Below, in pieces: positions 1 through 64,000 of a DNA stretch of 64,000 nucleotides. How positions within the stretch are numbered: the first letter of the stretch is position 1; every line of letters starts with the position of its first letter. Location of the stretch: assembly GCA_965655095.1 (NCBI GenBank), contig OZ296655.1, positions 35,340,001 through 35,404,000 on the forward strand, written 5' to 3'. The notes beneath the pieces were generated by a model. That model was not told the origin of the DNA. It ran no database searches and saw only the letters and a list, made by a program, of their open reading frames with translations. The position numbers were made by a program, and so were the translations under genes. Source of the stretch: Haplodiscus bocki (Eukaryota).

Positions 1-2133
1 TAGTGGAAAGTTTTTCCTGTTAAAAAACTTGCTCAGATGTGTCTGTGACACATCTGTAGACAAAGAAAATAAATTCATAGAAGCAGAAAGGAGTGTTCTT
101 GCAGCCTCTGTAGAAGCAGTGAGCAGACAACAAATGGTGCTTGGAGAGTAACTTTTGCCGATGTTCAAAAAGCAGAGTAAATTTTCAAAAGCATGATACA
201 CTATGGATTAACACCAACAAGACATAACAGGCATGGAACTCGATTGAAAACATGGTAAGTTGCACATCTCGAGGACTAAGAAAAAAACCACTTGCAACCG
301 ACATCTCATTTTAGCTTGTAGCACATGTTAGATATCCATTATCTTCGGGTGGTGGACCACGCATCCAAGTCACATTCAAATATCCTACATACCATCCATA
401 TAATAGTTGGTTGTTTACATTTCGTTCAAACACATTCCATATTATAAAAAAACATTAATTTCAAAAAACTAACTGATTACAAGCTATCAAAAATGTCAAA
501 CAAAAGTTACTCTTACCTGAAAACTTGGTATTATTTATTCAAATTTCATTTGATTCCCCAAAACAAACAAATACAGAAGTGGTAGTTTTAATGGGACAAA
601 GCGATGTGGAGAAAATTTTGTTAAATGGAGTGCCGCACAACAGACGAATAGATGGTGTAATGACGGTAAGTTATTATAATGGAAGTTATTTGTACTTTTC
701 ATATACTTACGAAGGAATAGTTAGTTAAGAGTAGCACGTACAAGCATTGGATGTTGTGACGTTACAGCAAAAACGTTGCTTAGCACGGCGGCAGCGACGG
801 TGGTTGCTCAGTTGATACGGTACGGCGTCGGTGACTTGTTTAAACATTGGGATATATTGAAGAGGCACGTTTGGGATATGAAACTGTACTGTTATATATT
901 GTAATATTAGTAAAAACAATAATGGCTTAGTAGTAATAATTTTGTTGAGCAGTAGAAGAAACACTCCTGAAGAGATAGATGGAAGAGAGAACAATACTAG
1001 GTAGATAGAAAGGAAGGAAAGCGAGAGATAGAGAGCGAGACGAGGAACCATTAAGAGAATCGAAGATAAAGCGCAACAGATGTTGCCACCAAAACCAATA
1101 ACTAATAGCACAACAGAAAAAGAAGTAAAATCTACATCACGTATAAACGTAATATAATATTGGTAAATAAATGCAAAAATCTTTCAATTGTACTTTACGT
1201 CACGTACCGTATTCCTGTACTGCTTACTGTGTATACATAATATCAAAAACGTCGTCCGTCTTAGACCAAGTTCTCGTCTAATATCACGGAGAAGCACTTC
1301 AGTGAGTGTAAATTAAAAGCAAACAGAAATTCTCAATTCTACTTTAAACTGTGACGAGTTGAAAAATTTTTATACTACGTCCAACCGCCACCACCATCAC
1401 GAGCTCAGCAAGGCAACCAGTGAGAAAACATTGAAACCACCGAATCAGTGGATGATATCTTTTGATAAACATATTTTAATGGACCAAAACTGAGAACACA
1501 ACTTGTTGAATGGCATGAACATTATTGAAAACTTGAATAATGTCAAAAAATACCTACTGTAATCTGGAAAGTGTGATTAAATCTCAAAAGGAAAGAAAGC
1601 AGATAGACTCAGCTGATTTTAAAATTATTGTTTTTCAGCAAAAAAAATCAAAAACAGAAACAAAAAATCTCATTACAAAACGCTTCAAAAATATCTCCTT
1701 GGAAACAGGACAATGGATCTGGTTCAGCATCCACAGAACAAAAACCAAACGATCCAAAATCATAAATTATGACGAAAAAAAAACATTTTGAAAACTGAAA
1801 TCCGGAATCGCAGACGTGATTTGCTGGAGTAATTGTCAATCAATCGTTAGTTCGAAAAGTACAATACTAGTAAAGCCATAAAAAGATACAAGTTTTGAAT
1901 TTGAGGCTGTCAGAATTCCTGATGTTAGTGAACAAGATGTAAAAAGGTCAAAGAGGCATTTTTCTATTTTGGAAAAAAAAGATTTTTCAGTGATCCTCGA
2001 GTTCTATTTCAACTTTTGGACAAATTGCTGATATTTTACAACTTTGAACCATCATATCTCAGGCCTTTAACTATTGCGTTAAAAATCTAACAATTGCCAA
2101 AGCGCAAAAAATGCAGACAATTCAGACCAAATC

Positions 2134-3123
2134 GTCAAAACTCAATTAGTTTGCACTAGGAATTCCAGACCTGGAGCGAAAATTAAACATTTGCACTTAT
2201 ATTGTTTGAAAAAAAGTAATGACTTTAATTGCCAGCAAAATTAATTTCATAAGACAGGAAATGTTCTGACCTGGTGGCTGTTTGGCCTCTATCGAGTAGC
2301 TCTTTCCTTGGACGACTGAAGTCAATCTAAGAAATCTGTATTGTACATTTCTGATCCCGGTTTGTTTTAATTGCAACAATTATTTCTGATAATTACAACC
2401 AAACGAAATTTATACAAACTCGTTAATTATATCATTGATAGTAAGTCCAAACAACTGGTCCACAAGTGTTTCAAAAGATTGAAGGTGAATTTTGCATTGC
2501 GCCGAAAATTTAAAGCACCTAAGAACTACATTTCTCGATGATTAAATAAAAACAATTCGGGCTTCGGAGTAGTCTGGAATTTTTCGGCACTTTCAAAAGC
2601 AATTTTTCAGCGCAATGAATACCCACTAAGAGTGAAAAGTCAAAGAAAGCTAAAGCACGGTTCCGAGTCCAACGATCAAAGATTGGAGCCCGAGCGTCCT
2701 TTACATGCTCGTCAATGATGTAAAAGACTTCCGTGTTCACTTTCGGAGAAAACACAAGGAACAGCATCTAAGAAAAAATATCTAAAAGTCAATCGCGGAC
2801 AATTGTTTAGTCCCAAGCAATGGAATAGCATCGAATACCGTAAATAAAATTTCAAATCCAGAAAGAGATATGAAAACTCATTCGAAAAAATATAATGATC
2901 AAATGATTAAAATTTTGAGCATCATGAAATTATAATTAAAGCAACCACGAAGTTTGTAGTCAACTTCAGACGCGAGGCTCGGAAATCGGATCTGTACTGT
3001 AATGCCTGGCACGCTACGCCATTCAGGAATAGGTTCCAATTCTTTCAGTTCTACCAGGGGTTGCTACATATAGGGTAGTGGGTCATAACAATCAGTGCTC
3101 AAAAAAAGAAAATTGAGCGCCCG
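2134..3123. repeat. ~1 kb module present only in long units (further copies ~8928-9915, 11377-12366, 13825-14814, 19148-20139)
   Basis: Begins GTCAAAACTCAATTAGTTTGCA and ends ...TTGAGCGCCCG. The repeated spurious ORF MLFLVFSPKVNT marks each copy (2519, 9311, 11762, 14210, 19533). No recognisable protein motif. Confidence 0.92.
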
Positions 3124-3913
3124 GCCTATTCGTTGCTATAAACTTAATAAAGTTCCGGCGATGATGTCTACAATGAAAGGGAAAAAACACTCAAAAGCAG
3201 AAGCAATGTGCTTCGAACAGAAGTCAACAAATGCAACAAAAGGATCTGTCCGTGGTTGACGGGGATTCAGCTGTGTTGTGAAATGTGCTCAAGGTACATC
3301 CACGGAGTTTGTCTAGGCGTGGACGAAGCTGTGACCAACATGCTGGTAAATCTTCTCGGATGTTTCTGGTAAGGTCATGTTTGGAGAGATTAGAATAAAG
3401 AACTGTAATTCCACTATAAGCTCAAAAGCTCAGTGAAATTGTCACTCATTTGAAATTCCTTGTTACTTTGATACCTCCACAAAAAAACCTATTATTGATA
3501 AAATTATAATTAGAAAAATACATTATTTATTACAGATATATATCTCTAATCTATTTCTCAACCTGGAGGGGGCCTATTTTGTTCTTGTTGGCAGATACTG
3601 GTAGTGGATGCATTGCTCCGTATTTCTAAAATCTTCAGTAAATCTTGTCTTCCTCAGCAATATTCTCGCTTATCGGTTCATACTCCTGTATAATTCAAAG
3701 GCGGTTGGTTTCCGTTCAATACTGTCAACGGCTTCCAATAGAGTGATTCCGGTGCCTCCCGAAACGGTTGCCCCAAATCTCAGTAGCGACATGACAAAGT
3801 TGTACAAAAATCTCAGCTCAGATCTACAGTTTAGCTTCCTCGGTCGATTGATGGCGAAGATTTCAGAGTTTGCCTTCGTGATCATGCGTCTCATATGTGG
3901 TTCTAGTTGTTGA

Positions 3914-4535
3914 ATGAGTGACGATTTTCACAAGTCATACGCAAGTATACCTGAAAACTCTACGGCCGCACCAAACATTGCAAAACTTTTGTCATTCGGA
4001 ACCTTCAATGTTCGAAGACTAACAGATAATGTGAATAAAAACTATCTCGTGGATGACGCCCAAGCCTACAACATTGATATGTTGTATTCAAGAAACAAAA
4101 ATCAGCAAACAGCAAGATATCATTGTTGAGAGTCATTATCGTGTTATTTGTATGAATCTCACTGAGGACTGTATGACAATGGTTTCCTCTTAGGAGCCAA
4201 ACAAGAAGCGAATGTCTTTCGTTTCTAGCGCGTATCAACGAATTTGTGCATTACAGTTTCACGCAGAAGAATCACATTACAGATCAGAAACGATCGATGA
4301 CACAAAGTTGAGAGTTCAAAAACCAAATGTTCTCTATTGAAGCAAATCGGACACAAAATTGACCATCAGCAAGAGACAACCTGACGAGCTTATCACAAAA
4401 GTGAAAGCATATGCATCACTTACAGGAAGTCGTACTGAGACAAGAGCAGAACTTGACGAATTTTGTACACAACTCTGCAAAACGACCGCCACATGCTCGA
4501 TAAGATTGGCTCAAATTATTATTGCTGGAAATTTA
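3914..4535 (+). pseudogene. 5' APE endonuclease fragment of an RTE-like LINE, repeated in every array A unit
   Basis: LSFGTFNVRRL...YNIDM then frameshifted CIQETKIS, followed by AYASLTG...ELDEFCTQL...IIAGN. These are APE motifs, truncated at the unit junction within the GDFNA-equivalent motif. Confidence 0.8.
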
Positions 4536-7500
4536 ACAATTGCCACAGCGCAAAAAATGCAGACAATTCAGACCAAATCGATTCAGATAAACGTAATAAA
4601 GTTTCGGTAATGGTGTCTACAATGAAAGTGAAAAGACACTCAAAAGCAGAAGCAGTGTGCTTCGAACAGAAGTCAACAAATGCAACTAAATGTTTTCTGT
4701 CCGTGGTTGACGGGGATTCAGCTGTGTTGAAATGTGCTCAAGGTACATCCACGCAGCTTGCCTAGGCGTGGACGGAAATGTGACCAACATGCTGGTAAAT
4801 CTTTTCGGATGTTTCTGGTAAAGTCATGTTTGGAGAGATTAGAATAAAGAACTGTAATTCCCACTATAAGCTCAAAAGCTCAGTGAAATTGTCACTCATT
4901 TGAAATTCCTTGTTACTTTGATACCTCCACAAAAAAACCTATTATTGATAAAATTATAATTAGAAAAATACATTATTTATTACAGATATATATCCATAAT
5001 CTAATTCTCAACCTGGAGGGGGCCTATTTTGTTCTTGTTGGCAGATACTGGTAGTGGATTCATTGCTCCGTATTTCTAAAATCTTCAGTAAAGTCTTGTC
5101 TTCCTCAGCAATATTCTCGCTTATCGGTTCATACTCCTGTATAATTCAAAGGCGGTTGGTTTCCGTTCAATACTGTCAACGGCTTCCAATAGAGTGATTC
5201 CGGTGCCTCCCGAAACGGTTGCCCCAAATCTCAGTAGCGACATGACAAAGTTGTACAAAAATCTCAGCTCAGATCTACAGTTTAGCTTCCTCAGTCGATT
5301 GATGGCAAAGATTTCAGAGTTTGCCTTCGTGATCATGCGTCTCATATGTGGTTCTAGTTGTTGAATGAGTGACGATTTTCACAAGTCATACGCAAGTATA
5401 CCTGAAAACTCTACGGCCGCACCAAACATTGCAAAACTTTTGTCATTCGGAACCTTCAATGTTCGAAGACTAACAGATAATGTGAATAAAAACTATCTCG
5501 TGGATGACGCCCAAGCCTACAACATTGATATGTTGTATTCAAGAAACAAAAATCAGCAAACAGCAAGATATCATTGTTGAGAGTCATTATCGTGTTATTT
5601 GTATGAATCTCACTGAGGACTGTATGACAATGGTTTCCTCTTAGGAGCCAAACAAGAAGCGAATGTCTTTCGTTTCTAGCGCGTATCAACGAATTTGTGC
5701 ATTACAGTTTCACGCAGAAGAATCACATTACAGATCAGAAACGATCGATGACACAAAGTTGAGAGTTCAAAAACCAAATGTTCTCTATTGAAGCAAATCG
5801 GACACAAAATTGACCATCAGCAAGAGACAACCTGACGAGCTTATCACAAAAGTGAAAGCATATGCATCACCTACAGGAAGTCGTACTGAGACAAGAGCAG
5901 AACTTGACGAATTTTGTACACAACTCTGCAAAACGACCGCTATATGCTCGATAAGATTGGCTCAATTTCTTATTGCTGGAAATTCAGCAATTGCCACCGC
6001 AAAAAATGCAGACAATTCAGACCAAATCGATTCAGATAAACGTAATAAAGTTTCGGCAATGATGTCTACAATGAAAGTGAAAAGACACTCAAAAGCAGAA
6101 GCAGTGTTCTTCGAACAGAAGTCAACAAATGCAACTAAATGTTTTCTGTCCGTGGTTGACGGGGATTCAGCTGTGTTGAAATGTGCTCAAGGTACATCCA
6201 CGCAGCTTGCCTAGGCGTGGACGGAGCTGTGACCAACATGCTGGTAAATCTTTTCGGATGTTTCTGGTGAAGCCATGTTTGGAGAGATTAGAATAAAGAA
6301 CTGTAATTCCCACTATAAGCTCAAAAGCTCAGTGAAAATGTCACTCATTTGAAATTCCTTGTTACTTTGATACCTCCACAAAAAACTTATTATTGATAAA
6401 ATTATATTTAAAAAAAAACATTATTTATTACAGATATATATCCATAATCTAATTCTCAACCTGGAGGGGGCCTATTTTGTTCTTGTTGGCAGATACTGGT
6501 AGTGGATGCATTGCTCCGTATTTCTAAATTCTTCAGTAAAGTCTTGTCTTTCTCAGCAATATTCTCGCTTATCGGTTCATACTCCTGTATAATTCAAAGG
6601 CGGTTGGTTTCCGTTCAATACTGTCAACGGCTTCCAATAGAGTGATTCCGGTGCCTCCCGAAACGGTTGCCCCAAATCTCAGTAGCGACATGACAAAGTT
6701 GTACAAAAATCTCAGCTCAGATCTACAGTTTAGCTTCCTCAGTCGATTGATGGCAAAGATTTCAGAGTTTGCCTCCGTGATCATGCGTCTCATATGTGGT
6801 TCTAGTTGTTGAATGAGTGACGATTTTCACAAGTCATACGCAAGTATACCTGAAAACTCTACGGCCGCACCAAACATTGCAAAACTTTTGTCATTCGGAA
6901 CCTTCAATAATCGAAGACTAACAGATAATGTGAATAAAAACTATCTCGTGGATGACGCCCAAGCCTACAACATTGATATGTTGTATTCAAGAAACAAAAA
7001 TCAGCAAACAGCAAGATATCATTGTTGAGAGTCATTATCGTGTTATTTGTATGAATCTCACTTAGGACTGTATGACAATGGTTTCCTCTGAGGAGCCAAA
7101 CAAGAAGCGAATCTCGTTCGTTTCTAGCGCGTATCAACGAAATTGTGCATTACAATTTCACGCAGAAGAATCACATTACAGATCAGAAACGATCGATGAC
7201 ACAAAGTTGAGAGTTCAAAAACCAAATGTTCTCTATTGAAGCAAATCGGACACAAAATTGACCATCAGCAAGAGACAACCTGACGAGCTTATCACAAAAG
7301 TGAAAGCATATGCATCACTTACAGGAAGTCGTACTGAGACAAGAGCAGAACTTGACGAATTTTGTACACAACTCTGCAAAACGACCGCCATATGCTCGAT
7401 AAGATTGGCTCAATTTCTTATTGCTGAAATTCAACAATTGCCACAGCGCAAAAAATGCAGACAATTCAGACCAAATCGATTCAGATAAACTTAATAAAGT

Positions 7501-10500
7501 TTCGGCGATGATGTCTACAATGAAAGTGAAAAGACACTCAAAAGCAGAAGCAGTGTGCTTCGAACAGAAGTCAACAAATGCAACTAAATGTTTTCTGTCC
7601 GTGGTTGACAGGGATTCAGCTGTGTTGAAATGTGCTCAAGGTACATCCACGCAGCTTGCCTAGGCGTGGACGAAGCTGTGACCAACATGCTGTTAAATTT
7701 TTTCGGATGTTTCTGGTAAAAACATGTTTGGAGAGATTAGAATAAAGAACTGTAATTCCCACTATAAGCTCAAAAGCTCAGTGAAAATGTCACTTCTTTG
7801 AAATTCCTTGTTACTTTGATACCTCCAAAAAAAACTCATTATTGATAAAAGTATATTTAAAGAAAAACATTATTTACTACAGATATATATCCATAATCTA
7901 TTTCTCAACCTGGAGGGGGCCTATTTTGTTCTTGTTGGCAGATACTGGTAGTGGATGCATTGCTCCGTATTTCTAAAATCTTCAGTAAAGTCTTGTCTTC
8001 CTCATCAATATTCTCGCTTATCGGTTCATACTCCTGTATAATTCAAAGGTGGTTGGTTTCCGTTCAATACTGTCAACGGCTTCCAATAGAGTGATTCCGG
8101 TGCCTCCCGAAACGGTTGCCCCAAATCTCAGTAGCGACATGACAAAGTTGTACAAAAATCTCAGCTCAGACCTACAGTTTAGCTTCCTCAGTCGATTGAT
8201 GGCGAAGATTTCAGAGTTTGCCTTCGTGATCATGCGTCTCATATGTGGTTCTAGTTGTTGAATGAGTGACGATTTTCACGAGTCATACGCAAGTATACCT
8301 GAAAACTCTACGGCGTCACCAAACATTGCAAAACTTTTGTCATTCAGAACCTTCAATGTTCGAAGACTAACAGATAATGTGAATAAAAACTATCCCGTGG
8401 ATGACTCCCAAGCCTACAACATTGATATGTTGTATTCAAGAAACAAAAATCAGCAAACAGCAAGATATCTTTGTTGAGAGTCATTATCGTGTTATTTGTA
8501 TGAATCTCACTTAGGACTGTATGACAATGGGTTCCTCTTAGGAGCCAAACAAGAAGCGAATGCCTTTCGTTTCTAGCGCGTATCAACGAATTTGTCTATT
8601 ACAGTTTTACGCAGAAGAATCACATTACAGATCAGAAACGCTCGATGACACAAAGTTGAGAGTTCAAAAACCAAATGTTCTCTATTGAAGCAAATCGAAC
8701 ACAAAATTGACCATCAGCAAGAGACAACCTGACGAGCTTATCACAAAAGTGAAAGCATATGCATCACTTACAGGAAGTCGTACTGAGACAAGAGCAGAAC
8801 TTGACGAAGTTTCTACACAACTCTGCAAAACGACCGCCACATGCTCGATAAGATTGGCTCAATTTATTATTGCTGGAAATTTAACAATTGCCAAAGCGCA
8901 AAAAATGCAGAAAATTCAGTCCAAATCGTCAAAACTCAATTAGTTTGCACTAGGAATTCGAGACCTGGAGCGAAAATTAAACATTTGCACTTATATTGTT
9001 TGAAAAATTAATGATTTTAATTACCAGCAAAATTAATTTCATAAGACAGGAAATGTTCTGACCTTTTGGCTGTTTGGCCTCTATCGAGTAGCTCTTTCCT
9101 TGGACGACTGAAGTCAATCTAAGAAATCTGTATTGTACATTTCTGATCCCGGTTTGTTTTAATTGCAGCAATTATTTCTGATAATTACAACCAAACGAAA
9201 TTTATAAAAACTCGTTAATTATATCATTGATAGTAAGTCCAAACAACTGGTCCAAAAATGTTTCAAAAGATTGAAGGTGAATTTTGCATTGCGCCGAAAA
9301 TTTAAAGCACCTAAGAACTACATTTCTCGATGATTAAATAAAAACAATTCGGGCTTCGGAGTAGTCTGGAATTCTTCGGCACTTTGAAAAGCAATTTTTC
9401 AGCGCAATGAATACCCACTAAGAGTGAAAAGTCAAAGAAAGCTAATGCACGGCTCCGAGTCCAACGATCAAAGATTGGAGCCCGAGCGTCCTTTACATGT
9501 TCGTCAATGATGTAAAAGACTTCCGTATTCACTTTCGGAGAAAACACAAGGAACAGCATCTAAAAAAATATCTAGAAGTCAATCGCGGACAATTGTTTAG
9601 TCCAAAGCAAAGGAATAGCATCAAAAACCGTGAATAAAATTTCAAATTCAGAAAGAGCTAAAAAAACTCAATCGAAAAAATATAATGATCAAATGATTAA
9701 AAAATTGAGCATCATGAAATTATAATTAAAGCAACCACTAAGTTTGTAGTCAACTTCAGACGCGAGGCTCGGAAATCGGATCTGTACTGTAATGCCTGGC
9801 ACGCTACGCCATTCAGGAATAGGTTCCAATTCTTTCAGTTCTACCAGGGGTTGCTACATATAGGGTAGTGGGTCATAACAATCAGTGCTCAAAAAAAAAG
9901 AAAATTGAGCGCCCGGCCTATTCGTTGCGATAAACTTATTAAAGTTCCGGCGATGATGTCTACATGGAAAGTGAAAAGACACTCAAAAGCAGAAGCAGTG
10001 TGTTTCGAACAGAAGTCAACAAATGCAACTAAATGTTTTCTGTCCGTGGTTGACGGGGATTCAGCTGTGTTGTGAAATGTGCTCAAGGTACATCCACGGA
10101 GTTTGTCTAGGCGTGGACGAAGCTGTGATTAACATGCTGGTAAATCTTCTCGGATGTTTCTGGTAAAGTCATGTTTGGAGAGATTAGAATAAAGAACTGT
10201 AATTCCCACTATAAGCTCAAAAGCTCAGTGAAATTGTCACTCATTTGAAATTCCTTGTTACTTTGATACCTCCACAAAAAAATTATTATTGATAAAATTA
10301 TAATTTAAAAAAATTACATTATTTATTACAGATATATATCCCTAATCTATTTCTCAACCTGGAGGGGGCCTATTTTGTTCTTGTTGGCAGATACTGGTAG
10401 TGGATGCATTGCTCCGTATTTATAAAATCTTTAGTAAATTCTTGTCTTCCTCAGCAATGTTCTCGCTTATCGTTTCATACTCCTGTATAAGTCAAAGGCG

Positions 10501-13500
10501 GTTGCTTTCCGTTCAATACTGTCAACGGCTTCCAATAGAGTGATTCCGGTGCCTCCCGAAACGGTTGCCCCAAATCTCAGTAGCGACATGACAAAGTTGT
10601 ACAAAAATCTCAGCTCAGACCTACAGTTTAGCTTCCTCAGTCGATTGATGGCGAAGATTTCAGAGTTTGCCTTCGTGATCATGCGTCTCATATGTGGTTC
10701 TAGTTGTTGAATGAGTGACGATTTTCACGAGTCATACGCAAGTATACCTGAAAACTCTACGGCGTCACCAAACATTGCAAAACTTTTGTCATTCAGAACC
10801 TTCAATGTTCGAAGACTAACAGATAATGTGAATAAAAACTATCCCGTGGATGACTCCCAAGCCTACAACATTGATATGTTGTATTCAAGAAACAAAAATC
10901 AGCAAACAGCAAGATATCTTTGTTGAGAGTCATTATCGTGTTATTTGTATGAATCTCACTTAGGACTGTATGACAATGGGTTCCTCTTAGGAGCCAAACA
11001 AGAAGCAGATTTCTTTCGTTTCTAGCGCGTATCAACGAATTTGTGTATTACAGTTTCACGCAGAAGAATCACATTACAGATCAGAAACGATCGATGACAC
11101 AAAGTTGAGAGTACAAAAACCAAATGTTCTCTATTGAAGCAAATCGGACACAAAATTGACCATCAGCAAGAGACAACCTGACGAGCTTATCACAAACGTG
11201 AAAGCATATGCATCACTTACAGGAAGTCGTACTGAGACAAGAGCAGAACTTGACGAATTTTCTACACAACTCTGCAAAACGACCGCCACATGCTCGATAA
11301 GATTGGATCAATTTATTATTGCTGGAAATTTAACAATTGCCAAAGCGCAAAAAATGCAGACAATTCAGTCCAAATCGTCAAAACTCAATTAGTTTGCAGT
11401 AGGAATTCGAGACCTGGAGCGAAAATTAAACATTTGCACTCATATTGTTTGAAAAAAAGTAATGATTTTAATTGCCAGCAAAATTAATTTCATAAGACAG
11501 GAAATGTTCTGACCTGGTGGCTGTTTAGCCTCTATCGAGTAGCTCTTTCCTTGGACGACTGTAGTCAATCTAAGAAATCTGTATTGTACATTTCTGATCC
11601 CGGTTTGTTTTAATTGCAGCAATTATTTCTGATAATTACAACCAAACGAAATTTATAAAAACTCGTTAATTATATCATTGATAGTAAGTCCAAACAACTG
11701 GTCCAAAAATGTTTCAAAAGATTGAAGGTGAATTTTGCATTGCGCCGAAAATTTAAAGCACCTAAGAACTACATTTCTCGATGATTAAATAAAAACAATT
11801 CGGGCTTCGGAGTAGTCTGGAATTCTTCGGAACTTTGAAAAGCAATTTTTCAGCGCAATGAATACCCACTAAGAGTGAAAAGTCAAAGAAAGCTAAAGCA
11901 CGGTTCCGAGTCCAACGATCAAAGATTGGAGCCCGAGCGTCCTTTACATGCTCGTCAATGATGTAAAAGACTTCCGTGTTCACTTTCGGAGAAAACACAA
12001 GGAACAGCATCTAAGAAAAAATATCTAAAAGTCAATCGCGGACAATTGTTTAGTCCCAAGCAATGGAATAGCATCGAATACCGTAAATAAAATTTCAAAT
12101 CCAGAAAGAGATATGAAAACTCATTCGAAAAAATATAATGATCAAATGATTAAAATTTTGAGCATCATGAAATTATAATTAAAGCAACCACGAAGTTTGT
12201 AGTCAACTTCAGACGCGAGGCTCGGAAATCGGATCTGTACTGTAATGCCTGGCACGCTACGCCATTCAGGAATAGGTTCCAATTCTTTCAGTTCTACCAG
12301 GGGTTGCTACATATAGGGTAGTGGGTCATAACAATCAGTGCTCAAAAAAAGAAAATTGAGCGCCCGGCCTATTCGTTGCTATAAACTTAATAAAGTTCCG
12401 GCGATGATGTCTACAATGAAAGGGAAAAAACACTCAAAAGCAGAAGCAATGTGCTTCGAACAGAAGTCAACAAATGCAACAAAAGGATCTGTCCGTGGTT
12501 GACGGGGATTCAGCTGTGTTGTGAAATGTGCTCAAGGTACATCCATGGAGTTTGTCTAGGCGTGGACGAAGCTGTGACCAACATGCTGGTAAATCTTCTC
12601 GGATGTTTCTGGTAAGGTCATGTTTGGAGAGATTAGAATAAAGAACTGTAATTCCCACTATAAGCTCAAAAGCTCAGTGAAATTGTCACTCATTTGAAAT
12701 TCCTTGTTACTTTGATACCTCCACAGAAAACCTATTATTGAGAAAATTATAATTTAAAAAAATACATTATTTATTACAGATATATATCCATAATCTATTT
12801 CTCAACCTGGAGGGGGCCTATTCTGTTCTTGTTGGCAGATACTGGTAGTGGATGCATTGCTCCGTATTTCTAAAATCTTTAGTAAATTCTTGTCTTCCTC
12901 AGCAATGTTCTCGCTTATCGTTTCATACTCCTGTATAAGTCAAAGGCGGTTGCTTTCCGTTCAATACTGTCAACGGCTTCCAATAGAGTGATTCCGGTGC
13001 CTCCCGAAACGGTTGCCCCAAATCTCAGTAGCGACATGACAAAGTTGTACAAAAATCTCAGCTCAGACCTACAGTTTAGCTTCCTCAGTCGATTGATGGC
13101 GAAGATTTCAGAGTTTGCCTTCGTGATCATGCGTCTCATATGTGGTTCTAGTTGTTGAATGAGTGACGATTTTCACGAGTCATACGCAAGTATACCTGAA
13201 AACTCTACGGCGTCACCAAACATTGCAAAACTTTTGTCATTCAGAACCTTCAATGTTCGAAGACTAACAGATAATGTGAATAAAAACTATCCCGTGGATG
13301 ACTCCCAAGCCTACAACATTGATATGTTGTATTCAAGAAACAAAAATCAGCAAACAGCAAGATATCTTTGTTGAGAGTCATTATCGTGTTATTTGTATGA
13401 ATCTCACTTAGGACTGTATGACAATGGGTTCCTCTTAGGAGCCAAACAAGAAGCAGATTTCTTTCGTTTCTAGCGCGTATCAACGAATTTGTGTATTACA

Positions 13501-16500
13501 GTTTCACGCAGAAGAATCACATTACAGATCAGAAACGATCGATGACACAAAGTTGAGAGTACAAAAACCAAATGTTCTCTATTGAAGCAAATCGGACACA
13601 AAATTGACCATCAGCAAGAGACAACCTGACGAGCTTATCACAAACGTGAAAGCATATGCATCACTTACAGGAAGTCGTACTGAGACAAGAGCAGAACTTG
13701 ACGAATTTTCTACACAACTCTGCAAAACGACCGCCACATGCTCGATAAGATTGGATCAATTTATTATTGCTGGAAATTTAACAATTGCCAAAGCGCAAAA
13801 AATGCAGACAATTCAGTCCAAATCGTCAAAACTCAATTAGTTTGCAGTAGGAATTCGAGACCTGGAGCGAAAATTAAACATTTGCACTCATATTGTTTGA
13901 AAAAAAGTAATGATTTTAATTGCCAGCAAAATTAATTTCATAAGACAGGAAATGTTCTGACCTGGTGGCTGTTTAGCCTCTATCGAGTAGCTCTTTCCTT
14001 GGACGACTGTAGTCAATCTAAGAAATCTGTATTGTACATTTCTGATCCCGGTTTGTTTTAATTGCAGCAATTATTTCTGATAATTACAACCAAACGAAAT
14101 TTATAAAAACTCGTTAATTATATCATTGATAGTAAGTCCAAACAACTGGTCCAAAAATGTTTCAAAAGATTGAAGGTGAATTTTGCATTGCGCCGAAAAT
14201 TTAAAGCACCTAAGAACTACATTTCTCGATGATTAAATAAAAACAATTCGGGCTTCGGAGTAGTCTGGAATTCTTCGGAACTTTGAAAAGCAATTTTTCA
14301 GCGCAATGAATACCCACTAAGAGTGAAAAGTCAAAGAAAGCTAAAGCACGGTTCCGAGTCCAACGATCAAAGATTGGAGCCCGAGCGTCCTTTACATGCT
14401 CGTCAATGATGTAAAAGACTTCCGTGTTCACTTTCGGAGAAAACACAAGGAACAGCATCTAAGAAAAAATATCTAAAAGTCAATCGCGGACAATTGTTTA
14501 GTCCCAAGCAATGGAATAGCATCGAATACCGTAAATAAAATTTCAAATCCAGAAAGAGATATGAAAACTCATTCGAAAAAATATAATGATCAAATGATTA
14601 AAATTTTGAGCATCATGAAATTATAATTAAAGCAACCACGAAGTTTGTAGTCAACTTCAGACGCGAGGCTCGGAAATCGGATCTGTACTGTAATGCCTGG
14701 CACGCTACGCCATTCAGGAATAGGTTCCAATTCTTTCAGTTCTACCAGGGGTTGCTACATATAGGGTAGTGGGTCATAACAATCAGTGCTCAAAAAAAGA
14801 AAATTGAGCGCCCGGCCTATTCGTTGCTATAAACTTAATAAAGTTCCGGCGATGATGTCTACAATGAAAGGGAAAAAACACTCAAAAGCAGAAGCAATGT
14901 GCTTCGAACAGAAGTCAACAAATGCAACAAAAGGATCTGTCCGTGGTTGACGGGGATTCAGCTGTGTTGTGAAATGTGCTCAAGGTACATCCATGGAGTT
15001 TGTCTAGGCGTGGACGAAGCTGTGACCAACATGCTGGTAAATCTTCTCGGATGTTTCTGGTAAGGTCATGTTTGGAGAGATTAGAATAAAGAACTGTAAT
15101 TCCCACTATAAGCTCAAAAGCTCAGTGAAATTGTCACTCATTTGAAATTCCTTGTTACTTTGATACCTCCACAGAAAACCTATTATTGAGAAAATTATAA
15201 TTTAAAAAAATACATTATTTATTACAGATATATATCCATAATCTATTTCTCAACCTGGAGGGGGCCTATTCTGTTCTTGTTGGCAGATACTGGTAGTGGA
15301 TGCATTGCTCCGTATTTCTAAAATCTTCAGTAAAGTCTTGTCTTCCTCATCAATATTCTCGCTTATCGGTTCATACTCCTGTATAATTCAAAGGTGGTTG
15401 GTTTCCGTTCAATACTGTCAACGGCTTCCAATAGCGTCATTCCGGTGCCTCCCGAAACGGTTGCCCCAAATCTCAGTAGCGGCATGACAAAGTTGTACAA
15501 AAATCTCAGCTCAGATCTACAGTTTAGCTTCCATAGTCGATTGATGGCAAAGATTTCAGAGTTTGCCTCCGTGATCATGCGTCTCATATGTGGTTCTAGT
15601 TGTTGAATGAGTGACGATTTTCACAAGTCATACGCAAGTATACCTGAAAACTCTACGGCCGCACCAAACATTGCAAAACTTTTGTCATTCGGAACCTTCA
15701 ATAATCGAAGACTAACAGATAATGTGAATAAAAACTATCTCGTGGATGACGCCCAAGCCTACAACATTGATATGTTGTATTCAAGAAACAAAAATCAGCA
15801 AACAGCAAGATATCATTGTTGAGAGTCATTATCGTGTTATTTGTATGAATCTCATTTAGGACTGTATGACAATGGTTTCCTCTTAGGAGCCAAACAAGAA
15901 GCGAATGCCTTTCGTTTCTAGCGCGTATCAACGAATTTGTGTACTACAGTTTCAGGCAGAAGAATTACATTACAGATCAGAAACGATCGATGACACAAAG
16001 TTGAGAGTTCAAAAACCAAATGTTCTCTATTGAAGCAAATCGGACACAAAATTGACCATCAGCAAGAGACAACCTGACGAGCTTATCACAAAAGTGAAAG
16101 CATATGCATCACTTACAGGAAGTCGTACTGAGACAAGAGCAGAACTTGACGAATTTTGTACACAACTCTGCAAAACGACCGCCACATGCTCGATAAGATT
16201 GGCTCAATTTCTTATTGCTGGAAATTTAACAATTGCCAAAGCGCAAAAATGCAGACAATTCAGACCAAATCGATTCAGATAAACTTAATAAAGTTTCGGC
16301 GATGATGTCTACAATGAAAGTGAAACACTCAAAAGCATAAGCAGTCTGCTTCGAACAGAAGTCAACAAATGCAATTAAAAGTTGTCTGTCCGTGGTTGAC
16401 GGGGATGCAGCTGTGTTGAAATGTGCTCAAGGTACATCCACGCAGCTTGCCTAGGCGTGGACGAAGCTGTGACCAACATGCTGGTAAATCTTTTCGGATG

Positions 16501-19500
16501 TTTCTGGTAATGTCATGTTTGGAAAGATTAGAATAAAGAACTGTAATTCCCACTATAGGCTCAGTGAAAATGTCACTCATTTGAAATTCCTTGTTACTTT
16601 GATACCTCCACAGAAAACCTATTATTGAGAAAATTATAATTTAAAAAAATACATTATTTATTACAGATATATATCCATAATCTATTTCTCAACCTGGAGA
16701 GGGCCTATTCTGTTCTTGTTGGCAGATACTGGTAGTGGAAGCATTGCTCCGTATTTCTAAAATCTTCAGTAAAGTCTTGTCTTCCTCATCAATATTCTCG
16801 CTTATCGGTTCATACTCCTGTATAATTCAAAGGTGGTTGGTTTCCGTTCAATACTGTCAACGGCTTCCAATAGCGTGATTCCGGTGCCTCCCGAAACGGT
16901 TGCCCCAAATCTCAGTAGCGGCATGACAAAGTTGTACAAAAATCTCAGCTCAGATCTACAGTTTAGCTTCCATAGTCGATTGATGGCAAAGATTTCAGAG
17001 TTTGCCTCCGTGATCATGCGTCTCATATGTGGTTCTAGTTGTTGAATGAGTGACGATTTTCACAAGTCATACGCAAGTATACCTGAAAACTCTACGGCCG
17101 CACCAAACATTGCAAAACTTTTGTCATTCGGAACCTTCAATAAGCGAAGACTAACAGATAATGTGAATAAAAACTATCTCGTGGATGACGCCCAAGCCTA
17201 CAACATTGATATGTTGTATTCAAGAAACAAAAATCAGCAAACAGCAAGATATCATTGTTGAGAGTATTATCGTGTTATTTGTATGAATCTCATTTAGGAC
17301 TGTATGACAATGGTTTCCTCTTAGGAGCCAAACAAGAAGCGAATGCCTTTCGTTTCTAGCGCGTATCAACGATTTTGTGTACTACAGTTTCAGGCAGAAG
17401 AATCACATTACAGATCAGAAACGATCGATGACACAAAGTTGAGAGTTCAAAAACCAAATGTTCTCTATTGAAGGAAATCGGACACAAAATTGACCATCAG
17501 CAAGAGACAACCTGACGAGCTTATCACAAAAGTGAAAGCATATGCATCACTTACAGGAAGTCGTACTGAGACAAGAGCAGAACTTGACGAATTTTGTACA
17601 CAACTCTGCAAAACGACCGCCACATGCTCGATAAGATTGGCTCAATTTCTTATTGCTGGAAATTTAACAATTGCCAAAGCGCAAAAATGCAGACAATTCA
17701 GACCAAATCGATTCAGATAAACTTAATAAAGTTTCGGCGATGATGTCTACAATGAAAGTGAAACACTCAAAAGCATAAGCAGTGTGCTTCGAACAGAAGT
17801 CAACAAATGCAATTAAAAGTTGTCTGTCCGTTGTTGACGGGGATGCAGCTGTGTTGAAATGTGCTCAAGGTACAACCACGCAGCTTGCCTAGGCGTGGAC
17901 GAAGCTGTGACCAACATGCTGGTAAATCTTTTCGGATGTTTCTGGTAATGTCATGTTTGGAGAGATTAGAATAAAGAACTGTAATTCCCACTATAGGCTC
18001 AGTGAAAATGTCACTCATTTGAAATTCCTTGTTACTTTGATACCTCCACAGAAAACCTAGTATTGAGAAAATTATAATTAAAAAAATACATTATTTATTA
18101 CAGATATATATCCATAATCTATTTCTCAACCTGGAGGGGGCCTATTCTGTTCTTGTTGGCAGATACTGGTAGTGGAAGCATTGCTCCGTATTTCTAAAAT
18201 CTTCAGTAAAGTCTTGTCTTCCTCATCAATATTCTCGCTTATCGGTTCATACTCCTGTATAATTCAAAGGCGGTTGGTTTCCGTTCAATACTGTCAACGG
18301 CTTCCAATAGAGTGATTCCGGTGCCTCCCGAAACGGTTGCCCCAAATCTCAGTAGCGGCATGACAAAGTTGTACAAAAATCTCAGCTCAGATCTACAGTT
18401 TAGCTTCCGCAGTCGATTGATGGCAAAGATTTCAGAGTTTGCCTTCGTGATCATGCGTCTCATATGTGGTTCTAGTTGTTGAATGAGTGACGATTTTCAC
18501 AAGTCATACGCAAGTATACCTGAAAACTCTACGGCCGCACCAAACATTGCAAAACTTTTGTCATTCGGAACCTTCAATGTTCGAAGACTAACAGATAATG
18601 TGAATAAAAACTATCTCGTGGATGACGCCCAAGCCTACAACATTGATATGTTGTATTCAAGAAACAAAAATCAGCAAACAGCAAGATATCATTGTTGAGA
18701 GTATTATCGTGTTATTTGTATGAATCTCATTTAGGACTGTATGACAATGGTTTCCTCTTAGGAGCCAAACAAGAAGCGAATGCCTTTCGTTTCTAGCGCG
18801 TATCAACGAATTTGTGTATTACAGTTTCAGGCAAAAGAATCACATTACAGATCAGAAACGATCGAAGACACAAAGTTGAGAGTTCAAAAACCAAATGTTC
18901 TCTATTGAAGGAAATCGGACACAAAATTGACCATCCGCAAGAGACAACCTGACGAGCTTATCACAAAAGTGAAAGCATATGCATCACTTACAGGAAGTCG
19001 TACTGAGACAAGAGCAGAACTTGACGAATTTTGTACACAACTCTGCAAAACGACCGCCACATGCTCGATAAGATTGGATCAATTTATTATTGCTGGAAAT
19101 TTAACAATTGCCAAAGCGCAAAAAATGCAGACAATTCAGTCCAAATCGTCAAAACTCAATTAGTTTGCACTAGGAATTCGAGACCTGGAGCGAAAATTAA
19201 ACATTTGCACTCATATTGTTTGAAAAAAAGTAATGATTTTAATTGCCAGCAAAATTAATTTCATAAGACAGGAAATGTTCTGACCTGGTGGCTGTTTAGC
19301 CTCTATCGAGTAGCTCTTTCCTTGGACGACTGTAGTCAATCTAAGAAATCTGTATTGTACATTTCTGATCCCGGTTTGTTTTAATTGCAGCAATTATTTC
19401 TGATAATTACAACCAAACGAAATTTATAAAAACTCGTTAATTATATCATTGATAGTAAGTCCAAACAACTGGTCCAAAAATGTTTCAAAAGATTGAAGGT

Positions 19501-20139
19501 GAATTTTGCATTGCGCCGAAAATTTAAAGCACCTAAGAACTACATTTCTCGATGATTAAATAAAAACAATTCGGGCTTCGGAGTAGTCTGGAATTCTTCG
19601 GCACTTTGAAAAGCAATTTTTCGGCGCAATCAATACCCACTAAGAGTGAAAAGTCAAAGAAAGCTAAAGCACGGCTCCGAGTCCAACGATCAAAGATTGG
19701 AGCCCGAGCGTCCTTTACATGTTCGTCAATGATGTAAAAGACTTCCGTATTCACTTTCGGAGAAAACACAAGGAACAGCATCTAAAAAAAAATATCTAGA
19801 AGTCAATCGCGGACAATTGTTTAGTCCCAAGCAATGGAATAGCATCAAATACCGTAAATAAAATTTCAAATTCAGAAAGAGATATGAAAACTCAATCGAA
19901 AAAATATAATGATCAACAGATTAAAATTTTGAGCATCATGAAATTATAATTAAAGCAACCACTAAGTTTGTAGTCAACCTCAGACGCGAAGCTCGGAAAT
20001 CGGATCTGTACTGTAATGCCTGGCACGCTAGGCCATTCAGGAATAGGTTCGAATTCTTCCAGCTCTACCAGGCGTTGCTACATATAGGGTAGTGCGTCAT
20101 ATAAATCAGTGCTCAAAAAAATATAAAATTGAGCGCCCG

Positions 20140-20168
20140 GCCTATTCGTTGCGATAAACTTATTAAAG
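20140..20168 (+). other. Degenerate leader relic before the PHD ORF (further copies 3124-3152, 9916-9944, 12367-12395, 14815-14843; 3' half retained in short units)
   Basis: GCCTATTCGTTGCGATAAACTTATTAAAG differs from the reconstructed 31-mer by 3 substitutions and a 2-nt gap. The ATG follows after a short 7-8 nt spacer. Confidence 0.6.
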
Positions 20169-20176
20169 TTCCGGCG

Positions 20177-20410
20177 ATGATATCTACAATGAAAGTGAAA
20201 AGACACTCAAAAGCAGAAGCAGTGTGTTTCGAACAGAAGTCAACAAATGCAACTAAATATTTTCTGTCCGTGGTTGACGGGGAATCAGCTGTGTTGTGAA
20301 ATGTGCTCAAGGTACATCCACGGAGTTTGCCTAGACGTGGAGGAAGCTGTGACCAACATGCTGGTAAATCTTTTCGGATGTTTCTGGTAATGTCATGTTT
20401 GGAGAGATTA
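20177..20410 (+). pseudogene. Decayed PHD-finger ORF N-terminus, probably the 5' end of a PHD-type LINE ORF1 (one copy per array A unit, first at ~3160-3390)
   Basis: Across frameshifts it reads NKCN/KCF...CEMCSRYIHGVCLDVEEAVTNMLVNLFGCFW*CHVW, matching the C4-H-C3 PHD spacing CxxC...CxxCx4HxxC...WxCxxC with the last Cys lost. It is comparable to the PHD at 25338-25485. Confidence 0.7.
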
Positions 20411-20672
20411 GAATAAAGAACTGTAATTCCCACTATCAGCTCAAAAGCTCAGTGAAATTGTCACTCATTTGAAATTCCTTCTTACTTTGATACCTCCAAA
20501 AAAACTTATTATTGATAAAATTATAATTTCAAAAAAATACATTATTTATTACAGGTATATATCCATAATCTATTGCTCAACCTGGAGGGGGCCTATTCTG
20601 TTCTTGTTGGCAGATACTGGTAGTGGATGCATTGCTCCGTATTTCTAAATACTTCAGTAAAGTCTTGTCTTC

Positions 20673-20678
20673 CTCAGC
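20673..20678 (+). other. Left copy of putative target-site duplication CTCAGC (right copy 27867-27872)
   Basis: Uninterrupted units read TCTTCCTCAGCAATATTCTC. The left junction is TCTTCCTCAGC|CTAATT and the right junction is GTCT|CTCAGCAATATTCTC. Confidence 0.7.
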
Positions 20679-20718
20679 CTAATTGTTGCCTTTTTGTTGT
20701 GATAAACTTATTAAATAG
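20677..20718 (+). other. Candidate spliced-leader-derived sequence at the 5' end of the LINE insertion
   Basis: Reads GCCTAATTGTT + GCCTTTTTGTTGTGATAAACTTATTAAATAG. It is homologous to the motif before the PHD ORF in array A, although flanking sequences are unrelated, and it ends in AG. The spliced-leader identity is inferred. Confidence 0.6.
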
Positions 20719-21059
20719 TTTGAGATATTAGGTGTGAGCTGACCGTGGAGTCACTGGAGTGGATGTGGACATCACTTCTCGGCTAATCAATTACAATAGA
20801 TATCGGTAGAGAGCAGAGCTACCGATATCGCGGAGTATCCAAGCGCATATACGCCAGTCATCACCTTGGATCCGACGATATCCATCTCAGCGAGCAAGGT
20901 CTAGTGGGTCTCCGCAGCATCCTCAAAAACAACATTCTCTACGAGAACTACAGCACGGACATCCACAACGCCGGCCACATCCAACGCCGAGTGCTCGTCA
21001 ACAAGTGCAAGTGCGGCCTCTACTCAGCCTAAACCAGGTTAGAATTTCCCCAGCTTCCA

Positions 21060-21472
21060 CAGGCACCCTCCGAGGTCCTCTGAAGCTGCCTCTTTCCTTG
21101 TATCTAGTGTTCCTTGCTTACCTCGCTCCAGGTACCTCACGAGTTTCCGAGATTTTTCCCTTCTCAGCCAAACCAAACATCATTTTATCCTACCGTCTCC
21201 GCCAACAATTTTCTCCTGGGCACCTTCCGGGCTCCTCCTGAGAAATCTCTTCCACTTTCTCCTGGGCACCCTCCGGGGTCCTCCTAAGGAATCTCTTCTG
21301 CTTTCTCCTGGGCACCCTCCGGGGTCTTCCTGAGTACTCTCTTCCGCTAACTCTTTGCCACCCTCTTCGCCAAAAAATTTCTCCTGGGCACCCTCCGGGG
21401 TCCTTCTGAGAATTCTCTTCTGTTATCTATCGGGAACATCTCGTGGGCACCCCCCGGGGTCTTCCTAAGAGC
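21060..21472 (+). repeat. GC-rich ~46-bp monomer repeats in the LINE-a 5' UTR
   Basis: TTCTCCTGGGCACCCTCCGGGGTCCTCCTGAG-like copies start at 21211, 21257 and 21303 (period 46), 21379 and ~21438, with a degenerate copy at ~21060. Confidence 0.9.
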
Positions 21473-21567
21473 ATAAGATCCCCGCCTCACAATGACATCT
21501 AGAACTTGTCTCCCCTCAGACAAGAACTATTATCAACTATTATCATACCATCGCAGAGCTTCTCACA

Positions 21568-22353
21568 GTGGAGCCAGTAGAACTGAGCAGCTTCACCGGC
21601 AGGTCCAACAAAGCTACATTAGAATGCCTCCTCAGAGAGGCTCTATCCCAGCTTGCCGATGCCAAAGCGCAAAACAACGGACTCGTCCAAAGACTTGCCT
21701 CCAACGAAAGCAAGTTCGAGGAAATCAAAGAAGTGGTCATAAACAAATTAGAATCAGCAATGCCAGTTCAAGCCTCAGGTCCCTCTGCGCAATACCAAGC
21801 TCAAAAAGAGCCTGCTTTACCCCAGCAAAAAGCGGTCTCTCAAAGCATTCTGTGCCAAATAAGAATCGATGGATTTCCCGAGGCCACCACATCCTCTCCG
21901 GAGAACCCAGATAACACTACCAGCATCGTCAACCAGGAATCAGCGAAAGTCAAAGAGGTTCTCGACTTCTTAGATGAAAGACCAACCATTGTCGATGCGC
22001 GACGCCTCGGAAAATTCAAACCATCATTCAAAGAGAAACGCACCCGGCCCCGGTCAACCTTGCTAACCGTGGCAAACGTCTGGGAGGCAAAACAAATCCT
22101 GGTGAAAGCTTCACTACTCCGAGGCTTCACCAAATCTAAAGCCTTCCTCTCCCCCAGTCTCTCTCAAGAAGACATCATCAAAGAACGCAAAGTCCTCAAA
22201 AAGCGTCGAGAGCTGATAAACTCAGGCGTTCAGGCCAAATCGCTTAAAATCAAAAACTTTCAACTGTTTCTAGACAACGTCCTGGTCGATGACCTTACAT
22301 GCGAAGACGAGAAGAGGCCTCCTTATGGAGGCAGTGCTGCTTCCTCTGCCTAA
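21568..22353 (+). CDS. LINE-a ORF1 (coiled coil plus RRM/CTD-like nucleic-acid chaperone)
   Basis: Motifs QIRIDGFPE, IVDARRLGKF..RPRSTLLTV and FLSPSLSQEDIIKERKVLKKRRELINSG..LKIKNFQLFLDN. The frame is open from 21496; the likely ATG at 21492 is one base out of frame. Confidence 0.85.
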   Translation: MEPVELSSFTGRSNKATLECLLREALSQLADAKAQNNGLVQRLASNESKFEEIKEVVINKLESAMPVQASGPSAQYQAQKEPALPQQKAVSQSILCQIRIDGFPEATTSSPENPDNTTSIVNQESAKVKEVLDFLDERPTIVDARRLGKFKPSFKEKRTRPRSTLLTVANVWEAKQILVKASLLRGFTKSKAFLSPSLSQEDIIKERKVLKKRRELINSGVQAKSLKIKNFQLFLDNVLVDDLTCEDEKRPPYGGSAASSA

Positions 22354-25175
22354 CTATACCAGTCACTTTCTATTCTCTCTTACAACGTTCGAAGCCTCAT
22401 ATCTCAGCAAAGAAGAACCTGCATTGCAAACTTCATCACAGCCAACCCCTTCGACATCCTATGCCTCTGCGAAACCTGGCTTGACAGCAGTTTCAGAGAC
22501 ACTGAACTCTTCCTCCCCAAGTACAACTGCCTACGTTCTGAAGGAGATGCATCCCAGCACGGTGGGGTGCTCACGGTTGTCAGAAGCTCTATCAGCCATG
22601 AAATAATCCCGCTCTCTCTACCCGCTGGCTGCTGCTGTGTTGCCACCACTATCCAATCAAACAAGCCTTTTGTAATTGTTAACGCTTACAACCCACCATC
22701 AGGCAGCAACTACAGATGGCAACTATCCATTTTCGAGTCCATTCTGTGCCAAGTAAAATCATCAACCTCCAAACTTCAAGTTATTCTAACAGGAGACCTC
22801 AACCTGTCAGGGATAAACTGGGAGGACAACTCGACAAACTCGGACTACGAACTAAAATGCATTGACTTCTTCATGGAGCACAATCTGCATCAACTGAATC
22901 ATTCCATCACGACCGCTTCCAAAACTCTGGATCTCTGCCTCACAGATAACTCCGATCTAGTCATATCCTCTCTAGCGATGGACGACGCATATCTAAACAA
23001 CTCGCCACTCTCAGACTACCACCCTGTCTCCATCAAACTAAATGTCAGTGCCTTAGCACCCTTCAAAGGGTTTCCAAGTCCTTCAATTTCAACAAAATTG
23101 ATCACGACGGGCTCAACAGGGCTGCTCTCGATTCCCAATTCCGGCCGTACTGCTGGACAAACCCCGCGCTTCTCCTAGCCCTCTGGCATGAATGGCTCAA
23201 ACCTCTGCTTAACAAGTTCTTACCTCTGAAATCTGTGCATCGCTCTCGACTACCACCCTGGATCTCGCCAGAGACTTCTTACCTGATGAAGAAACTCATC
23301 ACGCTCGAAAGCAATCCAAAACTCAACACATCGTACCAAACCAAACTGCTCTCACTCAAAGAAAGAGTATATTCCAGCGCCGATGATGACCTGTGTACTT
23401 ACCAGGCACGTCTTTCCGAGAGCCGAAACTCCAAACACATCTTCAAACATTTGAAGAATCTTAAGAAGGGGGCCCACCTCCCTCCCGTTCTCAAAAACGG
23501 TGCCGACTCTGCACATAGCACTCTCGAGAAAGCCCACTTGCTAAATCAATACTTTCATTCAGTATTCAATACCAAATCCTCCGAGCCAGCCTTACCTCCT
23601 GAAGCATTCGACTATCACCCCGACAGTTCATTCGACACCTCAGTCAGCAAAGTCACCTTGATCCTATCAAATCTCGACACTCCGAAAGCCACGGGGGCTG
23701 ACGGCTTACCGCCACGCCTTCTCAAAACCTGCTGAACCGGCATAGCAAAAACCCTATTCAATATTTTCACCAAATCCAAACAAATGGGCAAATTCCCTTC
23801 CCAGAGGAAAATTGCACGCATCAAACCTCTGTTTAAAAACGGAGCAAAAGACTCAGTCTCCAATTACAGGCCAGTTGCCCTACTTCCCTGCGCAAGCAAA
23901 GTCTTGGAAAAATGTATCTACACCAAAGTCTGGGAAATCATCTCCCCTACCCGCTCTGAAGCCCAATATGGATTCAGAAAAGGGCGCTCCTGTATAATCC
24001 AACTACTAGCCTCGCTCAACATTATCTTCAACAGCAAAGATCAGAAGTTAACAACCCACGCGCTCTATCTTGACCTCCGCAAAGCTTTCGACAAAGTCGA
24101 CCACTCAATTCTGCTAAGGAAACTTTATGCAAAGGGAATTCGAGGAAAACTTCTTCTACTCATCCAGGACTACCTAACAAACAGAAAACAGCACGTCGAC
24201 GTCGATGGTAGTGTGTCCGGTAATCTAGATGTAACCAGCGGAGTCCCACAGTGGGCTCTTCTTACAGTACTCTTCTTTCTGGTTTACATCGACGATCTGC
24301 CCGAACTGATCAAGTTAGTCCACGCGACTATATTCATGTTAGTCGACGATGGGAAATTAAAAGCGTCAAACTCACAACTCTTCAATGCCCTCCCAGTCCT
24401 CTTAAAGTGGGCCTCGACCAACAAAATGTGCTTCCACCCCTCCAAAAGTAAAGTAATCTGCTTCCACGGTCCTCCTCCAGAGTACACGTTCTGCAATGTG
24501 AAACTCGAAGTCGTAGACTCCCACCGCGACCTGGGACTCCTCGTCAACAGCAGTCTCACCTGGTCCGATCATATCTCACTCCGCCTAGGAAAAGCTTATG
24601 GAGCTTTCTACCTTCTGAAACGAAATGTCTCTCCCAACCTCAGCACCTCCTCTAAGCTAAATCTCTACAAAAGCACAGTCCTATCTGTTCTCTGCTTTGC
24701 ATCTTCCTGTTGGTTCCCCTCTCGCTGGGACATGAAGAAAACTGTGCAACTCCAGAAAAGAGTAACAAACTGGATCATCCCATCTATCAAGGATTACAAA
24801 GACCGCCTCATAAAGCTCGACTTACTCCCAGTCCCTCTATACCTACAAATGCTTGATATCCTCCTAATTTTAAACATCTGCCACGGACAGTATGACTTCA
24901 ACCTCGAAGGTTTTCTATCCCTCGAACAAGGACCTAGAAGAGAAGATCGCATCATCCCAGTCGTCCAAACTACCAAATTTGAAAATGCTCAACAAGAATT
25001 CTTCACAAGAACCTGCCGCCTCATCAGATTCCTCCCCTGTTTGGATATCACCAAAACATTTGGGTTGAAACCCAAAATTCTCCGCAACTTCTGGAACTTC
25101 TTTGAAACAAAGTATAATCAAAACAACCTGCGCACCTGGCGAATAGCTTGCAGATGCCCTCAATGCACTGCATAA
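22354..25175 (+). pseudogene. LINE-a ORF2 (APE endonuclease plus reverse transcriptase), with one frameshift and one nonsense codon
   Basis: Endonuclease motifs: SYNVRSL, LCETWL, YNPPSG, GDLNL, TLDL, SDYHP. Frameshift at ~23060-23075 and in-frame TGA at 23733-23735. RT motifs: NYRPVALL, QYGFRKGRS, DLRKAFDKVDH, SGVPQW, LVDD, DLG. C-terminus NFWNFF..RTWRIACRCPQC. Confidence 0.95.
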
Positions 25176-25182
25176 ACTGCCC

Positions 25183-25244
25183 GGGAGAAATCCCTACAAC
25201 TTTCTGTTGTAAATCCGATAATTATTATTAATATTATTATTATT
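25183..25244 (+). other. LINE-a 3' terminus: twin stem-loops plus (ATT)n tail
   Basis: GGGA-GAAA-TCCC (25183-25194) is followed directly by TACAAC-TTTCT-GTTGTA (25195-25211), then ATAATTATTATTAATATTATTATTATT. Confidence 0.8.
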
Positions 25245-25271
25245 GCCCTTTTCAATATACATTGTCGGAAT

Positions 25272-26055
25272 ATGGCGGCAGCTGGCTCACGTATCCGCGT
25301 AAACTCTACATCTTCGGCAAAGGATTACAAAAACAATTGCGGCATATGTAATAAAAAGGTGAACAATGGTATTGCCTGTGACAAGTGCAATGTCTGGTTT
25401 CATGGTCCCTTTGTCAACCTAACCTCAGACCAACTATCAGTCCTGGAATCACTCAAGACCACCTGTTGGTACTGTGACTCTTGTTACGAAACACGAGCGG
25501 AATCCTTCGAGCTCAAGGAAAAAATCTGCTCCATACAGGAATCTCTCAACGATTTTAAAAACACAATGCATAAAAGCAAAGATCCCAAAATTGACATTCG
25601 AAAAGAAAGTTTATCTCCAACCGATAATCATCGATACCTAAAAAAAATAGTGGGTGTACCTGAAAACAACCTGAGATTTTCAAGTGATCGGAAACTTCGC
25701 GACAAAGAAATTATAGAGGATATTGCTACTGAACTAAAACTTCATAACGTACAAGTCTCTGACTGCCACCGTAATGGTAAGTTTAATAATTCGAAACGCC
25801 GGCCTATCATTGCCTTTTTTTCATCCATTTTGGGACGCTAGGCGAAAGGTCAGCAAAAGCATTGAAAGAAAGCTATTCCAAGAAAAAGGTATTTTTGTCC
25901 TAGCCCAGTTCTCACAAAGCGACCAAGAAATTGAAAGATGCCTTCTTGCCAGGAGATATACCCTTATCAATGATGGAACCGATAAATCACGTATCAAGAT
26001 TCGTAACCTCAATCTCTACATTGATGGCAAAGAAATTGCGCATAACGACAATTGA
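25272..26055 (+). pseudogene. LINE-b ORF1 (PHD finger plus RRM/CTD-like region), frameshifted near 25820
   Basis: CGICNKKVNNGIACDKCNVWFHGPF...WYCDSC, then IVGVPE and DCHRNGKF..RRPII. The second frame carries FSQSDQEIERCLLARRYTLINDG..IKIRNLNLYIDG, paralleling the LINE-a ORF1 C-terminus. Confidence 0.88.
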
Positions 26056-27801
26056 CTAGTACAACCACTCAAAATTGATATTTTACTATACAATGTGCGC
26101 AGCTTGTGTTCCTTTGAAAAACAAGTTAAACTTGCTAATCGACTAGCACTTCTTGATGCCGATGCTGCCTGTCTCACTGAAACCTGGCCTAACTCTTCAA
26201 TCGGCGACTCCAATATTTTTTCAAGTAGTTATTCGACCTCGGCTAGGGTTGACAGAGCGACAGGTGAACATGGGGGATGCCTTATCCTTACCAAGAAAAC
26301 TAGATAAACTGACCAGATTGATTCCACTGTAGATTTTGGTTGCGCCACGAAATTACACACCTGCTGCCAGGACCTGTTGTTTATCTGCATCTATAACCCC
26401 CCTTTCTCCAGTAAATTCCTCAGCGCGGCTATCGATATCATCAATTTTCTCACACATGTGATTAACCAGAACAGCAACCTACCCACTGTTATTTGTGGCG
26501 ACTTCAACATGCCCGATGTAATTTGGGATACATACCATAGCCATTCATCAGACTCAGTTCAAATATTAAACTTTCTCATCAATCATGGGTTTGAACAATT
26601 AGTTACACTGCCAACGCATATTAATGGTAACACTCTTGATCTAATATTTGTCAACTTCTCTACTTGCCATATTTCTGAAGTTGGCACTGGCATTACTGAT
26701 TTTTCTGATCATTTTCTGATCAGTTTTCAGTGCTATTTTGACAATAAAAAGACACATCTGTCCAATTGCAACCACAAAGTCCACATCCCACCAGAATGTT
26801 ATTCTTATCTTCAACCGGAAATTGCCTCGTCGCTTTTCTCTGTTCTTTCTCCCATTACCAGTGAAAACTATACTAATGATTGGCTTGAAAACTTTGCTCA
26901 GCTTCTATCATTGTGTTACCGAAAGAAGCGCCAAAAACGTCAAAATGCCCCTTTCTATTAGTCTTCCCACACCATGCACCTGCTAAATGTCCTCAACACT
27001 GCCAAACGACGCTGTGAGAATTATCCCTTGGCCTTAAACTTGAGGAAAATGAGCGCGATTGCTGCTCGCGACGTCAACATTTTTTTATCGAACTTGACAC
27101 CGCCGTTATCGCTAAATATCGAAAATACTGCTATCCCTGCTTCCAATACTGTCAAAGACCTAGGTCTTACTATCAGCTCTAACCTGTCCTGGTCAAGCCA
27201 TATCGAATTCAAAGTTAAATCTGCGTATTCAATCTTCTACAACCTCAAGAGATCAAAACCGCCCAACAACCACTGGCACACGAAGATCACTTTGTTTAAA
27301 TCCTACATTCTTTCTACAGTTTTATACGCCTCTGAAATTTGGTGCCCAAGTAAGACAAATTTGACTCGTCTAGAACTTTTACAATCTCGTGTGTTGAAAT
27401 GGGCCTTCCCTGGATCCAACAATAAAGAACGCTTATCGAAAGCTAAAATGCTGCCCATATTGTTGGAAATACAGCTCCGACCGCTTATTCTCTTGAACAG
27501 ACTACTAAATGGATTTTACAGCAATTTTCCTTTTTTATCACATATCTCTTTCACGATCCAAAATTCTGGTGCATACAACACCCGGTTATCTGAAAAGCCT
27601 ATGTTCCATCAGCCGAAAGTCAAGAAGACACGAACGACTCACGATTTCTTCTACCTAGTGCCAAAACTTGTGAACTACTTCCATGCAAACACGAATCTGG
27701 ACATATTCAAAAACCCCGCTAGTTTCAAATATACTGCTGCGGCCGAGTTCAACAAATTATTTTTGTTAAAAATCTGTAACCTCGATCGGCTGTACATGTA
27801 A
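26056..27801 (+). pseudogene. LINE-b ORF2: APE endonuclease fused to the RT C-terminus, RT catalytic core absent
   Basis: Endonuclease motifs YNVRSL, LTETW, EHGG, IYNPP, GDFNMP, GNTLDL, SDH, with stops at 26305 and 26959. RQNAPFY (26938) is only ~220 nt from DLG (27157), versus ~1290 nt between the equivalent points in LINE-a. Confidence 0.88.
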
Positions 27802-27872
27802 TTTTCGACTTCCCATATACGTGGCTTTCATAGCAATTCAAGTCTTTCTCTCTCAAGTCTGTGTCTCTCAGC

Positions 27873-28748
27873 AATATTCTCCCTTATCGGTTCATACACC
27901 TGCAAAATTCAAAGGCGGTTGGTTTCCGTTAAATACTGTCAAGGGCTTCCAATAGAGTGATTCCAGTGCCTCCCGAAACGGTTGCTCCAAATTTGAGTAG
28001 CAACATGACAAAGTTGTACAAAAATCTCAGCTCAGATCTACAGTTTAGCTTCCTCAGTCGATTGATGGCGAAGATTGCAGGGTTTGACTTCGTGATCATG
28101 CGTCTCATATGGGGTTCTAGTTGTTGAATGAGTGACGATTTTCACAAGTTATACGCAAGTATACCTGAAAACTCTACGGCCGCACCAAACCTTGCAAAAC
28201 TTTTGTCATTCGGAACCTTCAACATTCAAAGACTAACAGATAATGTGAATAGAAACTATCTCGTCGATGACGCCCAAGCCTACAACATTGATATGTTGTA
28301 TTCAAGAAACAAAAATCAGCAAACAGCAAGATATCATTGTTGAGAGTCATTATCGTGTTATTTGTATGAATCTCACTTAGGACTGTATGACAATGGGTTC
28401 CTCTTAGGAGCCAAACAAGAAGCAGATTTCTTTCGTTTCTAGCGCGTATCAACGAATTTGTGTATTACAGTTTCACGCAGAAGAATGACATTACAGATCA
28501 GAAACTATCGATGACACAAAGCTGAGAGTTCAAAAACCAAATGTTCTCTATTGAAGGAAATCGGACACAAAATTGACCATCAGCAAGAGACAACCTGACG
28601 AGATTATCACAGAAGTGAAAGCATATGCATCACTTGCAGGATGTCGTACTGAGACAAGAGCAGAAGTTGACAAATTTTGTACACAACTCTGCAAAACGAC
28701 CGCCACATGCTCGAGAAGATTGGCTCAATTTCTTTTTCCTGGAAATTT
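27873..28748. repeat. Remainder of the last array A unit, after the LINE insertion
   Basis: Resumes the unit sequence AATATTCTC.CTTATCGGTTCATAC exactly where it broke off at 20678 and matches the unit up to GGAAATTT at 28741-28748. Confidence 0.93.
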
Positions 28749-30170
28749 CAACGCAAAAGTTGGGGAAGCAAATGCTTTAAACTGCCTTGGAGGCCACTCA
28801 CACCGAAACACAAATAACAGTGGCCTAAATCTAATTCCATTCAACGAAACAAAGTAACTAAATCAGTGCAACACAATAGCTTTCCAACATAATGCAAGTC
28901 ACAATGCCACCCAAAATTCAAAAAGATACTCTGGCGACAGGTTGATCAAAACTGACATACAAACCGTTTTTATCTTGTGTTCAATAAACATGAAAAAACA
29001 CTTGCTCAATTCAAACCTGTGCTGGTACATCAGATAATCGCCTTGTCACTTTGCGTTTTGACATCGAAACCTACCACATACACAAGGCGAAACGTTTCAA
29101 AACTGAACTAGAAACATAAATATGTAGAGTTTTTACCGAAAAAACAACGCCAGCAAATTAGCAAAAGGAACTTACAAACCGTCCACAGGAAGAAACATCT
29201 TGGATTGAAGTTTCGGGATTAATTAGAGAAAAAGCATGGAACTTCAGACTGATGAATCAGGTGGACTAACCGATGACACCATTGAAGAATCAAGAAACAT
29301 CAATAGAGAAAAAACTACGAGTAGACACATCAAACAGCACAATTCATGCAGAACGGCGAGTTTTGAAGACAAAACGGAGTGAAATTTTTAGTCTAAGCTG
29401 CAAGATTGTACCAGCAAATGAAGAAAAAAAATCGACTCAATGTTTGAAATCATTTGAAAAGCCCCAAACAACATCAGAGCCTTCAAGGCGTTCAACTTTT
29501 TGCTACGGCACAAGAATGAACAGATAATAAACAGAACAGCTAAAGGACGAAGAAGGTAGTAAGGTAGTGGACCAACGCACGTTCTTGACATTTTGGAAAA
29601 TCATTTTCATGCACAATTTCATGAACATGCAGACACTGAAGTTGAAGTCAACATGAGGAGGCCACTTAATTGCCCGAGAGGCGAAGAAGAATTTCTTCAA
29701 GCCGTGAAGAAAATGTGAAAACGAAAAACTTCTGGGTGCGATGTTTTCCTTGCAGAACTCATAATATATGGTCCGCCGATATTGAAAACAAAAGTTACCA
29801 ACCTCCTTGATTTGTCTTCCGAGGGCAGTGAACATATCGAATATGAACATAGAAATTGGGTTCCTCTTCAAGAGCCAGGAAAAACATAAGGCGGTGCGAA
29901 AACCTTCGTCCGATTTTCTGCTAGCAATACTTGGGGAAATACCGTCGGTAATCACGATAGAGAGACTCAAAATTTAAGCTTAATCGTACATATCACAAAA
30001 CCAAACTGCTTACCGCTGTGGAACAAGCACGACAGAAGCCTTGCTGGGTTTGAAATGGCGTTGAGATTGGTACAAAAACATGACGGCAAAAACTACTGGC
30101 AACGTTGTAACCGCACATTCTGACACTTTTGACAGAAACAAATATAAAGAAATGAATCCGAGAATGAGGA
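28128..30170 (+). mobile_element. Degenerate RTE-like non-LTR retrotransposon, parent copy of the array A endonuclease fragment (endonuclease through early RT motifs)
   Basis: Continues past the array breakpoint as GNFNAKVGEANALNCLGGHSHRNTNNSGLNLIPFN, the RTE-type GDFNAKVG..G.G..N.NG motif. Further motifs are TSDNRLVTL (~29026, SDH-like), VPLQEPGK/ENLRPIFLL (~29860-29925) and QNQTAYRCGTSTTEA (~29995). Many stops and frameshifts; the right boundary is approximate. Confidence 0.75.
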
Positions 30171-30177
30171 AAAAATT

Positions 30178-30730
30178 TTGATCCGAAAACTGTTGTCGAG
30201 TACAAAGTTGTCAAAGAAAGTGAATGATTATATTGACCAGGAGTATTTCAACACAGACCCTGGATCACCTCAAGTTTTCCGAATTAGCGGCATGAAACCT
30301 AATATTCAGATTGAAAATACTCTCAAAGAGATACGACCGGAACGACCAGCCGTCAAATTAGCGCAAGAAACCGCTACCATCCCCGGCGTTGAAACGCATT
30401 TGTCTGAGTTAATTCGCGCAGAGTATGTAGACTTCAACGATACCAATTCCGAACAATCAAATTAATTATAAGCAAACTCACCATCCTTATCGAAAGAAAA
30501 TATTCTCCACGCGAACCCTGAGAGAATTGAGACGATCATTCTTAGAAGAGATGCAGTAAATATGAACGAAAATTGGTGGAGGGTTAGGAAACTTTGATTG
30601 CCTTTAAGCGATGAAGAAGATCTCATCCAAAAAAAATGGCTACTGCAGGCCTTTCTGGAGTACGAGAAGTCTGGAAAGTTATATCGAGAAGAAGAATTTT
30701 TGTTTAAAATTACCCTGTCAAGTCAACGTT
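30178..30730 (+). other. Unassigned, possibly decayed coding fragment between the RTE remnant and array B
   Basis: A 95-aa ORF continues in frame through a few stops with protein-like composition (..ERIETIILRRDAVNMNENWWRVRK..). No motif recognised. Confidence 0.25.
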
Positions 30731-32108
30731 AAGGTATAAATCTGAAACTTGAGCACCCAGCCAGACAGAAGAGTAAAGAGTGACTGCATTTCACACAAAA
30801 CAACTAAGAGTTTCTCGGGAATTCATACATCCACACCAGATTTCATACAAGTGTGTATGCGAAAAGTTCAGTAGCAGTACGCTCGGATCACAAACAAGAA
30901 AAAAAAACAATGGGAATTAATCGGACACGTACTTCGAATGAACGAAAAAGTATATTCACACAAAGGGTTCAAACAGTAGGCCAGCACAAGTCAACGAAAG
31001 AAATCCAGAGGTTGACCCAGAACAACTCTCATAACAGTCACAATTGAAGGTAAACTTAAGATGGAGGCAACGCAGTTGTTGTGAGTCACGAGCTATTGAA
31101 TTCTTTAGCCTCATTACCAAAGACGACATATTTCACGTGACAAAACAAGCAAGAGATCGTGATGCACGGAGACAAGTATGCAAAAGAAGTTGTGTGGCAG
31201 GCTGATTCGAGTACGTTGATTTAAATATACTGGCAAAACGCTAGGATGGTGATGGCCATGATATGCCGTTCAAACGACACTTTGTTGTTCATAGTGAGTC
31301 AACGTCTTTTTCCCCGGCATACAAATTCGCTCAGAGTTGGTGGGAAACTGCACATAGAGGCCCTAAACAGTTTACACCAACTTAAAACTGAGACGCCTGA
31401 TGTCTTGGGTTGAATTTAGTGCAGTAAAAAGTGTATGAGCTGGCCAAGTATAGTTACAGGAGCTCTATCTAATCGCAGTGTGTTAGTTGAGATACCACGT
31501 TGAACTCTCACTCATGCAGAAACGTTTGATCAGCACCACAGTTGAAACTCTTCAGACTTTGCGACAACAACTGCTAAAGATAAAGTGCGAAAAATGTTTT
31601 TTTTTTTGCCTATTCTGTAACGATTTTTTGTTGTTCCACCTCGTTATACGTGTTATTTGATGTAATTTTTGTTACTCAACCTCGTTTTATGTGTTTTTTC
31701 ATGTATTTTTGCCTCAATTACGGAAGTTCCGACACGGAAACGTCCGGCAACCGTACTTATTTTAACACCCCGTTTTCCAAACCCAAAAAAAAGTTATGAA
31801 ACTCAGCCCAACCCAAATTCGAAAGGTATGGAATCTAGCCCAACACAAGTAACTCAAAAAAATTGGCCAGGGAAGTCAGAGCGCATTGAACTTTCTTTTG
31901 TCAGATGAGAATCCAAACAGTTGTTTGGCAAATGATTGGCGATGCAGAATGCAAGCACCTACGTGATCTGCACACTACAGGAGGCCACATTATAACAGTA
32001 ACCAGGACGACAATCAAAACTTTGATCAAAGATCCAACGAAACAATTTGTAGTAGTAAAGACTTTAGTGGGTGTCAACCATACGGGTATTTCGCACCTTT
32101 TTTTCTAT

Positions 32109-33016
32109 TCAGTGTCCGACCGCAAAGATCATGGCTGTTGTCATTTTGTTGTTTTCGTTACAACTTTCACAGTTGCAGAGAATACGCCATGTGCAGGAGC
32201 TCTCCAGATTGTACATGGTGTCGAAGAAGTTCCAGAAAAACTGTGTCAGTGATTTTTTGTCCATGACAGTGTTTGGGTTCTAATTGATCAGGTTTGCCAT
32301 TAACTTTGATCGTTGAAAGAAATTTCTTTCAGTTTTTTGGAGGCCGTCTTCTTCTAGACTGCTGCAGCTTTTGGTTCCTTGTCTTATTGGCAATTTCACC
32401 AATTCTCGGTGGCTTGTATCGACTTAAAAACATTTGTTGACAAGTCCGAAGAAGTAGAACAAATCATGCCTTCCCAGGTAGTGTGAGACAGGTAGAAATA
32501 CGACTTTTCGGAATCTGTCTTTTTACAGTTTGTCTTGTTGAACCATCTAGTTTGTAGCTGTGCGTTGTAAGTGCTCCATGTCTTTCAGTTGGCCATTGGT
32601 TGAGTACCAAGCTTGTGACAAGTAGCTGAAGGTAGGCATAACGTATCCGGTAAAAGCGATACTTTGGTGTTTTCACTGCAATTTGGTATTAAGTTTCGTT
32701 TTATTATTCGTAATGCTAACATTGCTTTTCCACGTCGCCATCTACAGTTTTCGTTACAAGCTATGGGTTTGGAACGATGATCCCCATGTACTTTTGATGC
32801 TCAACAGATTTGTTCCTGGTTGTTGATATTTGTAGCCAGAAACCCTCGAAAATTGAAAACTGTGCATTTGTTGACATTCAGAGTAACTGAAGTGTTCTTG
32901 TACCATTCTGAGATATTTTCAGCTGATACATCAACTGGCGTTTGGTTGATTTGTAGGTTTTTGAAGTCATCGGCGATTTCACAGCTTTCTTCAAACGTCG
33001 TTGCCCTCTCACTCAT
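32109..33016 (-). pseudogene. 5'-truncated CR1/L2 ORF2 3' end (RT xADD motif to C-terminus), present in each array B unit
   Basis: Minus-strand reads across copies give IADDFK...ISEWCNNNSISLNVDKCRVFNFR, MGVIVSK...KAMLALRIIKRNLIPNCSENTK and TQFFWNFFDTMYNLESSCTWRILCNCESC. These match LINE-a LVDD...KWASTNKMCFHPSKSKV, DLGLLV...KAYGAFYLLKRNVSPNLS and NFWNFF..RTWRIACRCPQC. Frameshifted. Confidence 0.88.
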
Positions 33017-36000
33017 GCGGTATCGTCCTTTGAGAGCCGTTACTGAAAGTCTTCAGACTTTGCAACAACAGCTTCAAAAAGTGAAGTGGCACCATGATTT
33101 TAATGCCTCTTTTTCAAAGATTTTCTGTCATTCTATTTCATTTTACCTGTTACTTGACGTTATTTATGTTACTCCACCTCGTTTTGTGTGTAGTTTTGTG
33201 TAAGTTTGCCTCCATTACGGAAGTTCCGATACGGAAACGTCCGGCAACCGGACTTTTTCAACACCCCATTTTCCAAACCCAAACACAAAAACTATGAAAC
33301 TCAGCGAAACCCAAATTCGAGAGGTTTGAAATCCAACAAAACCCAAGTAACCGAAAAGATATGGCCGGGGAAGTCAGAGAGCTTGGGAATTTCTTTTGTC
33401 AGATGAGAAACTAAACAGTTGTTTGGCAAATGAATGGCGATGAAGAATGCAATCACCTACGTGATCTGCACACTACAGGAGGCCACATTATAACAGTAAC
33501 CAGGACGACAATCAAAACTTTGATCAAAGATCCAACGAAACAATTTGTAGTAGTAAAGACTTTAGTGGGTGTCAACCATACGGGTATTTCGCACCTTTTT
33601 TTCTATTCAGTGTCCGACCGCAAAGATCATGGCTGTTGTCATTTTGTTGTTTTCGTTACAACTTTCACAGTTGCAGAGAATACGCCATGTGCAGGAGCTC
33701 TCCAGATTGTACATGGTGTCGAAGAAGTTCCAGAAAAACTGTGTCAGTGATTTTTTGTCCATGACAGTGTTTGGGTTCTAATTGATCAGGTTTGCCATTA
33801 ACTTTGATCGTTGAAAGAAATTTCTTTCAGTTTTTTGGAGGCCGTCTTCTTCTAGACTGCTGCAGCTTTTGGTTCCTTGTCTTATTGGCAATTTCACCAA
33901 TTCTCGGTGGCTTGTATCGACTTAAAAACATTTGTTGACAAGTCCGAAGAAGTAGAACAAATCATGCCTTCCCAGGTAGTGTGAGACAGGTAGAAATACG
34001 ACTTTTCGGAATCTGTCCTTTTACAGTTTGTCTTGTTGAACCATCTAGTTTGTAGCTGTGCGTTGTAAGTGCTCCATGTCTTTCAGTTGGCCATTGGTTG
34101 AGTACCAAGCTTGTGACACGTAGCTGAAGGTAGGCATAACGTATCCGGTGAAAGCGATACTTTGGTGTTTTCACTGCAATTTGGTATTAAGTTTCGTTTT
34201 ATTATTCGTAATGCTAACATTGCTTTTCCACGTCGCCTTCTACAGTTTTCGTTACAAGCTATGGGTTTGGAACGATGATCCCCATGTACTTTTGATGCTC
34301 AACAGATTTGTTCCTGGTTGTTGATATTTGTAGCCAGAAACCCTCGAAAATTGAAAACTGTGCATTTGTTGACATTCAGAGTAACTGAAGTGTTCTTGTA
34401 CCATTCTGAGATATTTTCAGCTGATACATCAACTGGCGTTTGGTTGATTTGTAGGTTTTTGAAGTCATCGGCGATTTCACAGCTTTCTTCAAACGTCGTT
34501 GCCCTCTCACTCATGCGGTATCGTCCTTTGAGAGCCGTTACTGAAAGTCTTCAGACTTTGCAACAACAGCTTCAAAAAGTGAAGTGGCACCATGATTTTA
34601 ATGCCTCTTTTTCAAAGATTTTCTGTCATTCTATTTCATTTTACCTGTTACTTGACGTTATTTATGTTACTCCACCTCGTTTTGTGTGTAGTTTTGTGTA
34701 AGTTTGCCTCCATTACGGAAGTTCCGATACGGAAACGTCCGGCAACCGGACTTTTTCAACACCCCATTTTCCAAACCCAAACACAAAAACTATGAAACTC
34801 AGCGAAACCCAAATTCGAGAGGTTTGAAATCCAACAAAACCCAAGTAACCGAAAAGATATGGCCGGGGAAGTCAGAGAGCTTGGGAATTTCTTTTGTCAG
34901 ATGAGAAACTAAACAGTTGTTTGGCAAATGAATGGCGATGAAGAATGCAATCACCTGTGTGATCTGCACAAAACAGGAAGCTACGTTAAAACAGTAACCA
35001 AGAAGTCATACAGAATCTTGCTCAAGGATACAATAAAACAAATTGTAGTGATAAAAATTTTAGTGCGTGTCATCCATACGGGGTTTTTGGACACTTGGTC
35101 TTTTTCATTATCCAATCAAATGTTTTTGGCTGTTGTCATTCTGTTGTTTTCGTTACAACTTTCACAGTTGCAGAGAATACGCCATGTGCAGGAGCTCTCC
35201 AGATTGTACATGGTATCGGAGAAGTTCCAGAAAAACTGTGTCAGTGATTTTTTGTCCATGACAGGGTTTGGGGTCTAATTGATCAGGTTTGCCATTAACT
35301 TTGATCGTTGAAAGAAATTTCTTTCAGTTTTTTGGAGGCCGTCTTCGTCTAGACTGCTGCAGCTTTTGGTTCGTTGTCTTATTGGCAATTTCGCCAATTC
35401 TCGGTGGCTTGTATCGACTTAAAAACATTTGTTGACAAGTGCGAAGAAGTAGAACAAATCATGCCTTCCCAGGTAGTGTGAGACAGGTAGAAATACGACT
35501 TTTCGGAATCTGTCTTTTTACAGTTTGTCTTGTTGAACCATCTAGTTTGTAGCTGTGCGTTGTAAGTGCTCCATGTCTTTCAGTTGGCCATTGGTTGAGT
35601 ACCAAGCTTGTGACAAGTAGCTGAAGGTAGGCATAACGTATCCGGTAAAAGCGATACTTTGGTGTTTTCACTGCAATTTGGTATTAAGTTTCGTTTTATT
35701 ATTCGTAATGCTAACATTGCTTTTCCACGTCGCCATCTACAGTTTTCGTAACATGCTATGGGTTTGGACACGATGACACCCATTTCTTTTTGATGCTCAA
35801 CAGATTTATGCTTGGTTGTTAATGTTTGTACCCAGAGTTCCTCGGGAATTGAAAATTGTGCATTTAACGACCTTCAGAGTAATTGAATTGTTGCACCATT
35901 CTGAGATGTTTTTAGCTGATACTTCAAGTTGCGTTTGGTTGACTTCTATGCTTTTGAAGTCGTCGTCATTTTCGCAGGTCTTTTCACACGTCATTGCGCT

Positions 36001-39000
36001 CTCACTCATGCGGCTTCGTTTGTTGAGAGCCATACTTGAATATCTTTTGACTTTGCAAACAAAACTGCAACAGATGAAGTGTGAACATGCTTTTATTGCT
36101 TCTTCTCGAAAATTTTTCTGTTGTTCCACTTCGTTTTACGTGTTATTTGACGTAATATATAATACTCCACTTCGTTTCATGTGTTATTTTGTGTAATGTT
36201 GCCTCCATTACGGATGTTCGGTCACGGAAACGCCCGGCAACCGTACTTTTTCAACACCCTATTTTTCAAACCCATTTTTGAAAGTTATGAAATCCAGACA
36301 AACCCAAATTCGAAAGGTATGGAACCCAGCCAAACACAAGTAACCCAAAAAGTGTGGCCGAGGAAGTCAGAGGGCATGGAAATTTGTTTTGTCAGATGAC
36401 AATCTAAACAGTTGTTTGGCAAATGAATGGCAATGAAGAATGCAATCATCTATGTGATCTGCACACTACGGGAGGCCACATTATAACAGTAACCAGGACG
36501 ACAACCAAAACTTTGATCAAAGATACAACGAAACAATTTGTAGTAGTAAAGACTTTAGTGGTCGTCAACCATACGGGTTTTTCGAACCTTTATTTCCATT
36601 CAGTGTCCCACTGCAAAGTTCATGGCTATTGTCACTTTGTTGTTTTCGTTACAATTTCTACACTTACTGGGAGTACGCCATGTGCAGGAGCTCTCAGTTT
36701 GTACATGGTGTCGATGAAATTCCAAGAAAACTGTGTAACTGATTTTTTGTCCCTGACAGAGTTTGGATTCTTATTGATTGGAAATGCCCATAATTTTGAT
36801 CGTTGAAAGAAATTTCCTCCAGTTTTTTGAAGGCGAGTTTTTCTAGACTGCTGGGGCCTACTGTTTTTGTCTTATTCGCGACTTCACCAATTGTAGGTGG
36901 CTTGTATCGATATAAAAATTAGTTGTTGACAAGTGCGAAGTGGTAGAGATACTCATGTTTTTCCAGGTAGTGTGGGAGAGGTAGAGACTTGACTTTTAGG
37001 AAACTGTCCTCTTGCGTTTTGTTTTGGTGCACCATCTAATTTGTAGCTGTGCGTCGGATGTGCTCCTTGTCTTTCAGTTGGTCATTGGTTGTGTACCGCG
37101 CTTGTGACGTGTCGCTGAATGTATGCAAAACGTATCCTTTGAAAGCAATACTTTGGTGTTTTCACTGCACTTTGGAGTTACGCTTCGTTTCGATGTTTGT
37201 AATGCTCACACTGCTTTTCCACGTCGCCTTCTACAGTTTGCTTTTTATGCCATGGATTTACACACGATGACATCCATGTCTTTTTGATGTTCAACACATT
37301 AATTACTGGTTGTTGAGGTTTGTAGCCAGAGTTTCTCGGAAATTGAAAACCCTGCATTTGTCGACATTCAGAGAAATTGATTTGTTGTTGCACCATTCTG
37401 AGATAGGTTTAGCTGAAATGTCAAGTGGTTTTTGGTTGAGTTCTAGAATTTTGAAGTCATCGGCAATTTGGCAGCTCATTTCACACGTCGTTCCGCTCTC
37501 AATCATGCAGCTTCGTTTGTTGAGAGACATAATTGAATGTCTTTTGACTTTGCAACCATAACTGCAAAAGATGAAAAGTGAACATGCTTCTACTGCTTCT
37601 TCTCGAAAGATTTTTTGTTGTTCCACTTTGTTTCACGTGAAATTTGACGTAATTTAGGTTACTCCACTTCGTTTTATTTGTTATTTTGTGTAATTTTGCC
37701 TCCATTACGGATGTTCCGGGACGGGAACGCCCGGTAACCGTACTTTTTCAATACCCTATTATTCGAACCCATCTTTTAAAGTTATGAAATCCAGACAAAT
37801 CCAAATTCGGAAGGTTAGGAACCCAGCCAAACACAAGTAACCCAAAAAGTATGGCCGAGAAAGTCAGAGGGCATGGAAATTCGTTTTGTCAGATGACAAT
37901 CTAAACAGTTGTTTGGCAAATGAAAGGCAATGAAGAATGCAATCACCTATGTGATCTGCACACTACAGGAGGCCACATTATAACAGTAACCAGGCCGACA
38001 ACCAAAACTTTGATCAAAGATACAACGAAACAATTTGTAGTAGTAAAGATTTTAATGGATGTCAACCATACGGTTTTTCGGACCTTTATTTCGATTCAGT
38101 GTCCGACCGCAAAGTTCATGGCTGTTGTCACTTTGTTGTTTTCGTCACAATTTCCACAGTTGCTGGAATTACGCCATGTGCAGGAGCTATCCAGATTGTA
38201 AATGGTGTCGAAGAAGTTCCAGAAAAATTGTGTCAGTAATTTTTGGTCCTTGACAGAGTTTGGAATTTTATTGATCAGATTTGCCGATGTTTTTGATCGT
38301 TGAAATAAATTTTCTCCAGTTTTATGGAAGCGAGTTTTTCTAGACTGCTGTGGCCTACTGTTTTTGTCTTGTTTGCGACTTCACCAATTCTAGGTGGCTT
38401 GTATCGATAAAAAAACAGTTGTTGACAAGTGCGACGTGGTAGAGCTAGTCATGTTTCTCCATGTAGTGTGGGAGAGGTAGAAACTTGACATTTTGGAAAC
38501 TGCCTTCTTACGGTTTGTTTTGATGCACCATCTTGTTTGTAGCTGTGCGTCGGATGTGCTCCATGTCTTTCAGTTGGTCATTGGTTGTGTACCGAGCTTG
38601 TGACGTGTCGCTGAATGTAGGCAAGACGTATCCCTTGAAAGCAATACTTTGGTGTTTTCACTGCATTTTGGAGATACGCTTCGTTTTTTTGTTTGTAATG
38701 CTGACATTGCTTTTCCACGACGCCTTCTACAGTTTTCCTTTTATGCCATGGATTTAAACACGATGATCCTCATGACTTTTTGATGTTCAACACATTAATT
38801 ACTGGTTGTTCATGTTTGTAGCCAGAGTTACTCGGAAATTGAAAACCCTGCATTTGTCGACATTCAGAGAAATTGAATTGTTGTTGCACCATTCTGAGAT
38901 AAATTTAGCTGAAATGTAAAGTGGCGATTGGTTGAGTTCTAGATTTTTGAAGTCATCGACAATTTCGCAGCTCATTTCACACGTCGTTGCGATCTCACTC

Positions 39001-39118
39001 ATGCAGCATCGTTTGTTGGGAGCCATACTTGGATGTCTTTTGATTTTGCAACCAAAACTGCGAAAGATGAAGTGTGAACAAGCTTTTACTGCTTCTTCTC
39101 GAAAGATTTTCTGTTGTT

Positions 39119-39192
39119 CCACTTCGTTTTACGTGTTATTTGACGTAATTTATGTTACTCCACTTCGTTTTATGTGTTATTTTTTGTAATTT
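39119..39192. repeat. 41-bp internal tandem duplication in array B units (example copy)
   Basis: CCACTTCGTTTTAYGTGTTATTT...GTAATTT starts at 39119 and 39160. Only one copy is present in the short units. Confidence 0.9.
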
Positions 39193-42100
39193 CGCCTCAA
39201 TTACGGAAGTTCCGGCACGGAAACGCACGGCAAGCGTAGTTTTCCAACACCCTATTTTTCAAACCCATTTTTGAAAGTTATGAAATCCAGACAAACCCAA
39301 ATTCGAAAGGTATGGAACCCAGCCAAACACAAGTAACCCAAAAAGTATGGCCGGGAAAATCCGGGGGGATGGAAATTTGTTTTGACAGATGACAATCTAA
39401 ACAATTGTTTGGCAAGTGAATGCCAATGAAAAATGCAATCACCTATGTGATCTGCACACTACGGGAGGCCACATTATAACATTAACCAGGACGACAACCA
39501 AAACTTTGATCAATGATACAACGAAACAATTTGTAGTAGTAAAGACTATAGTGGTTGTCAATCATACTGGTTTTTCGAACCTTTATTTCCTTTCAGTGTC
39601 CCACCGCAAAGTTCATGGCTATTGTCACTTTGTTGTTTTCGTTACAATTTCTACACTTACTGGGAGTACGCCATGTGCAGGAGCTCTCCAGATTGTACAT
39701 GGTGTCGATGAGTTCCAGAAAAACTGTGTCAGTGACTTTTTATCCATGACAGAGTTCGGATTTTTTTAATCCGATTTGCCAATCTTTTTGATCGTTGAAA
39801 GAAATTTTCTCCAGTTTTTTTGAAGCTAGTTTTTCTAGACTGCTGGGGCCTATTGTTTTTGTCTTGTTCGCGATTTCACTAAATTTAGGTGGCTTAAATC
39901 GATATAGAAAACAGTTGTTGACCAATGCGAAGTGGTAGAGCTAATCATGTTTTTCCAGTTAGTGTGGGAGAGGTAGAAAATTGACTTTTTGGAAACTGCC
40001 CTCTTACGGTTTGTTTTGATGCACCACCTCGTTTGTAGCTGTGCGTCGGATGTGCTCCATGTCTTTCAATTGGTCATTGGTTGTGTACCGCGCCTGTGAC
40101 GTGTCGCTGAATGTAGGCAAAACGTATCCTTTGAAGGCAATACTTTGGTGTTTTCACTGCATTTCGGAGATACGCTTCGTTTTGTTGTCTGTAATGCTGA
40201 CATTGCTTTTCCACGTCGCCTTCTACAGTTTTCCTTTTATGCAATGGATTTACACACGTTGATCCTCATAATTTTCTGATGTTCAACACATTAATTACTG
40301 GTTGTTAATGTTTGTAACCAGAGTTACTCGGAAATTGAAAACCCTGCATTTGTCGACATTCAGAGAAATTGAATTGTTGTTGCACCGTTCTTAGATAAAT
40401 TTAGCTGAAATGTCAAGTGGCGATTGGATGAGTTCTAGATTTTGAATTCATCGGCAATTTCGCAGCTCATTTCACACGTCGTTGCGCTCTCACTCATGCA
40501 GCATGGTTTGTTGGGAGCCATACTTGAATGTCTTTTGACTTTGCAACCAAAACTGCAAAAGATGAAGTGTGAACATGCTTTCACTGCTTCTTCTCGAAAG
40601 ATTTTCTGTTGTTCCACTTCGTTTTACGTGTTATTTGACGTAATTTATGTTACTCCACTTCGTTTTATGTGTTATTTTTTGTAATTTCGCCTCAATTACG
40701 GAAGTTCCGGCACGGAAACGCACGGCAAGCGTAGTTTTCCAACACCCTATTTTTCAAACCCATTTTTGAAAGTTATGAAATCCAGACAAACCCAAATTCG
40801 AAAGGTATGGAACCCAGCCAAACACAAGTAACCCAAAAAGTATGGCCGAGAAAGTCAGAGGGCATGGAAATTTGTTTTGACAGATGACAATCTAAACAAT
40901 TGTTTGGCAAGTGAATGGCAATGAAGAATGCAATCACCTATGTGATCTGCACACTACGGGAGGCCACATTATAACATTAACCAGGACGACAACCAAAACT
41001 TCGATCAAAGATACAACGAAACAATTTGTAGTAGTAAAGACTTTAGTGGTTGTCAACCATACTGGTTTTTCGAACCTTTATTTCCATTCAGTGTCCCACC
41101 GCAAAGTTCATGGCTATTGTCACTTTGTTGTTTTCGTTACAATTTCTACACTTACTGGGAGTACGCCATGTGCAGGAGCTCTCCAGATTGTACATGGTGT
41201 CGAAGGAGTTCCAGAAAAACTGTGTCAGTGACTTCTTATCCATGACAGAGTTCGGGTTTTTATTGATCCGATTTGCCAATCTTTTTGATCGTTGAAAAAA
41301 ATTTTCTGCAGTTTTTTGGAAGCGAGTTTTTCTAGACTGCTGGGGCCTATTGTTTTTGTCTTGTTCGCGATTTCACCAAATCTAGGTGGCTTGTATCGAT
41401 ATAAAAAACAGTTGTTGACCAATGCGAAGTGGTAGAGCTAATCATGTTTTTCCAGGTAGTGTGGGAGAGGTCGAAACTTGACTTTTTGGAAACAGTCTTA
41501 TTACGGTTTGTTTTGATGCACCATCTAAGTTGTAGCTGTGCGTCGTATGTGCTCCATGTCTTTTAGTTGGTCATTAGTTGTGTACCCCGCTTGTGACGTG
41601 TCGCTGAAGGTAGGCAAAACGTATGCTTTGAAAGGAATACTTTGGTGTTTTCACTGCATTTTGGAGATACGCTTCGTTTTGTTGTTTGTAATGCTGACAT
41701 TGCATTTCCACGTCGCCTTCTACAGTTTTTTTATGCCATGGTTTTACACACGATGATCCCCATGTCTTTTTGTTGTTCAACACTTTAATTACTGGTTGTT
41801 AAGGTTTCTAGCCAGAGTTCTTAGGAAATTGAAATCCCTGCTTTTATCGACATTCAGAGAAATTGAATTGTTGTTGCACCGTTCTTAGATAAATTTAGCT
41901 GAAATGTCAAGTGGCGATTGGATGAGTTCTAGATTTTGAATTCATCGGCAATTTCGCAGCTCATTTCACACGTCGTTGCGCTCTCACTCATGCAGCATGG
42001 TTTGTTGGGAGCCATACTTGAATGTCTTTTGACTTTGCAACCAAAACTGCAAAAGATGAAGTGTGAAAATGCTTTTACTGCTTCTTCTCGAAAGATTTTC

Positions 42101-45100
42101 TGTTGTTCCACTTCGTTTTACGTGTTATTTTGAGTAATTTTGCCACCATTACGGATGTTCCGGGAGGGAACGCCCGGTAACCACACTTTTTCAATACCCT
42201 ATTATAGGAACCCATCTTTTAAAGTTATGAAATCCAGACAAATCCAATTTCGGAGGGTTTGGAACCCAGCCAAACACAAGTAACCCAAAATGTATGGCCG
42301 AGAAAGTCAGAGGGCATGGAAATTTGTTTTGTCAGATGACAATCTAAACAGTTGTTTGGCAAATGAATGGCAATGAAGAATGCAATCACCTATGTGATCT
42401 GCACACTACAGGAGGCCAGATTATAACAGTAACCAGGACGACAACCAAAATTTTGATCAAAGATACAACGAAACAATTTGTAGTAGTAAAGACTTTAGTG
42501 GGTGTCAACCATACGGGATTTTCGGACCTTTATTTCCATTCAGTGTCCGACCGCAAAGTTCATGGTTGTTGTCACTTTGTTGTTTTCGTTACAAATTCCA
42601 CAGTTGCTGGAATTACGCCATGTGCAGGAGCTATCCGGATTGTACATGGTGTCGAGGAAGTTCCAGAAAAACTGTGTCAGTGACTTTTTGTCCATGACAG
42701 AGTTTGGATTCTTATTGATCAGAATTGCCAATCTTTTTGATCGTTGAAAGAAAATTTCTCCAGTTTTTTGGAAGCGAGTTTTTCAAGACTGCTGGGGCCT
42801 ACTGCTTTTGTGTTGTTCGCGACTTCACCATTTCAAGGTGGCTTGTATCAGTATAAAAAACAGTTGTTGACCAATGCCAAGTGGTAGAGCTAATCATGTT
42901 TTTCCAGGTAGTGTGGGAGAGGTCGAAACTTGACTTTTTGGAAACAGTCTTATTACGGTTTGTTTTGATGCACCATCTAAGTTGTAGCTGTGCGTCGTAT
43001 GTGCTCCATGTCTTTTAGTTGGTCATTAGTTGTGTACCCCGCTTGTGACGTGTCGCTGAAGGTAGGCAAAACGTATGCTTTGAAAGGAATACTTTGGTGT
43101 TTTCACTGCATTTTGGAGATACGCTTCGTTTTGTTGTTTGTAATGCTGACATTGCATTTCCACGTCGCCTTCTACAGTTTTTTTATGCCATGGTTTTACA
43201 CACGATGATCCCCATGTCTTTTTGATGTTCAACACTTTAATTACTGGTTGTTAAGGTTTCTAGCCAGAGTTCTTAGGAAATTGAAATCCCTGCTTTTGCC
43301 GACATTCAGAGAAATTGAATTGTTGTTGCACCATTCTGAAGGAAAATTTAGCTGAAATGTCAAGTGGCGTGTGGTTGAGTTCTAGATTTTTGAAGTCATC
43401 GACAATTTCGCAGCTCATTTCACACGTCGTTGCGATCTCACTCATGCAGCATCGTTTGTTGGGAGCCATACTTGGATGTCTTTTGATTTTGCAACCAAAA
43501 CTGCGAAAGATGAAGTGTGAACAAGCTTTTACTGCTTCTTCTCGAAAGATTTTCTGTTGTTCCACTTCGTTTTACGTGTTATTTGACGTAATTTATGTTA
43601 CTCCACTTCGTTTTATGTGTTATTTTGTGTAATTTCGCCTCAATTACGGAAGTTCCGGCACGGAAACGCACGGCAAGCGTAGTTTTCCAACACCCTATTT
43701 TTCAAACCCATTTTTGAAAGTTATGAAATCCAGACAAACCCAAATTCGAAAGGTATGGAACCCAGCCAAACACAAGTAACCCAAAAAGTATGGCCGAGAA
43801 AGTCAGAGGGCATGGAAATTTGTTTTGACAGATGACAATCTAAACAATTGTTTGGCAAGTGAATGCCAATGAAAAATGCAATCACCTATGTGATCTGCAC
43901 ACTACGGGAGGCCACATTATAACATTAACCAGGACGACAACCAAAACTTTGATCAAAGATACAACGAAACAATTTGTAGTAGTAAAGACTTTAGTGGTTG
44001 TCAACCATACTGGTTCTTCGAACCTTTATTTCCATTCAGTGTCCCACCGCAAAGTTCATGGCTATTGTCACTTTGTTGTTTTCGTTACAATTTCTACACT
44101 TACTGGGAGTACGCCATGTGCAGGAGCCTTCCAGATTGTACATGGTGTCGAATGAGTTCCAGAAAAACTGTGTCAGTGACTTTTTATCCATGACAGAGTT
44201 CGGATTTTTATTGATCCGATTTGCCAATCCCTTTGATCGTTGAAAAAAACTTTCTCCAGTTTTTTTGGAGCGAGTTTTTCTAGACTGCTGGGGCCTATTG
44301 TTTTTGTCTTGTTCCCGATTTCACTAAATCTAGGTGGCTTGTATCGATATAAAAAACAGTTGTTGACCAATGCGAAGTGGTAGAGCTAATCATGTTTTTC
44401 CAGGTAGTGTGGGAGAGGTCGAAACTTGACTTTTTGGAAACAGTCTTATTACGGTTTGTTTTGATGCACCATCTAAGTTGTAGCTGTGCGTCGTATGTGC
44501 TCCATGTCTTTTAGTTGGTCATTAGTTGTGTACCCCGCTTGTGACGTGTCGCTGAAGGTAGGCAAAACGTATGCTTTGAAGGCAATACTTTGGTGTTTTC
44601 ACTGCATTTCGGAGATACGCTTCGTTTTGTTGTTTGTAATGCTGACATTGCAGTTCCACGTCGCCTTCTACAGTTTTCCTTTTATGCCATGGTTTTACAC
44701 ACGATGATCCTCATGACTTTATGTTGTTCAACACATTAATTACTGGTTGTTAATGTTTCTAGCCAGAGTTACTCGGAAAGTGAAAACCCTGCATTTGTCG
44801 ACATTCAGAGAAATTGAATTGTTGTTGCACCATTCTGAGATGAATTTAGCTGAAATGTCAAGTGGCGATTGATTGAGTTCTAGATTTTGAAGTCATCGGC
44901 AATTTCGCAGCTCATTTCACACGTCGTTGCGCTCTCACTCATGCAGCATCGTTTGTTGGGAGCCATACTTGAATGTCTTTTGACTTTGCAACGAAAGCTG
45001 CAAAAGATGAAGTGTGAAAATGCTTTTACTGCTTCTTCTCGAAAGATTTTCTGTTGTTCCACTTCGTTTTACGTGTTATTTTGAGTAATTTTGCCACCAT

Positions 45101-48100
45101 TACGGATGTTCCGGGAGGGAACGCCCGGTAACCACACTTTTTCAATACCCTATTATAGGAACCCATCTTTTAAAGTTATGAAATCCAGACAAATCCAATT
45201 TCGGAGGGTTTGGAACCCAGCCAAACACAAGTAACCCAAAATGTATGGCCGAGAAAGTCAGAGGGCATGGAAATTTGTTTTGTCAGATGACAATCTAAAC
45301 AGTTGTTTGGCAAATGAATGGCAATGAAGAATGCAATCACCTATGTGATCTGCACACTACAGGAGGCCAGATTATAACAGTAACCAGGACGACAACCAAA
45401 ATTTTGATCAAAGATACAACGAAACAATTTGTAGTAGTAAAGACTTTAGTGGGTGTCAACCATACGGGATTTTCGGACCTTTATTTCCATTCAGTGTCCG
45501 ACCGCAAAGTTCATGGTTGTTGTCACTTTGTTGTTTTCGTTACAAATTCCACAGTTGCTGGAATTACGCCATGTGCAGGAGCTATCCGGATTGTACATGG
45601 TGTCGAGGAAGTTCCAGAAAAACTGTGTCAGTGACTTTTTGTCCATGACAGAGTTTGGATTCTTATTGATCAGAATTGCCAATCTTTTTGATCGTTGAAA
45701 GAAAATTTCTCCAGTTTTTTGGAAGCGAGTTTTTCAAGACTGCTGGGGCCTACTGCTTTTGTGTTGTTCGCGACTTCACCATTTCAAGGTGGCTTGTATC
45801 AGTATAAAAAACAGTTGTTGACCAATGCCAAGTGGTAGAGCTAATCATGTTTTTCCAGGTAGTGTGGGAGAGGTCGAAACTTGACTTTTTGGAAACAGTC
45901 TTATTACGGTTTGTTTTGATGCACCATCTAAGTTGTAGCTGTGCGTCGTATGTGCTCCATGTCTTTTAGTTGGTCATTAGTTGTGTACCCCGCTTGTGAC
46001 GTGTCGCTGAAGGTAGGCAAAACGTATGCTTTGAAAGGAATACTTTGGTGTTTTCACTGCATTTTGGAGATACGCTTCGTTTTGTTGTTTGTAATGCTGA
46101 CATTGCATTTCCACGTCGCCTTCTACAGTTTTTTTATGCCATGGTTTTACACACGATGATCCCCATGTCTTTTTGATGTTCAACACTTTAATTACTGGTT
46201 GTTAAGGTTTCTAGCCAGAGTTCTTAGGAAATTGAAATCCCTGCTTTTGCCGACATTCAGAGAAATTGAATTGTTGTTGCACCATTCTGAAGGAAAATTT
46301 AGCTGAAATGTCAAGTGGCGTGTGGTTGAGTTCTAGATTTTTGAAGTCATCGACAATTTCGCAGCTCATTTCACACGTCGTTGCGATCTCACTCATGCAG
46401 CATCGTTTGTTGGGAGCCATACTTGGATGTCTTTTGATTTTGCAACCAAAACTGCGAAAGATGAAGTGTGAACAAGCTTTTACTGCTTCTTCTCGAAAGA
46501 TTTTCTGTTGTTCCACTTCGTTTTACGTGTTATTTGACGTAATTTATGTTACTCCACTTCGTTTTATGTGTTATTTTGTGTAATTTCGCCTCAATTACGG
46601 AAGTTCCGGCACGGAAACGCACGGCAAGCGTAGTTTTCCAACACCCTATTTTTCAAACCCATTTTTGAAAGTTATGAAATCCAGACAAACCCAAATTCGA
46701 AAGGTATGGAACCCAGCCAAACACAAGTAACCCAAAAAGTATGGCCGAGAAAGTCAGAGGGCATGGAAATTTGTTTTGACAGATGACAATCTAAACAATT
46801 GTTTGGCAAGTGAATGCCAATGAAAAATGCAATCACCTATGTGATCTGCACACTACGGGAGGCCACATTATAACATTAACCAGGACGACAACCAAAACTT
46901 TGATCAAAGATACAACGAAACAATTTGTAGTAGTAAAGACTTTAGTGGTTGTCAACCATACTGGTTCTTCGAACCTTTATTTCCATTCAGTGTCCCACCG
47001 CAAAGTTCATGGCTATTGTCACTTTGTTGTTTTCGTTACAATTTCTACACTTACTGGGAGTACGCCATGTGCAGGAGCCTTCCAGATTGTACATGGTGTC
47101 GAATGAGTTCCAGAAAAACTGTGTCAGTGACTTTTTATCCATGACAGAGTTCGGATTTTTATTGATCCGATTTGCCAATCCCTTTGATCGTTGAAAAAAA
47201 CTTTCTCCAGTTTTTTTGAAGCGAGTTTTTCTAGACTGCTGGGGCCTATTGTTTTTGTCTTGTTCCCGATTTCACTAAATCTAGGTGGCTTGTATCGATA
47301 TAAAAAACAGTTGTTGACCAATGCGAAGTGGTAGAGCTAATCATGTTTTTCCAGGTAGTGTGGGAGAGGTCGAAACTTGACTTTTTGGAAACAGTCTTAT
47401 TACGGTTTGTTTTGATGCACCATCTAAGTTGTAGCTGTGCGTCGTATGTGCTCCATGTCTTTTAGTTGGTCATTAGTTGTGTACCCCGCTTGTGACGTGT
47501 CGCTGAAGGTAGGCAAAACGTATGCTTTGAAAGGAATACTTTGGTGTTTTCACTGCATTTTGGAGATACGCTTCGTTTTGTTGTTTGTAATGCTGACATT
47601 GCATTTCCACGTCGCCTTCTACAGTTTTTTTATGCCATGGTTTTACACACGATGATCCCCATGTCTTTTTGTTGTTCAACACTTTAATTACTGGTTGTTA
47701 AAGTTTCTAGCCAGAGTTCTTAGGAAATTGAAATCCCTGCTTTTGTCGACATTCAGAGAAATTGAATTGTTGTTGCACCATTCTGAGGAAAATTTAGATG
47801 AAATGTCAAGTGGCGTGTGGTTGAGTTCTAGAATTTTGAAGTCATCGGCAATTTCGCAGCTCATTTCACACGTCGTTGCGCTCTCACTCATGCGGCTTCG
47901 TTTGTTGAGAGCCATACTTGAATGTTTTTTGACTTTGCAACGAAAGCTGCAAAAGATGAAGTGTGAAAATGCTTTTACTGCTTCTTCTCGAAAGATTTTC
48001 TGTTGTTCCACTTCGTTTTACGTGTTATTTTGAGTAATTTTGCCACCATTACGGATGTTCCGGGAGGGAACGCCCGGTAACCACACTTTTTCAATACCCT

Positions 48101-51100
48101 ATTATAGGAACCCATCTTTTAAAGTTATGAAATCCAGACAAATCCAATTTCGGAGGGTTTGGAACCCAGCCAAACACAAGTAACCCAAAATGTATGGCCG
48201 AGAAAGTCAGAGGTCATGGAAATTTGTTTTGTCAGATGACAATCTAAACAGTTGTTTGGCAAATGAATGGCAATGAAGAATGCAATCACCTATGTGATCT
48301 GCACACTACAGGAGGCCAGATTATAACAGTAACCAGGACGACAACCAAAATTTTGATCAAAGATACAACGAAACAATTTGTAGTAGTAAAGACTTTAGTG
48401 GGTGTCAACCATACGGGATTTTCGGACCTTTATTTCCATTCAGTGTCCGACCGCAAAGTTCATGGTTGTTGTCACTTTGTTGTTTTCGTTACAAATTCCA
48501 CAGTTGCTGGAATTACGCCATGTGCAGGAGCTATCCGGATTGTACATGGTGTCGAGGAAGTTCCAGAAAAACTGTGTCAGTGACTTTTTGTCCATGACAG
48601 AGTTTGGATTCTTATTGATCAGAATTGCCAATCTTTTTGATCGTTGAAAGAAAATTTCTCCAGTTTTTTGGAAGCGAGTTTTTCAAGACTGCTGGGGCCT
48701 ACTGCTTTTGTGTTGTTCGCGACTTCACCATTTCAAGGTGGCTTGTATCAGTATAAAAAACAGTTGTTGACCAATGCCAAGTGGTAGAGCTAATCATGTT
48801 TTTCCAGGTAGTGTGGGAGAGGTCGAAACTTGACTTTTTGGAAACAGTCTTATTACGGTTTGTTTTGATGCACCATCTAAGTTGTAGCTGTGCGTCGTAT
48901 GTGCTCCATGTCTTTTAGTTGGTCATTAGTTGTGTACCCCGCTTGTGACGTGTCGCTGAAGGTAGGCAAAACGTATGCTTTGAAAGGAATACTTTGGTGT
49001 TTTCACTGCATTTTGGAGATACGCTTCGTTTTGTTGTTTGTAATGCTGACATTGCATTTCCACGTCGCCTTCTACAGTTTTTTTATGCCATGGTTTTACA
49101 CACGATGATCCCCATGTCTTTTTGATGTTCAACACTTTAATTACTGGTTGTTAAGGTTTCTAGCCAGAGTTCTTAGGAAATTGAAATCCCTGCTTTTGCC
49201 GACATTCAGAGAAATTGAATTGTTGTTGCACCATTCTGAAGGAAAATTTAGCTGAAATGTCAAGTGGCGTGTGGTTGAGTTCTAGAATTTTGAAGTCATC
49301 GGCAATTTCGCAGCTCATTTCACACGTCGTTGCGCTCTCACTCATGCAGTATCGTTTGTTGGGAGCCATACTTGAATGTCTTTTGACTTTGCAACCAAAA
49401 CTGCAACAGATGAAGTGTGAACATGCTTTTACTGCTTCTTCTCGAAAAATTTTCTGTTGTTCCACATCGTTTTACGTGTTATTTGACGTAATTTATGTTA
49501 CTCCACTTCCTTTTATGTGTTATTTTGTGTAATTTCGCCTCCATTACGGAAGTTCCGGCACGGAAACGCACGGCAACCGTAGTTTTCCAACACCCTATTT
49601 TTCAAACCCATTTTTGAAAGTTATGAAATCCAGACAAACCCAAATTCGAAAGGTATGGAACCCAGCCAAACACAAGTAACCCAAAAAGTACGGCCGAGAA
49701 AGTCAGAGGGCATGGAATTCTTTTTTGACAGATGACAATTTAAACAATTGTTTGGCAAGTGAATGGCAATGAAGAATGCAATCACCTATGTGATCTGCAC
49801 ACTACGGGAGGCCACATTATAACATTAACCAGGACGACAACCAAAACTTTGATCAAAGATACAACGAAACAATTTGTAGTAGTAAAGACTTTAGTGGTTG
49901 TCAACCATACTGGTTCTTCGAACCTTTATTTCCATTCAGTGTCCCACCGCAAAGTTCATGGCTATTGTCACTTTGTTGTTTTCGTTACAATTTCTACACT
50001 TACTGGGAGTACGCCATGTGCAGGAGCCTTCCAGATTGTACATGGTGTCGAATGAGTTCCAGAAAAACTGTGTCAGTGACTTTTTATCCATGACAGAGTT
50101 CGGATTTTTATTGATCCGATTTGCCAATCCTTTTGATCGTTGAAAAAAACTTTCTCCAGTTTTTTTGAAGCGAGTTTTTCTAGACTGCTGGGGCCTATTG
50201 TTTTTGTCTTGTTCCCGATTTCACTAATTCTAGGTGGCTTGTATCGATATAAAAAACAGTTGTTGACCAATGCGAAGTGGTAGAGCTAATCATGTTTTTC
50301 CAGGTAGTGTGGGAGAGGTCGAAACTTGACTTTTTGGAAACAGTCTTCTTACGGTTTGTTTTGATGCACCATCTAAGTTGTAGTTGTGCGTCGTAAGTGC
50401 TCCATGTCTTTTAGTTGGTCATTGGTTGTGTACCGCGCCTGTGACGTGTCGCTGAAGGTAGGCAAAAAGTATGCTTTGAAAGGAATACTTTGGTGTTTTC
50501 ACTGCATTTTGGAGATACGCTTCGTTTTGTTGTTTGTAATGCTGACATTGCATTTCCACGTCGCCTTCTACAGTTTTTTTATGCCATGGTTTTACACACG
50601 ATGATCCCCATGTCTTTTTGTTGTTCAACACTTTAATTACTGGTTGTTAAGGTTTCTAGCCAGAGTTCTTAGGAAATTGAAATCCCTGCTTTTGTCGACA
50701 TTCAGAGAAATTGAATTGTTGTTGCGCCATTCTGAGGAAAATTTAGCTGAAATGTCAAGTGGCGTTTGGTTGAGTTCTAGAATTTTGAAGTCATCGGCAT
50801 TTTCGCAGCTCATTTCACACGTCGTTGCGCTCTCACTCATGCGGCTTCGTTTGTTGAGAGCCATACTTGAATGTCTTTTGACTTTGCAACCAAAACTGCA
50901 ACAGATGAAGTGTGAACATGCTTTTATTGCTTCTTCTCGAAAATTTTTCTGTTGTTCCACTTCGTTTTACGTGTTATTTGACGTAATATATGTTATTCCA
51001 CTTCGTTTCATGTGTTATTTTGTGTAAAGTTGCCTCCATTACGGATGTTCGGGCACGGAAACGCCCGGCAACCGTACTTTTTCAACACCCTATTTTTCAA

Positions 51101-54100
51101 ACCCATTTTTGAAAGTTATGAAATCCAGACAAACCCAATTTCGAAAGGTATGGAACCCAGCCAAACACAAGTAACCCAAAAAGTGTGGCCGAGGAAGTCA
51201 GAGGGCATGGAAATTTGTTTTGTCAGATGACAATCTAAACAGTTGTTTGGCAAATGAATGGCAATGAAGAATGCAATCACCTATGTGATCTGCACTCTAC
51301 AGGAGGCCACATTATAACAGTAACCAGGACGACAACCAAAATTTTGATCAAAGATACAACGAAACAATTGGTAGTAGTAAAGGTTTTAGTGGGTGTCAAC
51401 CATACGGGATTTTCGGACCTTTATTTCCATTCAGTGTCCGACCGCAAAGTTCATGGTTGTTGTCACTTTGTTGTTTTCGTTACAAATTCCACAGTTGCTG
51501 GAATTACGCCATGTGCAGGAGCTATCCGGATTGTACATGGTGTCGAGGAAGTTCCAGAAAAACTGTGTCAGTGACTTTTTATCCATGACAGAGTTCGGAT
51601 TTTTATTGATCCGATTAGCCAATCCTTTTGATCGTTGAAAGAAAATTCCTCCAGTTTTTTGGAAGCGAGTTTTTCAAGACTGCTGGGGCCTACTGCTTTT
51701 GTGTTGTTCGCGACTTCACCATTTCTAGGTGGCTTGTATCGATATAAAAAACAGTTGTTGACAAGTGCGAAGTGGTAGAGCTAATCATGTTTTTCCAGGT
51801 AGTGTGGGAGAGGTAGAAACTTGACTTTTTTGAAACTGCCCTCTTACGGTTTGTTTTGATGCACCACCTCGTTTGTAGCTGTGCGTCGGATGTGCTCCAT
51901 GTCTTTCAATTGGTCATTGGTTGTGTACCGCGCCTGTGACGTGTCGCTGAATGTAGGCAAAACGTATCCTTTGAAGGCAATACTTTGGTGTTTTCACTGC
52001 ATTTCGGAGATACGCTTCGTTTTGTTGTTTGTAATGCTGACATTGCATTTCCACGTCGCCTTCTACAGTTTTCCTTTTATGCCATGGATTTACACACGAT
52101 GATCCTCATGACTTTATGTTGTTCAACACATTAATTACTGGTTGTTAATGTTTGTAGCCAGAGTTACTCGGAAAGTGAAAACCCTGCATTTGTCGACATT
52201 CAGAGAAATTGAATTGTTGTTGCACCATTCTGAGATGAATTTAGCTGAAATGTCAAGTGGCGATTGATTGAGTTCTAGATTTTGAAGTCATCGGCAATTT
52301 CGCAGCTCATTTCACACGTCGTTGCGCTCTCACTCATGCAGCATTGTTTGTTGGGAGCCATACTTGAATGTCTTTTGACTTTGCAACCAAAACTGCAAAA
52401 GATGAAGTGTGAACATGCTTTTACTGCTTCTTCTCGAAAGATTTTCTGTTGTTCCACTTCGTTTTACGTGTTATTTTGAGTAATTTTGCCTCCATTACGG
52501 AAGTTCCGGCACGGAAACGCCCGGCAACCGTAGTTTTTCAACACCCTATTTTTCAAACCCATTTTTGAAAGTTATGAAATCCAGACAAACACAAATTCGA
52601 AAGGTATCGATTCCAGCCAAACACAAGTAACCCAAAAAGTATGGCCGAGAAAGTCAGAGGGCATGGAAATTTGTTTTGTCAGATGACAATCTAAACCGTT
52701 GTTTGGAAAGTGAATGGCAATGAAGAATGCAATCACCTATGTGATCTGCACACTACGGGAGGCCACATTATAACAGTAACCAGGACGACAACCAAAACTT
52801 TGATCAAAGATACAACGAAACAATTTGTAGTAGTATAGACTTTAGTGGTTGTCAACCATACTGGTTTTTCGAACCTTTATTTCCATTCAGTGTCCCACCG
52901 CAAAGTTCATGGCTATTGTCACTTTGTTGTTTTCGTTACAATTTTTACACTTACTGGGAGTACGCCATGTGCAGGATCTCTCCAGATTGTACATGGTGTC
53001 GAAGGAGTTCCAGAAAAACTGTGTCAGTGACTTTTTATCCATGACAGAGTTCGGATTTTTATTGATCCGATTTGCCAATCTTCTTGATCAGTGAAAAAAA
53101 TTTTCTGCAGTTTTTTGGAAGCGAGTTTTTCTAGACTGCTGTGGCCTACTGTTTTTGTCTTGTTCGCGACTTCAACAATTCTAGGTGGCTTGTATCGATA
53201 AAAAAAACAGTTGTTGACAAGTGCAAATTGGTAGAGCTAGTCATGTTTCTCCATGTAGTGTGGGAGAGGTATGAACTTGACTTTTTGGAAACTGTCCTCT
53301 TACGATTTGTTTTGATGCACGATCCAATTTGTAGCTGTGCGTAGGCTGTGTTCCATGTCTTTCAGTTGGTCATTGTTTGTGTACCGCGCTTGTGACGTGT
53401 CGCTGAATGTAGGCAAAACGTATCCTTTGAAGGCAATACTTTGGTGTTTTCACTGCATTTCGGAGATACGCTTCGTTTTGTTGTTTGTAATGCTGACATT
53501 GCATTTCCACGTCGCCTTCTACAGTTTTCCTTTTATGCCATGGATTTACACACGATGATCCTCATGACTTTCTGTTGTTCAACACATTAATTACTGGTTG
53601 TTAATGTTTGTAGCCAGAGTTACTCGGAAAGTGAAAACCCTGCATTTGTCGACATTCAGAGAAATTGAATTGTTGTTGCACCATTCTGAGATGAATTTAG
53701 CTGAAATGTCAAGTGGCGATTGATTGAGTTCTAGATTTTGAAGTCATCGGCAATTTCGCAGCTCATTTCACACGTCGTTGCGCTCTCACTCATGCGGCTT
53801 CGTTTGTTGAGAGCCATACTTGAATGTCTTTTGACTTTGCAACCAAAACTGCAACAGATGAAGTGTGAACATGCTTTTATTGCTTCTTCTCGAAAATTTT
53901 TCTGTTGTTCCATTTCGTTTTACGTGTTATTTGACGTAATATATGTTACTCCACTTCGTTTCATGTGTTATTTTGTGTAAAGTTGCCTCCATTACGGATG
54001 TTCGGGCACGGAAACGCCAGGCAACCGTACTTTTTCAACACCCTATTTTTCAAACCCATTTTTGAAAGTTATGAAATCCAGACAAACCCAATTTCGAAAG

Positions 54101-57100
54101 GTATGGAACCCAGCCAAACACAAGTAACCCAAAAAGTGTGGCCGAGGAAGTCAGAGGGCATGGAAATTTGTTTTGTCAGATGACAATCTAAACAGTTGTT
54201 TGGCAAATGAATGGCAATGAAGAATGCAATCACCTATGTGATCTGCACTCTACAGGAGGCCACATTATAACAGTAACCAGGACGACAACCAAAATTTTGA
54301 TCAAAGATACAACGAAATAATTGGTAGTAGTAAAGGTTTTAGTGGGTGTCAACCATACGGGATTTTCGGACCTTTATTTCCATTCAGTGTCCGACCGCAA
54401 AGTTCATGGTTGTTGTCACTTTGTTGTTTTCGTTACAAATTCCACAGTTGCTGGAATTACGCCATGTGCAGGAGCTATCCGGATTGTACATGGTGTCGAG
54501 GAAGTTCCAGAAAAACTGTGTCAGTGACTTTTTGTCCATGACAGAGTTTGGATTCTTATTGATCAGAATTGCCAATCTTTTTGATCGTTGAAAGAAAATT
54601 CCTCCAGTTTTTTGGAAGCGAGTTTTTCAAGACTGCTGGGGCCTACTGCTTTTGTGTTGTTCGCGACTTCACCATTTCTAGGTGGCTTGTATCGATATAA
54701 AAAACAGTTGTTGACAAGTGCGAAGTGGTAGAGCTAATCATGTTTTTCCAGGTAGTGTGGGAGAGGTAGAAACTTGACTTTTTTGAAACTGCCCTCTTAC
54801 GGTTTGTTTTGATGCACCACCTCGTTTGTAGCTGTGCGTCGGATGTGCTCCATGTCTTTCAATTGGTCATTGGTTGTGTACCGCGCCTGTGACGTGTCGC
54901 TGAATGTAGGCAAAACGTATCCTTTGAAGGCAATACTTTGGTGTTTTCACTGCATTTCGGAGATACGCTTCGTTTTGTTGTTTGTAATGCTGACATTGCA
55001 TTTCCACGTCGCCTTCTACAGTTTTCCTTTTATGCCATGGTTTTACACACGATGATCCTCATGACTTTATGTTGTTCAACACATTAATTACTGGTTGTTA
55101 ATGTTTCTAGCCAGAGTTACTCGGAAAGTGAAAACCCTGCATTTGTCGACATTCAGAGAAATTGAATTGTTGTTGCACCATTCTGAGATGAATTTAGCTG
55201 AAATGTCAAGTGGCGATTGATTGAGTTCTAGATTTTGAAGTCATCGGCAATTTCGCAGCTCATTTCACACGTCGTTGCGCTCTCACTCATGCAGCATCGT
55301 TTGTTGGGAGCCATACTTGAATGTCTTTTGACTTTGCAACCAAAACTGCAAAAGATGAAGTGTGAACATGCTTTTATTGCTTCTTCTCGAAAAATTTTCT
55401 GTTGTTCCACTTCGTTTTACGTGTTATTTTGAGTAATTTCGCCTCCATTACGGAAGTTCCGGCACGGAAACGCCCGGCAACCGTAGTTTTTCAACACCCC
55501 ATTTTTCAAACCCATTTTTGAAAGTTAGGAAATCCAGACAAACACAAATTCGAAAGGTATCGATTCCAGTCAAACACAAGTAACCCAATAAGTATGGCCG
55601 AGAAAGTCAGAGGGCATGGAAATTTGTTTTGTCAGATGACAATCTAAACAGTTGTTTGGAAAGTGAATGGCAATGAAGAATGCAATCACCTATGTGATCT
55701 GCACACTACGGGAGGCCACATTATAACAGTAACCAGGACGACAACCAAAACTTTGATCAAAGATACAACGAAACAATTTGTAGTAGTATAGACTTTAGTG
55801 GTTGTCAACCATACTGGTTTTTCGAACCTTTATTTCCATTCAGTGTCCCACCGCAAAGTTCATGGCTATTGTCACTTTGTTGTTTTCGTTACAATTTCTA
55901 CACTTACTGGGAGTACGCCATGTGCAGGAGCTCTCCAGATTGTACATGGTGTCGAAGGAGTTCCAGAAAAACTGTGTCAGTGACTTTTTATCCATGACAG
56001 AGATCGGATTTTTATTGATCCGATTTGCCAATCTTCTTGATCAGTGAAAAAAATTTTCTGCAGTTTTTTGGAAGCGAGTTTTTCTAGACTGCTGTGGCCT
56101 ACTGTTTTTGTCTTGTTTGCGAGTTCAACAATTCTAGGTGGCTTGTATCGGTAAAAAAACAGTTGTTGACAAGTGCGAAGTGGTACAGCTAGTCATGTTT
56201 CTCCATGTAGTGTGGGAGAGGTATGAACTTGACTTTTTTGAAACTGCCCTCTTACGGTTTGTTTTGATGCACCACCTCGTTTGTAGCTGTGCGTCGGATG
56301 TGCTCCATGTCTTTCAATTGGTCATTGGTTGTGTACCGCGCCTGTGACGTGTCGCTGAATGTAGGCAAAACGTATCCTTTGAAGGCAATACTTTGGTGTT
56401 TTCACTGCATTTCGGAGATACGCTTCGTTTTGTTGTTTGTAATGCTGACATTGCATTTCCACGTCGCCTTCTACAGTTTTCCTTTTATGCCATGGTTTTA
56501 CACACGATGATCCCCATGTCTTTTTGATGTTCAACACTTTAGTTACTGGTTGTTAATGTTTCTAGCCAGAGTTCTTAGGAAATTGAAATCCCTGCATTTG
56601 TCGACATTCAGAGAAATTGAATAGTTGTTGCACCATTCTGAGGAAAATCTAGCTGAAATGTCAAGTGGCGTGTGGTTGAGTTCTAGAATTTTGAATTCAT
56701 CGGCAATTTCGCAGCTCATTTCACACGTCGTTGCGCTTCACTCATGCGGCTTCGTTTGTTGAGAGCCATACTTGAATGTCTTTTGACTTTGCAACGAAAA
56801 CTGCAACAGATGAAGTGTGAACATGCTTTTATTGCTTCTTCTCGAAAATTTTTCTGTTGTTCCACTTCGTTTTACGTGTTATTTGACGTAATATATGTTA
56901 CTCCACTTCGTTTCATGTGTTATTTTGTGTAATTTTGCCTCCATTACGGATGTTCGGGCACGGAAACGCCCGGCAACCGTACTTTTTCAACACCCTATTT
57001 TTCAAACCCATTTTTGAATGTTATGGAACCCAGCCAAACACAAGTAACCCAAAAAGTGTGGCCGAGAAAGTCAGAGCGCATGGAAATTTGTTTTATCAGA

Positions 57101-60100
57101 TGACAATCTAAACAGTTGTTTGGAAAGTGAATGGCAATGAAGAATGCAATCACCTATGTGATCTGCACACTACAGGAGGACACATTATAACAGTAACAAG
57201 GACGACAACCAAAATTTTGATCAAAGATACAACGAAACATTTTGTAGTAGTAAAGACTTTAGTGGTTGTCAACCATACGGGTTTTTCGAACCTTTATTTC
57301 CATTCAGTGTCCCACCGCAAAGTTCATGGCTATTGTCACTTTGTTGTTTTCGTTACAATTTCTACACTTACTGGGAGTACGCCATGTGCAGGAGCTCTCC
57401 AGATTGTACATGGTGTCGAAGGAGTTCCAGAAAAACTGTGTCAGTGACTTTTTGTCCATGACAGAGTTTGGATTCTTATTGATCAGATTTGCCAATCTTT
57501 TTGATCGTTGAAAGAAAATTCCTCCAGTTTTTTGGCAGCGAGTTTTTCAAGACCGCTGGGGCCTACTGCTTTTGTGTTGTTCGCGACTTCACCATTTCTA
57601 GGTGGCTTGTATCGGTATAAAAAACAGTTGTTGACAAGTGCGAAGTGGTAGAGCTAATCATGTTTTTCCAGGTAGTGTGGTAGAGGTAGGAAACTGACTT
57701 TTTGGAAACTGTCCTCTTACGGTTTGTTTTGATGCACGATCCAACTTTTAGCTGTGCGTCGTATGTGTTCCATGTCTTTCAGTTTGTCATTGGTTGTGTA
57801 CCGCGCTTGTGACGTGTCGCTGAATGTAGGCAAAACGTATCCTTTGAAGGCAATACTTTGGTGTTTTCACTGCATTTCGGAGATACGCTTCGTTTTGTTG
57901 TTTGTAATGCTGACATTGCTTTTCCACGTCGCCTTCTACAGTTTTCCTTTTATGCCATGGATTTACACACGATGATCATCCTGACTTTCTGATGTTCAAC
58001 ACATTAATTACTGGTTGTTAATGTTTGTAGCCAGAGTTACTCGGAAATTGAAAACCCTGCAATTTTCGACATTCAGAGAAATTGAATTGTTGTGGCACTA
58101 TTCTGAGATAAATTTAGCTGAAATGTCAAGTGGCGATTGATTGAGTTCTAGATTTTGAAGTCATCGGCAATTTCGCAGCTCATTTCACACGTCGTTGCGC
58201 TCTCACTCATGCAGCATCGTTTGTTGGCAGCCATACTTGAATGTCTTTTGACTTTGCAACCAAAACTGCAAAAGATGAAGTGTGAACATGCTTTTATTGC
58301 TTCTTCTCGAAAAATTTTCTGTTGTTCCACTTCGTTTTACGTGTTATTTTGAGTAATTTCGCCTCCATTACGGAAGTTCCGGCACGGAAACGCCCGGCAA
58401 CCGTAGTTTTTCAACACCCCATTTTTCAAACCCATTTTTGAAAGTTAGGAAATCCAGACAAACCCAAATTCGAAAGGTATGGAACCCAGCCAAACACAAG
58501 TAACCCAAAAAGTATGGCCGAGAAAGTCAGAGCGCATGGAAATTTGTTTTGTCAGATGACAATCTAAACAGTTGTTTGGCAAATGAATGGCAATGAAGAA
58601 TGCAATCATCTATGTGATCTGCACACTACAGGACGCCATATTATAACAGTAACCAGGACGACAACCAAAACTTTGATCAAAGATACAACGAAACAATATG
58701 TTGTAGTAAAGACTTTAGTAGTTGTCAACCATACGGGTTTTTCGAACCTTTATTTCCATTCAGTGTCACACCGCAAAGTTCATGGCTATTGTCACTTTGT
58801 TGTTTTCGTTACAATTTCTACACTTACTGGGAGTACGCCATGTGCAGGAGCTCTCCAGATTGTACATGGTGTCGAAGGAGTTTCAGAAAAACTGTGTCAG
58901 TGACTTTTATCCATGACAGAGTTCGGGTTTTTATTGATCCGATTTGCCAATTTTTTGATCGTTGAAAAAAATTTTCTGCAGTTTTTTGGAAGCGAGTTTT
59001 TCTAGACTGCTGGGGCCTATTGTTTTTGTCTTGTTCGCGATTTCACCAAATCTAGGTGGCATGTATCGATATAAAAAACAGTTGTTGACCAATGCCAAGT
59101 GGTAGAGCTAATCATGTTTTTTCAGGTAGTGTGGGAGAGGTGGGAACTTGACTTTTTGGAAACTGTCCTCTTACGGTTTGTTTTGATGCACGATCCAATT
59201 TGTAGCTAAGCGTCGGATGTGTTCCATGTCTTTCAGTTGGTCATTGGTTGTGTACCGCGCTTGTGACGTGTCGCTGAATGTAGGCAAAACGTATCCTTTG
59301 AAGGCAATACTTTGGTGTTTTCACTGCATTTCGGAGATACGCTTCGTTTTGTTGTTTGTAATGCTGACATTGCATTTCCACGTCGCCTTCTACAGTTTTC
59401 CTTTTATGCCATGGATTTACACACGATGATCATCATGACTTTCTGATGTTCAACACATTAATTACTGGTTGTTAATGTTTGTAGCCAGAGTTACTCGGAA
59501 AGTGAAAACCCTGCATTTGTCGACATTCAGAGAAATTGAATTGTTGTTGCACCATTCTGAGGAAAATTCAGCCGAAATGTCAAGTGGCGTGTGGTTGAGT
59601 TCTAGAATTTTGAAGTCACCGGCAATTTCGCAGCTCATTTCACACGTCGTTGCGCTCTCACTCATGCGGCTTCGTTTGTTGAGAGCCATACTTGAATGTC
59701 TTTTGACTTTGCAACCAAAACTGCAAAAGATGAAGTGTGAACATGCTTTTACTGCTTCTTCTCGAAAAATTTTCTGTAGTTCCACTTCGTTTTTTGTGTT
59801 GTTTGACGTACTTTATGTTACTCCACTTCGTTTCATATGTTTTTTTTTGTGTAATGTTGCCTCCATTACGGATGTTCGGGCACGGAAACGTCCGGCAACC
59901 GTACTTTTTCAACACCCTATTTTTCAAACCCATTATGGAAAGTTATGAAATCCAGACAAACCCAAATTCGAAAGTTATGGAACCCAGCCAAACACAAGTA
60001 ACCCAAAAAGTGTGGCCAAGGAAGTCAGAGGGCATGGAAATTTGTTTTGTCAGATGACAATCTAAACAGTTGTTTGGCAAATGAATGGCAATGAAGAATG

Positions 60101-63100
60101 CAATCACCTATGTGATCTGCACACTACAGGAGGCCACATTATAACAGTAACAAGGACGACAACCAAAATTTTGATCAAAGATACAACGAAACAATTTGTA
60201 GTAGTAAAGACTTTAGTGGGTGTCAACCATACGGGATTTTCGGACCTTTATTTCCATTCAGTGTCCGACCGCAAAGTTCAGGGTTGTTGTCACTTTGTTG
60301 TTTTCGTTACAAATTCCACAGTTGCTGGAATTACGCCATGTGCAGGAGCTATCCGGATTGTACATGGTGTCGAGGAAGTTCCAGAAAAACTGTGTCAGTG
60401 ACTTTTTGTCCATGAGAGAGTTTGGATTCTTATTGATCAGAATTGCCAATCTTTTTGATCGTTGAAAGAAAATTTCTCCAGTTTTTTGGAAGCGAGTTTT
60501 TCAAGACTGCTGGGGCCTACTGCTTTTGTGTTGTTCGCGACTTCACCATTTCTAGGTGGCTTGTATCGGTATAAAAAACAGTTGTTGACAAGTGCGAAGT
60601 GGTAGAGCTTATCATGTTTTTCCAGGTAGTGTGGTAGAGGTAGGAAATTGACTTTTTGGAAACTGTCCTCTTACGGTTTGTTTTGATGCACGATCCAATT
60701 TGTAGCTGTGCGTCGGATGTGTTCCATGTCTTTCAATTGGTCATTGGTTGTGTACCGCGCTTGTGACGTGTCGCTGAATGTAGGCAAAACGTATCCTTTG
60801 AAGGCAATACTTTGGTGTTTTCACTGCATTTCGGAGATACGCTTCGTTTTGTTGTTTGTAATGCTGACATTGCATTTCCACGTCGCCTTCTACAGTTTTC
60901 CTTTTATGCCATGGTTTTACACACGATGATCCCCATGTCTTTTTGATGTTCAATACTTTAGTTACTGGTTGTTATGGTTTCTAGCCAGAGTTCCTAGAAA
61001 ATTGAAATCCCTGCATTTGTCGACATTCAGAGAAATTGAATTGTTGTTGCACCGTTCTGAGGAAAATTTAGCTGAATTGTCAAGTGGCGTTTGGTTGAGT
61101 TGTAGAATTTTGAAGTCATCGGCAATTTCGCAGCTCATTTCACACGTCGTTGCGCTCTCACTCATGCGGCTTCGTTTGTTGAGAGCCATACTTGAATATC
61201 TTTTGACTTTGCAAACAAAACTGCAACAGATGAAGTGTGAACATGCTTTTATTGCTTCTTCTCGAAAATTTTTCTGTTGTTCCACTTCGTTTTACGTGTT
61301 ATTTGACGTAATATATGTTACTCCACTTCGTTTCATGTGTTATTTTGTGTAATGTTGCCTCCATTACGGATGTTCGGTCACGGAAACGCCCGGCAACCGT
61401 ACTTTTTCAACACCCTATTTTTCAAACCCATTTTTGAAAGTTATGAAATCCAGACAAACCCAAATTCGAAATGTATGGAACCCAACCAAACACAAGTAAC
61501 CCAAAAAGTGTGGCCGAGGATGTCAGAGGGCATGGAAATTTGTTTTGTCAGATGACAATCTAAACATTTGTTTGGCAAATGAATGGAAATGAAGAATGCA
61601 ATCACCTATGTGATCTGCACACTACAGGAGGCCACATTATAACAGTAACCAGGACGACAACCAAAACTTTGATCAAAGATACAACGAAACAATTTGTAGT
61701 AGTAAAGACTTTAGTGGTTGTCAACCATACGGGTTTTTCGAACCTTTATTTCCATTCAGTGTCCCACCGCAAAGTTCATGGCTATTGTCACTTTGTTGTT
61801 TTCGTTACAAATTCCACAGTTGCTGGAATTACGCCATGTGCAGGAGCTCTCCGGATTGTACATGGTGTCCAGGAAGTTCCAGAAGAACTGTGTCAGTGAC
61901 TTTTTGTCCATGACAGAGTTTGGATTCTTATTGATCAGATTTGCCAATCTTTTTGATCGTTGAAAGAAAATTTCTCCAGTTTTTTTGGAAGCGAGTATTT
62001 CAAGACTGCTGGGGCCTACTGCTTTTGTGTTGTTCGCAACTTCACCATTTCTAGGTGGCTTGTATCGATATAAAAAACAGTTGTTGACAAGTGCGAAGTG
62101 GTAGAGCTAATCATGTTTTTCCAGGTAGTGTGGGAGAGGTAGAAAATTGACTTTTTGGAAACTGCCCTCTTACGGTTTGTTTTGATGCACCACCTCGTTT
62201 GTAGCTGTGCGTCGGATGTGCTCCATGTCTTTCAATTGGTCATTGGTTGTGTACCGCGCCTGTGACGTGTCGCTGAATGTAGGCAAAACGTATCCTTTGA
62301 AGGCAATACTTTGGTGTTTTCACTGCATTTCGGAGATACGCTTCGTTTTGTTGTTTGTAATGCTGACATTGCTTTTCCACGTCGCCTTCTACAGTTTTCC
62401 TTTTATGCCATGGATTTACACACGATGATCTTCATGACTTTCTGATGTTCAACACATTAATTACTGGTTGTTAATGTTTGTAGCCAGAGTTACTCGGAAA
62501 TTGAAAACCCTGCAATTGTCGACATTCAGAGAAATTGAATTGTTGTTGCACCGTTCTGAGGAAAATTTAGCTGAATTGTCAAGTGGCGTTTGGTTGAGTT
62601 GTAGAATTTTGAAGTCATCGGCAATTTCGCAGCTCATTTCACACGTCGTTGCGCTCTCACTCATGCGGCTTCGTTTGTTGAGAGCCATACTTGAATATCT
62701 TTTGACTTTGCAACCAAAACTGCAACAGATGAAGTGTGAACATGCTTTTATTGCTTCTTCTCGAAAATTTTTCTGTTGTTCCACTTCGTTTTACGTGTTA
62801 TTTGACGTAATATATGTTACTCCACTTCGTTTCATGTGTTATTTGGTGTAATGTTGCCTCCATTACGGATGTTCGGTCACGGAAACGCCCGGCAACCGTA
62901 CTTTTTCAACACCCTATTTTTCAAACCCATTTTTGAAAGTTATGAAATCCAGACAAACCCAAATTCGAAATAAATGGAACCCAGCCAAACACAAGTAACC
63001 CAAAAAGTTTGGCCGAGAAAGTCAGAGCGCATGGAAATTTGTTTTGTCAGATGACAATCTAAACAGTTGTTTGGCAAATGAATGGCAATGGAAAATGCAA

Positions 63101-64000
63101 TCACCTATGTGATCTGCACACTACAGGAGGCCACATTATAACAGTAACCAGGACGACAACCAAAACCTTGATCAAAGATACAACGAAACAATTTGTAGTA
63201 GTAAAGACTTTAGTGGTTGTCAAACATACGGGTTTTTCGAACCTTTATTTGCATTCTGTGTCCCACCGCAAAGTTCATGGCTATTGTCACTTTGTTGTTT
63301 TCGTTACAATTTCTACACTTACTGGGAGTGGGAGTACGCCATGTGCAGGAGCTCTCCAGATTGTACATGGTGTCGAAGGAGTTCCAGAAAAACTGTGTCA
63401 GTGACTTTTTATCCATGACAGAGTTCGGGTTTTTATTGATCCGATTTGCCAATCTTTTTGATCGTTGAAAAAATTTTTCTGCAGTATTTTGGAAGCAAGT
63501 TTTTCTAGACTGCTGGAGCCTATTGTTTTTGTCTTGTTCGCGATTTCACCAAATCTAGGTGGCATGTATCGATATAAAAAACAGTTGTTGACCAATGCCA
63601 AATGGTAGAGCTAATCAGGTTTTTCCAGGTAGTGTGGGAGAGGTAGAAACTTGACTTTTTTGAAACTGTCCTCTTACGATTTGTTTTGATGCACGATCCA
63701 ATTTGTAGCTGTGCGTCGGATGTGTTCCATGTCTTTCAGTTGGTCATTGTTTGTGTACCGCGCTTGTGACGTGTCGCTGAATGTAGGCAAAACGTATCCT
63801 TTCAAGGCAATACTTTGGTGTTTTCACTTCATTTCGGAGATACGCTTCGTTTTGTTGTTTGTATTGCTGACATTGCTTTTCCACGTCGCCTTCTACAGTT
63901 TTCCTTTTATGCCATGGATTTACACAGGATGATCCTCATGACTTTCTGATGTTCAACACATTAATTACTGGTTGTTAATGTTTGTAGCCAGAGTTACTCG

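Follow-up and report, generated by a model that had tools for sequence, protein, structure and literature searches.

The window analyzed here is a stretch of 64,000 nucleotides from Haplodiscus bocki, and most of it is made up of two large tandem arrays, array A and array B, both of which derive from LINE retrotransposons. Array A is interrupted by an insertion at 20677 to 27854, which begins with a partial and then a complete copy of a 31-nucleotide motif identified below as a spliced leader (SL). The features of the window are as follows.

1 to 20676 and 27855 to about 31500: array A, with units of 1.45 and 2.45 kb that hold a decayed leader, a PHD ORF1, and the start of an endonuclease (EN).
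9917 to 9945 (+): decayed DNA-encoded leader at the head of an array-A unit, 8 nt before the ATG of a decayed PHD-type LINE ORF1.
20139 to 20167 (+): second copy of the same decayed leader, in the last array-A unit.
20660 to 20676 (+): left copy of the target-site duplication (array-A sequence AAGTCTTGTCTTCCTCA); its final A may instead be the first base of the leader.
20677 to 20687 (+): partial leader, SL letters 1 to 11 (GCCTAATTGTT).
20688 to 20718 (+): complete DNA-encoded leader of 31 nt (GCCTTTTTGTTGTGATAAACTTATTAAATAG), with A5T and A6T relative to the SL gene, ending in ATAG.
20719 to 20797 (+): first part of the 5' UTR of a LINE named X.
20798 to 20807 (+): 10-nt filler at the 5' junction of a nested element.
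20808 to 25243 (+): nested LINE named Y, 5'-truncated by about 463 nt, with ORF1b at about 21568 to 22353, an APE endonuclease at 22567 to 23178, a reverse transcriptase (RT) at 23784 to 25175, and an (ATT)n-like tail at 25220 to 25243.
25244 to 25841 (+): LINE X resumes, with the rest of the 5' UTR and an ORF1 with a PHD finger (25272 to 25841).
26377 to 27801 (+): remnant of LINE X ORF2, namely, an APE endonuclease (26377 to 26961) followed by the post-RT C-terminal part (26974 to 27801); the RT core is deleted.
27802 to 27854 (+): 3' end of LINE X without a clear microsatellite tail; 27840 to 27854 resembles the target.
27855 to 27871 (+): right copy of the target-site duplication, where array A resumes.
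31498 to 64000: array B, with units of about 1.5 kb that hold, on the minus strand, a fragment similar to the ORF2 C-terminus.

We first examined whether the motif was real. A 15-mer core occurred 11 times in the window against 0.32 expected, and ten of these hits lie at the same point of the array-A repeat units. The best-kept array-A version, the 29-mer GCCTATTCGTTGCGATAAACTTATTAAAG, is present at 9917 to 9945 and 20139 to 20167, whereas eight more decayed versions lie in the other units. In the whole genome, the last 21 letters of the motif, with one mismatch allowed, occurred 1687 times, whereas the reversed control occurred 0 times. The motif at 20677 directly abuts the left copy of a 16 to 17 bp target duplication, which is imperfect on the right and occurs only once in uninterrupted array-A units. 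The observation made in an earlier note, that this motif heads the insertion and recurs just before the ATG of an array-A ORF, was therefore confirmed, but two of its details required correction. The note took the insertion for one element, although it consists of two, and it described the array-A ORF as unrelated, although this ORF is a decayed LINE ORF1 that matched the ORF1 of the most frequent leader-capped family (F1, see below) in a tblastn search (E 1.5e-5) and gave a weak PHD hit. Array A thus derives from an old leader-capped LINE. We also considered whether the array-A variant represents a second class of SL, but this was rejected because the exact variant occurs nowhere else in the genome.

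To determine the identity of the motif, we searched the full text of the literature for the 31-mer GCCTAATTGTTGTGATAAACTTATTAAATAG and found it in one work only, the genome paper of the acoel Symsagittifera roscoffensis. It is identical, letter for letter, to the leader of that species, which was reconstructed from unmapped transcript 5' ends and assigned to 10,433 genes (30.2% of the total). In addition, a cluster member of one related LINE protein is a RefSeq protein of S. roscoffensis. The earlier note had proposed as a test that a genomic SL RNA gene should exist, and we found that the leader followed by GTAAGTATTCC, which supplies a GTAAGT donor, occurs about 694 times in this genome, nearly all in one tandem array on contig 9. 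Each unit also holds a 5S rRNA gene (117.8 bits), about 210 nt after the exon. The units are 1.7 to 3.6 kb long and, from 72.47 Mb onward, vary in steps of 168 bp (1732, 1900, 2068, ... 3581), which implies an internal 168-bp satellite in the spacer. The transcript is predicted to fold (−27.3 kcal/mol, z −3.1) into a stem pairing the 3' half of the leader with the intron and a 10-bp 3' hairpin; the single-stranded AUUUGA between them is only Sm-like, and no SL family in Rfam matched, the 5S rRNA being the only hit. A minor isoform, T25A, forms two small arrays of 12 genes in total on the minus strand of contig 9 (72.140–72.146 and 72.195–72.205 Mb; intron GTAAGT[A/C]TTCC), about 270 kb from the main array, whereas the published work reports one predominant leader. 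These results indicate that the motif is the organism's own SL, on the basis of its genes here and its published assignment to mRNAs in S. roscoffensis. Both the identification in the note and its tentative likening of the motif to an acoel leader hold.

Next, we examined the leader copies outside the SL RNA genes. Subtracting the genes left about 990 copies, from which we read 30 random hits and 17 hits that happen to be followed by GT, corresponding to 36 independent loci (numbered with the prefix L, as are loci fetched from other assemblies); this sample was selected for a near-perfect 21-mer. The upstream DNA was unrelated in every case, similarity started at GCC or at an A before it, and the downstream sequences diverged right after ATAG. 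The downstream parts fell into at least 15 groups with no nucleotide similarity to one another. At least 25 loci have a PHD ORF1 and/or an APE endonuclease, and 6 more have LINE-like Cys-rich or esterase-like ORFs; the general order is a Cys-rich ORF1 and then an ORF2 that opens with the APE endonuclease. The PHD finger was at or above the Pfam cut-off in eight queries from seven sequence groups and weaker in two more. By contrast, one tandemly repeated locus (L039–L046; contig 7, 57.90–57.99 Mb; period about 9.5 kb) has units that each start with the leader followed by a SUMO-like ORF (Rad60-SLD, E 3.6e-10), which is a retroposed host gene that was later amplified and the only host retrocopy seen in the sample. 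Other leader-capped LINEs also sit in tandem arrays, on contig 2 at 1.79 Mb and at 147.4 Mb.

For the most frequent family, F1, we obtained three full copies (L061–L063) from a public ENA assembly. Their mutual similarity starts exactly at AGCCTAATTG, runs 3.77 kb through a PHD ORF1 and an ORF2 with both EN and RT, and ends in a (TAG)n tail. No SL intron follows the 3' ends, and a fourth copy (L064), in an NCBI assembly, has a leader truncated by 6 nt. The DNA leader of L061 carries the change T29C. The target duplications of the F1 copies are too short or ambiguous (3–5 nt, overlapping the (TAG)n tail) to fix the first base. ORF1 proteins with a PHD finger and/or an esterase are features of CR1 and L2 LINEs (PMC4120745, PMC3905857), and PHD ORF1s are typical of these lineages (PMC4120745). 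We therefore refer to the elements as CR1/L2-like, a name that rests on domain architecture and on the microsatellite tails, (TAG)n and (ATT)n, alone.

A genome search with the insertion in the window showed that it is composite. At least 14 other loci join 20688–20797 directly to about 25244–27107, where their similarity ends, and the loose end at 20797 reads TGCCCACTTCAATATAC..., matching the window from 25244 onward. This defines LINE X, composed of the leader, 5' UTR, PHD ORF1, and APE endonuclease; in the window copy, the ORF that follows aligns to the post-RT C-terminus of other ORF2s, showing that the RT core is deleted. The stretch 20808–25243 is the different LINE Y, which carries EN and RT but has no leader in this copy. 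Sixteen other Y copies continue upstream with the same 30-mer, and three public full copies run 463 nt further and begin with the last 11 letters of the leader or with scrambled repeats of its 3' part. In L066 (1810–1850) and L067 (1740–1790), the start consists of stuttered repeats of the 3' part of the leader (ACTTATTAAA.., repeated 2–3 times) before ACTTTTTCATG, suggesting slippage of the reverse transcriptase where the start of the UTR resembles the leader. Y is thus also a leader-capped family, but the insertion in the window is capped through X and not through the RT-bearing element. A full Y copy (L065) has EN and RT in ORF2, as do L061–L063, and its first ORF (5130–5744) has a GDSL/SGNH esterase-like motif (GGNDLF; Pfam Lipase_GDSL_2, E 1.6e-4, below the cut-off), although esterase ORF1s were found only in vertebrate CR1/L2 groups (PMC4120745). 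Loci L068–L070 from other ENA assemblies carry the same leader remnant, so they are from the same or a sister species and provide no independent comparison between species.

The upstream flanks bear on the possibility that these are site-specific LINEs that insert into SL genes, in which case the leader would be target DNA. Such elements (SLACS, CZAR, CRE, NeSL-1) exist in nematodes and trypanosomatids. The related target-specific lineages are reviewed in PMC4640811. However, the upstream flanks are all different and are not SL gene sequence, the copy in the window sits in array A with its own target duplication, the endonuclease is of the APE type and not restriction-like, and no SL intron follows the 3' ends. 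This explanation is contradicted by the flanks and can be practically dismissed.

A second possibility is that the reverse transcriptase switches template from the 5' end of the LINE RNA onto SL RNA, giving chimeras like those of U6 and L1 (10.1101/2025.02.02.635956). The partial-plus-full leader at 20677–20718 and a similar form in L033–L036 do look like template jumps, and we read them as template jumps or slippage (11 nt in the window) at the physical 5' end of the RNA, which is inference. As the main mechanism, however, template switching is very unlikely because the junction is always at the last base of the exon, never includes the intron part of the SL RNA, and lies at a fixed point in each family rather than at random truncation points. 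It is also conceivable that master LINE copies sit inside the SL RNA gene array and that the SL exon is spliced in cis to a LINE acceptor. The array is large, with units of variable length in which insertions could hide, but this would require a separate master for each of at least 15 families, no LINE was seen in the 13 array units read, and 30% of genes are trans-spliced in the host. We consider this reading very unlikely as well.

We then examined whether the leader is added in trans at each cycle or inherited in cis, and six lines of DNA evidence favor addition in trans. In addition to the constant exon-end junction, the leader is identical to the host SL over all 31 letters in families whose UTRs and ORFs are otherwise unalignable. 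L004, L011, and L038 share an ORF1 with 90–92% identity from the start codon, but their 5' UTRs (11, about 109, and 186 nt, respectively) are unrelated, and each is capped by the SL. Leader-spacer-leader forms occur in L001, L005/6, and L031/32/47, as expected if a copy was transcribed from upstream, spliced at an upstream site, and retroposed again; L025 is a nested insertion instead. SL isoforms also cut across families. T25A, which is a living minor SL gene, caps 6 dispersed copies with 6 different UTRs, including families that normally carry the major SL. T24A (…CTTAATAAATAG) has 49 copies, against 1–7 for other changes at these two sites apart from T25C at 23; it sits on at least 12 different UTRs, is enriched in older F1 copies, and is present in 8 of 10 array-A units (window 3137–17730). 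No SL gene with T24A was found in the genome, and it may be an extinct SL allele recorded by old insertions. In 82 F1 junctions tallied by hand, private changes were equally common in the SL and UTR halves (16 versus 13), whereas shared changes were fewer in the SL half (12 versus 37 without T24A, p = 0.008; with T24A included, p = 0.07). Some SL-half variants are shared by 2–3 F1 copies, so the refreshment is not absolute, or these mutations recur. In 35 leader-capped loci (L001–L063), the base before GCC was A in 28, as in the SL gene (p = 2e-9), suggesting that the mature leader may be 32 nt (AGCC...), one base longer at the 5' end than published and copied to its first base, although in some F1 copies the A could belong to the target.

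The alternative is that an ancestral LINE captured the leader once and has since inherited it in cis as part of the 5' UTR, for example, as an internal promoter or translation element. In its favor, the leader is DNA-encoded in every copy, a few SL-half variants are shared within F1, and three unrelated families have a UTR complementary to the leader, as if it were a fixed structural part. In these families (L061, 7932–8010; L019, 1491–1570; L029, 1452–1531 (minus strand)), the 5' UTR begins with an anti-leader stretch (CTGTTTAATAAGT-like) that is predicted to pair with SL letters of about 18–31 in a 12–16 bp hairpin (z −4.1 to −5.0); the loops differ, one being a UUCG tetraloop, and the hairpin is absent in L010 and in X of the window. 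By contrast, the identity of the leader across unalignable families, the unrelated UTRs on one ORF1 family, the spread of isoforms, one of which matches a minor SL gene, and the leader on the SUMO-like retrocopy all argue against single capture, and we consider it unlikely.

Taken together, the evidence supports the interpretation in the earlier note that the motif is the SL of this organism and that LINEs are trans-spliced and copied up to the cap, with far more than two families involved. We hold with good confidence that transcripts of CR1/L2-like LINEs (PHD or esterase-like ORF1, APE and RT ORF2) receive the SL by ordinary trans-splicing and that target-primed reverse transcription then copies the mRNA to its very 5' end, so that each full-length new copy would start with the leader directly against the target duplication. 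The identity of the SL and its genes, the position of the leader at the exact 5' boundary of many families, the junction at the exon end, and the target duplication in the window are established by the analysis, whereas trans-splicing of the LINE RNA, renewal of the leader in trans at each cycle, and the creation of partial double leaders by occasional template jumps are inferred from DNA patterns. A search for RNA data found only four runs of one study with no library record, and their contigs carry long, diverse sequence upstream of the leader and so behave like DNA; moreover, because the leader is DNA-encoded, SL-LINE reads alone would not prove trans-splicing. More speculatively, the integrated leader carries its own 3' splice site (...TTATTAAATAG), and its AG might serve again as the acceptor. 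In this view, a whole guild of LINEs would live off the SL machinery of the host, since any read-through transcript could be trans-spliced there and gain a fresh capped leader without a promoter of its own, and the anti-leader stretch of some families might recruit the SL RNP or mark the RNA for the element's own proteins. This remains a tentative possibility, and in the three families with the hairpin, the AG lies inside it, which may argue against its reuse there or may point to another role.

Retroposed leaders are classic in dinoflagellates, where stacked leaders are evidence of repeated rounds of trans-splicing and retroposition (Slamovits and Keeling 2008, as cited in PMC12582326; PMC12014239; PMC5585692). 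The carriers there are host genes, whereas here they are almost all autonomous LINE families of an animal, with complete leaders against target duplications. In parasitic flatworms, 597 SL-like loci attached to LTR/LINE elements were discarded, with the remark that they may be integrated trans-spliced retrotransposons (PMC12582326), and six such TE models were noted in Schistosoma mansoni (PMC5832876). Those loci held only partial leaders and were discarded or suspected to be assembly artefacts, without analysis of boundaries, families, target duplications, or isoforms, and the acoel belongs to a different phylum with an unrelated SL. In Hydra, about 30% of TE Iso-Seq reads carry an SL (PMC12220107), but this is at the RNA level only, and no leader fixed at the DNA 5' ends of elements appears to have been reported. 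HDV-like ribozymes at the 5' end of L1Tc/R2-type LINEs (PMC3185411, PMC4035085) are a functional analogue, being a device that frees the RNA from co-transcripts so that no promoter of its own is needed; however, they act by self-cleavage and leave an uncapped end, whereas here a capped leader would be supplied by the host. SL-gene-specific LINEs and U6/L1 chimeras also link LINEs with SL or snRNA sequences, but they arise by targeted insertion or template switching, both of which are contradicted here by the flanks, the endonuclease type, and the fixed exon-end junction. The S. roscoffensis genome paper does not mention the phenomenon, and further literature searches found no description of it. 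The present elements are the first analyzed case in which many animal LINE families carry the complete host leader at their DNA 5' ends.

For annotation, about 1000 DNA-encoded leaders can be mistaken for SL genes or for trans-splice sites. The copies also serve as dated fossils of the SL itself, as in the T24A isoform, for which no living gene was found, and in the possible 32-nt leader that starts with A. LINEs must rebuild a usable 5' end after every jump, and the known solutions are internal promoters and 5' ribozymes. A host-supplied trans-spliced cap would be a third solution, and it would explain how many families with freely swapped 5' UTRs stay active in a genome where 30% of genes are trans-spliced.

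What the first reader, a model, noticed from the sequence alone, without database searches (positions are those of the whole stretch)
20696..20730. Integrated leader may regenerate its own trans-splice acceptor, allowing promoter-independent mobilisation
Seen in sequence: the DNA copy of the leader is T/A-rich and ends ...CTTATTAAATAG|TTTGAG, a YAG at the leader/element boundary. Inference: if a read-through transcript is trans-spliced at this AG, the flank is discarded and an identical capped SL-LINE RNA is regenerated each cycle. This would be functionally analogous to the HDV-like 5' ribozymes of R2/RTE elements, but using the host spliceosome.
Basis: inference. Interest (0 to 1): 0.75.

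Follow-up and report, generated by a model that had tools for sequence, protein, structure and literature searches.

The report
Host spliced leader heading a dead LINE
The 31-base tag is the animal's own mRNA spliced leader, copied back into DNA at the front of a now-broken jumping gene; its final AG is real but comes with every leader, and no RNA data were available to test whether it lets the element renew its own leader.

Summary
20688-20718 is a copy of the spliced leader (SL) published for the acoel Symsagittifera roscoffensis. It has AA>TT at positions 5-6, ends ...CTTATTAAATAG, and is followed by TTTGAG at 20719.

- An extra copy of SL bases 1-11 lies at 20677-20687.
- The leader heads "LINE-b", which has a PHD-finger ORF1. 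Only 79 nt of it (20719-20797) follow the leader. A 5'-truncated "LINE-a" (20808-25243) is nested there, and LINE-b resumes at 25244.
- The whole insertion sits in a satellite array.

The terminal AG is the exon side of the SL gene's donor site (AG|GTAAGT), so every integrated leader carries it.

In 12 independent LINE-b copies the leader joins at the same place (one ambiguous), and no copy shares upstream sequence with another. The family tree is star-like, and leader variants are private.

The proposed re-splicing leaves no trace in DNA, and no RNA run was available, so the interpretation stays untested.

One new clue emerged. In 10 of 12 SL-headed element families, a 3'-splice-site-like hexamer (TTTCAG-like) follows the leader directly. 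In 8 host-transcript-like contigs it does not.

This scan has already reported SL-headed LINEs on other pieces of this genome, and first readers there raised the same acceptor idea.

The parts
20677..20687 (+). Extra direct copy of leader bases 1-11 (GCCTAATTGTT) at the extreme 5' end of the insertion
   Evidence: A flank contig ends at 20676 and continues as the satellite unit, so this piece is part of the insertion and not of the target. Similar partial leader pieces lie 5' of the full leader in L002, L001 and L029.
20688..20718 (+). DNA copy of the 31-nt host spliced leader, locus variant with AA>TT at positions 5-6; its terminal AG is at 20717-20718
   Evidence: Matches the published SL and the exon of SL RNA genes L022, L025 and L028. 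The twin locus L008 carries the same 42-nt leader.
20719..20724 (+). TTTGAG, the family-specific 3'-splice-site-like hexamer that starts LINE-b directly after the leader
   Evidence: Present in 9 of 12 LINE-b copies (TTTGAT/TTTGA in L002 and L013; gap in L006). Ten of 12 SL-headed element families start with T[TC]T[CGA]A[GTA].
20719..20797 (+). First 79 nt of the LINE-b 5' UTR (segment A)
   Evidence: In L001-L013 this segment is contiguous with TGCCC(A/T)TTTCAATATAC..ATG, which corresponds to window 25244 onwards. An X2 contig joins 20797 to that sequence.
20798..20807 (+). 10-nt filler at the 5' junction of the nested LINE-a; an inverted copy of 20821-20829
   Evidence: AGATATCGGT is the reverse complement of ACCGATATC(T). 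LINE-a family contigs match only from 20808 onwards.
20808..25243 (+). LINE-a: a 5'-truncated APE+RT LINE with broken frames and an (ATT)n tail, nested in the LINE-b 5' UTR
   Evidence: ORFs and Pfam hits PF14529 and PF00078. Family contigs read a different sequence upstream of 20808. Tail seen.
25244..27870 (+). Rest of LINE-b: PHD-finger ORF1 (25272-25841), APE (26377-26961), about 1.05 kb internal deletion near 27107, CT-rich tail
   Evidence: ORF1 homologues P0001-P0029.
18226..20676 (+). Last satellite unit before the insertion; the target is ...CTTCCTCA|TCAATATTC...
   Evidence: The unit motif occurs 10 times with spacings of 1.44 or 2.45 kb, and the next expected copy falls at 20677.
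27871..27900 (+). Satellite resumes (GCAATATTCTCCC...)

Best explanation
**What it is.** The stretch is the host's spliced leader, retro-copied at the head of a non-LTR retrotransposon (LINE-b).

**How it arose.** A LINE-b source transcript received the SL by trans-splicing at an acceptor directly before TTTGAG. The SL-capped RNA was reverse-transcribed into a satellite repeat by target-primed reverse transcription. The 5' junction was closed with a short templated filler, the extra copy of SL bases 1-11. Later a 5'-truncated LINE-a inserted 79 nt downstream of the leader, and LINE-b lost about 1 kb internally.

**The AG.** The AG at the boundary is the exon side of the SL donor site (AG|GTAAGT in the SL gene), so every integrated leader has it.

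**Shown:** leader identity, the fixed junction, the nested anatomy, and that this copy is defunct.

**Inferred:** that trans-splicing, rather than another joining route, put the leader there, and that the filler arose during junction repair.

**Open, with my lean (about 55:45):** the replicating lineage of such families is itself SL-headed. No outron-bearing copy was found, and unrelated SL-headed families keep a TTTCAG-like hexamer directly after the leader, which suggests that a splice-acceptor signal is carried inside the RNA. Whether the leader's own AG is the site that is re-used is not shown.
For: **Leader identity**
- The leader equals the published SL and the exon of three SL RNA genes, which is followed there by G(T/C)AAGT.

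**Family comparison**
- Twelve independent LINE-b copies were sampled through ORF1, not through the leader. All carry the leader, full or 5'-truncated, at the same junction, and their flanks are unrelated.

**Anatomy of the locus**
- The flank contig and the satellite period give an insertion of 20677-27870.
- Segment A is contiguous with window 25244 onwards in every other copy.
- LINE-a family contigs diverge upstream of 20808, and 20798-20807 is an inverted filler.

**Family history**
- The tree is star-like, with end branches of 0.019-0.046.

**Hexamer**
- The TTTCAG-like motif occurs in 10 of 12 element families and in 0 of 8 transcript-like contigs.

**Literature**
- SL on TE transcripts is known in Hydra (PMC12220107).
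- SL exons fused to TEs in the genome are known in Schistosoma (PMC5832876).
Against: - There is no RNA evidence for this family or locus.
- Leader copies are twice as diverged as the adjacent element. The excess lies at leader positions 20-29. Simple neutral decay of a canonical leader does not predict this.
- The filler explanation does not account for the outer 11-nt copy being canonical while the inner copy carries AA>TT.
- The hexamer motif was defined after seeing the data. The element families come from several metagenome sources, so the sample is small and mixed.
Confidence: 0.85

Rival explanations
1. **The reader's model, extended.** Integrated SL-headed copies are transcribed by read-through from the flank and trans-spliced again at the leader's own AG. 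The flank is discarded and the same SL-LINE RNA is regenerated. My extension is that the element-borne TTTCAG-like hexamer just downstream helps acceptor recognition and, because it stays in the RNA, is inherited as an 'internal acceptor'.
For: - The junction is fixed in 11 of 12 copies.
- No outron-bearing copy was found among 12.
- The family majority leader is canonical, and its variants are private and do not follow the tree.
- The hexamer occurs in 10 of 12 families but in no host-like transcript.
- The leader contains a CTAAT branch-point-like motif 25 nt upstream of its AG (sequence). This alone is close to chance expectation.
- There is precedent for an integrated SL acting as acceptor in dinoflagellate retrogenes (PMC5585692).
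- By logic, a lineage whose RNA loses everything upstream of the acceptor in every cycle can keep the same junction only if the signals lie in the leader or downstream of it.
Against: - There is no RNA evidence.
- AAATAG|T is a poor acceptor by the general consensus, and in TTTCAG families the hexamer's own AG|R looks stronger. Yet hexamer-less copies are rare (at most 1 of 12 in LINE-b).
- The star-like tree shows no daughter-to-granddaughter transmission.
- The genuine SL extends 5' as ...TTTA before GCC. That creates an upstream AG, but full tandem leaders were not seen in about 25 copies.
- The fold of leader plus 5' UTR is unremarkable.
Confidence: 0.3
2. **Master with its own outron.** One or a few unsampled source copies carry their own promoter and outron ending in AG before TTTGAG. 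All SL-headed copies are dead-on-arrival daughters, and the integrated leader's AG has no function.
For: - The tree is star-like or weakly ladder-like, with inner branches of 0.002 or less, as under a master-gene model.
- All sampled copies are 2-4.6% diverged and mostly have broken frames.
- LINE-a family contigs do extend at least 452 nt upstream of the truncation point with element sequence. Longer 5' regions therefore exist in at least one family.
Against: - None of 12 LINE-b copies has shared upstream sequence.
- The model gives no reason for a 3'-splice-site-like hexamer to abut the junction in 10 of 12 unrelated families.
- At least two source variants existed, with and without the 5' UTR insertion shared by L006, L011 and L013. 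Both are joined to the SL at the same place.
Confidence: 0.35
3. **Leader inherited as DNA.** An internal promoter starts transcription at or near the leader copy, and the unspliced RNA (leader + hexamer + body) is the retrotransposition template. The hexamer is a working acceptor, used only to make translatable SL-mRNA, in the manner of spliced and unspliced retroviral RNAs.
For: - The hexamer is kept in 11 of 12 LINE-b copies, although TTTCAG|R is the better-looking acceptor in other families.
- In L017 and L024 the ORF1 ATG lies 2-3 nt after the hexamer, as at host acceptors.
- One LINE-b copy, L006, may be the spliced form.
Against: - The family majority leader is identical to the host SL at all 31 positions, and no family-specific leader variant exists.
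- Copies retain up to 4 nt (TTTA) of the genuine SL 5' extension, which is easier to explain by fresh capping with SL RNA.
- The model requires a start site placed exactly at a host-derived sequence in every new locus.
Confidence: 0.2
4. **No trans-splicing of the LINE RNA.** Reverse transcriptase jumped from the 5' end of the LINE RNA onto a free SL exon or SL RNA, or the element descends from a copy inserted in an SL gene and transcribed from the SL gene promoter.
For: - 5' junctions in this family are messy. Partial leader pieces, an inverted filler and a duplicated 5' UTR piece in L010 show template switching or templated repair at 5' ends.
- Earlier notes report LINEs inside SL genes of this genome (s1-354047, not tested here).
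Against: - No copy carries SL intron sequence (GTAAGTATTCC) after the leader.
- The join is exact at the exon end in about 25 copies from 12 families.
- Here the target is a satellite, not an SL gene.
Confidence: 0.05

Closest known systems
SL-tagged transposon transcripts in Hydra (PMC12220107) and genome-encoded SL exons fused to transposable elements in Schistosoma mansoni (PMC5832876)
   Same: The host SL is found on TE RNA or at the head of TE DNA copies. The inference is the same: the elements were trans-spliced and then retro-transcribed.
   Different: Here the junction is shown to be fixed across 12 independent copies of one LINE family. The copies have exact 5' ends, short 5' truncations and fillers, and a recurrent TTTCAG-like hexamer follows the leader. 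Neither passage I read proposes leader self-renewal.
Relict spliced leaders of dinoflagellate retrogenes (Slamovits and Keeling 2008, as cited in PMC5585692)
   Same: An SL copied into DNA with a retroposed mRNA provides an AG that can accept a new SL in the next round. The integrated leader has also been proposed to aid expression.
   Different: DinoSL has an internal AG, so re-splicing leaves truncated relicts 3' of the new leader, and these can be counted. The acoel SL has its only AG at the 3' end, so re-splicing would be traceless. The partial leader pieces seen here lie 5' of the full leader and do not fit that mechanism. The elements here are autonomous LINEs, not host retrogenes.
HDV-like self-cleaving ribozymes at the 5' ends of R2, RTE and L1Tc elements (PMC4035085)
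   Same: The proposed function is the same: release of a defined element 5' end from a co-transcript started at a host promoter.
   Different: No ribozyme is detectable (Rfam gathering scan) and the fold is unremarkable. The processing agent would be the host spliceosome, and the product would be capped by the SL.
SL-gene-specific LINEs (NeSL-1 of C. elegans; SLACS, CRE and CZAR of trypanosomatids) - from my own knowledge
   Same: LINE sequence lies next to SL sequence.
   Different: Those elements insert into SL RNA genes through a restriction-like endonuclease. Here the leader travels with an APE-type LINE into a satellite, and no SL intron follows it.
Use of a proximal AG with U2AF bound at a distal pyrimidine tract and AG (Sxl exon 3 / SPF45; first-AG scanning in step II) - from my own knowledge, not checked in papers here
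   Same: It would allow UAG|UUUCAG to be cut at the first AG while the downstream motif gives recognition.
   Different: This is purely an analogy. Nothing is known about 3' splice-site choice in acoels.

Membership tests
SL-headed (trans-spliced, then retro-copied) LINE | The 5' terminal sequence is identical to the host SL exon | tested here: met
   29 of 31 positions match the published SL at this locus, and the LINE-b family majority matches at 31 of 31. It also matches the exon of SL genes L022, L025 and L028.
SL-headed (trans-spliced, then retro-copied) LINE | The leader ends exactly at the SL exon-intron boundary, with no SL intron sequence following | tested here: met
   Genes read AAATAG|GTAAGT, while element copies read AAATAG|TTTGAG and similar.
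SL-headed (trans-spliced, then retro-copied) LINE | The same junction occurs in independent copies with unrelated flanks | tested here: met
   Eleven of 12 copies share the junction and L006 is ambiguous. Flanks show no similarity over 450 nt.
SL-headed (trans-spliced, then retro-copied) LINE | Element RNA carries a trans-spliced SL | not testable with these tools
   No RNA run was found, and the single read-laying run returned DNA-like contigs.
   No RNA data were available.
   Leader variants shared between copies (A6T, A23G, T25C) do not follow the body tree. The tree is star-like and contains no parent-daughter pair, so the test has little power.
   None of 12 copies shows shared upstream sequence. 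A single unsampled master cannot be excluded.
   There is a YAG, a U-rich stretch and a CTAAT 25 nt upstream, but positions -6 to -4 are AAA and +1 is T. A TTTCAG-like hexamer follows in 10 of 12 families. The species' own consensus was not available.
HDV-like ribozyme 5' processing (R2, RTE, L1Tc) | A nested double-pseudoknot ribozyme lies at the element's 5' end | tested here: not met
   The Rfam gathering scan of the whole window gave 0 matches. Fold z-scores were +0.6 to +0.7.
SL-gene-targeting LINE (NeSL, SLACS, CRE) | Insertion lies inside an SL RNA gene, with the SL exon split or duplicated as target | tested here: not met
   The target is a satellite unit that is continuous across the empty site. 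No SL intron follows the leader.
Dinoflagellate-type relict SL | A full leader is followed 3' by a truncated older leader starting after an internal AG | tested here: not met
   The partial pieces lie 5' of the full leader and lack its 3' end. The only AG within the 31-nt leader is terminal.

The most novel reading that the evidence does not exclude
LINEs of this acoel lineage propagate without a promoter or outron of their own, because the splice-acceptor signal is split between two parts. One part is the retro-copied leader, which supplies the branch site and the first AG and is renewed in every cycle. The other is an element-borne TTTCAG-like hexamer that lies just downstream of the junction, so it stays in the RNA and is inherited. 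This would be an 'internal acceptor', analogous to the internal promoters of other LINEs. It would explain why unrelated SL-headed families all begin with that hexamer.
Probability: 0.3. Interest if true: 0.8.

Novelty: new variant of a known kind. Interest (0 to 1): 0.5.

Why it matters
LINEs lose everything upstream of their RNA 5' end each time they copy themselves. How they secure expression at a new site is therefore a central question. The known answers are internal promoters and 5' ribozymes acting on host co-transcripts.

A life cycle that relies on the host's SL trans-splicing machinery would be a third answer. It would link the spread of LINEs to the presence of SL trans-splicing in a lineage.

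This window does not prove that. It does give a clean, dated anatomy and a family-wide fixed junction. It also gives a testable sequence clue: the acceptor-like hexamer that follows the leader in elements but not in host-like transcripts. In passing, the data suggest that the published SL is a few bases short at its 5' end.

Tried and rejected
- **RNA evidence.** Both run searches listed no run on record as RNA. The one read-laying run returned DNA-like contigs.
- **Rfam.** The scan of the window found nothing.
- **RNA structure.** Folds of leader plus 5' UTR are not more stable than shuffles. I dropped the idea of a structured leader here.
- **Pool of variant SL RNAs.** I considered this to explain the hypervariable leader positions 20-29. 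It is not supported: 8 transcript-like contigs and 3 SL genes are canonical there.
- **L006 as proof of a +6 acceptor.** A 6-bp deletion across the junction is equally parsimonious.
- **L010 as a +6 junction.** It is SL, then a 45-nt degenerate duplicate of the 5' UTR, then the 5' UTR again from +4.
- **L001 as a tandem-leader fossil.** The upstream piece matches the SL over only 17 nt, with 3 mismatches. This is too weak.
- **A longer SL gene class ending in TTTCAG.** None was found in the sequences held, and the hexamer is family-specific.
- **Other collections.** Scans of viral and prokaryotic collections for the leader found nothing.
- **Outron or 5' transduction.** An all-against-all comparison of 450-nt upstream flanks found nothing shared.
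- **Handling of sequences.** Column majorities were used inside scripts only to count differences. No consensus element was printed or saved.

Full report
**1. The observation**

Window 20677-20730 reads GCCTAATTGTT GCCTTTTTGTTGTGATAAACTTATTAAATAG TTTGAGATATT. The SL published for the acoel Symsagittifera roscoffensis is GCCTAATTGTTGTGATAAACTTATTAAATAG(A) (PMC9911081).

So 20688-20718 is a leader copy with AA>TT at positions 5-6. It is the only leader copy in the window.

Earlier notes of this scan call the genome S. roscoffensis. I can confirm only that the leader is identical. The runs that hold this stretch are a coded organism and coral metagenomes. The loci I fetched come from one ENA assembly. 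I therefore leave the species open.

**2. Anatomy of the locus**

*Insertion limits.* A contig from other runs follows the flank to 20676 and then reads TCAATATTCTCGC.... That motif is the next part of a satellite unit. It occurs ten times in the window at spacings of 1.44 or 2.45 kb and resumes at 27871. The insertion is therefore 20677-27870, and the extra GCCTAATTGTT (leader bases 1-11) belongs to it.

*Which element the leader heads.* Contigs of the LINE whose ORFs follow the leader (LINE-a; APE PF14529, RT PF00078) match only from 20808 onwards and read a different sequence upstream. One contig matches up to 20797 and continues as TGCCCATTTCAATATAC..., which is the sequence at 25244.

I fetched copies through homologues of the PHD-finger ORF1 at 25272. 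In all of them, leader + 79 nt + TGCCC..ATG is contiguous.

*Conclusions on structure.*
- The leader heads LINE-b.
- LINE-a (20808-25243, (ATT)n tail) is a 5'-truncated nested insertion.
- 20798-20807 (AGATATCGGT) is an inverted copy of 20821-20829, a junction filler.
- LINE-b continues at 25244, lacks about 1.05 kb near 27107, and ends in a CT-rich tail.
- L008 is a 99.8% twin of the whole structure, including the 42-nt leader.

This copy cannot be an autonomous source today.

**3. The AG**

A scan of metagenome contigs for the first 20 leader bases gave 23 contigs. Three are SL RNA genes...A|GCCTAATTG...AAATAG|GTAAGTATTCCAACCC... (GCAAGT in one).

The terminal AG is therefore the exon side of the SL donor site. 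Every retro-copied leader has it, so a YAG at the boundary is a given and not a feature of this element.

**4. The LINE-b family**

*Sampling.* I obtained twelve independent copies, sampled through ORF1 and not through the leader: L001-L003, L005-L007, L009-L013 and the window. L004 duplicates L003, and L008 duplicates the window.

*Junction.* All twelve carry the leader, full or 5'-truncated by 1-19 nt. Eleven have it directly before TTTGAG (TTTGAT/TTTGA in two). L006 reads ...TTCATTAG|ATATTACG. That is either use of the hexamer's own AG or a 6-bp deletion, and the two are equally parsimonious.

*Upstream sequence.* The 450 nt upstream share nothing between copies. I therefore saw no outron-bearing or 5'-transduced copy.

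*Tree.* The body tree is star-like, with end branches of 0.019-0.046 and inner branches of 0.002 or less. A 5' UTR insertion shared by L006, L011 and L013 shows at least two source variants. Both were joined to the SL at the same place.

*Leader variants.* The family majority leader is canonical at all 31 positions. Variants are private, or recur without following the tree (A6T, A23G, T25C).

**5.

The model is re-splicing of a read-through transcript at the leader AG.

- Its refutation test on genomic copies (no fixed junction) fails, so it survives that test.
- Re-splicing at the leader's terminal AG is traceless in DNA. Neither run search listed a run on record as RNA, and the contigs I laid look like DNA. 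The decisive test could not be run.
- The data do not separate three family-level models:
  - (a) SL-headed copies are re-spliced.
  - (b) An unsampled master has its own outron.
  - (c) The leader is inherited as DNA from an internal promoter.
- The star-like tree fits one source lineage and gives no parent-daughter pair with which to test leader reset.

The concept has a precedent. In dinoflagellate retrogenes the integrated SL offers an AG for the next SL. That AG is internal, so relicts remain (PMC5585692).

SL on TE RNA is known in Hydra (PMC12220107), and SL exons fused to TEs are known in Schistosoma (PMC5832876).

The comparison with HDV-like ribozymes is functional only. Rfam finds nothing, and the region does not fold better than shuffles.

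**6. A new clue**

I compared what follows the leader in two kinds of sequence I hold.

| Sequence type | Hexamer directly after the leader |
|---|---|
| Element families with the motif (10 of 12) | TTTCAG x4, TCTCAG, TTTCAT x2, TTTCAA, TTTAAG, TTTGAG |
| Element families without it (2 of 12) | ATTGAA, GAATAT |
| Transcript-like contigs (0 of 8) | GTGAAG, ATTATA, GTTTAA, ATCTAA, TTCTTG, ATTATG, ACTTGT, GTTGCC |

- In the transcript-like contigs the leader lies 2-26 nt from the contig end and is followed by host-like mRNA.
- Fisher's exact p is 0.0007. The motif was defined after seeing the data.
- The loose ends of leader-bearing contigs in the runs also continue as TTT or TTTGAGA-like before diverging.
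- The hexamer is family-specific, so it is encoded by the element.
- In L017 and L024 the ORF1 ATG follows within 2-3 nt, as at a host acceptor.

A 3'-splice-site-like motif retained just downstream of the junction is not expected if SL-headed copies are dead ends. It is expected in two cases. In one, the acceptor signal must travel inside the RNA: a composite acceptor in which the leader AG is the first AG and the hexamer provides recognition. In the other, leader + hexamer is a DNA-encoded mini-outron whose spliced product serves only as mRNA.

Against the composite reading, TTTCAG|R looks like the stronger site, yet hexamer-less copies are rare. I rate this as the most novel reading that is not excluded (probability about 0.3).

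**7. Unexplained side observations**

*Leader divergence.*
- Leader copies of LINE-b are twice as diverged as the element: 22/328 against 3.3%. Only 1 of 62 31-nt body windows reaches that rate.
- The excess lies at positions 20-29 (16/110; none of 193 10-nt body windows reaches that rate) and at positions 1-7. There are no changes at positions 8-19.
- The changes are clustered and rich in transversions.
- A pool of variant SL RNAs is not supported, because transcripts and genes are canonical there.

*Partial leader pieces.* Pieces of the leader lie 5' of the full leader in the window (bases 1-11), L002 (8-19), L001 (9-25, diverged) and L029 (7-16 and 1-9). Within LINE-b that is 3 of 12 copies, against a chance of about 0.005 per copy. 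Together with the inverted filler at the LINE-a junction, they look like templated fillers of end joining. This does not explain why the outer piece in the window is canonical and the inner copy is mutated.

*Leader 5' end.* Base -1 is A in 16 of 18 DNA copies. Transcript-like contigs read GCTTTTA before GCC, as does the flank of SL gene L028. The true leader is therefore probably a few bases longer than published.

**8. Verdict**

- The element is a new member of an already described kind, the SL-headed LINE. This scan has reported that kind many times on other pieces of this genome: s1-356309, s1-359265, s1-376373 and others.
- First readers elsewhere raised the same acceptor idea (s1-364371).
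- The self-renewal interpretation is neither shown nor refuted.
- The hexamer pattern gives the interpretation a concrete, testable form.

Noticed in passing
L014, L015, L018, L026 (contig ends); L028:523-530; base -1 of 18 leader copies: Transcript-like contigs read GCTTTTA directly before GCCTAATTG, as does the flank of SL gene L028. Base -1 is A in 16 of 18 DNA copies, and several copies keep TTA or TTTA. The true SL is probably up to 7 nt longer at its 5' end than the published 31-32 nt.
   Followed up: partly
L022:2846 (-), L025:3409 (-), L028:531 (+): These are three SL RNA genes from metagenome contigs: the exon, then G(T/C)AAGTATTCCAACCC, a U-rich Sm-like stretch (AAGTTTTATTTGA) and a GC stem (GCAGACTGCGAAAGTGGTCTGC). 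They show that acoels with this leader occur in several environmental data sets.
   Followed up: partly
window 1-20676 and 27871 onwards: The window around the insertion is a long tandem array with units of about 1.44 and 2.45 kb. AT skew changes sign near 32 kb, so the array may be inverted there.
   Followed up: partly
leader positions 20-29 in L001, L005, L006, L007, L009, L010, L012; also L017, L023, L034: The 3' third of retro-copied leaders is hypervariable, with clustered changes. A26G recurs in four independent copies. Positions 8-19 never change in LINE-b copies.
   Followed up: partly
L010:2710-2800: This LINE-b copy has leader + a 45-nt degenerate duplicate of 5' UTR bases 9-57 + the 5' UTR again from +4. 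It is a chimeric 5' end, formed by template switching or by nesting in a fragment.
   Followed up: partly
window 21210-21348: A 46-bp tandem repeat (3 copies) lies in the LINE-a 5' region, upstream of its ORF1.
   Followed up: no
window 27820-27870 versus 20655-20676: The LINE-b 3' end (..CAAGTCTGTGTCTCTCA) resembles the satellite sequence just before the insertion point (..AAGTCTTGTCTTCCTCA). This may be microhomology used in target priming, or a short diverged target-site duplication.
   Followed up: no
L002:383-413 (-), L012:1024-1054 (+): Further leader copies head other, unrelated elements within the fetched loci. SL-headed insertions are therefore dense in this genome.
   Followed up: no
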